Shown: one piece after another, positions 1-40,000 of the stretch
Layout of the letters: the number at the start of each line of letters is the position of its first letter
Numbering within the stretch: position 1 is the stretch's first letter
NCBI RefSeq assembly: GCF_010131535.1
Contig: NZ_WUBS01000014.1
Coordinates: forward strand, 93,216 to 133,215
Length of the DNA: 40,000 bases
Direction: 5' to 3'
Source of the DNA: Acerihabitans arboris
GTDB lineage: Bacteria; Pseudomonadota; Gammaproteobacteria; Enterobacterales; Enterobacteriaceae
Notes under the pieces: model-generated
Databases searched by the model: none
What the model saw: the letters and a program-made list of their open reading frames with translations, nothing else
Told to the model about the DNA's origin: nothing
Program-made: the position numbers and the translations under genes

Positions 1-149
1 TCCGGCATGCGGCTTAGCAGCGGACGGCACCAATCGGGCGCCATCACGTCTATTTCCGCGCCGGGATGAAGGCTCAGCAGGGTGCGGTACAGGCTTTGCG
101 ACATCATCATATCGCCAACCCATGACGGCCCGATAACCAGTATTTTCAT
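1..149 (-). CDS. waaF: ADP-heptose:LPS heptosyltransferase II, N-terminal part (runs off window start)
   Basis: Minus-strand translation from the ATG at 149-147 gives MKILVIGPSWVGDMMMSQSLYRTLLSLHPGAEIDVMAPDWCRPLLSRMPE. This is almost identical to the E. coli WaaF N-terminus as I recall it. It sits directly downstream of hldD, as in the hldD-waaF-waaC operon. Confidence 0.85.
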   Translation of the reverse strand, partial: MKILVIGPSWVGDMMMSQSLYRTLLSLHPGAEIDVMAPDWCRPLLSRMP

Positions 150-177
150 ACCGCTGATATCAATCCTTGAACTGGCG

Positions 178-1110
178 TTAATGGTTGCGATTTAACCAGG
201 TTAAATACTCGCCAACGCCTTCGGCCACGGTTTTGAAGGGTTTATTGTAACCCGCGGCCCGCAACTGAGTCAGATCGGCCTGGGTATAAGCCTGGTAGCG
301 ACCCCTGAGCTTCTCGGGGAAATCGATATATTCAATCTGGCCTTTTTTGTGAAAATCCAGCACCGCATCCGCCACCGCCTGGAAGGACTCCGCCCGGCCG
401 GTACCGCAGTTGAAAATGCCGGAGGCGCCGTTTTGCCAAAACCATAGATTCACATCGGCCACATCGCCTACGTAAATGAAATCACGTTTAAAGCCTTCGC
501 TCCCGGAAAATAATTTTGGGTTTTCACCGGCATTGAGCTGGTTGTTCAGATGAAAAGCGACGCTGGCCATGCTGCCTTTATGGCCTTCATGGGGACCATA
601 AACGTTAAAATAACGAAAACCGCAGATCTGTGACTCGGCTTCCGGCAATAATGTCCGGACATACTGGTCGAACAGGAATTTTGAGTAGCCGTAGACATTT
701 AGCGGCTGCTCATACTGCCGTTGTTCGACAAAATGTTCCGTCCTGCCGCCGTAGGTGGCGGCGGAAGAGGCGTACAGAAACGGTATAGAACGGTCCAGGC
801 AATAATGCAGCAGCTCTTTGGAGTATTGATAGTTGTTATCCATCATATACTTGCCGTCCCATTCGGTGGTGGAGGAACAGGCGCCTTCATGGAACACCGC
901 TTCAATATCGCCGAAATCATCGCCGGCCATTATGCTGGAGATAAAATCTTCTTTATCCATATAATCGGTGATATCCACATCCACCAGATTAATGAATTTT
1001 GTGCCGTCCTTGAGGTTATCCACCACCAGGATATCGCTATGGCCCATTTTGTTCAGCGATTTAACAATATTACTGCCGATAAATCCGGCCCCACCAGTGA
1101 CGACTATCAT
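178..1110 (-). CDS. hldD: ADP-L-glycero-D-manno-heptose 6-epimerase
   Basis: 310 aa ORF with an N-terminal Rossmann motif ([11 protein letters not shown]) and a YGYSK catalytic motif. Full-length resemblance to E. coli HldD (RfaD), and synteny with waaF. Confidence 0.95.
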
Positions 1111-1257
1111 GGGTTACCCTTGTTGACTTTACACGGAGCCGGCACTGTGTCTGCTCCTTTAATGCAGCTATAATAGCATTTCCTAAGTGGCCTTAGTATC
1201 CATACGGTAAAGTTGCCGCCGGGATAGCGCAGTGCCGTCGTGGACTGTATCTGGTTA

Positions 1258-2175
1258 TCAAATTTGTTTATCGTTATCAGTAAGGTAACGCACCTTACGG
1301 GTATAATCCTGCGATTTAAACAACAACTCCGTCTCGGGCGATTGCAGATATTTTTGCCACTCCGCCAGCGGGAAACCACCGTGGGCGCCCACGACCTGCG
1401 CTGGAATGATAGACGGCGTACCGCCGATTTTTTTCGAGACCGGCCAATTCATCCACTCGCCCAGGTTGACGGTGCGAATGTCCAGCGTATCGAGCATGGC
1501 GGCCAGGGGTAACTGGTCGGTAGGCGGTTGGTCGTCGTCCATTTGCGCCCAGGTATCGATGAATAAGGCCATCCAGACAGGGCACATCCGCTGCCAGGTT
1601 TTGCGCGTGGCGGCGAGAAACGCGCCGTTAACGTGATCCACCAATTTCGGCCGTATGGCGTCGCGATAATACGCCGGTATGCGTTCCGGCGTGATGCCGC
1701 TGAGTTTGGCTATCATTTTCCCCTGCCGGAAGCTGGCGTAAATATCATCGTCCGCCAACTGGATATCGGGCATCTGCAGCAGGTTCAGATCGGAATCGAT
1801 CATCAAAATGCCCTCGGTGCGGGCCTGCAGGGGCGCCTGTAGTTTGATCAGGCGGCTGAGATAGATTTGTTTATAGCGATAAACACCATCCCGGGTCTCC
1901 GTCGCCAGGGTTACAACCCGGGCTTTTTCGGGCAGCAGCGGGAATTTTTGCGCCGGCTGGTCGGTCACTATCACAATTTCCTGCACATCTTGCGCATAAC
2001 GCTGGGCAAAGGTGGCGCTCAGCATCGCCTCTGCAATATAGTCCTCGCCCACCGACGGGATCACTACCGAGGTTATCGGCAGGCGGGGCGGTTTAGTCAA
2101 TTTTTTTTCATCATAGGCGATGTTATGACGCCGGACGATATGACGATATTTAGCGTTGAAAAATTCGAACATCAA
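1258..2175 (-). CDS. Hypothetical protein, possibly an LPS-core glycosyltransferase-like enzyme (function uncertain)
   Basis: 305 aa ORF, same strand and tightly packed between a GT4 gene and hldD. It contains a D-x-D-like MIDSDL segment. The functional call rests only on context, since I recognise no family. Confidence 0.45.
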   Translation of the reverse strand: MMFEFFNAKYRHIVRRHNIAYDEKKLTKPPRLPITSVVIPSVGEDYIAEAMLSATFAQRYAQDVQEIVIVTDQPAQKFPLLPEKARVVTLATETRDGVYRYKQIYLSRLIKLQAPLQARTEGILMIDSDLNLLQMPDIQLADDDIYASFRQGKMIAKLSGITPERIPAYYRDAIRPKLVDHVNGAFLAATRKTWQRMCPVWMALFIDTWAQMDDDQPPTDQLPLAAMLDTLDIRTVNLGEWMNWPVSKKIGGTPSIIPAQVVGAHGGFPLAEWQKYLQSPETELLFKSQDYTRKVRYLTDNDKQI

Positions 2176-2179
2176 TACC

Positions 2180-3403
2180 TCAAATAGGCTTTATGCTGCC
2201 GAGCACGGCTTCAACACCCAGGACATATTTATCGATGGTAAATTGGGTCCTTACCATATAATTGGCCTGCTGCGCCAGTTTATGGCGATACTGGGCGTCC
2301 AGAAAGACCGTTTTAAAATGTTTGAACAGCGTCTGGGTATCACCGTAGGGAAACAGGAGACCGGTTTGCTCATGCTTAATCAGCTCCATGGTGCCGGTAA
2401 CGTTGGAACCGATGACCACCGTATTGAGCAGCATGGCTTCGAGTATCACGCGCGGCAGGCCTTCGCTGCGCGACGCCAGGATAAAGGTATCAAAAGCGGC
2501 CAGATATTCCATGGCGTTGCTTTTAAAACCGGTAAAAATGACTTTGTCCAGAAGACGAAAGCCGGCCGCCATCCTGACCAGTTTTTGATGCTCGGGACCC
2601 GCGCCGACGATGACCATCTTCCAGCGCGCCTCGGGATACGCCTGGTCGAATAAATGTAATGCCTGCAGGATATGATGATGGGCCTTGCGCGGGATAAGGG
2701 AGCCGATGCTGCCGAAGATAAAGGTCTGTTCATCGGCTCCCAGCGCGTGGCGCAGCGGGAGTCCGTCCGGCAGGGGCTGATCGATATCGATGCCGTTAAA
2801 TACCGTATAACAGATTTCCGGCTGCACGCCGCCTTGAATCAGCTTTTCCTGAACACCGGAGGACACAGAGATAATGGCATGGCATAAGTTATTGACCATT
2901 TTAACTATCTGGCGGTTCATCAGTGGTTCGATGCGGCAATGCTGCACCACCGTGGTCGATAAGCCGGCGGTGGCGTAATAGCCTTCCACATTGGAACTGG
3001 GCTGGTTGTTCATATATAAAATATCATATTGACCCATTTCTAATAATGAATTGATTTTATTGATATTAGGGTCGATACGCCAAACTTTGTCGATGGCGTA
3101 AATGGCGGCCAAACGCGTTTTTTTGTTGAAGAAAAGCAGGGTGCGCAGGATTTCCTTGCCCCATTTTGCCCAGGCCGGCTGCCGGGTCTGCGGAATAAAG
3201 AACACCTGAACTCCCAGGGCTGCCAGGACCTCGCTGACGGTTTCGTTATTATCGCGGACATAATTATTGTAGAAACAGCAGCTAATATCAAATTTGTCGC
3301 GGTCAATGCGTTTTAGCAGTTCCAGCATGCTATTGGTGCCACCGCCCCATTCTTTGCCGCTGTCCAAGAGAAGAATTTTCATCCGGCTTTGTGGCATCGT
3401 CAT
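2180..3403 (-). CDS. Glycosyltransferase, GT4 (GT-B fold) family
   Basis: 407 aa ORF. The C-terminal segment SRSEGLPRVILEAMLLNTVVIGSNVTGTMELIKHEQTGLLF fits the E-x7-E signature region of GT4 retaining glycosyltransferases. It lies in LPS-core gene context. Confidence 0.8.
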   Translation of the reverse strand: MTMPQSRMKILLLDSGKEWGGGTNSMLELLKRIDRDKFDISCCFYNNYVRDNNETVSEVLAALGVQVFFIPQTRQPAWAKWGKEILRTLLFFNKKTRLAAIYAIDKVWRIDPNINKINSLLEMGQYDILYMNNQPSSNVEGYYATAGLSTTVVQHCRIEPLMNRQIVKMVNNLCHAIISVSSGVQEKLIQGGVQPEICYTVFNGIDIDQPLPDGLPLRHALGADEQTFIFGSIGSLIPRKAHHHILQALHLFDQAYPEARWKMVIVGAGPEHQKLVRMAAGFRLLDKVIFTGFKSNAMEYLAAFDTFILASRSEGLPRVILEAMLLNTVVIGSNVTGTMELIKHEQTGLLFPYGDTQTLFKHFKTVFLDAQYRHKLAQQANYMVRTQFTIDKYVLGVEAVLGSIKPI

Positions 3404-3491
3404 GCATTCCTAATGTTGAATGATTATCATTTAATGTATGTTAACACGGACTATACCCCTTCACTATTCCCGCTATTCCGGCCGATTCTCT

Positions 3492-4418
3492 TTATTTTAC
3501 CGGTCTTAAGGCGCCGCCGCGTCCGGTGAGCATAACCCGTCGGGTTTCATCCAGACTAGATACTATAGCCTTGAACATGGCATCGGCGTAGACCGGCGGC
3601 GGCGCATGTTTCACGATACACTGGGGCACGCCCCGGAACGGATGGCGCGGCCGGACGGGTTTAGTGTCGGGAGCCGGAGCCGGAGCCGGGGCATAGCGTT
3701 CATTCAACAACATGCTCGGTCGCACCAGGACGATATCGGCCGGCAACGCGGGCAACATCTGCTGCAATACCCGGATGGTGTTGGGATGAGGATGGCCGAT
3801 GGCAATTGCCGAACCGTTACGTCTGGCCAGGGCGACGGCGCGGTTAAACTGCTGGCGGATATCCGCTTCGTTGCTGGTGTCGTCTAAAAACACATTACGT
3901 TTGATAACGATGACGCTGGTGCCGGCCGCCGCCTGTCGCGACTGGCTGTTGCCAATGGTCATGCTGTCGAGAAAATAAAAGGGATAATGGCTCAGCACCT
4001 GCATGACGTTTTGCATGCCGCCGAAACTTGAGGTCATGGCGCTGCCCATATGGTTATTCACCCCGACGGCGTAGGGCACTTTGCCGACCGCGTCGCGGAC
4101 AATACGCGTTATCTCGTCCCGGCTCATCCCGGGCTGCAGCGTATCGCGTTCCAGGGGCTGCTTGCTCAGGGGCGCCATCGGCAGATGGATTAGCACTTCG
4201 CGGCCCTGCTGATGCGCCTTGGTGGCCATTTCCCGGGCATAGGGAGCATTGGGCAGTACCGCAATCGATACCGCCGCCGGCATCGCCAGCACCTGACGCT
4301 CGTTACGCGGTTGATAACCAAAGTCATCTATGACGATAGCCAATTTGCCTGCGTCCGCGCCGGCGGTGGCCATGAGCAGGACACAGAATAAAACGCGGCG
4401 AAGGTTTTTCCTTAGCAA
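3492..4418 (-). CDS. yibQ: Divergent polysaccharide deacetylase family protein YibQ
   Basis: 308 aa with a signal peptide and the AIVIDDFGY motif typical of YibQ. It starts 2 nt after the envC stop, as in the E. coli envC-yibQ arrangement. Confidence 0.85.
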   Translation of the reverse strand: MLRKNLRRVLFCVLLMATAGADAGKLAIVIDDFGYQPRNERQVLAMPAAVSIAVLPNAPYAREMATKAHQQGREVLIHLPMAPLSKQPLERDTLQPGMSRDEITRIVRDAVGKVPYAVGVNNHMGSAMTSSFGGMQNVMQVLSHYPFYFLDSMTIGNSQSRQAAAGTSVIVIKRNVFLDDTSNEADIRQQFNRAVALARRNGSAIAIGHPHPNTIRVLQQMLPALPADIVLVRPSMLLNERYAPAPAPAPDTKPVRPRHPFRGVPQCIVKHAPPPVYADAMFKAIVSSLDETRRVMLTGRGGALRPVK

Positions 4419-4419
4419 A

Positions 4420-5718
4420 CTATTTTCCTAACCAGGGTAATGGGTTCACCGCCTGACCCTGACGACGAATTTCAAAATAAAGCGCAGGAGTTCCCTGGCC
4501 GCCACTGCTGCCCACCAGCGCGACAGGCTGGCCGGATCTGACCTGGGCGCCTACGCTGACCAGCGCGCTCTGGTTATAGCCGTAAAGGCTCATATCGCCT
4601 TTACCATGTTCAATTACCACCACCAGCCCATATCCTTGCAGCCAGTCGGCCATCAGGACACGTCCGTCGGCAATGGCCCTGACCTCGCTGCCTTCGGCTG
4701 CGGCGATCACCATGCCCTTCCAGCGTAGTTCACCTTGCAGTGATTCACCAAACCGATGCAGCGTCCGCCCCCTGACCGGCCAAAGGTCCTGGCCGGCCGG
4801 CTGGCCCAGTCCGCCGGTGCGGGACACCAGCGCGCGTTCGCTGGGGGAGGGTTTATAGGTGCCGCCTTTGCTTTTGGCCTGCTCCTGGCGCTCGCGCACC
4901 TGCTGCGCTTCCCGCGCCTCCCGCTCGGCCCTCGCCCGGGCTTCACGTTCCGCCCGGGCGATATTATCCCGCAGGCGTGCTTCGTTCAGGCGCAGCTCGC
5001 CCAGGCTTTGCTGATCCTGCGCAATGGACGAGTCGAGGCCGGAAAGGGTTTTCCTGCGCGCCGCGCGGGCCTTCTCCAACTGGTCTTGTTGAACATGCTG
5101 CTGTTGCAGCAGCGCGGTTTGCTGCTGCTGTTTTTGCTGCTGGTCTTTTTTCTGGTCCGCCAAGGCCTGCCTGGTAGCGCTCAGGTCGCGGATGGATTTT
5201 TCCCGTGCTTCGTTCAGATAGCTGTAATAAGCAAATATACGCTCGTTACGCTGGCTCTCCTCGGTGCTCAAAATAAGCTGCATGCCCGCATTGCGTCCTT
5301 GCCGGAAGGCGGCGTCCAGCTGTTGGGCCAATAGCTTTTGCTGCGCGGCCATCCGCGCTTCCAGCTGCTTAATGGACTGGTTCAGCCGGGCAATAGCCTT
5401 GTCAAGCGCCGCAAGCGTGGCCTGCGTTTCGTGCAGGGCGCGGCTGGACTGGGAAACAGCGATTTCCTGTTGTTTGAGCTGGCTGAGCAGTTTGCCGCGC
5501 TGCCGCTGCTGCTGCTGTACGCTTTTTTCTTTTTCGGCGATGCTTTGCTGCAGGGTCTTGAGCTGTTGTTTATTATCCTCGGCATGGCTGATAGCAGGCA
5601 ATAACATAACGCCAGCGAAGATAATGCTGGCGTGCAAGATGTATTTTCGCGTGGAATGACGGCGCTGCCGGCCGTTTTCCCTGATATTCAATCTGTTCAA
5701 CGATGCCTTTCCCCTCAT
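4420..5718 (-). CDS. envC: Murein hydrolase activator EnvC (coiled-coil plus degenerate LytM/M23 domain)
   Basis: 432 aa with a long Q/A/R-rich coiled coil. The C-terminus WPVRGRTLHRFGE...GKGDMSLYGYNQSALVSVGAQVRSGQPVALVGSSGGQGTPALYFEIRRQGQAVNPLPWLGK nearly matches E. coli EnvC as I recall it. Confidence 0.95.
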   Translation of the reverse strand: MRGKASLNRLNIRENGRQRRHSTRKYILHASIIFAGVMLLPAISHAEDNKQQLKTLQQSIAEKEKSVQQQQRQRGKLLSQLKQQEIAVSQSSRALHETQATLAALDKAIARLNQSIKQLEARMAAQQKLLAQQLDAAFRQGRNAGMQLILSTEESQRNERIFAYYSYLNEAREKSIRDLSATRQALADQKKDQQQKQQQQTALLQQQHVQQDQLEKARAARRKTLSGLDSSIAQDQQSLGELRLNEARLRDNIARAEREARARAEREAREAQQVRERQEQAKSKGGTYKPSPSERALVSRTGGLGQPAGQDLWPVRGRTLHRFGESLQGELRWKGMVIAAAEGSEVRAIADGRVLMADWLQGYGLVVVIEHGKGDMSLYGYNQSALVSVGAQVRSGQPVALVGSSGGQGTPALYFEIRRQGQAVNPLPWLGK

Positions 5719-5958
5719 TGGCTGGATTATTCCACGTTGAACAGCCGCTGACCAGTCATCTCTTATGGCTTCTACGCGGCCTCCGCCCGCGGGGACGGGC
5801 GCCGCCGGCCGAAAAACCTCCTTGTTTTTAGCGACATGACGCGCATTGCAGGTAGTTTCTTCTTTCCGGTCATGTATATTGGCTGAATTTGCCGTAATGC
5901 GAGGGTATACTCGAAGGCTTCAAAGCGTGGCCACAACTAACGGGAGCTTTTACACCCC

Positions 5959-6390
5959 ATGCAAGAAATTACGCAGTTTGTTAGCGATCACCCTATGCTA
6001 TGTTTGGCATGGGTCGCCTTATTGATCGCCGTCATTGTGACAACCTTCAAAAATCGTTTTTCCAAGGTTAATGAAATTTCCCGCGGCGAAGCCATCCGTT
6101 TGATCAACAAGGAAGACGCGGTGATCGTTGATCTGCGCAGCCGGGATGATTACCGTAAAGGGCATATAGCCAATGCGCTTAACCTGACGTCGGCGGAAAT
6201 CAAAAGCGGCAGTTTGGGCGAGCTGGATAAGTCCAAGACCAAACCGGTCATTGTCGTATGCGCAACCGGCAGTACGTCCCGCGAGCCGGCCGAAAACCTG
6301 AATAAAGCAGGCTTTGATCGGGTTTATGTTCTTAAAGAGGGCATATCCGGCTGGAGCGGAGAAAATTTACCGCTGGTCCGGGGTAAATAA
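5959..6390 (+). CDS. yibN: Rhodanese-domain inner membrane protein YibN
   Basis: 143 aa. The N-terminus [25 protein letters not shown] and the C-terminus [10 protein letters not shown] match E. coli YibN. Synteny with grxC-secB. Confidence 0.9.
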
Positions 6391-6413
6391 ATTATCACCT
6401 GAGAGGGGGAACC

Positions 6414-6665
6414 ATGGCCAATATAGAAATCTATACCAAATCGACATGTCCATATTGCCATCGCGCCAAGGCTTTGCTCACCCGCAAGAGCGCCGTGTTC
6501 CAGGAAATACCCATTGACGGGGACGCGGACAAACGGGAAGAAATGATTAAACGCAGTGGGCGCACCACGGTTCCACAAATTTTCATCGACGGACAGCACG
6601 TGGGTGGCTGTGATGATTTACACGCGCTCGATGCGCGCGGCGGCCTGGATCCCCTGCTGAAATAA
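6414..6665 (+). CDS. grxC: Glutaredoxin 3
   Basis: 83 aa with a CPYC active site ([16 protein letters not shown]). A GGGGGA Shine-Dalgarno sequence lies upstream, and synteny supports the call. Confidence 0.95.
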
Positions 6666-6723
6666 ACAGGGGACGGCTGTCGTGCCCGGGCGCATGCAGC
6701 AAATTAACCATAGGGTTTTTTTA

Positions 6724-7194
6724 ATGTCAGAGCAAAATAGTACCGAGATGGCGTTCCAGATCCAGCGAATCTACACCAAGGACGTCTCTTTTGAAGCGCC
6801 GAACGCGCCGAAGGTTTTTCAACTGGAATGGCAGCCGGAGATCAAACTGGATCTGGATACCGCGTCCAGCCAGCTGGCAGACGGCATTTATGAAGTCGTG
6901 CTGCGGGTGACCGTCACCGCGTCTTTGGGCGAAGAAACCGCGTTTTTATGTGAAGTCCAGCAAGCGGGTATTTTTACCATTTCCGGCATCGACGGTACGC
7001 AAATGGCCCATTGCCTGGGCGCATACTGCCCGAATATCCTGTTCCCATATGCCCGTGAATGCATCACCAGCCAGGTTTCTCGCGGCACTTTCCCACAATT
7101 GAACCTGGCGCCGGTAAATTTTGACGCTTTGTTCATGAACTACCTGCAGCAGCAGTCGGAAAGCGAAGGAAGCCAACCGGCGCAGGAAGCCTGA
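6724..7194 (+). CDS. secB: Protein-export chaperone SecB
   Basis: From the ATG at 6724 the protein reads [29 protein letters not shown], colinear with E. coli SecB. The track ORF start at 6682 adds 14 non-homologous residues. Confidence 0.95.
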
Positions 7195-7196
7195 TC

Positions 7197-8213
7197 ATGA
7201 GCCATAACGCCTCAATGATCGTTATCGGCGCCGGTTCTTACGGTACGGCCCTGGCTATTACCCTGGCGCGAAACGGTCATGAGGTGGTGCTCTGGGGGCA
7301 CGATCCGCAACATATCCAGGCGTTGCAGGCGGCGCGGTGCAATCAGGCCTTCTTGCCCGATGTGCCTTTCCCGCCCTCGCTGCGCCTGGAGAGCGATTTA
7401 TCGCGGGCGCTTGGCGCCAGTCGCGATGTGCTGATCGTAGTCCCTAGCCATGTATTTGGCAGCGTCCTGGCCCAGTTAAAACCGCATTTGCGGCCGGATG
7501 CCCGGGTGGTTTGGGCGACCAAGGGCCTGGAGGCTGAAACCGGCCGGCTGCTGGCGGATGTCGCGCGCGAAATACTCGGCGACGCGATTCCCCTGGCGGT
7601 GATATCCGGACCGACTTTTGCCAGGGAACTGGCGGCAGGCCTGCCTACCGCCATTGCGCTGGCATCGACCGATGCCGGTTTTTCGGCTGATTTACAGAAT
7701 TTATTGCACTGCGGTAAAAGTTTCCGGGTCTATGGCAATCCGGATTTTATCGGGGTGCAGCTCGGCGGCGCCGTTAAAAACGTCATTGCCATCGGCGCAG
7801 GCATGTCCGACGGTATTGGTTTTGGCGCCAACGCCCGTACCGCGCTGATTACCCGCGGCCTGGCTGAAATGACCCGCCTTGGCGCGGCGCTGGGCGCCGA
7901 CTCCGGCACCTTTATGGGCATGGCCGGACTGGGCGACCTGGTGTTGACCTGTACCGATAACCAATCCCGCAACCGCCGTTTCGGCATGCTGCTGGGGCAA
8001 GGTGTCGACGTACAGTCCGCGCAGGACACCATCGGTCAGGTGGTGGAAGGGTATCGTAATACCAAGGAAGTCCTGGCGCTGGCCGGCCGTTGCGGGGTGG
8101 AAATGCCGATTACCGAACAAATCTACCAGGTGCTGTACCAGCACAAGAATGCCAAAGAGGCCGCCCTGACGCTGCTGGGGCGGGCGCAGAAAGATGAGAA
8201 AACCGGTGGCTGA
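7197..8213 (+). CDS. gpsA: NAD(P)H-dependent glycerol-3-phosphate dehydrogenase
   Basis: 338 aa with an N-terminal [10 protein letters not shown] dinucleotide-binding motif, full-length GpsA resemblance, and secB-gpsA-cysE synteny. Confidence 0.95.
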
Positions 8214-8256
8214 CACCGGTATGTCAGAAGATATCCATCCGCGGAAGGTAGTGAGT

Positions 8257-9072
8257 ATGTCGACTGAAGAGTTGGAGCTGGTGTGGAATAACATTAAAGC
8301 TGAAGCGCGTTTGCTGGCGGATTGTGAACCCATGCTGGCCAGTTTTTTTCATGCGACCCTGCTCAAACATGAAAACCTGGGCAGCGCGCTAAGTTATATG
8401 CTGGCCAACAAACTCGCCAACCCGATTATGCCGGCCATCGCCATCCGGGAAATCGTCGAAGAGGCCTATAGCGCCGACCTGCAGATGATTATTTCGGCCG
8501 CCAGCGACATCCATGCGGTGCGACTGCGCGATCCGGCGGTGGATAAATACTCTACGCCGTTGTTGTACCTGAAGGGCTTCCATGCCCTGCAGGCTTATCG
8601 CATCGGCCATTGGTTGTGGGGCCAGGACCGCAAGGCGATGGCGATCTATTTCCAAAACCAGATCTCGGTGTCCTTCGGCGTCGATATTCACCCGGCCGCT
8701 CAAATCGGCTGCGGCATTATGCTCGATCATGCCACCGGCATTGTTATCGGCGAGACGGCCGTCGTGGAAAACGATGTCTCCATTCTCCAGTCGGTCACGC
8801 TCGGCGGGACCGGAAAAACCAGCGGGGATCGCCATCCTAAGATTCGCGAGGGCGTGATGATTGGCGCCGGAGCGACTATCCTGGGCAATATCGAGGTCGG
8901 CCGGGGCGCTAAAATCGGCGCGGGTTCCGTGGTGCTGCAGTCGGTACCGCCGCATACCACCGCCGCCGGCGTGCCTGCCAGGATCGTCGGCAGGCCGGAC
9001 AGCGATAAGCCGTCCATGGATATGGATCAGTTCTTTGGCGGTCATGGTTTCGAATATGGCGACGGCATCTGA
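8257..9072 (+). CDS. cysE: Serine O-acetyltransferase
   Basis: From the ATG at 8257 the protein reads MSTEELELVWNNIKAEARLLADCEPMLASFFHATLLKHENLGSALSYMLANKL, matching E. coli CysE. Hexapeptide repeats follow, and the C-terminus is FEYGDGI. The track start at 8194 is an upstream extension. Confidence 0.95.
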   Translation: MSTEELELVWNNIKAEARLLADCEPMLASFFHATLLKHENLGSALSYMLANKLANPIMPAIAIREIVEEAYSADLQMIISAASDIHAVRLRDPAVDKYSTPLLYLKGFHALQAYRIGHWLWGQDRKAMAIYFQNQISVSFGVDIHPAAQIGCGIMLDHATGIVIGETAVVENDVSILQSVTLGGTGKTSGDRHPKIREGVMIGAGATILGNIEVGRGAKIGAGSVVLQSVPPHTTAAGVPARIVGRPDSDKPSMDMDQFFGGHGFEYGDGI

Positions 9073-9085
9073 CCGGCGTTCCCGC

Positions 9086-9553
9086 CTAGGCGCGCGCGCC
9101 CTGGTACTCCAGCTGGCGCCAGGCTTCGTACACCACCACTGAAACGGCATTGGATAGATTCATGCTGCGGCTGCCGTATTGCATGGGAATGCGGATTTTA
9201 TGATCCGCAGGCAGGGTATCGAGGATAGCGGGCGGCAAGCCGCGCGTCTCCGGCCCAAACAGCAGATAATCCCCAGGCAGATAGCTCACCGCGCTGTGGG
9301 CGGCGCTGCCCTTGGTGGTCAGGGCAAACAGCCGCTGCGGCGCTTGCTCGGCCAGGAAAGCCCCATAATCATGGTGGCGCCTGATCTCGGCGAATTCATG
9401 GTAATCCAGGCCGGCGCGCCGCAGGCGCTTATCGTCCCAGGTAAATCCCAACGGCTCGATAAGGTGTAACTGAAAGCCGGTGTTGGCGCACAGGCGTATG
9501 ATATTGCCGGTATTTGGCGGGATTTCCGGTTCGAATAAAACGATGTGTAACAT
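9086..9553 (-). CDS. trmL: tRNA (cytidine/uridine-2'-O-)-methyltransferase TrmL (SpoU family)
   Basis: From the ATG at 9553 the protein reads [27 protein letters not shown]...[20 protein letters not shown], which matches E. coli TrmL (YibK). The track ORF (to 9745) carries a 64-residue spurious extension. Confidence 0.95.
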
Positions 9554-9629
9554 GGCGGCCCCCTTGACGAGGGCGCAGGATAACAAAAAAAACGACGGTA
9601 CGCCGCAACTCCCGGACGCTTGCCGAATG

Positions 9630-11027
9630 TTATTTGCTTTCGACGCCCGTCGCCTGCCGACGGTGCTGCAACGGCAGCCACATAACCAGCCGCAGCCCGC
9701 CCAGCGGGCTATCTTCCGCTTTAACCCATCCGTGATGTTGCTCAACCGCTTTTTCTACGATCGCCAGGCCGAGTCCCGAGCCGCCGGAGGCGCGATCGCG
9801 CGCTTCATCGGTACGATAGAACGGCCGGAAAATCTGCTCCCGGTCTTCAGCGCTGACGCCCGGCCCGTCGTCATCGACGGTGATGGTGACGCCGAGCTGA
9901 TCGGCGGTGAACGCCACCGATATCTGCTGGTTCGAGTAACGCAGGGCGTTACGCACGACATTTTCCAGTGCGCTGTCGAGCGCGGCGGGATTACACACCA
10001 GCATCCAGTTTTCGGGCGGGGCGGTGATTTGCAGGTTTTTGCCCATCTGCTCGGCTTCGAATTTGGCATCGTCCAACACATCGCTCCACAGATCGCTGGC
10101 CGTGACGTATTCGCGGGTTAACTCATTCTTATGCTGATTGCGTGACAGGACCAGCAAATCGTTAATCATGGAGTCCAGGCGCTGAGCTTCGGTTTCAATG
10201 CGGGCCAGCTCATGGCCTTCGCCATGCTTGCGCCGCATCAGGGCGGTAGCCAACTGCAAACGCGTCAGGGGGGTACGCAGCTCGTGGGAGATATCGGACA
10301 GCAGGCGTTGCTGCGCATTCACCATTCTTTCCAGGGCGCTGACCATTTGGTTAAAACTGACGCCGGTGGCTAAAAACTCCTGGGGGCCGGCTTCCAGCTC
10401 CGGATGCTGGCGTAAATTACCCCGGGCCACCTCATCGGCGGCATGTTTGAGCTTACGCGCCGGTTTCGCCAGGCTCCAGGCCAGCCAGAGCAACAGGGGA
10501 ATGCTGATAAGCATCGTGACAATCAGCAACAGCAGCGGCCGATCGAACATCAGGCTGATGAAGTCAGATTGTGAATTACCGGCGGGACGAATTTGATAAA
10601 GCTGATAGTTATCCTCCCCGTCGCGCACCGGGAACGGACCGACCAATTCCACGCGGCCATATTTTTTCTTTTGCGGATGGTCGGAGTTATCGGACTGGCC
10701 GATAAAGTTACGGATAACCTGCATTTCATTACGCTGGGCGCCGATAACCCGCCCCTCGCTGGTCACCAGTATCAAGCGTTGCCCAGGGGGTGCCCACTTA
10801 TCGATGGAGCGAAACAGCCGCCGCCACCACATCAGGTCGTTGGCCGGATCGCCGGCCAGCTCCGCTTCCACATGTTGTTGCAGCATGATGCCCTGGCGCT
10901 GTTCACTGTCGAGCAATGGCGTCAGCTGCCGTGAATCCAGCTTGGGCACCATCAGCACCAACATCAGCACCAACGCCAGGGTTAGCCAGAAAATGGCAAA
11001 AATCCTGGCGGTTAAGCTGTTTATCAT
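9630..11027 (-). CDS. cpxA: Envelope-stress sensor histidine kinase CpxA
   Basis: From the ATG at 11027 the protein reads [34 protein letters not shown], with an H-box [14 protein letters not shown] and a G-box [10 protein letters not shown]. It overlaps the cpxR stop by ATGA (11024-11027). Confidence 0.95.
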
Positions 11028-11722
11028 GCGGCGGAAACCATCAGGTAGCCTCTTCCCCGCAGGGTTTTGAACCACGGGTGTCCGTCCCTGCGCTCCGGCA
11101 GCTTACGCCGTAGGTTGGAGATATGCATGTCGATCGCCCGGTCGAACGGCGTCAGGCGTTTGCCCAACACCTCCTGGCTCAGGTGCTCACGGGACACCAC
11201 CTGTCCCAGATGCTGGGCCAGCAGGTAAAGCAGGGTGAACTCCGTACCGGTCAGCTCAAGCGCCACGCCGTCGAACGTCGCTTCCTGCCGGCCGGGGTTG
11301 AGGCGTAAAAAATCCACTTCCAGCGCGGGCGTGCCGGTATCACCGGCCTGCTGCTGCTCGGTCCAGTGCGAACGGCGTAAGATCGCCCTGATCCGCGCCA
11401 CCAGCTCGCGATCGTTAAACGGTTTGGGCAAATAGTCATCCGCGCCCAGCTCCAGCCCCAGCACCCGATCCAGTTCGCTGCCGCGCGCAGTCAGCATAAT
11501 GACCGGTGTCTGGTGTTGCTGGCGTAATTCCTTCAGCGTATCGATACCGTTTTTACGGGGCATCATCACATCAAGCAATAAGAGATCCACCGAGCTGTCC
11601 AGCATATTCAAGGCCTGCTCGCCGTCGTAGGCGACCAGGACGTCAAAACCTTCCATCTCGAGCAATTCTTTTAACAAAGCCGTTAATTCACGGTCGTCAT
11701 CAACCAAAAGGATTTTATTCAT
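11024..11722 (-). CDS. cpxR: Envelope-stress response regulator CpxR (OmpR family)
   Basis: 232 aa starting MNKILLVDDDRELT, with a receiver domain plus a winged-helix C-terminus. It is translationally coupled to cpxA. Confidence 0.95.
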   Translation of the reverse strand: MNKILLVDDDRELTALLKELLEMEGFDVLVAYDGEQALNMLDSSVDLLLLDVMMPRKNGIDTLKELRQQHQTPVIMLTARGSELDRVLGLELGADDYLPKPFNDRELVARIRAILRRSHWTEQQQAGDTGTPALEVDFLRLNPGRQEATFDGVALELTGTEFTLLYLLAQHLGQVVSREHLSQEVLGKRLTPFDRAIDMHISNLRRKLPERRDGHPWFKTLRGRGYLMVSAA

Positions 11723-11775
11723 TTTTATTCACCTCATGATGCAAAATACGTCATCAATCACTACCAATCCATGAC

Positions 11776-11790
11776 TTTACGTAGCTTTAC
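11776..11790. promoter_or_regulatory. CpxR binding box in the cpxR/cpxP divergent control region
   Basis: The plus strand reads TTTAC-GTAGC-TTTAC, which is GTAAA-N5-GTAAA on the other strand. This is the published CpxR consensus. It is located between the divergent cpxR and cpxP genes. Confidence 0.75.
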
Positions 11791-11871
11791 ATCCCCTGAC
11801 GCATGTTTGCAGCGGCCTCAGTAGAATGACTTCATGGTTAAGCAACAACGAAAAGGGTCAAGGGGTTAAGG

Positions 11872-12363
11872 ATGCACAAACTTAACGTATTAGTCATCGC
11901 CGCCGCCCTGGCAACAGGAAGCACCATGGCTGGCGAAAAGACTGCTACGGAAGGTTGGCATCACGATGATATCGCCGGTCGGCTTAGCGATAGTCATTAC
12001 AGCATGTTTGACGGCGTCAGGCTCACCGAGCAACAGCGGCAACAAATGCGTGATTTAATGAGCCAGGCCCGGCTTGCAGCACCCCGACTTAATATTAGCG
12101 AAATGGAACGGCTGCATACATTGGTGACAGCGGAAACTTTCGATGAACCGGCTGTCCGGGCCCAGACGGAAAAAATGGCGCAACAGCAGGTGATTCGCCA
12201 GGTTGAAATGGCCAAGGTGCGCAACCAAATGTACAACCTGCTGACGCCCGAGCAAAGACAAATTTTGAATCAAAAACATCAGCAGCGCATCGCCGAAATC
12301 CAGCTGCAGATGGCGGAAATGACCCAAACTTCTACCCAGAAGCCAGTGTTGAGTAATGAGTAG
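11872..12363 (+). CDS. cpxP: Periplasmic adaptor/inhibitor of the Cpx response, CpxP
   Basis: 163 aa with a signal peptide and LTxxQ-type motifs (LTEQQRQQM and LTPEQRQIL). It is divergent from cpxRA and has a CpxR box upstream. Confidence 0.9.
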   Translation: MHKLNVLVIAAALATGSTMAGEKTATEGWHHDDIAGRLSDSHYSMFDGVRLTEQQRQQMRDLMSQARLAAPRLNISEMERLHTLVTAETFDEPAVRAQTEKMAQQQVIRQVEMAKVRNQMYNLLTPEQRQILNQKHQQRIAEIQLQMAEMTQTSTQKPVLSNE

Positions 12364-12420
12364 CAACGTGATGTGTAGTGATGTAGAGAGTACAGTAACG
12401 CGTAAATAGTGCATTCCCTT

Positions 12421-12477
12421 TTTTCCTTGCCATAGACACCATCCCTGTCTTCCCCGCCCACAAGGCGGGTTTTTTTT
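12421..12477 (+). ncRNA. cpxQ: Probable CpxQ sRNA (processed 3'UTR of the cpxP mRNA, including its terminator)
   Basis: This is the last 57 nt or so of the cpxP transcript: UUUUCCUUGCCAUAGACACCAUCCCUGUCUUCC, followed by a GC hairpin and a U-run. The position matches the Salmonella/E. coli CpxQ as I remember it, and the conserved core seems to as well. The 5' end is not determinable from sequence. Confidence 0.5.
12453..12477 (+). terminator. Rho-independent terminator of cpxP/CpxQ
   Basis: CCCGCC-cacaa-GGCGGG hairpin followed by T8. Confidence 0.85.
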
Positions 12478-12517
12478 CAATGACTTAAAAAATAAAACCT
12501 TCTAAATCAATAGTATT

Positions 12518-12536
12518 AAGCATTTGCAAGCATTTG
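12518..12536. repeat. Tandem 10-bp direct repeat AAGCATTTG(C/T) x2 in the attL arm
   Basis: AAGCATTTGC AAGCATTTGT, read directly. It lies between the host terminator and the int stop. It may be a binding site for a recombination accessory protein (Cox or IHF type). Confidence 0.4.
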
Positions 12537-12549
12537 TAGCCATCTGGAA

Positions 12550-12598
12550 TGTGGTCAAAAATGGACGAAATTCCGCGAGTGTGGACAATATGTGGACA
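12550..12598. repeat. Three direct copies of TGTGG(T/A)CA, candidate integrase arm-type sites
   Basis: TGTGGTCA at 12550-12557, and TGTGGACA at 12580-12587 and 12591-12598. The last two are 11 bp apart start to start. The motif equals the arm-site consensus I recall for P2 Int (TGTGGACA). The repeats lie immediately 3' of int. Confidence 0.55.
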
Positions 12599-12601
12599 CT
12601 T

Positions 12602-13585
12602 TTAAATGCTTAATTTTCCGTGCAACGGATTGAGATTTACGGCATTTTTCAAATAATCGGGCGCCAGGTGCGCATACGCCATGGTTTGCTGAATGCTCGC
12701 GTGCCCCAAAATTTGCTGTAATGCCACGATATTACCGCCGTTCATCATAAAATGACTGGCAAACGTATGCCGCAACACATGAGACGCCTGCCCTTTTGGT
12801 AGCGCTGGTTTTACCAAACGGAGCGTGTTACAGAACGCCTCATAATCCACCTTGAACAATCCTCCAAAATCTTGTTTTCTAATCTCCTGCTCAAGCTCAA
12901 CGGAGATCGGGATCATTCGATTTTTTCCATTCTTAGTATCAAGGAACGTAACCCGTCCATTTGCGACTTGTTCGGCCCTCAAGCTGCTCGCCTCGCCCCA
13001 GCGCGCCCCGGTGCTTAAGCAAAGCAACGCTAAACGCAGCGCATCCCCAGATAACACCTCAAGCAGTTTTTTGATTTCAGGCTTTGACAAAAAAGTCATG
13101 GCCGGCTGCTTTTCCGCCAGGGGCGGCAATCCTTTAAATGGATTGGGGCAATCCAGTACCTCCACCTTGATCAGCGCGGAGAACAGGCCGGAAATTCGGT
13201 AAATATCGCGGTTGATGGTAGCCGCGCTAATTCCCCCGATCAGTCGCTGGGTGCGATGCTCAAGGATAACGCGCTTATTCAACCGATTGATCTCTGGATC
13301 TCCAAATTGGATCACAGTCTTGTTTAATTGCCGTCGTTCAATGATGCCGTTTTTCAGATTCTGTCCATGGTATAGCCACCATAGTTCCAAAATTTCGCTA
13401 AGTTTCCGCCGCTCTATTCCTGCACCGCTTTGCCATTCCTTTTTACTCACATTTGCCAAGGTGTAGCGCTCAAATGCCACCGCCTCGCCTTTCTTTTCAA
13501 ACCGCCGCCGGATGCGTTTTCCATCGCGCCCGCCCAGCCTTATGTCCACTTCATATAGATCATCATCGAGCTTCTTAATTGACAT
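12602..13585 (-). CDS. int: Tyrosine integrase (P2/186 type)
   Basis: From the ATG at 13585, preceded by a GGAGGG SD, the protein reads MSIKKLDDDLYEVDIRLGGRDGKRIRRRFEKKGEAVAFERY. The C-terminal catalytic region contains HVLRHTFASHFMMNGG...LGHASIQQTMAYAH (R..HxxR..Y). The track start at 13630 is an extension. Confidence 0.9.
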   Translation of the reverse strand: MSIKKLDDDLYEVDIRLGGRDGKRIRRRFEKKGEAVAFERYTLANVSKKEWQSGAGIERRKLSEILELWWLYHGQNLKNGIIERRQLNKTVIQFGDPEINRLNKRVILEHRTQRLIGGISAATINRDIYRISGLFSALIKVEVLDCPNPFKGLPPLAEKQPAMTFLSKPEIKKLLEVLSGDALRLALLCLSTGARWGEASSLRAEQVANGRVTFLDTKNGKNRMIPISVELEQEIRKQDFGGLFKVDYEAFCNTLRLVKPALPKGQASHVLRHTFASHFMMNGGNIVALQQILGHASIQQTMAYAHLAPDYLKNAVNLNPLHGKLSI

Positions 13586-13651
13586 GATGAAGCCCTCCGA
13601 CATAACTATCATTTTGAAAATCAATATCAAAAAGGTAAATAATGTAAATGT

Positions 13652-13945
13652 TTAGCCAACATTGCTGCCTGATTGGTGTGATTTTGTTTCGGTTTGCCCA
13701 GAGTGTGCGACGGCCGGTGCAATCTGACCGGCTTCAGGGGCTATTTTGTCTGTCATCAACCAAAGAGTATATTTCTCGAATTGATGATGTTGCGTAAGTG
13801 TTGTTAACGTTATCCATCCTGGCTCGTTATGTCCCCCTTCAAGTTTTTTCAATGTACTAATCGGTATGCCCATGATTTTACAGAATTGAGACTGGCTTAA
13901 GCCTTCCGCTGCTCGTATCGCTTTCAATTTTTCGGAAATATGCAT
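13652..13945 (-). CDS. Immunity repressor, P2 C-like HTH protein
   Basis: 97 aa with an N-terminal HTH (LSQSQFCKIMGIPISTLKKLEGG). The C-terminal FEKYTLWLMTDKIAPEAGQIAPAVAHSGQ resembles the P2 C repressor as I recall it. It lies between int and a divergent cox. Confidence 0.8.
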   Translation of the reverse strand: MHISEKLKAIRAAEGLSQSQFCKIMGIPISTLKKLEGGHNEPGWITLTTLTQHHQFEKYTLWLMTDKIAPEAGQIAPAVAHSGQTETKSHQSGSNVG

Positions 13946-14003
13946 TGACTTGGTTCCGAGAGTTATCCTAATATTCGCCCACGAGGTCCCATAATCGGAA
14001 CCA
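13945..14003 (+). promoter_or_regulatory. Candidate early (Pe-like) promoter and operator pair of the immunity switch
   Basis: TTGACT at 13945-13950, an 18-bp spacer, then TAATAT at 13969-13974. This is flanked by a perfect 9-bp inverted repeat: TGGTTCCGA (13951-13959) and TCGGAACCA (13995-14003). Confidence 0.4.
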
Positions 14004-14085
14004 GTACAGGCGCAGAAATCCGCCGCTTACACAGGTAGCTATAAGCCTCTGTAAGCATCTGGCGGATCAGAGGAGATTATCATAA

Positions 14086-14358
14086 ATGAACAAAGAGGCT
14101 TACGAAATTCGCTATCCGCTGGATGCCGTCCCGCTCCGAAAATTCGCGGAGTTAATTGGTAAAACGGAGACAGCTGTCAAAAACATGGTTGAGGACGGGA
14201 AATTGCCTCTCATTCCCTGGAAAAACCCGGACAATCCGGCGCCACGTCGTGGCGAGCAATGGGTGTTCCTTCCTGAGTTCAACCGCGCCATGCATGACGC
14301 TTTTGCTAACCGGCCAAAAGAACAGCGCGACGCCTGGCTGTTATGGCTCGGTTTGTAA
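14086..14358 (+). CDS. cox: Cox-like excisionase / early-switch regulator
   Basis: 90 aa. The segments FAELIGKTETAVKNMVEDGKLPLIP, EQWVFLPEFN and RPKEQRDAWLLWLGL are colinear with P2 Cox as I recall it. It is the first gene of the rightward early operon. Confidence 0.8.
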   Translation: MNKEAYEIRYPLDAVPLRKFAELIGKTETAVKNMVEDGKLPLIPWKNPDNPAPRRGEQWVFLPEFNRAMHDAFANRPKEQRDAWLLWLGL

Positions 14359-14374
14359 GAGAGGGGTAGAAAAT

Positions 14375-14656
14375 ATGAAATCGGCTATTCGCGCTTTGAC
14401 TAATCAGATATTGGAGCGGCACGCGGTACGTATGACCGAACCAAACGCGCCGCTTATCGATCAGCGGTATAGGCCCGCTCTACCTTGGCAGCGGTCTGCG
14501 ATTATCGCTACTCGCTGCGACTTAAGTTCTTTGGCTACCGTCGCGTTCAGCATTTCCGATCCGGATGCCGAAAGGCTGGCCGCCATGGTCGCTGAATTCA
14601 AAATAACCAGCATCCCTCCACAGCCCTTTGCCGATGATGAACAGGGGGCCGCATGA
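14375..14656 (+). CDS. Hypothetical early protein (93 aa)
   Basis: ATG at 14375 preceded by GAGGGG. The upstream part of the track ORF (14156-) overlaps cox out of frame, so I reject it. It ends with an ATGA overlap to the next ORF. Confidence 0.6.
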   Translation: MKSAIRALTNQILERHAVRMTEPNAPLIDQRYRPALPWQRSAIIATRCDLSSLATVAFSISDPDAERLAAMVAEFKITSIPPQPFADDEQGAA

Positions 14657-14850
14657 ACAAATGCCCGTCATTATCATCGTTACTGGTGAACCATCAGCGC
14701 CCGGCCCGCTGGGCCGCCGCCGGCTTTTGGGTGGATTTGCCAAACGGCCGCAAATTTGTTTCTGATCCCAACGTCCCGTTTATGCGCGCGCCAGGCAAAG
14801 CCCCGGCCCGCCCGCGTTGGTTCGCCTGGTTAATGGGAATATGCGCCTAA
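14653..14850 (+). CDS. Hypothetical early protein (65 aa)
   Basis: ATGA start/stop overlap with the previous ORF. No family recognised. Confidence 0.45.
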   Translation: MNKCPSLSSLLVNHQRPARWAAAGFWVDLPNGRKFVSDPNVPFMRAPGKAPARPRWFAWLMGICA

Positions 14851-14862
14851 TTGAGGTGTCCT

Positions 14863-15222
14863 ATGCAATCTAATCAAGCTGTGGAAAAAATGCCATTTAA
14901 AGAATTCGCGATCGACTGGCGCCGCAAAGCTAAGATATCAAGTAACGAGGCCGCCAGAAATTTTAATAAAAATCCATCGTCTGAAAAAGTGGGCGATGAA
15001 ACCGGCGATGCAAACCGGGAAATGATTTTATTTCGCGCTAATCGCATCGCAAAACAGAACGGCTTAAAACGGCCTTTCGTGGCGGGCGATGCCGCGAAAC
15101 GATTCGAGGATTTCACCGAGGCCCAACGCGAGCTCATTATATACGCCCTAAATGAGATCGGATCATTTGGGCGTGCTTTACCTCCATTCATATCAATAGC
15201 TGACTGCCGCTTAAATCTTTAG
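14863..15222 (+). CDS. Hypothetical early protein (119 aa)
   Basis: ATG at 14863 preceded by GAGGTG (14853-14858). The track start at 14851 is a TTG codon inside that SD. No family recognised. Confidence 0.6.
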   Translation: MQSNQAVEKMPFKEFAIDWRRKAKISSNEAARNFNKNPSSEKVGDETGDANREMILFRANRIAKQNGLKRPFVAGDAAKRFEDFTEAQRELIIYALNEIGSFGRALPPFISIADCRLNL

Positions 15223-15292
15223 CGACATTTAAAAAACAAAGGTGCCTTTAATAAGCGCGCCGGACCTCGTTCGCCTCAATTAAGGAGTTGAT

Positions 15293-15427
15293 ATGTTAGA
15301 AGGCATATTCAGCAAACATCTATGTAGGCATGCTGCTCTGTACGTAATTATTTTTAGTGCAGCAATTTGGATCGTAGGCAGCGCCGCTGTTGTGGCGTTA
15401 TATAAATTTATAGAGGCATTAAAATGA
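15293..15427 (+). CDS. Small hydrophobic peptide, 44 aa, not in the ORF track
   Basis: AAGGAG (15282-15287), 5 nt, then ATG at 15293. Translation is MLEGIFSKHLCRHAALYVIIFSAAIWIVGSAAVVALYKFIEALK, with one predicted TM helix. Its TGA overlaps the ATG of the next ORF (ATGA at 15424-15427). Confidence 0.55.
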   Translation: MLEGIFSKHLCRHAALYVIIFSAAIWIVGSAAVVALYKFIEALK

Positions 15428-16047
15428 GTCTCACTACTAGCGAAATATTGCGTAACTCGCAGCGGACTTTGTGGCTTACGATTGATGGAATTAAGTCGGC
15501 CATTAATGTAAATACTGAGACAGCGATACTTGCGGGGCATGATGTTAAAAATATCGAAGGTGCGTTAAGTAATGTTGCTGAGATGATTTATAAAATATCT
15601 CGGGATCTGGATAACCTGTCGCAAGAAAATGCGAAGCTGAATAAAGAATATAACCGCCTAAAAAATTACGAAGCCTCTTTCGATTCGGTTATTTTTGCAA
15701 TCACAGGAACGGAAGCCGGACAAGAGGTTATCGACGATGTTGATGTTGAGATCCTAACTAAAAACGCTATCGACGCTGTGCGGCAGCTTGAATCGGAACG
15801 GCTACAGGCGGTGCGTGCCTTGAATGCACCCACGCCCATTTGTGAGGAATTGCCGGCCAGGCCATTTGATAGCGCCCAGGCTTGCGCCATTAAGGCCGCC
15901 GCAGTATATGACGCCGCCAATGATATTAAGCTTGTGTTGTTATGTGCCGCCAGGCTTAAGGGATTGCAAGTCGAGGCTGCGCCGCTGCTGGGCTTTCTGT
16001 TTTCTCGCGCGGATTATTATCGCCGCCAGGCGGAGGGCGCTCTATGA
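15424..16047 (+). CDS. Hypothetical protein, 207 aa, with a predicted coiled-coil segment
   Basis: It is translationally coupled at both ends: ATGA with the 44-aa ORF and ATGA with dam at 16044-16047. It has a heptad-like stretch, ISRDLDNLSQENAKLNKEYNRLKNYE. No family recognised. Confidence 0.7.
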   Translation: MSLTTSEILRNSQRTLWLTIDGIKSAINVNTETAILAGHDVKNIEGALSNVAEMIYKISRDLDNLSQENAKLNKEYNRLKNYEASFDSVIFAITGTEAGQEVIDDVDVEILTKNAIDAVRQLESERLQAVRALNAPTPICEELPARPFDSAQACAIKAAAVYDAANDIKLVLLCAARLKGLQVEAAPLLGFLFSRADYYRRQAEGAL

Positions 16048-16862
16048 ACCGCTCCCCGCTGAAGTGGGCCGGGTCAAAAGCCGGCGTTATGGACCAACTG
16101 ATTTATTTTTTGCCTACGGGAAACCGACTGGTTGAACCGTTCGTAGGTTCTGGCACAGTGTTTCTTAACACTGATTACAAAACCTATTTGCTCTGCGATA
16201 TTAACCCTGACCTGATTTTGTTTTTCATCAAAGTTAAAAATAGCATGGAAAAGTTGCTACGTTACGCGCGAGAGTTGTTCACTAATGGAAATACGCCGGA
16301 AAAATTTTATGAAATACGCACCGCTTTCAATAGCGGTAATTATTCGAGTTATCAAAAAGCCGCCATGTTTCTGTACCTGAATCGCCACTGCTTCAATGGG
16401 CTTTGTCGATATAGTGAATTGAGCGGGTTCAATGTGCCGTTTGGTAAATATAAACAGCCATATTTTCCCGATAAAGAGTTGCGCCTATTTTCTGAAAAAG
16501 CAAACGACACCGGCGCTGTTTTTTTATGCTGCGATTTTTCTGAATGCATTGAAATGGCGGGCGATGGTGATGTGATTTATGCCGATCCTCCCTATGTCCC
16601 AATCTCGGGGTCATCCTCATTTACTAAATACTATTCCTCTGAATTTGGATTGCCAGAACATGAACGGCTTTCTAATGAGCTGAGTTATGCGAAAACGCGC
16701 GGGTGCCGCATTGTGGCATCGAATAGCGAGGCCGCAATTAAAACGAAAATTTATAGCCAGTTCGAATGCGAAACTATAGACGCAAATCGTTCAATATCAC
16801 GCGCAACCGGAGTTGATAAAACGGCGAAAGAAGCGATTTTCACTACCACAAATAATATTTAA
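16044..16862 (+). CDS. dam: DNA adenine methyltransferase, Dam-like (D12 class N6-MTase)
   Basis: 272 aa. The N-terminus has LKWAGSK and EPFVGSGTVFLN (the AdoMet motif). A DPPY catalytic motif is at 16584-16595. Confidence 0.9.
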   Translation: MNRSPLKWAGSKAGVMDQLIYFLPTGNRLVEPFVGSGTVFLNTDYKTYLLCDINPDLILFFIKVKNSMEKLLRYARELFTNGNTPEKFYEIRTAFNSGNYSSYQKAAMFLYLNRHCFNGLCRYSELSGFNVPFGKYKQPYFPDKELRLFSEKANDTGAVFLCCDFSECIEMAGDGDVIYADPPYVPISGSSSFTKYYSSEFGLPEHERLSNELSYAKTRGCRIVASNSEAAIKTKIYSQFECETIDANRSISRATGVDKTAKEAIFTTTNNI

Positions 16863-16873
16863 GGCGGTGCCGT

Positions 16874-17389
16874 ATGAGTTATTACAAATACACGACTTCA
16901 ACCGTTTTGGGGGTCTGGGATGAGGTGGAACGGTTGGAGGCGGAATTTAAATCAAACTGTTCAATGTTCTGCGATCTGTTTGGCGGAAAGCCAGTCTATA
17001 AATACGACGTCACGAGGGTGTCATTTTACGGCATAAGTTTTGATGAGAGACCGTATCAAGACCCTGGCCTATGGACAAAAGGAGAGGCGAAAAGCCGATA
17101 CGCCTGCTGGCCGCGCAAAAAAGTGCCGGCCCCCCTAAAAGAGCAAAGCCGGGCATTGTTCGAGCTATGGCTCGACGAAATGCCGAACGGATATGTTGAT
17201 CGTGATTTGCTCAACAAGGCCATGGGTCTTGATTGGGGCATGCTCATCATTACCGGGTATGCAATGTTTCGCCATGAAGATGCCATTTACTTGCAAACAG
17301 ACGCCAAGCCGGAGAAGGGCGCCGGGGCGTCGGAAATTCTTGGTAGTGATTTTGACTTAGCGCGCGCCGCAGTAAGGAAGGCGGCATGA
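16874..17389 (+). CDS. Hypothetical protein (171 aa)
   Basis: Long ORF in the early operon, with an ATGA overlap to the next ORF at 17386-17389. No family recognised. Confidence 0.65.
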   Translation: MSYYKYTTSTVLGVWDEVERLEAEFKSNCSMFCDLFGGKPVYKYDVTRVSFYGISFDERPYQDPGLWTKGEAKSRYACWPRKKVPAPLKEQSRALFELWLDEMPNGYVDRDLLNKAMGLDWGMLIITGYAMFRHEDAIYLQTDAKPEKGAGASEILGSDFDLARAAVRKAA

Positions 17390-17673
17390 GCGAATGCACG
17401 CCGGTAACTTTCGATAAATGGCTTGATCAGCCCTCGCAAAAACAATCAAAACTTTCTCGCCGAAAGACAATGAGTGCACGCGATATTGCAAAACACGAAA
17501 AGACGTGGCAGGACGCAGCGGCGGCGATGGATCTGTTATTGACCAGCGAGATAGCTGATTTTTCTGCTGGCTTGGGAAATCCCGGCGAGCCAGAAACTCC
17601 GGAGGCGATCCAGGACGAATTGATGCGCCGGACAGACCAGTGTTTTGCGGTGGTTCACGGCAAACGGAAATGA
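17386..17673 (+). CDS. Hypothetical protein (95 aa)
   Basis: Coupled by ATGA at both ends (17386 and 17670). No family recognised. Confidence 0.55.
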   Translation: MSECTPVTFDKWLDQPSQKQSKLSRRKTMSARDIAKHEKTWQDAAAAMDLLLTSEIADFSAGLGNPGEPETPEAIQDELMRRTDQCFAVVHGKRK

Positions 17674-20030
17674 CAGATATCAACAGGGGCCGTCGCGCCC
17701 CTTCTCCGCCGCCGCCTTTCCCTGGTAGTCATGAAAAAAACATCACTTGGCCGTATTGGTGGAACGCGCCGCGTCCAGCCGTACGCCCGCCAGAATTGCC
17801 AACGTATGCCGAGAAGCACGCCCTAGATCGTGATCATTATGAAATGTGCACGGCGATTAACCGCGCCTATGAAATGCTTGATCAGCAACCGGAATTTATC
17901 CGCCGGTCGGTCATGGGAACCATTACCAGCCTGGAACATACCAACGGTGCCAAGCGCGCAAACATGTACTTAACGAAAACTTTTGTTGAGCGCATATTTC
18001 CGCGTTTAGATCTGGTCAATGCCCAATACAGGTTGGAGGCGAGAACGCTGGATAACGTCAATTTATTCTGGAGTTTTAATAAATTGGCCGATCTGGGCCG
18101 CAAGGAAACCGATCATTTAGCCGAAGACATTGCGCAATTTATCGCCTTGGAGCTGGGTGTTATATCGGAGTCATCCGCCGCCGATAACCTGAACGATTTC
18201 AAAACCGCCCTAGCGATGTATCGCCGGGCCGCAGAGATCACCCGCGGATTTCGGCAACCCGTACCAACCAAAGGTAAAAAAAATCTCACACTGGAAGATA
18301 TGACGCCGGTGATCTCGCGCATGTTCTCGCCTAAGTGGTGGCAAAACCGCTTGCGCCGATACTCCGCCATGTGGCGCGAGCATTTGCGGATCGCTTTCGG
18401 TCAGGTAAGCAAAAAAGACACCCCTTATGCCAGTAAAAACGCGGTAGGCGACTGGCGGGAGCAGAAACGCCGTACCCGTGAATTTCTTAAGGGGATGGAG
18501 CTTGAGGACGAGGAAGGCAACCGCATATCGCTGATTGAAAAATTTGATCACAGCGTGGCCAATCCGGCGATACGACGCTGCGAATTAATGAATCGCATCC
18601 GGGGATTTGAAAATATCTGCGAGCAGCAAGGTTATGTCGGTGAGTTCTATACCATGACCGCGCCGTCCAAATACCACGCCACCAATAAACACGGCCACCG
18701 CAATCCGAAGTGGGAAGGGGCCAGCCCGGCCGATACCCAAAAATACTTGCGGCGGACCTGGGCGGCCATTCGTGCAAAGCTTGCCCGCGATGGCATCAGT
18801 ATTTTCGGCATTCGCGTAGCCGAACCGCACCATGATGCCACCCCACACTGGCATATGCTGATGTTTATGAAACCTGAGCATGTCGGCGCCGTCCGGGAAG
18901 TTATGCAGGGTTACGTAACAAAAGAGGACGAGCACGAATTAGTCAACGCCAGGGCAAGAAAAGCCCGTTTTTGCGTTGAGGCTATCGACCCGGAAAAAGG
19001 AAGCGCCACCGGGTACATCGCAAAGTATATTTCGAAAAATATCGACGGGTATGCCCTGGACGATGAAATTGACGACGAAACCAAAAAGCCGCTTAAAGAT
19101 GTGGCCGCGTCCGTATCTGCATGGGCGGCACGCTGGCGCATTCGTCAATTTCAATTCATTGGCGGCGCCCCAGTGACCGTTTATCGCGAGTTACGCATGA
19201 TGGCCGATCATGAGACCGCGATCGGGCTGAGTATTGAGTTTGCCGCCGTTCATGATGCTGCTGATTTCGGCCATTGGGATGAGTACGTCAACGCCCAGGG
19301 CGGCCCGTTTGTGCGCCGCGAGAACCTTATTGTTAGAAATTGGTATGAGACCAACGAAGCGCTATCCCCTTACGGTGAAGAAGTGATCCGCATACGTGGC
19401 GTTTACACCCCGTTAGTAGGCATAGATTGCCCGATTATCACCAGGGCAAAGCAGTGGAAAATTGTCCGGAAACAGGCCGTTGACCTTGGTCTTTCGGGGG
19501 TTGACCTTAAGGGCGCGCCTGCGCCCTCTCGGAGTTCTGTCAATAACTGTACGGGGCCGGGGATCGGCCCGCAGGATGACGGAACGGGATCGAGTATGGC
19601 TATGCCCTTGACTATTGCGGACTTCAAAGCCATGACCCGCAAAGAACGCCGCCGGGCGCTGAAAAGAATCAGGCAAGAAACGCGGGAACTTCGGGATGCG
19701 CGGCGGCCAGCGCGCGCTGATTTTGGTGTGGATCCTGAAATGGCGGCAAGGATGCGTGACGCGGCTAGGACCGCGCTCGGGTTCGAACTAAGCCTGGGCG
19801 AAATTAAATTCCTGCTATCCGGTCATGCCATGAAAATAGGCGATGAGTATTTCAGTGGGCGTAGCGATGGTGAAATTTATTCCGCAAAACCGCCAACCGA
19901 CCCCCTTAAACGGTTCGAAAAATTGAAACGTCGGTACGGGCCGCCGCCTGAGTCTGAACGTGCGGCTATTTTAAGGCAATATTTTGAAAACCTGAAACCA
20001 GAAGACGGTATCGATCACAGCCAGATTTAA
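17670..20030 (+). CDS. gpA: Replication initiation endonuclease, P2 gpA family (HUH rolling-circle nickase)
   Basis: 786 aa from the ATG at 17670, which forms an ATGA overlap with the upstream ORF. The HUH motif PHWHMLMF has codons H-W-H at 18846-18854. A paired-tyrosine motif, GYIAKYISKN, has Y-x3-Y at 19014-19028, as in P2 A and phiX174 A. Confidence 0.9.
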   Translation: MTDINRGRRAPSPPPPFPGSHEKNITWPYWWNAPRPAVRPPELPTYAEKHALDRDHYEMCTAINRAYEMLDQQPEFIRRSVMGTITSLEHTNGAKRANMYLTKTFVERIFPRLDLVNAQYRLEARTLDNVNLFWSFNKLADLGRKETDHLAEDIAQFIALELGVISESSAADNLNDFKTALAMYRRAAEITRGFRQPVPTKGKKNLTLEDMTPVISRMFSPKWWQNRLRRYSAMWREHLRIAFGQVSKKDTPYASKNAVGDWREQKRRTREFLKGMELEDEEGNRISLIEKFDHSVANPAIRRCELMNRIRGFENICEQQGYVGEFYTMTAPSKYHATNKHGHRNPKWEGASPADTQKYLRRTWAAIRAKLARDGISIFGIRVAEPHHDATPHWHMLMFMKPEHVGAVREVMQGYVTKEDEHELVNARARKARFCVEAIDPEKGSATGYIAKYISKNIDGYALDDEIDDETKKPLKDVAASVSAWAARWRIRQFQFIGGAPVTVYRELRMMADHETAIGLSIEFAAVHDAADFGHWDEYVNAQGGPFVRRENLIVRNWYETNEALSPYGEEVIRIRGVYTPLVGIDCPIITRAKQWKIVRKQAVDLGLSGVDLKGAPAPSRSSVNNCTGPGIGPQDDGTGSSMAMPLTIADFKAMTRKERRRALKRIRQETRELRDARRPARADFGVDPEMAARMRDAARTALGFELSLGEIKFLLSGHAMKIGDEYFSGRSDGEIYSAKPPTDPLKRFEKLKRRYGPPPESERAAILRQYFENLKPEDGIDHSQI

Positions 20031-20138
20031 CTATGCAGACCGGCAAACATAGACGGATTCGTCTGTGCTGGCCACCGAGTAGCACAGGCATAAATAGCTG
20101 TGCTGCAGCAAAGACAAGAATGACGATGGAGGTCCGAT

Positions 20139-20828
20139 ATGGGGTATTTGGGGAGCAAAGGCGGCAGCGGCGTGTATCAAAAAATTATCAGCATGATGCC
20201 CAGGCACCGGATTTACATTGAAGCGTTTCTCGGGGAGGGGGCAATCATCCGCAATAAGCCGGCGGCTGAAAAAAACATCGGCTTTGATTTAAACGTGGAC
20301 GCCTTGATTTTCGTGAGAAATGAACTTTATCAGGCCGGAATTGAATTTCAGGGTTATCAGACCGATAGTATGGCCTCGCTCCGCGACTGGAAGCGCGGGG
20401 AGGTATTCAACTGGCAGGACGTTTTAATCTATGCTGACCCGCCTTATTTGCTGGAAACGCGGACCAGCGCCGCCCGCTATCAGCATGAATATACTGAGCC
20501 GCAGCATCACGCCATGATTGACACGTTGCGGGCGCTGCCGGGCGCCAGGGTGATGATAAGCGGCTACCGGTCGGATCTCTATGATTCGCTTTTATCTGAC
20601 TGGCGCCGGGAGGACTTCCAGGCCATGACGCGCGGTGGCGTGAGAACGGAAAGCGTCTGGCTCAATTTTGATGAGTCGGCGCCGGCCTATAGCCACTCAT
20701 TCGCCGGGCGGGATTATAAAGAGCGCCAGCGGATAAAGCGTAAGGCCGAGCGGTGGGCGGAAAAATACCGAAATTTACCGGAGCGGGAAAGACTGGCAAT
20801 TATGTCGGAAATGATGAAGGAAAAATAA
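20139..20828 (+). CDS. Second N6-adenine DNA methyltransferase (DPPY class), orphan
   Basis: 229 aa, with GGAGG located 6 nt upstream. The N-terminus has YLGSKGG, and IYADPPY has DPPY at 20436-20447. The C-terminal tail is basic. No adjacent restriction endonuclease gene. Confidence 0.8.
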   Translation: MGYLGSKGGSGVYQKIISMMPRHRIYIEAFLGEGAIIRNKPAAEKNIGFDLNVDALIFVRNELYQAGIEFQGYQTDSMASLRDWKRGEVFNWQDVLIYADPPYLLETRTSAARYQHEYTEPQHHAMIDTLRALPGARVMISGYRSDLYDSLLSDWRREDFQAMTRGGVRTESVWLNFDESAPAYSHSFAGRDYKERQRIKRKAERWAEKYRNLPERERLAIMSEMMKEK

Positions 20829-20845
20829 ACCCGCCGGCGGCGGGT
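20829..20845. terminator. Short GC hairpin between the convergent MTase and ogr genes
   Basis: ACCCGCCG-g-CGGCGGGT, immediately after the MTase stop and touching the ogr stop. No long T-run on either side, so terminator function is uncertain. Confidence 0.4.
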
Positions 20846-21108
20846 TAGACGCGGCCTTGTAAAAGGTCCAGGGCCATTTGCCGATCTTTTGGCTGAATTA
20901 AATTGAGTAGCGACCTGACCAAACCGTTACCAGTTTTAGCGCTTGGGCTTATTGTATGGGAAAACGTGACGTTCAAAACAAAGCTATGGCTGCATTCCAC
21001 GTCACTGCACTGGCAATATAAATCGGATAGGTGGACGTCTTTGCGATTTGTTTTGCGAATATTGGCCGCTGATCCGCATTCCGGGCAAAAAACTTTCATT
21101 ACGCGCAT
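20845..21108 (-). CDS. ogr: Ogr/Delta-type zinc-finger late-gene transcription activator
   Basis: From the ATG at 21108, preceded by GGAGGG 5 nt upstream, the protein reads MRVMKVFCPECGSAANIRKTNRKDVHLSDLYCQCSDVEC. This has the C-x2-C...C-x-C-x4-C cysteine pattern of Ogr/Delta/B activators. Confidence 0.8.
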   Translation of the reverse strand: MRVMKVFCPECGSAANIRKTNRKDVHLSDLYCQCSDVECSHSFVLNVTFSHTISPSAKTGNGLVRSLLNLIQPKDRQMALDLLQGRV

Positions 21109-21773
21109 GATAACCCTCCACAAAACACCCGGTTATTTTAACACCACTTTATAAAAAATGGCTATATAAACGGGCTATCATCGAACTCCCCGGTTCGCAT
21201 ATCGTTCAGTACATAAGTGACGGCACCCCAGCAGACGATGCAGCCAACCTCGCTAAAACACACCAACTTGCTGGGGTAGTCCAACAGTTCCAGGCTGCGG
21301 GCCAGGTAAAGTTCAAAACGCTACATTTTAAACGCGCCAGCTATTTCTGCAATGATAATGCTGCCGTCTAGCGGCATAAGGGATCTATCTAAGATGAGCA
21401 GGGCACCCTGGAAAATCTCCTGGCGGTTAGAGCATTCCCCTATGCGGGTGAAGAACGTCGCGGCGCCACTGGGATGTGTAGCACGTCCAGGCAGAGGCTT
21501 TGCTCAATTTAGGTTTGTACGGGTATAGGAAAACCCATTTTCGTCACCTAATGTCTGTAATTATATACAGTTAAGGATGTTGGGTTGAACTTTGGAGCTG
21601 AGAACAGTATAGGGGACGGACACTCGTAGGACATTGAGTCTAAAACAAATTTTATCCTTTTTATTCTCCAATAATCGCGTTAGGCAAGAAAATTCTAACA
21701 GCTATAAATTGCTTACTTTTTTTTTAAAAAAAGCATATTAATGATATGTGTTTTTTCATGTTAGGTGTCAATT

Positions 21774-22331
21774 ATGGCAAATCCAAGTTCGATAAGCAGA
21801 AGGTTGAATTCATTTTTTGGGGCATTACAGCATAATGATTTTGAAAACGCTTTTATTCATTATTTCCCAGCCTTAGATAAAACGGCAAAGCTCAGAAGGC
21901 CAAAGGAAAACGTATCTAAAAGAATAAAAGCATTTCTTACAGAAGAAGAAAAATTGCTATCCTTCATTGCGTTGGGTGGTTTTGTTGTGGGAAATACATT
22001 CAATGGTGTTTCTGTTATTGATGCATTATATAAATACGGAAGGACATCGATAGCACATGAAGGTGAACTAGATAAGAGATTGTCAGTGCAAGAGGGAAGA
22101 GGGGTATCATTCGGGGATGAATTTATTCTTGATAAAAAATATCTCAGTGCATTAGGAATCATTGTGATCCTTTCACCTGAAAATATTGGAGAACATTTAG
22201 AAGGAAATTATAATTTATACCTTATTGATAAATATATAAATGTAAATTCCTTGTGGGGTAGAAAGGAAGATGTTATTAAAAAAATAATTTCATTAGGTAT
22301 TAATGAAGAGACAATTAGATATTACCCATAA
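21774..22331 (+). CDS. AT-rich stand-alone cargo ORF with an R-x4-H (HEPN-like) motif; candidate abortive-infection/defence protein
   Basis: 185 aa from the ATG at 21774, with AGGTG 6 nt upstream; the GTG at 21765 would give 188 aa. The motif YGRTSIAHEGEL has Arg at 22041-22043 and His at 22056-22058. The ORF is visibly far more AT-rich than the flanking phage genes. It has its own upstream non-coding leader and a downstream hairpin. The family assignment is an inference. Confidence 0.5.
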   Translation: MANPSSISRRLNSFFGALQHNDFENAFIHYFPALDKTAKLRRPKENVSKRIKAFLTEEEKLLSFIALGGFVVGNTFNGVSVIDALYKYGRTSIAHEGELDKRLSVQEGRGVSFGDEFILDKKYLSALGIIVILSPENIGEHLEGNYNLYLIDKYINVNSLWGRKEDVIKKIISLGINEETIRYYP

Positions 22332-22338
22332 ATTATAA

Positions 22339-22394
22339 TTAAGATTTTAGTGTGTGGCCGCCACAAATTTTGGTGGCCACAATAATAATCTTAA
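22339..22394. terminator. Bidirectional stem-loop between convergent cargo genes
   Basis: TTAAGATT (22339-22346) pairs with AATCTTAA (22387-22394), and TGTGGCC (22353-22359) pairs with GGCCACA (22375-22381). The internal loop contains a GTGGCCAC palindrome. Confidence 0.5.
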
Positions 22395-22420
22395 GCGAGC
22401 TTTTTTGATGTTACTTTGAT

Positions 22421-23242
22421 TTAGCTGAATCTTGCATTGTTTAGCTCGTAATCAGCCGCTAACACTTCATTTGGCATCAAGTCTATGTTGCTCAGGATAT
22501 CGAGTCTCACACGGTAAAAGGCGCCACTGAACGCTGCAGCATATCCCCCATCAGTGCCTACATAATGACTTGTGGGCGGAAAGGTCGGCAGGGTTGCAGG
22601 GTAAGTCTGAGTGCTCGATGTGTAAACAAGCACGCCATCGAGGTAAACGTAAAACACAAAAGATGTGCCGTCGTCTGCAACTTTGCATCGAACAGCAATT
22701 TGATGCACCCCTCCGCCCATCATGCCGTTTAAAACAGTTCCAACTGAAAGATCTACGCCCAATACCACAATTTGCGTGCGTGCCAGCGTAGTTAAATCAC
22801 CAGCCGCTGCTACCAGGCGGATTTCGCAAATCTTTTCCGATGCTGTCGTGCGGGAACTGCCTACAAGAAAAATATTGTTGTTAGTACTGGTGTTTCCCAC
22901 CTGGTTGATTTTCAGCCAAATTGTGTACATCCAGTCTTTATCAGTTAAGGCCGGAACGGCTACGGCTGGCAATTGGAATTGACTACCCGACGCGCCCGCC
23001 CATAGCATGCCCCCATTTGCATAAGTGTGCGCTTTTGCAAACACGCCTACAGAATTTTCGTATGACAGGCTTTTTATCTGCGAGCCAGCAACGACATTTT
23101 TTTTGCCGCCACTCCAAGTGATACCGCAGTCGAACGGGCCAATAGTTCCCGCGTTCATCGTGGAGTCACGATAGAGTTTCTCGCCGGTGTCAATAGTGAC
23201 ACCGGTTAACTGTTCTATTTTTCCAGCCATTATTGAACCCAT
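22421..23242 (-). CDS. LamG / concanavalin-A-like lectin-fold protein (putative carbohydrate-binding)
   Basis: 273 aa. Segments such as NNIFLVGSS...EIRLVAAAGDL...HQIAVRCKVADDGTSFVFYVYLDGVLVYTS look like a Laminin-G_3 beta-sandwich. An alternative start at 23230 gives a TAATG overlap with the upstream ORF. Confidence 0.55.
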   Translation of the reverse strand: MGSIMAGKIEQLTGVTIDTGEKLYRDSTMNAGTIGPFDCGITWSGGKKNVVAGSQIKSLSYENSVGVFAKAHTYANGGMLWAGASGSQFQLPAVAVPALTDKDWMYTIWLKINQVGNTSTNNNIFLVGSSRTTASEKICEIRLVAAAGDLTTLARTQIVVLGVDLSVGTVLNGMMGGGVHQIAVRCKVADDGTSFVFYVYLDGVLVYTSSTQTYPATLPTFPPTSHYVGTDGGYAAAFSGAFYRVRLDILSNIDLMPNEVLAADYELNNARFS

Positions 23243-25188
23243 CCTTTATTTTTCATAAATTGATATACGAACTCTGCATTCACTTCTGCGCCAACATAAA
23301 GCGCGTAAGCGGGCGCCATTGAACTGGATTTAGCCTGTGATGGATGGAGATAGTCATAACGAAGCGAGCGTGGTGTAACGCCGTTTCCGACATCTGTCAC
23401 ATCGTCCACATAGTCAGGATTATAATGATTGATAAAGTTTTGCAGCATATCAATGCCATTAATCTGGCAGTATTCCTGCGGAAATTTTCGCTTATATGCT
23501 GCGTTGAGTTTATTTACGTTACTAGCGCCAGCACTACCAGCTGTATCTGATGCCCCTGGAAAGTCGGGAAGGATCACTACTCGTTTACCCACATTCTTCA
23601 GATGCTTAATCATATTGATGGTGTTGTTAATAATCTCATCCGTGTAATTTATATTGTTTCTGCCCAACCAAAATATATTTATACATTGGTCGTTGTCATA
23701 ATAAACGGTTCCTGCCGGCGCACCATTGGGGACGGGTTGAGTCGTTTTTGGGATCACTTTTATTGGTGTCATTTCAGATACTGTTACCGCATTACCGGCC
23801 GCCGTCCTGGTAAATATCGGTGCCGCCCCGTTCCATGTGAACGTCCCGGCAACGCCCGCGTATGTGCACGCGATGCTATTTGATTCAGCCGGGTTATAAA
23901 GGAAACATGGGCCTTGCGCCCATTGCCCAGCTTTCGCAGTTAACGGCACATCCTGAATATCGGCAGGTATCACCCCTGACGTCGGTACATAATACGCAGG
24001 GTCGCCACCCTGGCGCGCCGCTATCGCAACAGACCGAGCAGAACTGCGACCAAAATTGTATGCATACAGGCCAGTTAACTCAACAAGCCGATTCATCATG
24101 CGGGCGTTTTCCATCATGGAATGGCCCCAACCGACCAGCTTTGAACGAGCGATATACGGATAGGGAGTCAATATAGATTTCTCGGCGTAGAACAGGCCAC
24201 CTGGTGCGTTATCGGCGCGGTCGGACACCCAAACAACCCTATGAGTCCCGTCGATGCGAGGGTTTGACTCGTTCGAATCTCCGGATGTTAGAGAGGTTTC
24301 GGTATTATCATCAGTGTTGTAAACCCGAATCTGTGATTTTCCCGCACTGTCGATGATAGTAAAAGGGGCTAACGGGTTAGTCTCGACCGTTGGAATGGTT
24401 TGCGACGCAGCATACGCCTCATCCCACAGGCTCTTTTTCTTTAGCCATTCCGTGATATCGAATAGCTTATTTCTTTCGGCATCAATAAGTACCGAGGGGT
24501 TGTTGTTGAGTTCGAATTCACCTGATGACTCTATGAATTTAGATGCACCCGATAGAATATTGATATTTTCCGATGTTTCGGCATCAGGTAGGGATGACAA
24601 ATCAACTGCCTCGCCATTGGCTGTTAATTTATCCACGGATAATTCTTTAAACTCAGTGGGGATGAGTACTTTCTTATAGCCATTGCGAGCTATCTCAACA
24701 ATGTTATTTTCATTGTCAATTTGCATTTGTTGCACGCTACCGAAAAGCTCATACTCTCCATCAGGTTCAAATTTAGATTGATCAATATAAGTTACCTGTT
24801 CATTTAGTGGCACAATATTAGCCACGCTGGCCGCCACTATATCAACAGCCGCAGCGCTAGGGTACTGAACCTGTGTTACGCCATCTGCGCGATAAACAGG
24901 GGCCGCCGCGCCATTATAGTTAAAAAATTCATTAACCCGCACTTTATCAGCACTGGTCCAAACATGGAAAATTTGGCCGTTCACCGTGGCGGCAAGTCCT
25001 TCAGGAGCAGAATTAAACGCGTTTTCAAAATTGAGTTGTTTTCGAAGATTAGAAATAGAACCTCTTCCCGTTGTATAAGCATCATCAGCAGGTGAAGAAA
25101 TAGGCAAGATGTCCGCGTCATTCAAAATAGTATTAGGATCAAGCTCGGAAATCCGCTTCCCATTAGGGACGTTTGACGTGTCCGTCAT
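23230..25188 (-). CDS. Tail-fibre/tailspike-like protein with a C-terminal SGNH/GDSL-type esterase domain
   Basis: 652 aa. The N-terminus KRISELDPNTILNDADILPISS resembles receptor-binding-protein N-termini. The SGNH blocks are GWGHS357 (Ser codon at 24120-24118), FG380RSS, WLGRN511N and YD612YLH615PS. It starts 2 nt after the portal stop. Confidence 0.6.
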   Translation of the reverse strand: MTDTSNVPNGKRISELDPNTILNDADILPISSPADDAYTTGRGSISNLRKQLNFENAFNSAPEGLAATVNGQIFHVWTSADKVRVNEFFNYNGAAAPVYRADGVTQVQYPSAAAVDIVAASVANIVPLNEQVTYIDQSKFEPDGEYELFGSVQQMQIDNENNIVEIARNGYKKVLIPTEFKELSVDKLTANGEAVDLSSLPDAETSENINILSGASKFIESSGEFELNNNPSVLIDAERNKLFDITEWLKKKSLWDEAYAASQTIPTVETNPLAPFTIIDSAGKSQIRVYNTDDNTETSLTSGDSNESNPRIDGTHRVVWVSDRADNAPGGLFYAEKSILTPYPYIARSKLVGWGHSMMENARMMNRLVELTGLYAYNFGRSSARSVAIAARQGGDPAYYVPTSGVIPADIQDVPLTAKAGQWAQGPCFLYNPAESNSIACTYAGVAGTFTWNGAAPIFTRTAAGNAVTVSEMTPIKVIPKTTQPVPNGAPAGTVYYDNDQCINIFWLGRNNINYTDEIINNTINMIKHLKNVGKRVVILPDFPGASDTAGSAGASNVNKLNAAYKRKFPQEYCQINGIDMLQNFINHYNPDYVDDVTDVGNGVTPRSLRYDYLHPSQAKSSSMAPAYALYVGAEVNAEFVYQFMKNKGWVQ

Positions 25189-25190
25189 AA

Positions 25191-26237
25191 TTAAGCGCCT
25201 CCAGTCGGCGTCGGGGGGATGATATTGAAATTAAGGTGCAGCGCCGCGGGGATTTCAGGGTCGCCGTTGACGGTGGCCATAAACCGCCGTTGGATAGGGA
25301 TCACCTCGTCCTGGCGGTAGGTGTCGCGCCATTTTGTCGGGTCGCCCAGGCCAGCCGTATTTTGTGGAATGATGCCGGCCAGGCCCGCCGGAAACCGGTG
25401 TGCATTGAGAACGTCTTGGGCGGAAATATTTTTGACGTTGGCAAATTCGTCTTTCGCGCTGATATCGCCCACCGGGATAAACTGCACGCCTTTTTCCTTG
25501 CCGTTGGGGATGTTGATATACAGATTTTTGAAATTGCCGATCCCCTTGCTGCCCTGGATTTTCTTTTTGATTTCCTCTTCCAGCTCGGCGGACATATTGG
25601 GATCGGTGGTGTAGAGGATGCCCCCCATATGCGCGCCGTTGGCATAATAGCGGCGGCGGAATACCACGGCCTCACTGTTGAGTAACGCCGAGTTGATGCC
25701 GCCGATATAGTCGGGCAGGCCATAGACCTGTTGCTGCGGATCGTACTGCGTGAGGAAACGGATATCCTGGGACTGATAAACCAGGGGTTCATCTTTTTGT
25801 AGGATGACAAATTCGCCGGTTTTCCGGCGCCGCAGGTACAGCGACGGCAGAGCATATAAACCGACCACGCGCCCCCACCGATCGCGGATCTTCAGTATGG
25901 CCACGTCACCAAACGTCAGGTAATCAAACACCGCCGCGTTAATGGCGGCGTGCGTCAGTCCGCCGGCATCATAGTCTGACGTGACCATATTACGGCGGGC
26001 ATACAGGATGCCTGAATGCTGCGGGCTGGCGTTGGCCAGGCGCGCCAGGGCCAGGCGGCTGATAGGGAGCGTCCACTGATCATAGGAATTGTCGTACCAA
26101 ACCTCTTGATAATCGGTGCCGGTCGTCAGGACCAGCTCAGGCGGCCCAAAAAATATTGTGCTGTTGCCGCCGGGCAACAATGTTGCCGGGACGTCGGTGG
26201 CCGGCGCGTTGTAATTCCGCCGTTTTTTTCTACTCAT
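25191..26237 (-). CDS. gpQ: Portal protein (P2 gpQ family)
   Basis: 348 aa with an ATGA overlap to the terminase gene upstream. Its size and its position divergent from the scaffold/capsid genes match P2 Q-P. Confidence 0.85.
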   Translation of the reverse strand: MSRKKRRNYNAPATDVPATLLPGGNSTIFFGPPELVLTTGTDYQEVWYDNSYDQWTLPISRLALARLANASPQHSGILYARRNMVTSDYDAGGLTHAAINAAVFDYLTFGDVAILKIRDRWGRVVGLYALPSLYLRRRKTGEFVILQKDEPLVYQSQDIRFLTQYDPQQQVYGLPDYIGGINSALLNSEAVVFRRRYYANGAHMGGILYTTDPNMSAELEEEIKKKIQGSKGIGNFKNLYINIPNGKEKGVQFIPVGDISAKDEFANVKNISAQDVLNAHRFPAGLAGIIPQNTAGLGDPTKWRDTYRQDEVIPIQRRFMATVNGDPEIPAALHLNFNIIPPTPTGGA

Positions 26238-28036
26238 GCGGCCCTCTCAAAAAACCAAGTTGATTTACGCTGCGTGTCAAAATTCAGCGGTTCGTGGATG
26301 ACTGCATGCGAAATCGCGAAAAATTCATCGGCGTGGCCGGTTTCGGCGCTGCGCTCCGCGACGAAAGTCAACGCGTTGCCGCTGGCGGTGGACGTACGAC
26401 GGATGGCCAGAAAAGACGCGGCGATGCTTTTATTCTCGGCGTCCCATTCGATGCGGTCGGCTTCGACCGTATCAATCATTTTCATGACCAGATTATTTTT
26501 AGTCTCGGTGCTGTAGTGGATGTCTCTGACCTCGCGTGGCGCGGCAATCTGAAGGCGCTCGAAAACCCCGCGCCCGATGCCGGTCACGTCAACGCCGACA
26601 TAGGTCATGCGGTACTTGGCCATGATTTTAATGATCTGGTCGGCCTGGTATTTAAAATTCATGCCGTTCCAGCGGTAGGTCTCCAATACGCGAAACCGTT
26701 CGCCCTCAAGCGTTGGCGGTGCCACCACAACAAACGTCGACGTGTCGCCGGTGCGCGCCGGGTCAAATCCGCCCCAGACCTCACGCTCGCCAAACGGCCG
26801 CCTATCGCTGGCCTTGAAATCCTGCCAGGTAGCCGGGTCGACTTCGCAGCGCACCAACATATCGAAGCGGAAAACACTATCGCCGCTGTCGATGAAGACG
26901 CACATATACAGCAGATTGAACGCGTCCGGGCTGTGCTCGTCTTTGATGCGCTGGAAGGTGACATATTTACTGAGGCCGCCGGCGCACGCGTCGGCCAGGG
27001 TGATGACATAACGCCACTGGCCGTCCGGACACATTCGCCCGCCGTCGCGCATTTCATCAAAATCAGGGAATTTTTCAGCCAGGCGTTTTTTATCTTTGCC
27101 GGCCCATTCTTTGCCGGTCCAGAACGGGTAAGCGTCATGGGTTTTTGCGCTGGGTGTCGAAAAATAGGTGCGACGGAATTTGTCGTGTGTGGCCATGGCG
27201 CCGGCCACGTCTTTAAAAAGCTGAAACTTAGGCACCCAGAAATATTCATCACAGTACAAGTGGCCGGTTTCGCCCTGGGCTGTGTTTTTATTGGTGGATA
27301 GGAATATCAGGCTGGCGCCATTACTTAACACGATGGGGGTGCCGGTAAGCGTTACGCCGAAAAGCTCTTGCGCGAATTTGACGATATAGCGTCGGAATAT
27401 CTCGGACTGGCGTTTAGACGCCGAAACAAATATCTGGTTGTCGCCGGTTAAGCAGGCGTTTTCCAATGCCTCAAACGCGAAATACCAGGTCATGCCGACC
27501 TGTCGGGATTTGAGGATGTTACGTATAGCAAGATGTAAGTTGGCCCGGCAGATTTTCTGATATTCAAATAAGCTATTTTCGGCAAATTCTGCAAACTTTT
27601 CCGCCGGCATTAGGCTGACATCATTTTTAACCCGCTTGCCGAGCTTGGCGGGTTTTTCATCTTCACCGGCCGCCATGAAACCGACGCCGCCGGGCGCGCC
27701 GCCGTTGCCACCCGCGCCATGGCCAATAGCCGCCATTTTTTCGGCGTGCTTACTGCGCTGCACCAATAATTTAACGTGGTGCTCGATCAGCCGGTCGATC
27801 TCATCTAATTCCAGCGAGGTCTTGTTATCGCGTTTAACCAACACATTGATACGTCGGGTAATGCAATCCTCGACGCTTTCCTCTGTCAGCAATGATCCCC
27901 AATTGCCTTTTTTAACCCACGTGTAAATCACCCGAACAGAATTCAGGTTTAATTTTTTCGCAATCTCCGCCGGAGTATACCTTTGCAGATATAGCCGGGC
28001 GGCTGCGTCTTTTATTTCATCAGGATAAGTCGCCAT
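26234..28036 (-). CDS. gpP: Terminase large (ATPase) subunit (P2 gpP family)
   Basis: 600 aa with an N-terminal HTH-like region, then a Walker-type region and a nuclease domain. It is divergent from gpO, as in P2. Confidence 0.85.
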   Translation of the reverse strand: MATYPDEIKDAAARLYLQRYTPAEIAKKLNLNSVRVIYTWVKKGNWGSLLTEESVEDCITRRINVLVKRDNKTSLELDEIDRLIEHHVKLLVQRSKHAEKMAAIGHGAGGNGGAPGGVGFMAAGEDEKPAKLGKRVKNDVSLMPAEKFAEFAENSLFEYQKICRANLHLAIRNILKSRQVGMTWYFAFEALENACLTGDNQIFVSASKRQSEIFRRYIVKFAQELFGVTLTGTPIVLSNGASLIFLSTNKNTAQGETGHLYCDEYFWVPKFQLFKDVAGAMATHDKFRRTYFSTPSAKTHDAYPFWTGKEWAGKDKKRLAEKFPDFDEMRDGGRMCPDGQWRYVITLADACAGGLSKYVTFQRIKDEHSPDAFNLLYMCVFIDSGDSVFRFDMLVRCEVDPATWQDFKASDRRPFGEREVWGGFDPARTGDTSTFVVVAPPTLEGERFRVLETYRWNGMNFKYQADQIIKIMAKYRMTYVGVDVTGIGRGVFERLQIAAPREVRDIHYSTETKNNLVMKMIDTVEADRIEWDAENKSIAASFLAIRRTSTASGNALTFVAERSAETGHADEFFAISHAVIHEPLNFDTQRKSTWFFERAA

Positions 28037-28177
28037 GTCGGCATTATGCGGGCAAATTTTTCAGCCGTTGATCATTAAATATCGGCTACGTTCGGCTAAC
28101 GGCTTATATCCGAATACATCCGAAATAAACCCCTCGCGGCGTAAATAAATATCCGCAATACTCGCCTCACTAATTAA
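28037..28177. promoter_or_regulatory. Divergent late-promoter region (P_P/P_O equivalent) with dyad and direct repeats
   Basis: This is the only gap between the divergent late operons. It contains TTCGG-N14-CCGAA (28091-28114) and ATCCGAA twice (28108-28114 and 28118-28124). I did not find the P2 TGT-N12-ACA element. Confidence 0.35.
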
Positions 28178-29110
28178 ATGAAACCTTTATCAGTCGAGAT
28201 TAATGATATGCCGGGACAAGCTTCGCAATTAATGACGGACTTTATCCGCATCGCGACAGAAGGTCAGACCGTGGACGGTCGAAATATACCGGCGCAGTGG
28301 TTAACGGATATGGCCGCGACCTATGACCCCGCTTTATACACCGCCTTGATTTGGCCGGAGCATGAACGGTGGTGGGGAAATTTCGGCGAAGTGCTCGAAT
28401 TAAAAGCTGAGCCGGTTGATGGGCTGATGCGATTATTTGCCCGCCTGCGCCCGTCGATTGAACTGATGAATCAGAACGCCCGCGGGCAGTTACTGTTTTC
28501 CTCTATCGAACCCACACCGACCGGGAATTTTCGCGGCTCAGGTAAATGTTATCTGGAAGGTTTGGGCGTCACGGACTCACCGGCCAGCGTCGGCACGGAT
28601 CGCATAAGATTCAGTGCGGAAAAGAATAACGTCGTATGCGGCAATCTGGAACCCTTTTTTATTAACAATGTCACCGATCTGCCTGGAGATAAAAACATGT
28701 CGGACGAAACAAAACCGAATTGGCGCAGCCTGTTTGGCCTCAAACCGAAAGAAGAACCGGCCACGGTTGTAATACCGCCGGCAGCATCGGAAAAACCATT
28801 TTCAGCAACCCCGGACCAACTGACGCAATTAGCTCAGGCGGTTGCCGATCTTGAGGACCGATTCTCTATCGTTGAATCGTCTTTATTGGAAACCGTCGGC
28901 GCGTCCAATGACGCCAAAAAAGCCGTGGCGGAAGTGCGAACCGCCGTGGATGAAATCAATGCGCAGTTCAGGCGCCCGGAAGCAAAAGAGCTTTTTGAAA
29001 AGCTGCCTGATCTGATGCAGAAGTTTGCCAAGTTGGACGAGGTGATCACAAAGCTGCCGTCAGGCGCGCCGGCCACAGCACCGGAAAATATTAAACTCAC
29101 GATCGTTTAA
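28178..29110 (+). CDS. gpO: Capsid scaffolding protein (P2 gpO family)
   Basis: 310 aa. The segments FIRIATEGQTVDGRNI and GKCYLEGLGVTDSPASVGTD are colinear with P2 gpO as I recall it. The start could instead be the ATG at 28208. Confidence 0.85.
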   Translation: MKPLSVEINDMPGQASQLMTDFIRIATEGQTVDGRNIPAQWLTDMAATYDPALYTALIWPEHERWWGNFGEVLELKAEPVDGLMRLFARLRPSIELMNQNARGQLLFSSIEPTPTGNFRGSGKCYLEGLGVTDSPASVGTDRIRFSAEKNNVVCGNLEPFFINNVTDLPGDKNMSDETKPNWRSLFGLKPKEEPATVVIPPAASEKPFSATPDQLTQLAQAVADLEDRFSIVESSLLETVGASNDAKKAVAEVRTAVDEINAQFRRPEAKELFEKLPDLMQKFAKLDEVITKLPSGAPATAPENIKLTIV

Positions 29111-29164
29111 GTACGCGATCGGCCATTGCATCGATACGCCTGTGGGCGGATAGAGGGATAAGTT

Positions 29165-30184
29165 ATGCCATTTCTAAATGAACGTGCCCGCGAGGCCATG
29201 ACGCAATATACGCTCGCACTGCATGCCGCAGTGGGTGGGGTGCCGGGAAATTCGCCGGCCGACGCCTATTTTGCTCTAACGCCTCCCATGGAGCAGGCGT
29301 TACGCCAGGTCCTGCTGGAAAGTATCGATTTTCTGGGGATGGTGACATCATCCGATGTAGATCAGATGCAGGGTCAAGTGGTGGATGTGGGCGCCTCCGC
29401 GCTATTCACTGGTCGCAAAGCCGCCGGGCGCTTTATTCGTCCGATCACCGTTGATGGGAATCAGTACGCCCTGAAAGAAACGGATTCCGGCGTCGCGCTG
29501 CCCTGGGATCTGCTGTCCATTTGGGCCAATGCCGGCGGCAATGAACAGTTTATGCAATTGGTCAACGCTTTTACCACTCAGGCGTTTGCGCTGGATATGC
29601 TGCGTATCGGCTGGAACGGCACCAGTGCGGCCGCAACGACCGACTACACGACTAACCCGCTCGGCGAGGATGTCAATAAAGGCTGGCACCAGATTGCCAA
29701 GGAATTCAATGGTGGGGCGCAAATTATCTCAACTGCGGTAACGCTCGGCGCCGGCGGTGATTATGTATCGCTCGATGCCATGGCCGCCGATCTCATTAAC
29801 ACCAAAATTCCGGCGGAGTTCCGTGATGATCCTCGTCTTACTGTCCTGGTGGGTGCTGATTTGGTGGCCGCTGAGCAATTCCGCCTGTATCAGGCCGCCG
29901 ACAAGCCGACGGAAAAAATCGCGGCGCAACTATTGGCGAATTCTATTGCCGGCCGAAAAGCCATCATTCCGCCGTTTATGCCTGGCAAACGCCTGGTAGT
30001 CACCATCCCGGCTAACCTGCAAATTCTGACCCAACGTAATACCCGCCAACGCAAGGTTGAGTTTGTGGAAGACCGCAAGCAGTACGAAAACAAGTACCTG
30101 CGCAATGAAGGGTACGCATTGGGTTATCGCGAACTTTATGCGGCCATTGATGAAAGCGCGGTAACTATCGGCACCGGCGAGTAA
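29165..30184 (+). CDS. gpN: Major capsid protein (P2 gpN family)
   Basis: 339 aa. It contains IGWNGTS and GAGGDYVSLDAMAADLIN, similar to P2 gpN (GFNG and GGDYASLDALVMD). It follows the scaffold gene. Confidence 0.85.
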   Translation: MPFLNERAREAMTQYTLALHAAVGGVPGNSPADAYFALTPPMEQALRQVLLESIDFLGMVTSSDVDQMQGQVVDVGASALFTGRKAAGRFIRPITVDGNQYALKETDSGVALPWDLLSIWANAGGNEQFMQLVNAFTTQAFALDMLRIGWNGTSAAATTDYTTNPLGEDVNKGWHQIAKEFNGGAQIISTAVTLGAGGDYVSLDAMAADLINTKIPAEFRDDPRLTVLVGADLVAAEQFRLYQAADKPTEKIAAQLLANSIAGRKAIIPPFMPGKRLVVTIPANLQILTQRNTRQRKVEFVEDRKQYENKYLRNEGYALGYRELYAAIDESAVTIGTGE

Positions 30185-30193
30185 GGCTTAGCC

Positions 30194-30997
30194 ATGATCT
30201 CCCCCGGAATGCGTCATAACGCGGAAATCGCCGCCCGCCGTCAGCTTGACGCCGGGCAGGCGTTGGAAGCAAGCCCCGACAGCCTGCACATTCAATTGCG
30301 AGAGCTGGCGCGGGATGTGTCTCGCCTGCGGGCGCTGCCGATGACCCGCGACCGGGTTGAGATGAAACGCCGAACCCTGCTGCCAAAATGGACGCCGACG
30401 GTAGAGCAATACCTGGCGCGCGGGGAGGTTTACACCAATCTGGTGTTTTCCCACTGCGTGATCTGGCTGTTCGATATCGGGGAATTTGATCGGGCGCTGG
30501 ACTGGGCCGAAATCGCCATCGAGCAGGGCCAGCCGACCCCGGACAATTTCAAAAGCCGATTCCCGGCCTTTGTCGCTGATACCGTCCTTGAGTGGGCGGA
30601 GCGTGAGGCGGAGGCGGGGCATAGCGTAGAGCCGTATTTTTCGAGGGTGTTCGCCAAGGTGAGCGACGATTGGCGCCTGCACGAAGAAATCAGCGCCAAG
30701 TGGTTCAAGTTCGCCGGCCTGTTGCTGCTGCGTGACGACACCGGAAAACCGCTGCCGAGCGCGATAGAAAGCATTGAACAACTGCAAGCCGCTGACGCGC
30801 TGCTTGCCGAGGCACATAAATTTCACGCGCCGGTGGGCGTTAAGACGCTGCGTGAAAAAATCGGCATGCGCATACGCGGCTTACAAAAACGACTGCCGCA
30901 CGGCAGGGCGGGCGCGGAGGAGGGTGATCCCTCTGGTGAGGATAATCAGCCCGTGGATCCCGCTGTCCCGTCCCTTAATAACGAGGCCGCACAATGA
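30194..30997 (+). CDS. gpM: Terminase small/endonuclease subunit (P2 gpM family)
   Basis: 267 aa. The N-terminal ISPGMRH and the LLPKW segment, together with its position after the capsid gene, match P2 gpM. Confidence 0.75.
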   Translation: MISPGMRHNAEIAARRQLDAGQALEASPDSLHIQLRELARDVSRLRALPMTRDRVEMKRRTLLPKWTPTVEQYLARGEVYTNLVFSHCVIWLFDIGEFDRALDWAEIAIEQGQPTPDNFKSRFPAFVADTVLEWAEREAEAGHSVEPYFSRVFAKVSDDWRLHEEISAKWFKFAGLLLLRDDTGKPLPSAIESIEQLQAADALLAEAHKFHAPVGVKTLREKIGMRIRGLQKRLPHGRAGAEEGDPSGEDNQPVDPAVPSLNNEAAQ

Positions 30998-31485
30998 CTA
31001 CACTCGGATTTAGCGGTAATAGCCTGACTTTTCAGGATGTTGAGATTATCCAGGATGAAACATTCTGGCCAGCGCTAAACGTTGCTGAATTGCAGGCCCA
31101 GCGGAAAATCCCGGTCGCAGTCGACGGCGCCACACTGGCCGGGGCGATTTTATCAGCGGTGGCGACGGTCAACCTGGCGCTGGCCAGTTTTGTGGACCAG
31201 AAGAAAACCGTGGGCTATGCCACCGCATCGGCCGTACCTGGGGCGCGGGTGAGCGGAGACAACCAACTGACCGCCCAATACAAAAAAGCCGTCTATGCCC
31301 TGGCTAAGGCCGATTTGCTGGGTGAGTTCGCAAGCGTAGCCCGCCTGGGGAAGACCGGGCAGACCGGCGGCGGCACCACGGCCGACGATGAAGAGGCGGC
31401 GACCCGCAACATGCTGATAGCGGAATACGCCATGGTGATTCGCAACATCCTGGGCATGGGCCGGGCCACGGTGGCGCTGCTATGA
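30994..31485 (+). CDS. gpL: Head completion/stabilisation protein (P2 gpL-like)
   Basis: 163 aa with an ATGA overlap to gpM. Position and size match P2 L. Confidence 0.6.
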   Translation: MTTLGFSGNSLTFQDVEIIQDETFWPALNVAELQAQRKIPVAVDGATLAGAILSAVATVNLALASFVDQKKTVGYATASAVPGARVSGDNQLTAQYKKAVYALAKADLLGEFASVARLGKTGQTGGGTTADDEEAATRNMLIAEYAMVIRNILGMGRATVALL

Positions 31486-31988
31486 GCCAGTTAACGGAAT
31501 TGACCACGTTTTTAGAAACGCATCTGCCGGAGCGGGTCCGGGAATTCGACAGTTACATGGATGAGGTCAGGCTCGTTATGGGGCGCAAAGATGGCGACCG
31601 TAATCGTGAGCAGACACGCATCGGGCTGACGACGTATGACGGCGTGGTGATGTGGGACAAGTGGCCGTATCGGATCTGTGACCCGGCCCTGCTGTATGCC
31701 CTGGTGCTGATTTGGCGTGATGAGCATGCCACTGACGTGATGGACGATACCGGCGTCGCGGATCCCGATCTCGATGTGGACGTCGTGGATGAAGAAATCG
31801 CCATTATCAGCATCACTGTGCCGATGGCCGAGGAAATTTTGATCCAGCCGGACCCGGCCGGGGCCATTCCCTACGCCGGCAGGATGTGGCAAATCGCCAC
31901 GCCGCTGATCGATATCGCCGAGGGCGCGCTGATAACCGGCGCCGACGGAACGCCGGCCGAGGTGGACGATGCCAGCGCCGGTCATTAA
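31482..31988 (+). CDS. Putative head-tail joining / tail completion protein (acidic, 168 aa)
   Basis: Translationally coupled between gpL and the virion-morphogenesis gene. The assignment rests on position only. Confidence 0.3.
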   Translation: MSQLTELTTFLETHLPERVREFDSYMDEVRLVMGRKDGDRNREQTRIGLTTYDGVVMWDKWPYRICDPALLYALVLIWRDEHATDVMDDTGVADPDLDVDVVDEEIAIISITVPMAEEILIQPDPAGAIPYAGRMWQIATPLIDIAEGALITGADGTPAEVDDASAGH

Positions 31989-32685
31989 TGGCGAACTGAA
32001 TAAAACCCAACTGCGCGCACTGAAAGACGCGCTGCGGGGGGCGGAAATGCCGAAAGCGAAGCGTCAGCGGCTTTTGTGGCGTATCGCCAAGCTCGGGATC
32101 ATCGCCGCGTCAAAACGCAATGCGCGCAACCAGCGCACGCCGGACGGCGCGCCCTGGCCGGCACGCAAGAGGGGCAAGCGCAAAATGTTGCGCCAATTGC
32201 CGAAATTGCTGCATGTGCGGGAATTGCCGCAAATAGAAGCGGTCCGGATCTACCTCCAGGGCGGCCACTACAAAAACGGTAATACGCCGGTGGCCGCCGG
32301 GTTAATTGGGGCAGTGCATCAAGGCGGGGCGAACATTACCGGGCGTGCCGACAGCTATAAAAATCAGCCCAGGCAAGAGGGCAAGCTGGCCACCAACCGC
32401 CAGGCGCGAAAGCTCCGCCAACTGGGATATCAGGTGATGTGGCAGGGCCGCCGGGTTAAGCCGGCGATGGCCTGGATCACAAAAGAAATGTCGATGGCGC
32501 AGGCGGGCATGTTAATCAAAAAGCTGTCGAAAGCGCCTAAAAAACGCACATGGACCATTGATATTCCGGCGCGTGTTTTCCTGGGCGTCAGTGATGCGGA
32601 ATTTAATCAAATACTGGCCCGCCAACTGCAAGCGATTGGGTTTGGCTGGGAAGTTAAAGCACAAGATATCAAGGGGAAAATATGA
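31969..32685 (+). CDS. Virion morphogenesis / tail completion protein (P2 gpS / Mu G-like)
   Basis: 238 aa. The segment NQRTPDGAPWPARK resembles the conserved (S/T)PDGxPW of the Phage_tail_S family. Confidence 0.6.
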   Translation: MPAPVINGELNKTQLRALKDALRGAEMPKAKRQRLLWRIAKLGIIAASKRNARNQRTPDGAPWPARKRGKRKMLRQLPKLLHVRELPQIEAVRIYLQGGHYKNGNTPVAAGLIGAVHQGGANITGRADSYKNQPRQEGKLATNRQARKLRQLGYQVMWQGRRVKPAMAWITKEMSMAQAGMLIKKLSKAPKKRTWTIDIPARVFLGVSDAEFNQILARQLQAIGFGWEVKAQDIKGKI

Positions 32686-33803
32686 CCTGGCCAACTGTGG
32701 TGATCAATCAGCTCAATGAATACGCGGGCACGACGACGGAAATCGAGCGCGTCCTGTTGTACCTGGGCACCGGTGCGACGAATGTCGGCCAGCTGATCCC
32801 CGTCAATAACAATTCCGACCTGGATACGCTGCTTGGTGAACCGGACAGCATTCTAAAAAGCAACGTCGCGGCCGCGCGCAGTAACGGCGGACAAAGCTGG
32901 TTTGGTTATGTGTGGCCTTTGGCCGCAAATGCGACAACGGCGGATTGGGTGGCGGCGGTTAAAGCCGCCATGGCCACCGCATCCGTTGAGGGTTTTGTCT
33001 TGGTCAAGGACATTGACCAGGAAACGGACATCAACGCTGCGATTACGCTGCGCTCGGACATTATCGGCAGTCACGGCCGCTGGTTGTGGTCAATTCTGTC
33101 TGTAGGTGGTCCCGGTGAGGAAGAGACCTGGGCGGAATATGTCACCCGGTTCGCCGCGCTTCAGGATGGCATTGCCGGTATCTCGGTACAGCTTGTGCCG
33201 CGTCTCTGGGGAAATGAGCCGGGCGCTCTGGCCGGCCGGTTGTGTAACCGCGCCGTGACCATTGCTGACAGTCCGGCGCGCGTGAAAACCGGGGCTGTGG
33301 TAAGCCTGGGAACCGACGAGTTGCCGACTGACTCGGAAGATGCGCCGTTGACCCTGGCGACATTGCAAGCCCTGGCCGCCAACCGCGCTAGCGTGCCGAT
33401 GTGGTACCCCGACTATGACGGTATTTACTGGGCGGACGGGCTCACGCTGGACGTGGACGGCGGCGATTATCAGGCAATCGAGTATGTCCGCATCGCCGAT
33501 AAAGTCGCTCGCCGCACCCGGCTGCGCGCCATCCCCAAAATCGCCGACCGGTCGCTAAATTCGACGGCGGCCAGCGTTGAATTTCATCAAACCTATTTCG
33601 CCGCCACCCTGCGGGAAATGGCGAAGCGAACCCAAATCAACGGCATCACCTTTCCGGGCGAGGTCAAGACGCCGCAAAACGGGGATGTGGTTATTACCTG
33701 GATCAGTAGCACCAAGGTCCAGGTTTATATCGTTGCACGCCCGTATGAATCGCCGAAAACGATTGAAATTAACATCCTGCTGGATACCAGCCTGACGGAG
33801 TAA
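32682..33803 (+). CDS. Putative contractile tail sheath protein (HP1-type)
   Basis: 373 aa, immediately before a 151-aa tube-sized ORF. The order is as in HP1/K139-like phages. No motif verified. Confidence 0.55.
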   Translation: MTWPTVVINQLNEYAGTTTEIERVLLYLGTGATNVGQLIPVNNNSDLDTLLGEPDSILKSNVAAARSNGGQSWFGYVWPLAANATTADWVAAVKAAMATASVEGFVLVKDIDQETDINAAITLRSDIIGSHGRWLWSILSVGGPGEEETWAEYVTRFAALQDGIAGISVQLVPRLWGNEPGALAGRLCNRAVTIADSPARVKTGAVVSLGTDELPTDSEDAPLTLATLQALAANRASVPMWYPDYDGIYWADGLTLDVDGGDYQAIEYVRIADKVARRTRLRAIPKIADRSLNSTAASVEFHQTYFAATLREMAKRTQINGITFPGEVKTPQNGDVVITWISSTKVQVYIVARPYESPKTIEINILLDTSLTE

Positions 33804-33808
33804 TCCCA

Positions 33809-34264
33809 ATGACCGCACGAATTTCAGGACTTAGCTTTGATGTTGATATCGGCGATGTCGTTGTCCACGTCAAAAATATATCACTGTCCATTACGGACAA
33901 TACCGCCGTATCGACCACGCGGGGGGTCCCCGATGGCCATGTCGATGGCGATGTCGCGGCAGACGGTGAGATTGAACTCGACACCAAGAATTTTTTGTTG
34001 CTTCAGGCAAAGGCAGCGGCGGCAGGCAGCTGGCGCGGGATCGATGTCATGGATTTTGCCTACTACGCAAAAGCCGGCACCGAGGAAATCAAGGTGGAAT
34101 CGTTCGGCAATAAGCTGAGTATTTCCGACATCCTGTCCATCGACCCGACCAGCAACGCCGCCGCAACTCACAAAATTAAATATTTTGTGACCAGCCCGGA
34201 TTTTGTTCACATCAACGGCATCCCGTATCTGTCCGCTAATGACACGCGCGATCTGATCGGATAA
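33809..34264 (+). CDS. Putative tail tube protein
   Basis: 151 aa, following the sheath candidate. The assignment rests on size and position. Confidence 0.55.
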   Translation: MTARISGLSFDVDIGDVVVHVKNISLSITDNTAVSTTRGVPDGHVDGDVAADGEIELDTKNFLLLQAKAAAAGSWRGIDVMDFAYYAKAGTEEIKVESFGNKLSISDILSIDPTSNAAATHKIKYFVTSPDFVHINGIPYLSANDTRDLIG

Positions 34265-34274
34265 GGGCGGACAT

Positions 34275-34607
34275 ATGTTTTCGAGAGCCGCATTAATGGC
34301 ACGGCTGAATGAGTGGTTGACCTATCTCGGTTCAGTTTCGACGGGGGTATTTTCAGCGTTGACCATACAAGATATTTCAGCCGGCATTGGCGTGATAGTC
34401 AGTATCGCGTTTACTGCCGTTACGTATATGCAGCACCGGAAAACTGAAAAAGTAAAACAGGAATACTGGCAGCTCGCTAAGGCGAAATTCAACGACGCCT
34501 TGGAGTTCCAGAAGGGGGCCAGTGTGGCCCCTGACGATCTACCGAAGCATATCAGCGCTATTGCGGAAATTATCGATAACATCGAAACGCAGGAACCGAC
34601 GAAATGA
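34275..34607 (+). CDS. Putative holin (two TM segments)
   Basis: 110 aa with hydrophobic segments LTYLGSVSTGVFSALTI and ISAGIGVIVSIAFTAVTYM, followed by a charged C-terminus. It is directly upstream of the endolysin, with an ATGA overlap. Confidence 0.6.
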   Translation: MFSRAALMARLNEWLTYLGSVSTGVFSALTIQDISAGIGVIVSIAFTAVTYMQHRKTEKVKQEYWQLAKAKFNDALEFQKGASVAPDDLPKHISAIAEIIDNIETQEPTK

Positions 34608-35167
34608 GCATCAAAAATAAAGTCCAAAAATGTGCCGTCGGGATGATTATCGGCATCGTGTTAGCGCTGGGCGTGCAATATAAATCCGATTCCGGCGCCC
34701 CGCTGCGCTTTTCGCAGGCATCGCTGGAAATCCAAGGGAACGCCGAAGGGTGCCGCCGTGATCCCTACTTGTGTCCGGTGGGCAAAGTCACACAAGGGAT
34801 CGGGCATACCGGACCGGGTGCCGGGTCGGTTACGGTCGCCAGCGACCAACAAATCGCCGCCTGGTGGGCGGAGGATTTGCGCGATACCCAAAATTTCATC
34901 GAGCAAAAATACGAAAAAAAGCTCGGCCGGCAGTGGCCGCAGAGTGTTTTCGATGGCATGGGCTCGTTTATTTTTAATGTCGGCGGCGCAAAATTCAGCA
35001 GCTATCCCACGGTCAACGCATTTCTGCGCCGCGGCGATTGGGTCAGTGCCTGCAAGCAAATTAAGCGGTTCATCTACGGCCGGGTCAACGGGAAAATGGT
35101 TATCTTGCCGGGCCTGGTCGACCGCCGTCAAAAAGAAATGGCGCTGTGTCTGAGGGACGTAGCATGA
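34604..35167 (+). CDS. SAR-type endolysin, GH24 lysozyme family
   Basis: 187 aa. The N-terminal Gly/Ala-rich TM segment CAVGMIIGIVLALGV looks like a signal-anchor-release domain. The catalytic region AEGCRRDPYLCPVGKVTQGIGHT fits the E-x8-(D/C)-x5-T type seen in P21 R and HP1 Lys. Confidence 0.85.
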   Translation: MSIKNKVQKCAVGMIIGIVLALGVQYKSDSGAPLRFSQASLEIQGNAEGCRRDPYLCPVGKVTQGIGHTGPGAGSVTVASDQQIAAWWAEDLRDTQNFIEQKYEKKLGRQWPQSVFDGMGSFIFNVGGAKFSSYPTVNAFLRRGDWVSACKQIKRFIYGRVNGKMVILPGLVDRRQKEMALCLRDVA

Positions 35168-35511
35168 CCGGCCGGGCGCAAATCATCCTGTTGATCCTGA
35201 TGGCGTGCATGCTGTCCGCCGGATGGTTTGGCCGCGGCTGGTATGAAGACAGTTTGCAACTGACTACTGAGCGCGCCGAAAACGCCGGCGACAAAAAAAT
35301 CGCCGCGCTGACGATGGGTATCAGTACGGCCATCGGGCAGCAAATCGAAAATAAACTGAGCGGACTAAAAGACAATGAAATCCGATTACAGCCTATATAT
35401 CAGCAGGAAATTATTAAGCCGGTGTTTAATAACGTTTGCGCTACTGATGAGTATGTCAGGTTGTGGAACGACAACGTTACGGCCTCTGAACGTACCCTAT
35501 CAGGCAAATGA
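35164..35511 (+). CDS. i-spanin (Rz-like)
   Basis: From the ATG at 35164, which forms an ATGA overlap with the endolysin, the protein reads MTGRAQIILLILMACMLSAGWF (an N-terminal TM segment), followed by a coiled periplasmic domain. Confidence 0.7.
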   Translation: MTGRAQIILLILMACMLSAGWFGRGWYEDSLQLTTERAENAGDKKIAALTMGISTAIGQQIENKLSGLKDNEIRLQPIYQQEIIKPVFNNVCATDEYVRLWNDNVTASERTLSGK

Positions 35512-35674
35512 AATGCAGAAATGCCCGGAAGAGGGATTGCCGCGCCTGGAGGGACCGCATGGGGTGGATTTCGATAAATCACAGCAGGGATGGTTGGCTT
35601 TATATTTGGATTGCGCGGTCCGGCATAACGGGCTGGTTGATGACATAAACAAACGAGCGGAGCTATCAAAATGA
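35375..35674 (+). CDS. o-spanin (Rz1-like lipoprotein), overlapped architecture
   Basis: It starts inside the i-spanin gene in the +1 frame and extends past it. The lipobox LMSMSGC has its Cys codon at 35462-35464. Confidence 0.75.
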   Translation: MKSDYSLYISRKLLSRCLITFALLMSMSGCGTTTLRPLNVPYQANEMQKCPEEGLPRLEGPHGVDFDKSQQGWLALYLDCAVRHNGLVDDINKRAELSK

Positions 35675-35937
35675 GCGAAAATGTAAAAATTGCCATGACC
35701 ATTAACGGTCTGGATCTGGTATTTGAACCCAACATCACCGCCTTTAATAAGTTCACTAACGAAATGATGCCGGATAATAAAGTGGCTCCCGCTACGAATT
35801 ATCTTAGGCGCATCATCACCAAAGACACAAAAGAAAACCTCGAAAAGATTTTAGCCTTGCCGGGCGGCGCACTTAAGCTCACCGGCGCGGTAAATGAAAA
35901 ATATTCTCCTGAGCTGGAAATTGAAATAAAAAACTAA
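35671..35937 (+). CDS. Tail assembly chaperone (P2 gpE-like), zero-frame product
   Basis: 88 aa, immediately upstream of the tape measure gene. It ends at a slippery heptamer. Confidence 0.7.
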   Translation: MSENVKIAMTINGLDLVFEPNITAFNKFTNEMMPDNKVAPATNYLRRIITKDTKENLEKILALPGGALKLTGAVNEKYSPELEIEIKN

Positions 35938-36125
35938 CCGGCCGGGCCGCCGCTATTGGTAAAAACCAGTTAGAGCAGCTGGAGATATTGCGAGAGCACT
36001 ATTTTCCCCAGGCTGATAATAGCGCTGAATGGCTGGCCCGCACGATCTGGATTGATAACCGGCATTGGGAATATATGGCTATCGCAGTCAATAACGGTAT
36101 AGCCACATCATTTAAAGGCGATTAA
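35671..36125 (+). CDS. Tail assembly chaperone, -1 frameshift product (gpE+E'-like)
   Basis: The slippery A_AAA_AAC at 35928-35934 occupies the last codons of the 88-aa ORF. The -1 frame from 35934 is open for 63 codons (LTGRAAAIGKNQLEQLEILREHYFPQ...ATSFKGD). It stops at 36123-36125, 2 nt before the tape measure ATG. This fills an otherwise ORF-free 190-bp gap. Confidence 0.65.
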
Positions 36126-36127
36126 AA

Positions 36128-38011
36128 ATGAAACAGCTTGATTTAACGCTGTCCCTAATTGACAAAATGACCCGGCCATTAAAACAGGCTCAGGGGTCAA
36201 TACAGGGTTTCGCCAATAAATCACGTCAGGCGTTTAGCCAGGTAGTCGTGGGCGGCGCCGCACTCTGGGGTGTTGCGCAGTCGTTTATGAGTGTCGTCGG
36301 TCCTGCCGATGAAATGCAACGCGCCCTCGGACAAGTGCGCTCCTTGAGCGTATCGGAAGAAGCCCTTAATAGCCTAAGCGACACCGCGGTTAGATTTTCC
36401 GTGAAATACGGGGAAAGCGCCGCGGATTTTGTTCAATCCGCTTATTCCATCCAGGGCGCCATTGATGGGTTATCCGGCCAGGAATTAAGCGCCTTCACGA
36501 CAGCCGGCGCCATTTTGGCCAAGGGGACTAAAGCTGACGCCGACACCATTACCAATTATATGGGCACCATGTACGGCATTTTCAGAAAAACGGCCGACAG
36601 CATGGGGCGTTCCGATTGGGTCAAAATGATGACTGGCCAAACTGCTGAAGCGGTGAAAATATTCAAATCCGACGGTAAACAGATGTCGGACGCATTCACA
36701 GCCATCGGCGCTAACGCTACCGCCGCCGGGGTGGGTATGTCGGAACAGTTTGCCGTACTCGGGTCATTGCAGGCCACCATGAGCGGCAGCGAGGCGGGAA
36801 CAAAATATAAAGCCTTTCTGGCCGGGGTCGGCACCGCGCAAAAAACGTTGGGCCTGAATTTCACAAACAAAGACGGCACGATGAAGGGCATTGTTGACAT
36901 CATGTCGTTAATTCAAAAGAAATACGGTGATATCTCCAAAGTGGCTGATAGTGATCTGTTGAAAAAAGCCTTTGGATCCGATGAGGCCGTTTCAATGATT
37001 AAATTGCTCGCAACTGATGTTGGCGGGCTGGCAAAGAATATAACCGCCCTGGGAAAAATAAACGGCATGGAAAACGCCGAAAAAATGGCAAAGGACATGA
37101 CCAATTTATTTGACAGGATGCTAGCCGTTTGGAAGGGGATACGTATAGCCATTGGATCAGCGCTACTGCCAGCCATGAATCCATTAATAGACAAAATTGT
37201 TGAAATGGGTGCGCGCGTTGTTGAATGGTTATTAATGTTCAAAAATATCGCCCGCTGGATTGGTTATGTCAGCATGGGTGTGTTGTCTTTTGTGGCCATA
37301 TGCGGCCTGGCTAATATTGTTGTCGGAGTGGCGCGGTTCTTGTGGTTGGGATTCATGATTGTTATGAAGGGGCTGCGACTTATATTACTTGCTGTGCGAT
37401 TCGCCATGATATTGACCGCCGCTGCCACATGGTTATTAACGTCGCCGCTTATGCTGATCATAGCTGTGGTAGCAGGATTGGCTTATGGCGTGTATTGGCT
37501 GATAGCTAATTGGAAAACATGGACCGCCGCGATTGCAAATACGGATGCATGGAAAAGTCTGATGTCCGTTATAGCGGATGTCGGCGCATTCTTTGCCGGC
37601 CTGTGGAATTCGATCACTCTCGGCTGGCAAATGGTTGTCGCCTATTTTTCCGGATTATCACCGCTCGCCGCTTTTGAAGGATTTGGCGACACAATAAAAG
37701 GCGTGTTCACCGGGTTGTGGGATTACCTGAAAAGTTCGTTTGACAGCACCTATAACTGGATTATTGAGAATCTCAATAAAATACCCGGCGTCAATCTTGA
37801 GCTGCGCGGCCAGGCGCCGGCAGCGGGCAATTTACTCACCGGCGGAACGCCGCAAAGCATCGGCCAAGGTGGAGTATTGGGCGCGGTCAATAATTCGACC
37901 AGCACCACCACCGGCGGCAAAACGCAGCAAATCGGCAAAATTGAGATTAATACGGCTGCCTTCCCATCACCGCAACAGCTACAGGAATATCAGGAGCTTT
38001 ATGGCCAGTGA
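36128..38011 (+). CDS. Tail tape measure protein
   Basis: 627 aa, Ala/Gly-rich, with a central cluster of hydrophobic helices. It follows the chaperone pair. Confidence 0.9.
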   Translation: MKQLDLTLSLIDKMTRPLKQAQGSIQGFANKSRQAFSQVVVGGAALWGVAQSFMSVVGPADEMQRALGQVRSLSVSEEALNSLSDTAVRFSVKYGESAADFVQSAYSIQGAIDGLSGQELSAFTTAGAILAKGTKADADTITNYMGTMYGIFRKTADSMGRSDWVKMMTGQTAEAVKIFKSDGKQMSDAFTAIGANATAAGVGMSEQFAVLGSLQATMSGSEAGTKYKAFLAGVGTAQKTLGLNFTNKDGTMKGIVDIMSLIQKKYGDISKVADSDLLKKAFGSDEAVSMIKLLATDVGGLAKNITALGKINGMENAEKMAKDMTNLFDRMLAVWKGIRIAIGSALLPAMNPLIDKIVEMGARVVEWLLMFKNIARWIGYVSMGVLSFVAICGLANIVVGVARFLWLGFMIVMKGLRLILLAVRFAMILTAAATWLLTSPLMLIIAVVAGLAYGVYWLIANWKTWTAAIANTDAWKSLMSVIADVGAFFAGLWNSITLGWQMVVAYFSGLSPLAAFEGFGDTIKGVFTGLWDYLKSSFDSTYNWIIENLNKIPGVNLELRGQAPAAGNLLTGGTPQSIGQGGVLGAVNNSTSTTTGGKTQQIGKIEINTAAFPSPQQLQEYQELYGQ

Positions 38012-38339
38012 TGCGTTGTACATCGATCTGCTGATCACAGACCGGGATTTTACGCTGGATCCGGGCGGCGAGCCGGTGTTGTGTAACAACCGGGTCAGTA
38101 TTGCCCAGGATATCAAGCACAGCATCATGGAAAGTGGGCTGGCCACGCTGCTGGTCGCGGAGCGTAGTCCGACATTGCGCGCCGATATCATGATGCGGAT
38201 TGAATTTCTGGTAGAGGACGATACTCGCCTGGTGCCCGGCACCATTCAGATTGTCGAGGAAACAACGGGCCGCCTGCTGATCCTGGCGGAAACCTATGAT
38301 TTTGGGCCAGTAGACGCGGCGGTAAGTTATGGCAACTAA
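38001..38339 (+). CDS. Small baseplate/tail protein (gpW/gp25-like size and position)
   Basis: The ATG at 38001 gives the 112-aa protein MASDALYIDLLITDRDFTLDPGGEP. The upstream part of the track ORF (37740-) lies inside the tape measure gene in another frame. Confidence 0.45.
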   Translation: MASDALYIDLLITDRDFTLDPGGEPVLCNNRVSIAQDIKHSIMESGLATLLVAERSPTLRADIMMRIEFLVEDDTRLVPGTIQIVEETTGRLLILAETYDFGPVDAAVSYGN

Positions 38340-39516
38340 ACCCACGGTAGATTTTGAGGCGTCGCTCAGTGAAGGCGGTATGCCGGTCACCGAAGCCCAG
38401 GCCAACGCGGAGTTTCAGGCCATCGTTGTGGCCAATGGCGCGATAATTACCAATACCTCGAAAATGTCCCCTTTCTGGCGACTGGTTAAGGCCATCGTGA
38501 CCGCCCCGGTGATGTGGTTGAAAAACATCCTCGTTACCGTCGTTATGCCAAATATGTATTTAGCCTACGCCACCGGCCCATTTTTGGAGCTGTTCGCCTG
38601 GGCGCTGAATTTGGAGCGCAAGAGCGCCACGTTTAGCAATGGGCTGATCACGTTTCGCAAATCCGATCCAACGGTGGCCATCACCATTCCTGCCGGCACC
38701 ATCATCCAGACCGAGCGCATCAACGGGATTATTTACCGGCTGCTGACCCTGGTCGAAACAGTGATCCCTTCCGGTACGGCAAGCCTGGCCATCCTTACCC
38801 AGGCGGAGGGCGCCGGGTCGGCTTATAACCTGGCCGCGGGTTATTACCGCATATTGCCGACAGATATCGCCGGGATAACGTCCGTCGAAAACGAGGACGA
38901 TTGGTTAACCGTGCCGGGTTCGGACATCGAATCGGAAGAGGAATTGCGCGGTAGGTGCCGCACGCAATTTAACTTGGTGGGCTCATATCACATCGACGCG
39001 GTGTACCGCAGCATGATAGCAACCGTTGCCGGGCTGAGCGCTGACCGGGTTTTTTTCCAGCACGACGCCCCGCGCGGGCCGGGAACGGCTAACGCCTACC
39101 TGCTGTTGGATACCGGGGTGGCGTCAGATTCATTCGTCGCCGCGGTGAACTATCACATAACTACCCAGGGTTACCACGGCCACGGCGACGACATGCAGTG
39201 TTTTCCGATGTTGGAATCCCAGCATGATCTGATTGTGACGGTGTTCCCGTATGCCACCCTGGCGCTGACGGACGAGGAAACGGCGGAGTTAAAAAACGGT
39301 GTTGAAAATCTGGTGCGCTGTGCCTTTCGCGAGAATGCGACGTTTGATGTCACGAAAACGTGGCCAAACAGCCGCTTTTCATTCTCCCAATTGGGTGCCG
39401 AGCTGCACGCGCAATTCCCGGCGATCGAGTCGGTGACGTTTTCACTGGCCGACATCATCAGCGGGTTGAATATTCCGCGCCTGAATTCGCTGGCCGTGGC
39501 GGTGAATGATGAGTGA
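38329..39516 (+). CDS. Baseplate J-like protein
   Basis: 395 aa, positioned between the small baseplate protein and a gpI-like gene. The size fits the Baseplate_J family. Confidence 0.65.
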   Translation: MATKPTVDFEASLSEGGMPVTEAQANAEFQAIVVANGAIITNTSKMSPFWRLVKAIVTAPVMWLKNILVTVVMPNMYLAYATGPFLELFAWALNLERKSATFSNGLITFRKSDPTVAITIPAGTIIQTERINGIIYRLLTLVETVIPSGTASLAILTQAEGAGSAYNLAAGYYRILPTDIAGITSVENEDDWLTVPGSDIESEEELRGRCRTQFNLVGSYHIDAVYRSMIATVAGLSADRVFFQHDAPRGPGTANAYLLLDTGVASDSFVAAVNYHITTQGYHGHGDDMQCFPMLESQHDLIVTVFPYATLALTDEETAELKNGVENLVRCAFRENATFDVTKTWPNSRFSFSQLGAELHAQFPAIESVTFSLADIISGLNIPRLNSLAVAVNDE

Positions 39517-40000
39517 GAAGCCGACCATCACCCTACCAACCTGGATGGGAGGGAGCCAACCGGCCGCTATCGCCGCGTCTTGCGCGGAATTCTGGGGCAG
39601 GGTGCGCGACTGGCTCTATTGGCCTCTTAATCAGATGGACCCCCTGACCTGCACGGTGTCGATTTTGAATCTGATCGCGTATCAGCGGGACATCGACCGG
39701 TTTGAAGGTGAACCGCTGGCACTCTACCGGCTGCGCGTGAAATGGGCGTTTACTAATGCCCAGGACAGCGGAAGTTATGAAGGATTTGGCCGGATCTTTG
39801 AACGTCTGGGCATTGGATCAATTCAACAGTTTGAGCGCCAGCCCGGCGTTGATTGGGACGTGATCATTATCCGGGTATCAGATGGGCAGCTGGCCGCCAA
39901 TTCGACGCTGATGAATGAAATCGTTCGCAAATATGGCCGGACCTGCCGCCGGTACCGCTTTGATGTGCTCAACGTGGCGGCCGTGCAAGTCGGCGCCAGT
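39506..40000 (+). CDS. Tail/baseplate protein, P2 gpI-like, N-terminal part (runs off the window)
   Basis: The frame is open from ATGATG at 39506 to the window end: MMSEKPTITLPTWMGG...SILNLIAYQRDIDRFEGEPLALYRLRV. It overlaps the J stop. It is not in the ORF track because it has no stop inside the window. Confidence 0.6.
   Translation, partial: MMSEKPTITLPTWMGGSQPAAIAASCAEFWGRVRDWLYWPLNQMDPLTCTVSILNLIAYQRDIDRFEGEPLALYRLRVKWAFTNAQDSGSYEGFGRIFERLGIGSIQQFERQPGVDWDVIIIRVSDGQLAANSTLMNEIVRKYGRTCRRYRFDVLNVAAVQVGAS

What the first reader, a model, noticed from the sequence alone, without database searches (positions are those of the whole stretch)
22421..25188. Tailspike-like SGNH esterase plus LamG-fold protein translationally coupled to the terminase-portal late operon
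**Seen in the sequence**
- Two ORFs (652 aa and 273 aa) continue the minus-strand P-Q operon without gaps. The portal stop and the 652-aa start are 2 nt apart.
- The 652-aa stop overlaps the 273-aa ORF, as TAATG if the start at 23230 is used.
- The 652-aa protein has an N-terminus of the type seen in phage receptor-binding proteins (KRISELDPNTILNDADILPISS).
- Its middle part contains PD40/beta-propeller-like stretches (IRVYNTDDNTETSLTSGDSNESNPRIDGTHRVVWVSDR).
- Its C-terminal domain has SGNH blocks I (GWGHS357), II (FG380RSS), III (GRN511N) and V (D612-x-x-H615).
- Block I reads GHS rather than the canonical GDS.
- The 273-aa protein looks like a LamG/ConA-type beta-sandwich.
- Both genes appear lower in GC than the head genes.

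**Established knowledge**
- In P2 nothing follows Q, and the tail fibres (H, G) lie in the tail cluster.
- SGNH esterases on virions act as receptor-destroying O-acetyl esterases.

**Inference**
- This is either an accessory virion-associated glycan-deacetylating receptor-binding module placed in an atypical location, or a late-expressed surface-modifying function acting as receptor destruction or superinfection exclusion.
Basis: partly seen in the sequence, partly recalled or inferred. Interest (0 to 1): 0.65.

Follow-up and report, generated by a model that had tools for sequence, protein, structure and literature searches.

The report
Swappable esterase tail-fibre cassette behind portal
An intact HP1/P2-type prophage carries, directly behind its portal gene, a rare exchangeable two-gene module: a tail-fibre-like sugar de-acetylating enzyme and a lectin-fold partner protein that travels with it in every other phage where it was found. 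This most likely gives the virus a second way to recognise or modify its host's surface.

Summary
Two intact minus-strand ORFs (652 aa and 269/273 aa) follow the portal gene, with a 2-nt gap and a TAATG overlap.

[quoted passage not shown] Ser357, Asn511, Asp612 and His615 align with its Ser, Asn, Asp and His; Ser and His were confirmed there by mutagenesis.
- **Anchor.** The N-terminal ~120 residues resemble the attachment domains of secondary tail fibres of jumbo phages.
- **Partner.** It has a ConA/LamG fold. In all 24 other pairs examined, its gene lay directly after an esterase of this type, in phages of three tail types.
- **Locus.** In about 70 related phages ogr follows the portal within ~100 bp. 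Only one portal clade carries an insert there: five prophages with the same anchor but different enzymes (petal esterase, alginate lyase, GDSL-like, weak SASA-like, one unassigned).
- **Exchange.** Compared with a prophage whose portal is 99% identical, homology breaks inside the anchor and resumes at the ogr promoter.

Best reading: a swappable accessory receptor-binding or receptor-modifying fibre. Virion attachment, enzyme activity and the partner's role are untested. This is a new variant of a known kind, of moderate interest.

The parts
26234..28036 (-). Large terminase (600 aa), first gene of the leftward late operon
   Evidence: Pfam Terminase_6N, Terminase_6C and Terminase_5; PHROG large terminase families.
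25191..26237 (-). Portal protein (348 aa). Its stop lies 2 nt before the esterase start.
   Evidence: Pfam Phage_portal and phrog_68, E 7.6e-118; junction sequence.
24820..25188 (-). N-terminal anchor domain of the 652-aa protein (aa 1-123)
   Evidence: 67%, 56%, 53% and 32% identical to the N-termini of the post-portal proteins of L004, L014, L017 and L027. It matches N-termini of several tail fibres per genome in jumbo phages; the best match in phiKp24 lies at the N-terminus of gp307. phrog_27731. DNA homology with L004 ends inside this domain, at 24920.
24379..24819 (-). Middle region (aa 124-270), modelled with low confidence, ending in a long helix (aa 245-263)
   Evidence: AF2 pLDDT 30-70. 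It is conserved together with the esterase domain in all 17 partner-linked pairs from viral contigs.
24169..24378 (-). Small six-strand beta unit (aa 271-340) with PD40/TolB-blade-like local similarity
   Evidence: pLDDT about 95. Foldseek local matches to TolB blades. Weak TIGR04275 repeat hit.
23233..24168 (-). Petal-type SGNH O-acetyl esterase domain (aa 341-652) with S357, N511, D612 and H615
   Evidence: phmmer E 3.3e-52 to PDB 9sij/9sim, the epsilon15 tailspike. Catalytic residues align and are conserved in 28-29 of 29 homologues. pLDDT above 90. Foldseek TMt 0.65-0.67 to GDSL lipase 3p94. Esterase activity of the epsilon15 domain is shown in bioRxiv 10.64898/2026.07.31.742079.
22421..23230 (-). 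Partner protein (269 aa from the ATG at 23230), ConA/LamG-like beta-sandwich, translationally coupled by TAATG
   Evidence: phrog_19357, E 2.7e-54, function unknown. Weak Laminin_G_3 hit. AF2 pTM 0.74. Foldseek ConA-like hits. In all 24 other pairs examined the gene lies directly after an esterase of this type; the stop/start junction was measured in the 15 viral-contig loci.
22352..22381 (.). GC-rich hairpin between the partner stop and the convergent 188-aa gene; likely a bidirectional terminator closing the late operon
   Evidence: Sequence GTGGCCACCA...TGTGGCGGCCAC. The terminator-like scan hit lies at 22353-22365.
21165..24919 (.). Exchanged segment relative to the near-identical Sodalis sp. 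RH18 prophage (L004)
   Evidence: blastn homology runs over window 33178-24920 and resumes at 21164-17672. L004 carries 2.46 kb of unrelated DNA in between.
21765..22331 (+). AT-rich 188-aa cargo gene inside the exchanged segment (context, not part of the pair)
Evidence: 33% GC. No Pfam, PHROG or PADLOC hit here.
20845..21123 (-). Ogr/Delta-type late activator. In relatives without the cassette it lies within ~100 bp (mostly ~55-90 bp) after the portal.
   Evidence: Pfam Ogr_Delta, E 6e-17. Synteny in about 70 of 79 loci.

Best explanation
The pair is an accessory receptor-binding and receptor-modifying fibre cassette of an intact HP1/P2-type (Peduoviridae) prophage.

**Proposed mechanism**
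- It is read as part of the terminase-portal late operon; no separate promoter was sought.
- The 652-aa protein has three parts: an N-terminal ~120-residue docking domain that would fix it to the virion, a stalk with a small beta unit, and a distal SGNH esterase.
- The esterase would strip O-acetyl groups from the host's O-antigen or capsule, as the homologous petal domain of epsilon15 gp20 does.
- The 269-aa ConA/LamG-fold protein, made in step with it through the TAATG overlap, is its cognate partner. It is most likely a lectin-like subunit that binds the esterase module through its conserved termini. Less likely, it is a dedicated folding helper.
- The slot between portal and ogr is specific to one lineage. 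Homologous recombination between the conserved anchor and the ogr promoter exchanges enzyme plus partner, which would change surface specificity.

**Shown**
- Homology, catalytic residues and predicted folds.
- The linkage of partner to esterase.
- That the slot is variable, and where the exchange breakpoints lie.

**Inferred**
- Virion attachment, the substrate, the partner's role and the effect on adsorption.
For: **Enzyme**
- E 3.3e-52 to the epsilon15 tailspike petal domain.
- S787, N937, D1035 and H1038 map to S357, N511, D612 and H615. These residues are conserved in 28-29 of 29 homologues.
- The epsilon15 domain de-O-acetylates galactose in O-antigen, and S787A and H1038A abolish this.
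- The AF2 model has pLDDT above 90 for this domain and an SGNH fold.

**Fibre nature**
- PHROG tail-fibre families match.
- Homologues are annotated tailspikes placed after gpJ, after a collar fibre, or after the N4-like head-to-tail adaptor.
- The N-anchor matches several fibre N-termini per genome in jumbo phages. The best match in phiKp24 is the N-terminus of gp307, which PMC9700779 places among secondary fibres that attach to docking sites.

**Cassette behaviour**
- About 70 of 79 portal relatives have ogr within ~100 bp of the portal. L017 and L027 carry inserts of about 2.9 kb that begin with the anchor.
- L004 has an alginate lyase and L014 a GDSL-like enzyme on the same anchor.
- All five cassette portals form one clade (100/96). 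Its only other member is a contig cut inside the portal gene.
- The breakpoints lie inside the anchor and at the ogr promoter.

**Partner**
- In 15 of 15 viral contigs (17 pairs), its start lies at the stop of an upstream ORF carrying the esterase middle and C-terminal regions. The same adjacency holds in three cultured phages and four chromosomal prophages.
- It is absent next to epsilon15-type tailspikes that share only the petal.
- It has a ConA-like fold, as do several proteins annotated as virion structural.
- Its termini are its best-conserved parts.

**Prophage and host**
- The prophage is complete, from integrase to baseplate.
- The host genome has seven acyltransferase-3 genes.
Against: - There is no direct evidence that either protein is in the virion.
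- The genes sit with the packaging genes, not the tail genes.
- The phage already has a conventional fibre and a Caudo_TAP chaperone.
- No docking site for the anchor was identified.
- The N-terminal 50 residues and aa 100-230 are modelled poorly, and trimer formation could not be tested.
- The residue at the epsilon15 oxyanion-Gly position is Ser.
- The partners of the other four cassettes do not match this partner family, so a common partner function is assumed rather than shown.
- The anchor and the partner are rare. They were found in 0 of 300 family genomes and 0 of 400 order genomes sampled.
Confidence: 0.62

Rival explanations
1. Soluble late enzyme. The esterase, with its partner, is not built into the particle. 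It is released at lysis and strips acetyl groups from cell debris and neighbouring cells. This would act as receptor destruction that frees progeny, or would pre-condition capsule or biofilm.
For: It is co-transcribed with packaging genes rather than tail genes. The phage has its own fibre and chaperone. No docking partner for the anchor was found. Neither protein has an obvious N-terminal hydrophobic signal sequence when read by eye, so release would have to wait for lysis.
Against: A conserved N-terminal domain shared with fibre attachment domains has no obvious use in a free enzyme. It is also kept across five cassettes whose enzymes differ. Every homologous module found elsewhere sits in a tail-fibre position.
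Confidence: 0.18
2. The partner is a dedicated assembly chaperone for the esterase fibre, analogous to tail-fibre assembly proteins, and is absent from the finished particle. In this reading it is not a lectin-like subunit.
For: It lies immediately downstream with a stop/start overlap, the classic position of fibre chaperones. It varies together with the catalytic module rather than with the anchor. It is absent where the petal is appended to a self-trimerising beta-helix tailspike, as in epsilon15.
Against: It matches no known chaperone family. A 270-residue ConA-like jelly roll is a carbohydrate-binding type of fold, and several structural matches are annotated as virion structural proteins.
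Confidence: 0.3
3. Anti-phage defence or superinfection-exclusion cargo of the variable slot of a P2-type prophage, which changes the lysogen's surface.
For: The slot lies between the replication and portal genes, where P2-type prophages carry cargo; that this is a known cargo position is from my own knowledge. An AT-rich candidate defence gene sits beside the pair.
Against: There are no PADLOC matches. Neither protein has an obvious signal sequence by eye, so a lysogen could not deliver them to its surface. Both are coupled to late genes rather than to a lysogenic promoter. Their homologues are tailspikes.
Confidence: 0.04
4. Inert passenger: a fragment of another phage's fibre module captured by recombination, with no function in this virion.
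For: Lower GC than the neighbouring genes. The module is rare in the genomes sampled.
Against: Both ORFs are intact, and the catalytic residues and coupling signals are conserved. Five members of one portal clade keep an anchor-plus-enzyme-plus-partner arrangement at the same site, with different enzymes. That pattern implies selection for the slot.
Confidence: 0.06

Closest known systems
[quoted passage not shown]
   Same: Homologous over the whole domain (38% identity, E 3e-52). Both have the GHS nucleophile motif and the aligned Asn, Asp and His. A stretch of six beta strands is inserted between blocks II and III (aa 399-478 here; residues 826-906 in gp20).
   Different: In epsilon15 the domain is appended to a beta-helix endorhamnosidase tailspike, and no partner gene follows. 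Here it is the only recognisable enzyme, sits on a different stalk and anchor, has Ser at the Gly813 position, and is always accompanied by a ConA-like partner gene.
SGNH-esterase tail fibres of Klebsiella prophages (PLoS Biol 2026, PMC13123978) and E. coli phage G7C gp63.1
   Same: They are fibre proteins of phages, temperate or virulent, whose distal SGNH domain deacetylates surface polysaccharide instead of cutting it. The Klebsiella prophage homologues found here (P0008 and others) belong to the same module family as the window protein.
   Different: Those fibres lie in tail modules of lambda-like or N4-like phages. I found no mention of a conserved downstream partner in the passages of that paper that I searched. 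Whether the two proteins assayed there belong to the petal subfamily was not checked.
Secondary (group 3) tail fibres of jumbo phage phiKp24 and relatives (PMC9700779)
   Same: The N-terminal ~100 residues are homologous (34-42% identity). Within one genome, the same N-terminus carries different enzymatic C-termini.
   Different: Those phages carry many such fibres on a branched primary fibre with T4gp10-like docking domains. No such docking domain was recognised in this 33-kb prophage.
P2 H/G and Mu S/U type fibre plus assembly-protein gene pairs
   Same: A two-gene unit in which the downstream gene is coupled to, and specific for, the fibre's distal part. In Klebsiella prophages whole pairs sit on an invertible segment next to a Hin/Gin-type recombinase.
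   Different: The partner is unrelated in sequence and fold to Caudo_TAP chaperones. The prophage has a separate conventional fibre-plus-Caudo_TAP pair in its tail module.

Membership tests
SGNH/GDSL hydrolase superfamily | Block I nucleophile Ser in a G-x-S motif | tested here: met
   GWGHS357 aligns with epsilon15 GHS787. Ser is present in 29 of 29 esterase homologues; the middle residue is H in 21 and D in 9.
SGNH/GDSL hydrolase superfamily | Block II oxyanion-hole Gly | tested here: inconclusive
   The position aligned with epsilon15 Gly813 is Ser383. That column is S in 15 and G in 13 homologues. Gly380 is nearly invariant, three residues upstream. The contact is made by a backbone amide, so Ser may serve (inference).
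SGNH/GDSL hydrolase superfamily | Block III Asn (G-x-N) and block V D-x-x-H | tested here: met
   GRN511 and D612-Y-L-H615 align with N937, D1035 and H1038 and are conserved in 28-29 of 29 homologues.
SGNH/GDSL hydrolase superfamily | Three-layer alpha/beta/alpha fold | tested here: met
   AF2 pLDDT above 90 for aa 341-652. Foldseek TMt 0.62-0.67 to GDSL lipase 3p94 and PAF acetylhydrolase 3dt6. The E-values of the whole-model search are weak because the model has several domains.
SGNH/GDSL hydrolase superfamily | Esterase activity | not testable with these tools
   Needs pNP-acetate and polysaccharide assays with S357A and H615A controls.
epsilon15 gp20 petal-domain subfamily | Full-length sequence homology, including the beta subdomain inserted between blocks II and III | tested here: met
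   phmmer aligns aa 342-650 with gp20 residues ~774-1068, E 3.3e-52. Six strands are predicted at aa 399-478, where gp20 has its six-stranded barrel at 826-906.
Virion receptor-binding fibre or tailspike | N-terminal domain homologous to known fibre attachment domains, with exchangeable distal domains | tested here: met
   tblastn matches to the N-termini of several fibres per jumbo-phage genome, including phiKp24 gp307. The same anchor carries five different distal enzymes.
Virion receptor-binding fibre or tailspike | Gene located in the tail or baseplate module | tested here: not met
   It lies after the portal in the packaging operon. The tail module, with its own fibre, lies 15 kb away.
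Virion receptor-binding fibre or tailspike | Physical presence in the particle and trimeric state | not testable with these tools
   Needs virion proteomics, electron microscopy, or multimer structure prediction.
ConA-like lectin / LamG superfamily (partner protein) | Sequence match to a family model above its threshold | tested here: inconclusive
   Laminin_G_3 scores E 0.0019 and 18.8 bits against a cut-off of 27.6.
ConA-like lectin / LamG superfamily (partner protein) | Jelly-roll beta-sandwich fold | tested here: met
   AF2 pTM 0.74 with mean pLDDT 66. Foldseek probability 1.00 and TM 0.45-0.62 to sialidase lectin domains, CBM40 and many phage ConA-like proteins. This is fold-level resemblance only, at 8-18% identity.
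Tail-fibre assembly chaperones (Caudo_TAP / lambda Tfa type) | Sequence membership | tested here: not met
   The partner has no Pfam or PHROG chaperone hit. The prophage's real Caudo_TAP gene is at L012:9732-10241.
Known anti-phage defence systems | Match to PADLOC models | tested here: not met
   No family matched either protein at E up to 0.1.

The most novel reading that the evidence does not exclude
One lineage of HP1-type phages has evolved a dedicated plug-in slot behind the portal gene for a second, exchangeable surface-enzyme fibre, attached through a phiKp24-type docking domain. The attachment point could be the neck or collar rather than the baseplate. The ConA-like proteins that always follow petal-type esterase modules would be obligate trans-acting lectin subunits: an undescribed family needed for these fibres to fold or to bind their target. 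That could also help explain why many prophage receptor-binding enzymes fail when expressed alone.
Probability: 0.25. Interest if true: 0.65.

Novelty: new variant of a known kind. Interest (0 to 1): 0.5.

Why it matters
- Deacetylating rather than cutting surface sugars is emerging as a common strategy of temperate phages. This locus adds three points to that picture.
- First, P2/HP1-type myoviruses, usually thought to rely on one fibre, can carry a second enzyme-bearing fibre in a lineage-specific slot outside the tail module.
- Second, the slot is exchanged as a unit. The recombination handles are clear: the anchor domain on one side and the ogr promoter on the other. This makes it a natural example of modular change of specificity.
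- Third, petal-type esterase fibres come with an uncharacterised, strictly linked lectin-fold partner. The family has about 170 clusters at 50% identity.
- If the partner is required, anyone expressing or annotating such prophage enzymes should include it.

Tried and rejected
- **cos site between the pair and ogr.** blastn of the window interval against the same interval of L004 and L014 found only the ogr promoter region conserved. No cos-like element can be claimed, so the P2 argument that nothing can follow Q does not apply.
- **Genome-wide scan for the anchor.** The degenerate-pattern scan of genome contigs returned no confirmed relative. Whole-genome searches found the anchor in 0 of 300 genomes of the family and the partner in 0 of 400 genomes of the order. 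These are samples and do not prove absence.
- **Anchor against solved structures.** No hit at E up to 10.
- **A common partner family for all five cassettes.** An HMM built from 132 partner homologues did not match the partners of L004, L014, L017, L027 or the second Klebsiella pair, even at E 10. Only L014's partner shows a weak Laminin_G_3 hit.
- **Full beta-propeller in the middle region.** Rejected. Only a two-blade-sized unit is present.
- **Defence-system reading.** No PADLOC hits.
- **Resemblance of the partner model to neurotoxin binding domains.** This is the generic lectin jelly-roll fold at 8-11% identity. I attach no toxin meaning to it.
Full report
**1. The observation**

The two minus-strand ORFs exist as described: 23230-25188 (652 aa) and 22421-23242 (273 aa). 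The portal ORF (25191-26237) ends in TAA. Two bases later comes the ATG of the 652-aa ORF, preceded by GGAGG. The 652-aa ORF ends CAA TAA, and its stop overlaps an ATG at 23230 as TAATG. Homologues and the public gene call start at that ATG (MAGK/MAGRIE...), so the second protein is 269 aa. GC is 0.46-0.49 across the pair and 0.53-0.58 across portal and terminase.

**2. The phage**

The window holds a complete prophage of about 33 kb.
- Integrase, CI-like repressor and Cox lie at 12.6-14.4 kb, next to host two-component response-regulator and LTXXQ-family (CpxR/CpxP-like) genes.
- A gpA-type replication protein, a Dam-like methylase and Ogr follow.
- Terminase and portal lie on the minus strand. 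P2-type scaffold, capsid, small terminase and gpL/R/S-type head-completion and tail-completion genes are inferred from synteny with L004.
- Tail genes of the HP1 type follow: DUF2586 sheath, HP1 Orf24, tape measure, Baseplate_J, a gpI-like protein, a 507-aa collar-type fibre with its Caudo_TAP chaperone, HP1 ORF34 and a 557-aa baseplate protein.
- The phage therefore already has a conventional fibre and chaperone. The pair under study is extra.

**3. The 652-aa protein**

*C-terminal domain (aa 342-650).*
- It matches PDB 9sij/9sim, 'Tail spike protein', at E 3.3e-52.
- tblastn shows the same domain at the end of the epsilon15 tailspike gp20.
- A 2026 preprint (bioRxiv 10.64898/2026.07.31.742079) describes these structures. 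Residues 778-1070 of gp20 form a monomeric 'petal' with an SGNH alpha/beta subdomain and an inserted six-stranded barrel. The conserved residues are Ser787, Gly813, Asn937 and His1038, with Asp1035 completing the putative triad.
- That domain removes the acetyl group from galactose in the O-antigen, and S787A and H1038A abolish the activity.
- In my alignment these residues fall on S357, S383, N511, D612 and H615.
- In 29 homologues, Ser, Asn, Asp and His are conserved in 28-29. The motif is GHS in 21 and GDS in 9. The Gly813 column is Ser in 15 and Gly in 13.
- The AF2 model has pLDDT above 90 from residue 270 to the end, with six strands at 399-478 where gp20 has its barrel.
- Foldseek finds GDSL-type hydrolases at TMt 0.62-0.67.
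- The SGNH esterase reading is therefore well founded.

*Residues 273-336.* This is a confidently modelled six-strand unit that matches about two blades of TolB-type propellers locally. The TIGR04275 repeat hit is far below its cut-off. It is PD40-like in a loose sense only.

*Residues 1-123.*
- They match the N-termini of tail-fibre proteins of jumbo Serratia and Klebsiella phages, with two to five such proteins per genome.
- In phage Moabite the matching gene lies in an array of at least seven fibre genes.
- In phiKp24 the best match is the N-terminus of gp307. PMC9700779 places gp307 among the secondary fibres whose short N-terminal part attaches to a docking site on another fibre.

**4. 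The partner**

- The 269-aa protein has only a sub-threshold Laminin_G_3 hit and a strong match to phrog_19357, whose function is unknown.
- Its AF2 model (pTM 0.74, mean pLDDT 66) is a beta-sandwich.
- Foldseek relates the model to lectin-type jelly rolls in the PDB and in phage proteins. Several of these are annotated as virion structural proteins, at TM 0.45-0.62 and 8-18% identity. This is fold-level resemblance only.
- A profile search of 1.84 billion representatives found 170 clusters, nearly all stand-alone proteins of 250-290 aa.
- The first 40 and last 20 residues are the best-conserved parts. The N-terminal 24 residues are modelled with very low confidence. I read this, as inference, as a segment that folds on a partner.

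**5. Linkage of partner and esterase**

The same adjacent pair was found in other places:
- three cultured phages: Erwinia phage Gungnir39 (after the central tail protein), the N4-like Klebsiella phage JZBo1 (after the head-to-tail adaptor) and Pectobacterium phage PEAT2;
- Klebsiella lambda-like prophages, after gpJ;
- a Winslowiella myovirus-type prophage, after a collar fibre;
- a Sodalis praecaptivus prophage, on a lambda Stf-type N-terminus;
- 15 of 15 IMG/VR contigs (17 pairs). There the partner's start lies at the stop of an upstream ORF that carries the middle and C-terminal regions of the esterase but never the window's anchor.

Phages that share only the petal (epsilon15, E15, SW16-7, Bestiario) have no partner gene. 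The mobile unit is therefore residues ~124-652 plus the partner, grafted onto whichever N-terminus suits the recipient phage.

**6. The slot behind the portal**

- Among 79 IMG/VR relatives of the portal, about 70 have ogr within ~100 bp (mostly ~55-90 bp) after the portal stop, followed by the convergent gpA gene.
- Only L017 and L027 carry about 2.9 kb between portal and ogr. In both, the insert begins with the window's anchor (53% and 32% identity).
  - L017 encodes a 641-aa protein with a weak, sub-threshold SASA-esterase hit, plus a 278-aa protein.
  - L027 encodes a 692-aa protein plus a 296-aa protein.
- Two assemblies show the same arrangement.
  - Sodalis sp. RH18 (L004) has a 508-aa alginate lyase whose first 123 residues are 67% identical to the window's, plus a 265-aa protein.
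  - L014 has a 615-aa GDSL-like protein (56% identical in the anchor) plus a 253-aa protein with a weak Laminin_G_3 hit.
- In a portal tree, all five cassette-bearing portals fall in one clade (support 100/96). Its only other member, L023, is a contig that ends inside the portal gene.
- The window and L004 portals are 99% identical.
- DNA homology between the window and L004 runs from the tail-completion genes to window position 24920, about 90 codons into the anchor. It resumes at 21164, just upstream of ogr. The intervening 3.75 kb (window) and 2.46 kb (L004) are unrelated.
- This is the signature of cassette exchange by recombination in a conserved N-terminal handle.
- The partners of the other four cassettes do not match the window's partner family. 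Each enzyme type brings its own second gene.

**7. Interpretation**

The most economical reading is an accessory, exchangeable receptor-binding or receptor-modifying fibre, in three parts:
- a lineage-specific docking domain;
- a distal enzyme, here an O-acetyl esterase;
- a cognate second protein.

The host genome has seven acyltransferase-3 genes, three of them within 9 kb of each other. O-acetylated surface glycans are therefore plausible substrates, but none was identified.

Four rivals remain, in decreasing order of weight on the pair's overall function.
- The enzyme is soluble and released at lysis.
- The pair is an inert passenger. The intact reading frames, the conserved catalytic residues and the recurrence of the arrangement in one clade argue against this.
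- The pair is defence or exclusion cargo. There is no PADLOC match, neither protein shows an obvious signal sequence by eye, and both are coupled to late genes.
- Separately, on the partner's role only: it may be an assembly chaperone rather than a subunit.

A GC-rich hairpin after the partner gene probably ends the operon.

**8. Novelty**

SGNH-esterase fibres are known from G7C gp63.1, Possum gp66, Klebsiella prophage fibres (PMC13123978) and epsilon15 gp20. Three things have no counterpart in the papers I could search:
- the strictly linked ConA-like partner family;
- a dedicated post-portal slot in HP1-type Peduoviridae with its own anchor;
- the documented exchange between near-identical prophages.

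I rate this a new variant of a known kind, of moderate interest. The scan had already noted the same stretch as an 'accessory island' (e1-2463272).

Noticed in passing
L005:7361-16860 compared with L006:4848-14347 (Klebsiella prophages): The block holding two convergent fibre-plus-partner pairs lies between gpJ and a Hin/Gin-type resolvase gene. The pairs are a 629-aa petal esterase with a 269-aa partner, and a 730-aa SASA-type esterase with a 260-aa protein. The block occurs in both orientations in different assemblies. This looks like an invertible segment that switches whole receptor-binding pairs. Contigs L103 and L108 show two convergent petal-esterase pairs.
   Followed up: partly
window 21765-22331 (+): A 188-aa gene at 33% GC, convergent with the partner gene, lies inside the segment that differs from the Sodalis sp. 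RH18 prophage. It had no Pfam, PHROG or PADLOC hit in my searches.
   Followed up: no
L015:13971-15083 (Sodalis praecaptivus prophage region): A 370-aa acyltransferase-3 gene lies about 3 kb from the 74%-identical esterase-plus-partner pair on a lambda-type prophage. It could be an O-acetylating serotype-conversion gene sitting beside an O-acetyl-removing fibre.
   Followed up: no
window 21124-21764: About 640 bp without a long ORF lie between the ogr start and the AT-rich gene. Only the ~20 bp just upstream of ogr is conserved with L004. No cos-like element is shared with L004 or L014.
   Followed up: partly
G000:C23:386000-394942: Three acyltransferase-3 genes lie within 9 kb in the host genome. 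This may be a surface-polysaccharide locus that supplies O-acetylated substrate.
   Followed up: no
L004:10350-10646: The alginate-lyase cassette of the Sodalis sp. RH18 prophage carries an extra 98-aa ORF between its partner gene and ogr. It sits where the window has the AT-rich 188-aa gene, so the slot also collects small cargo genes.
   Followed up: no
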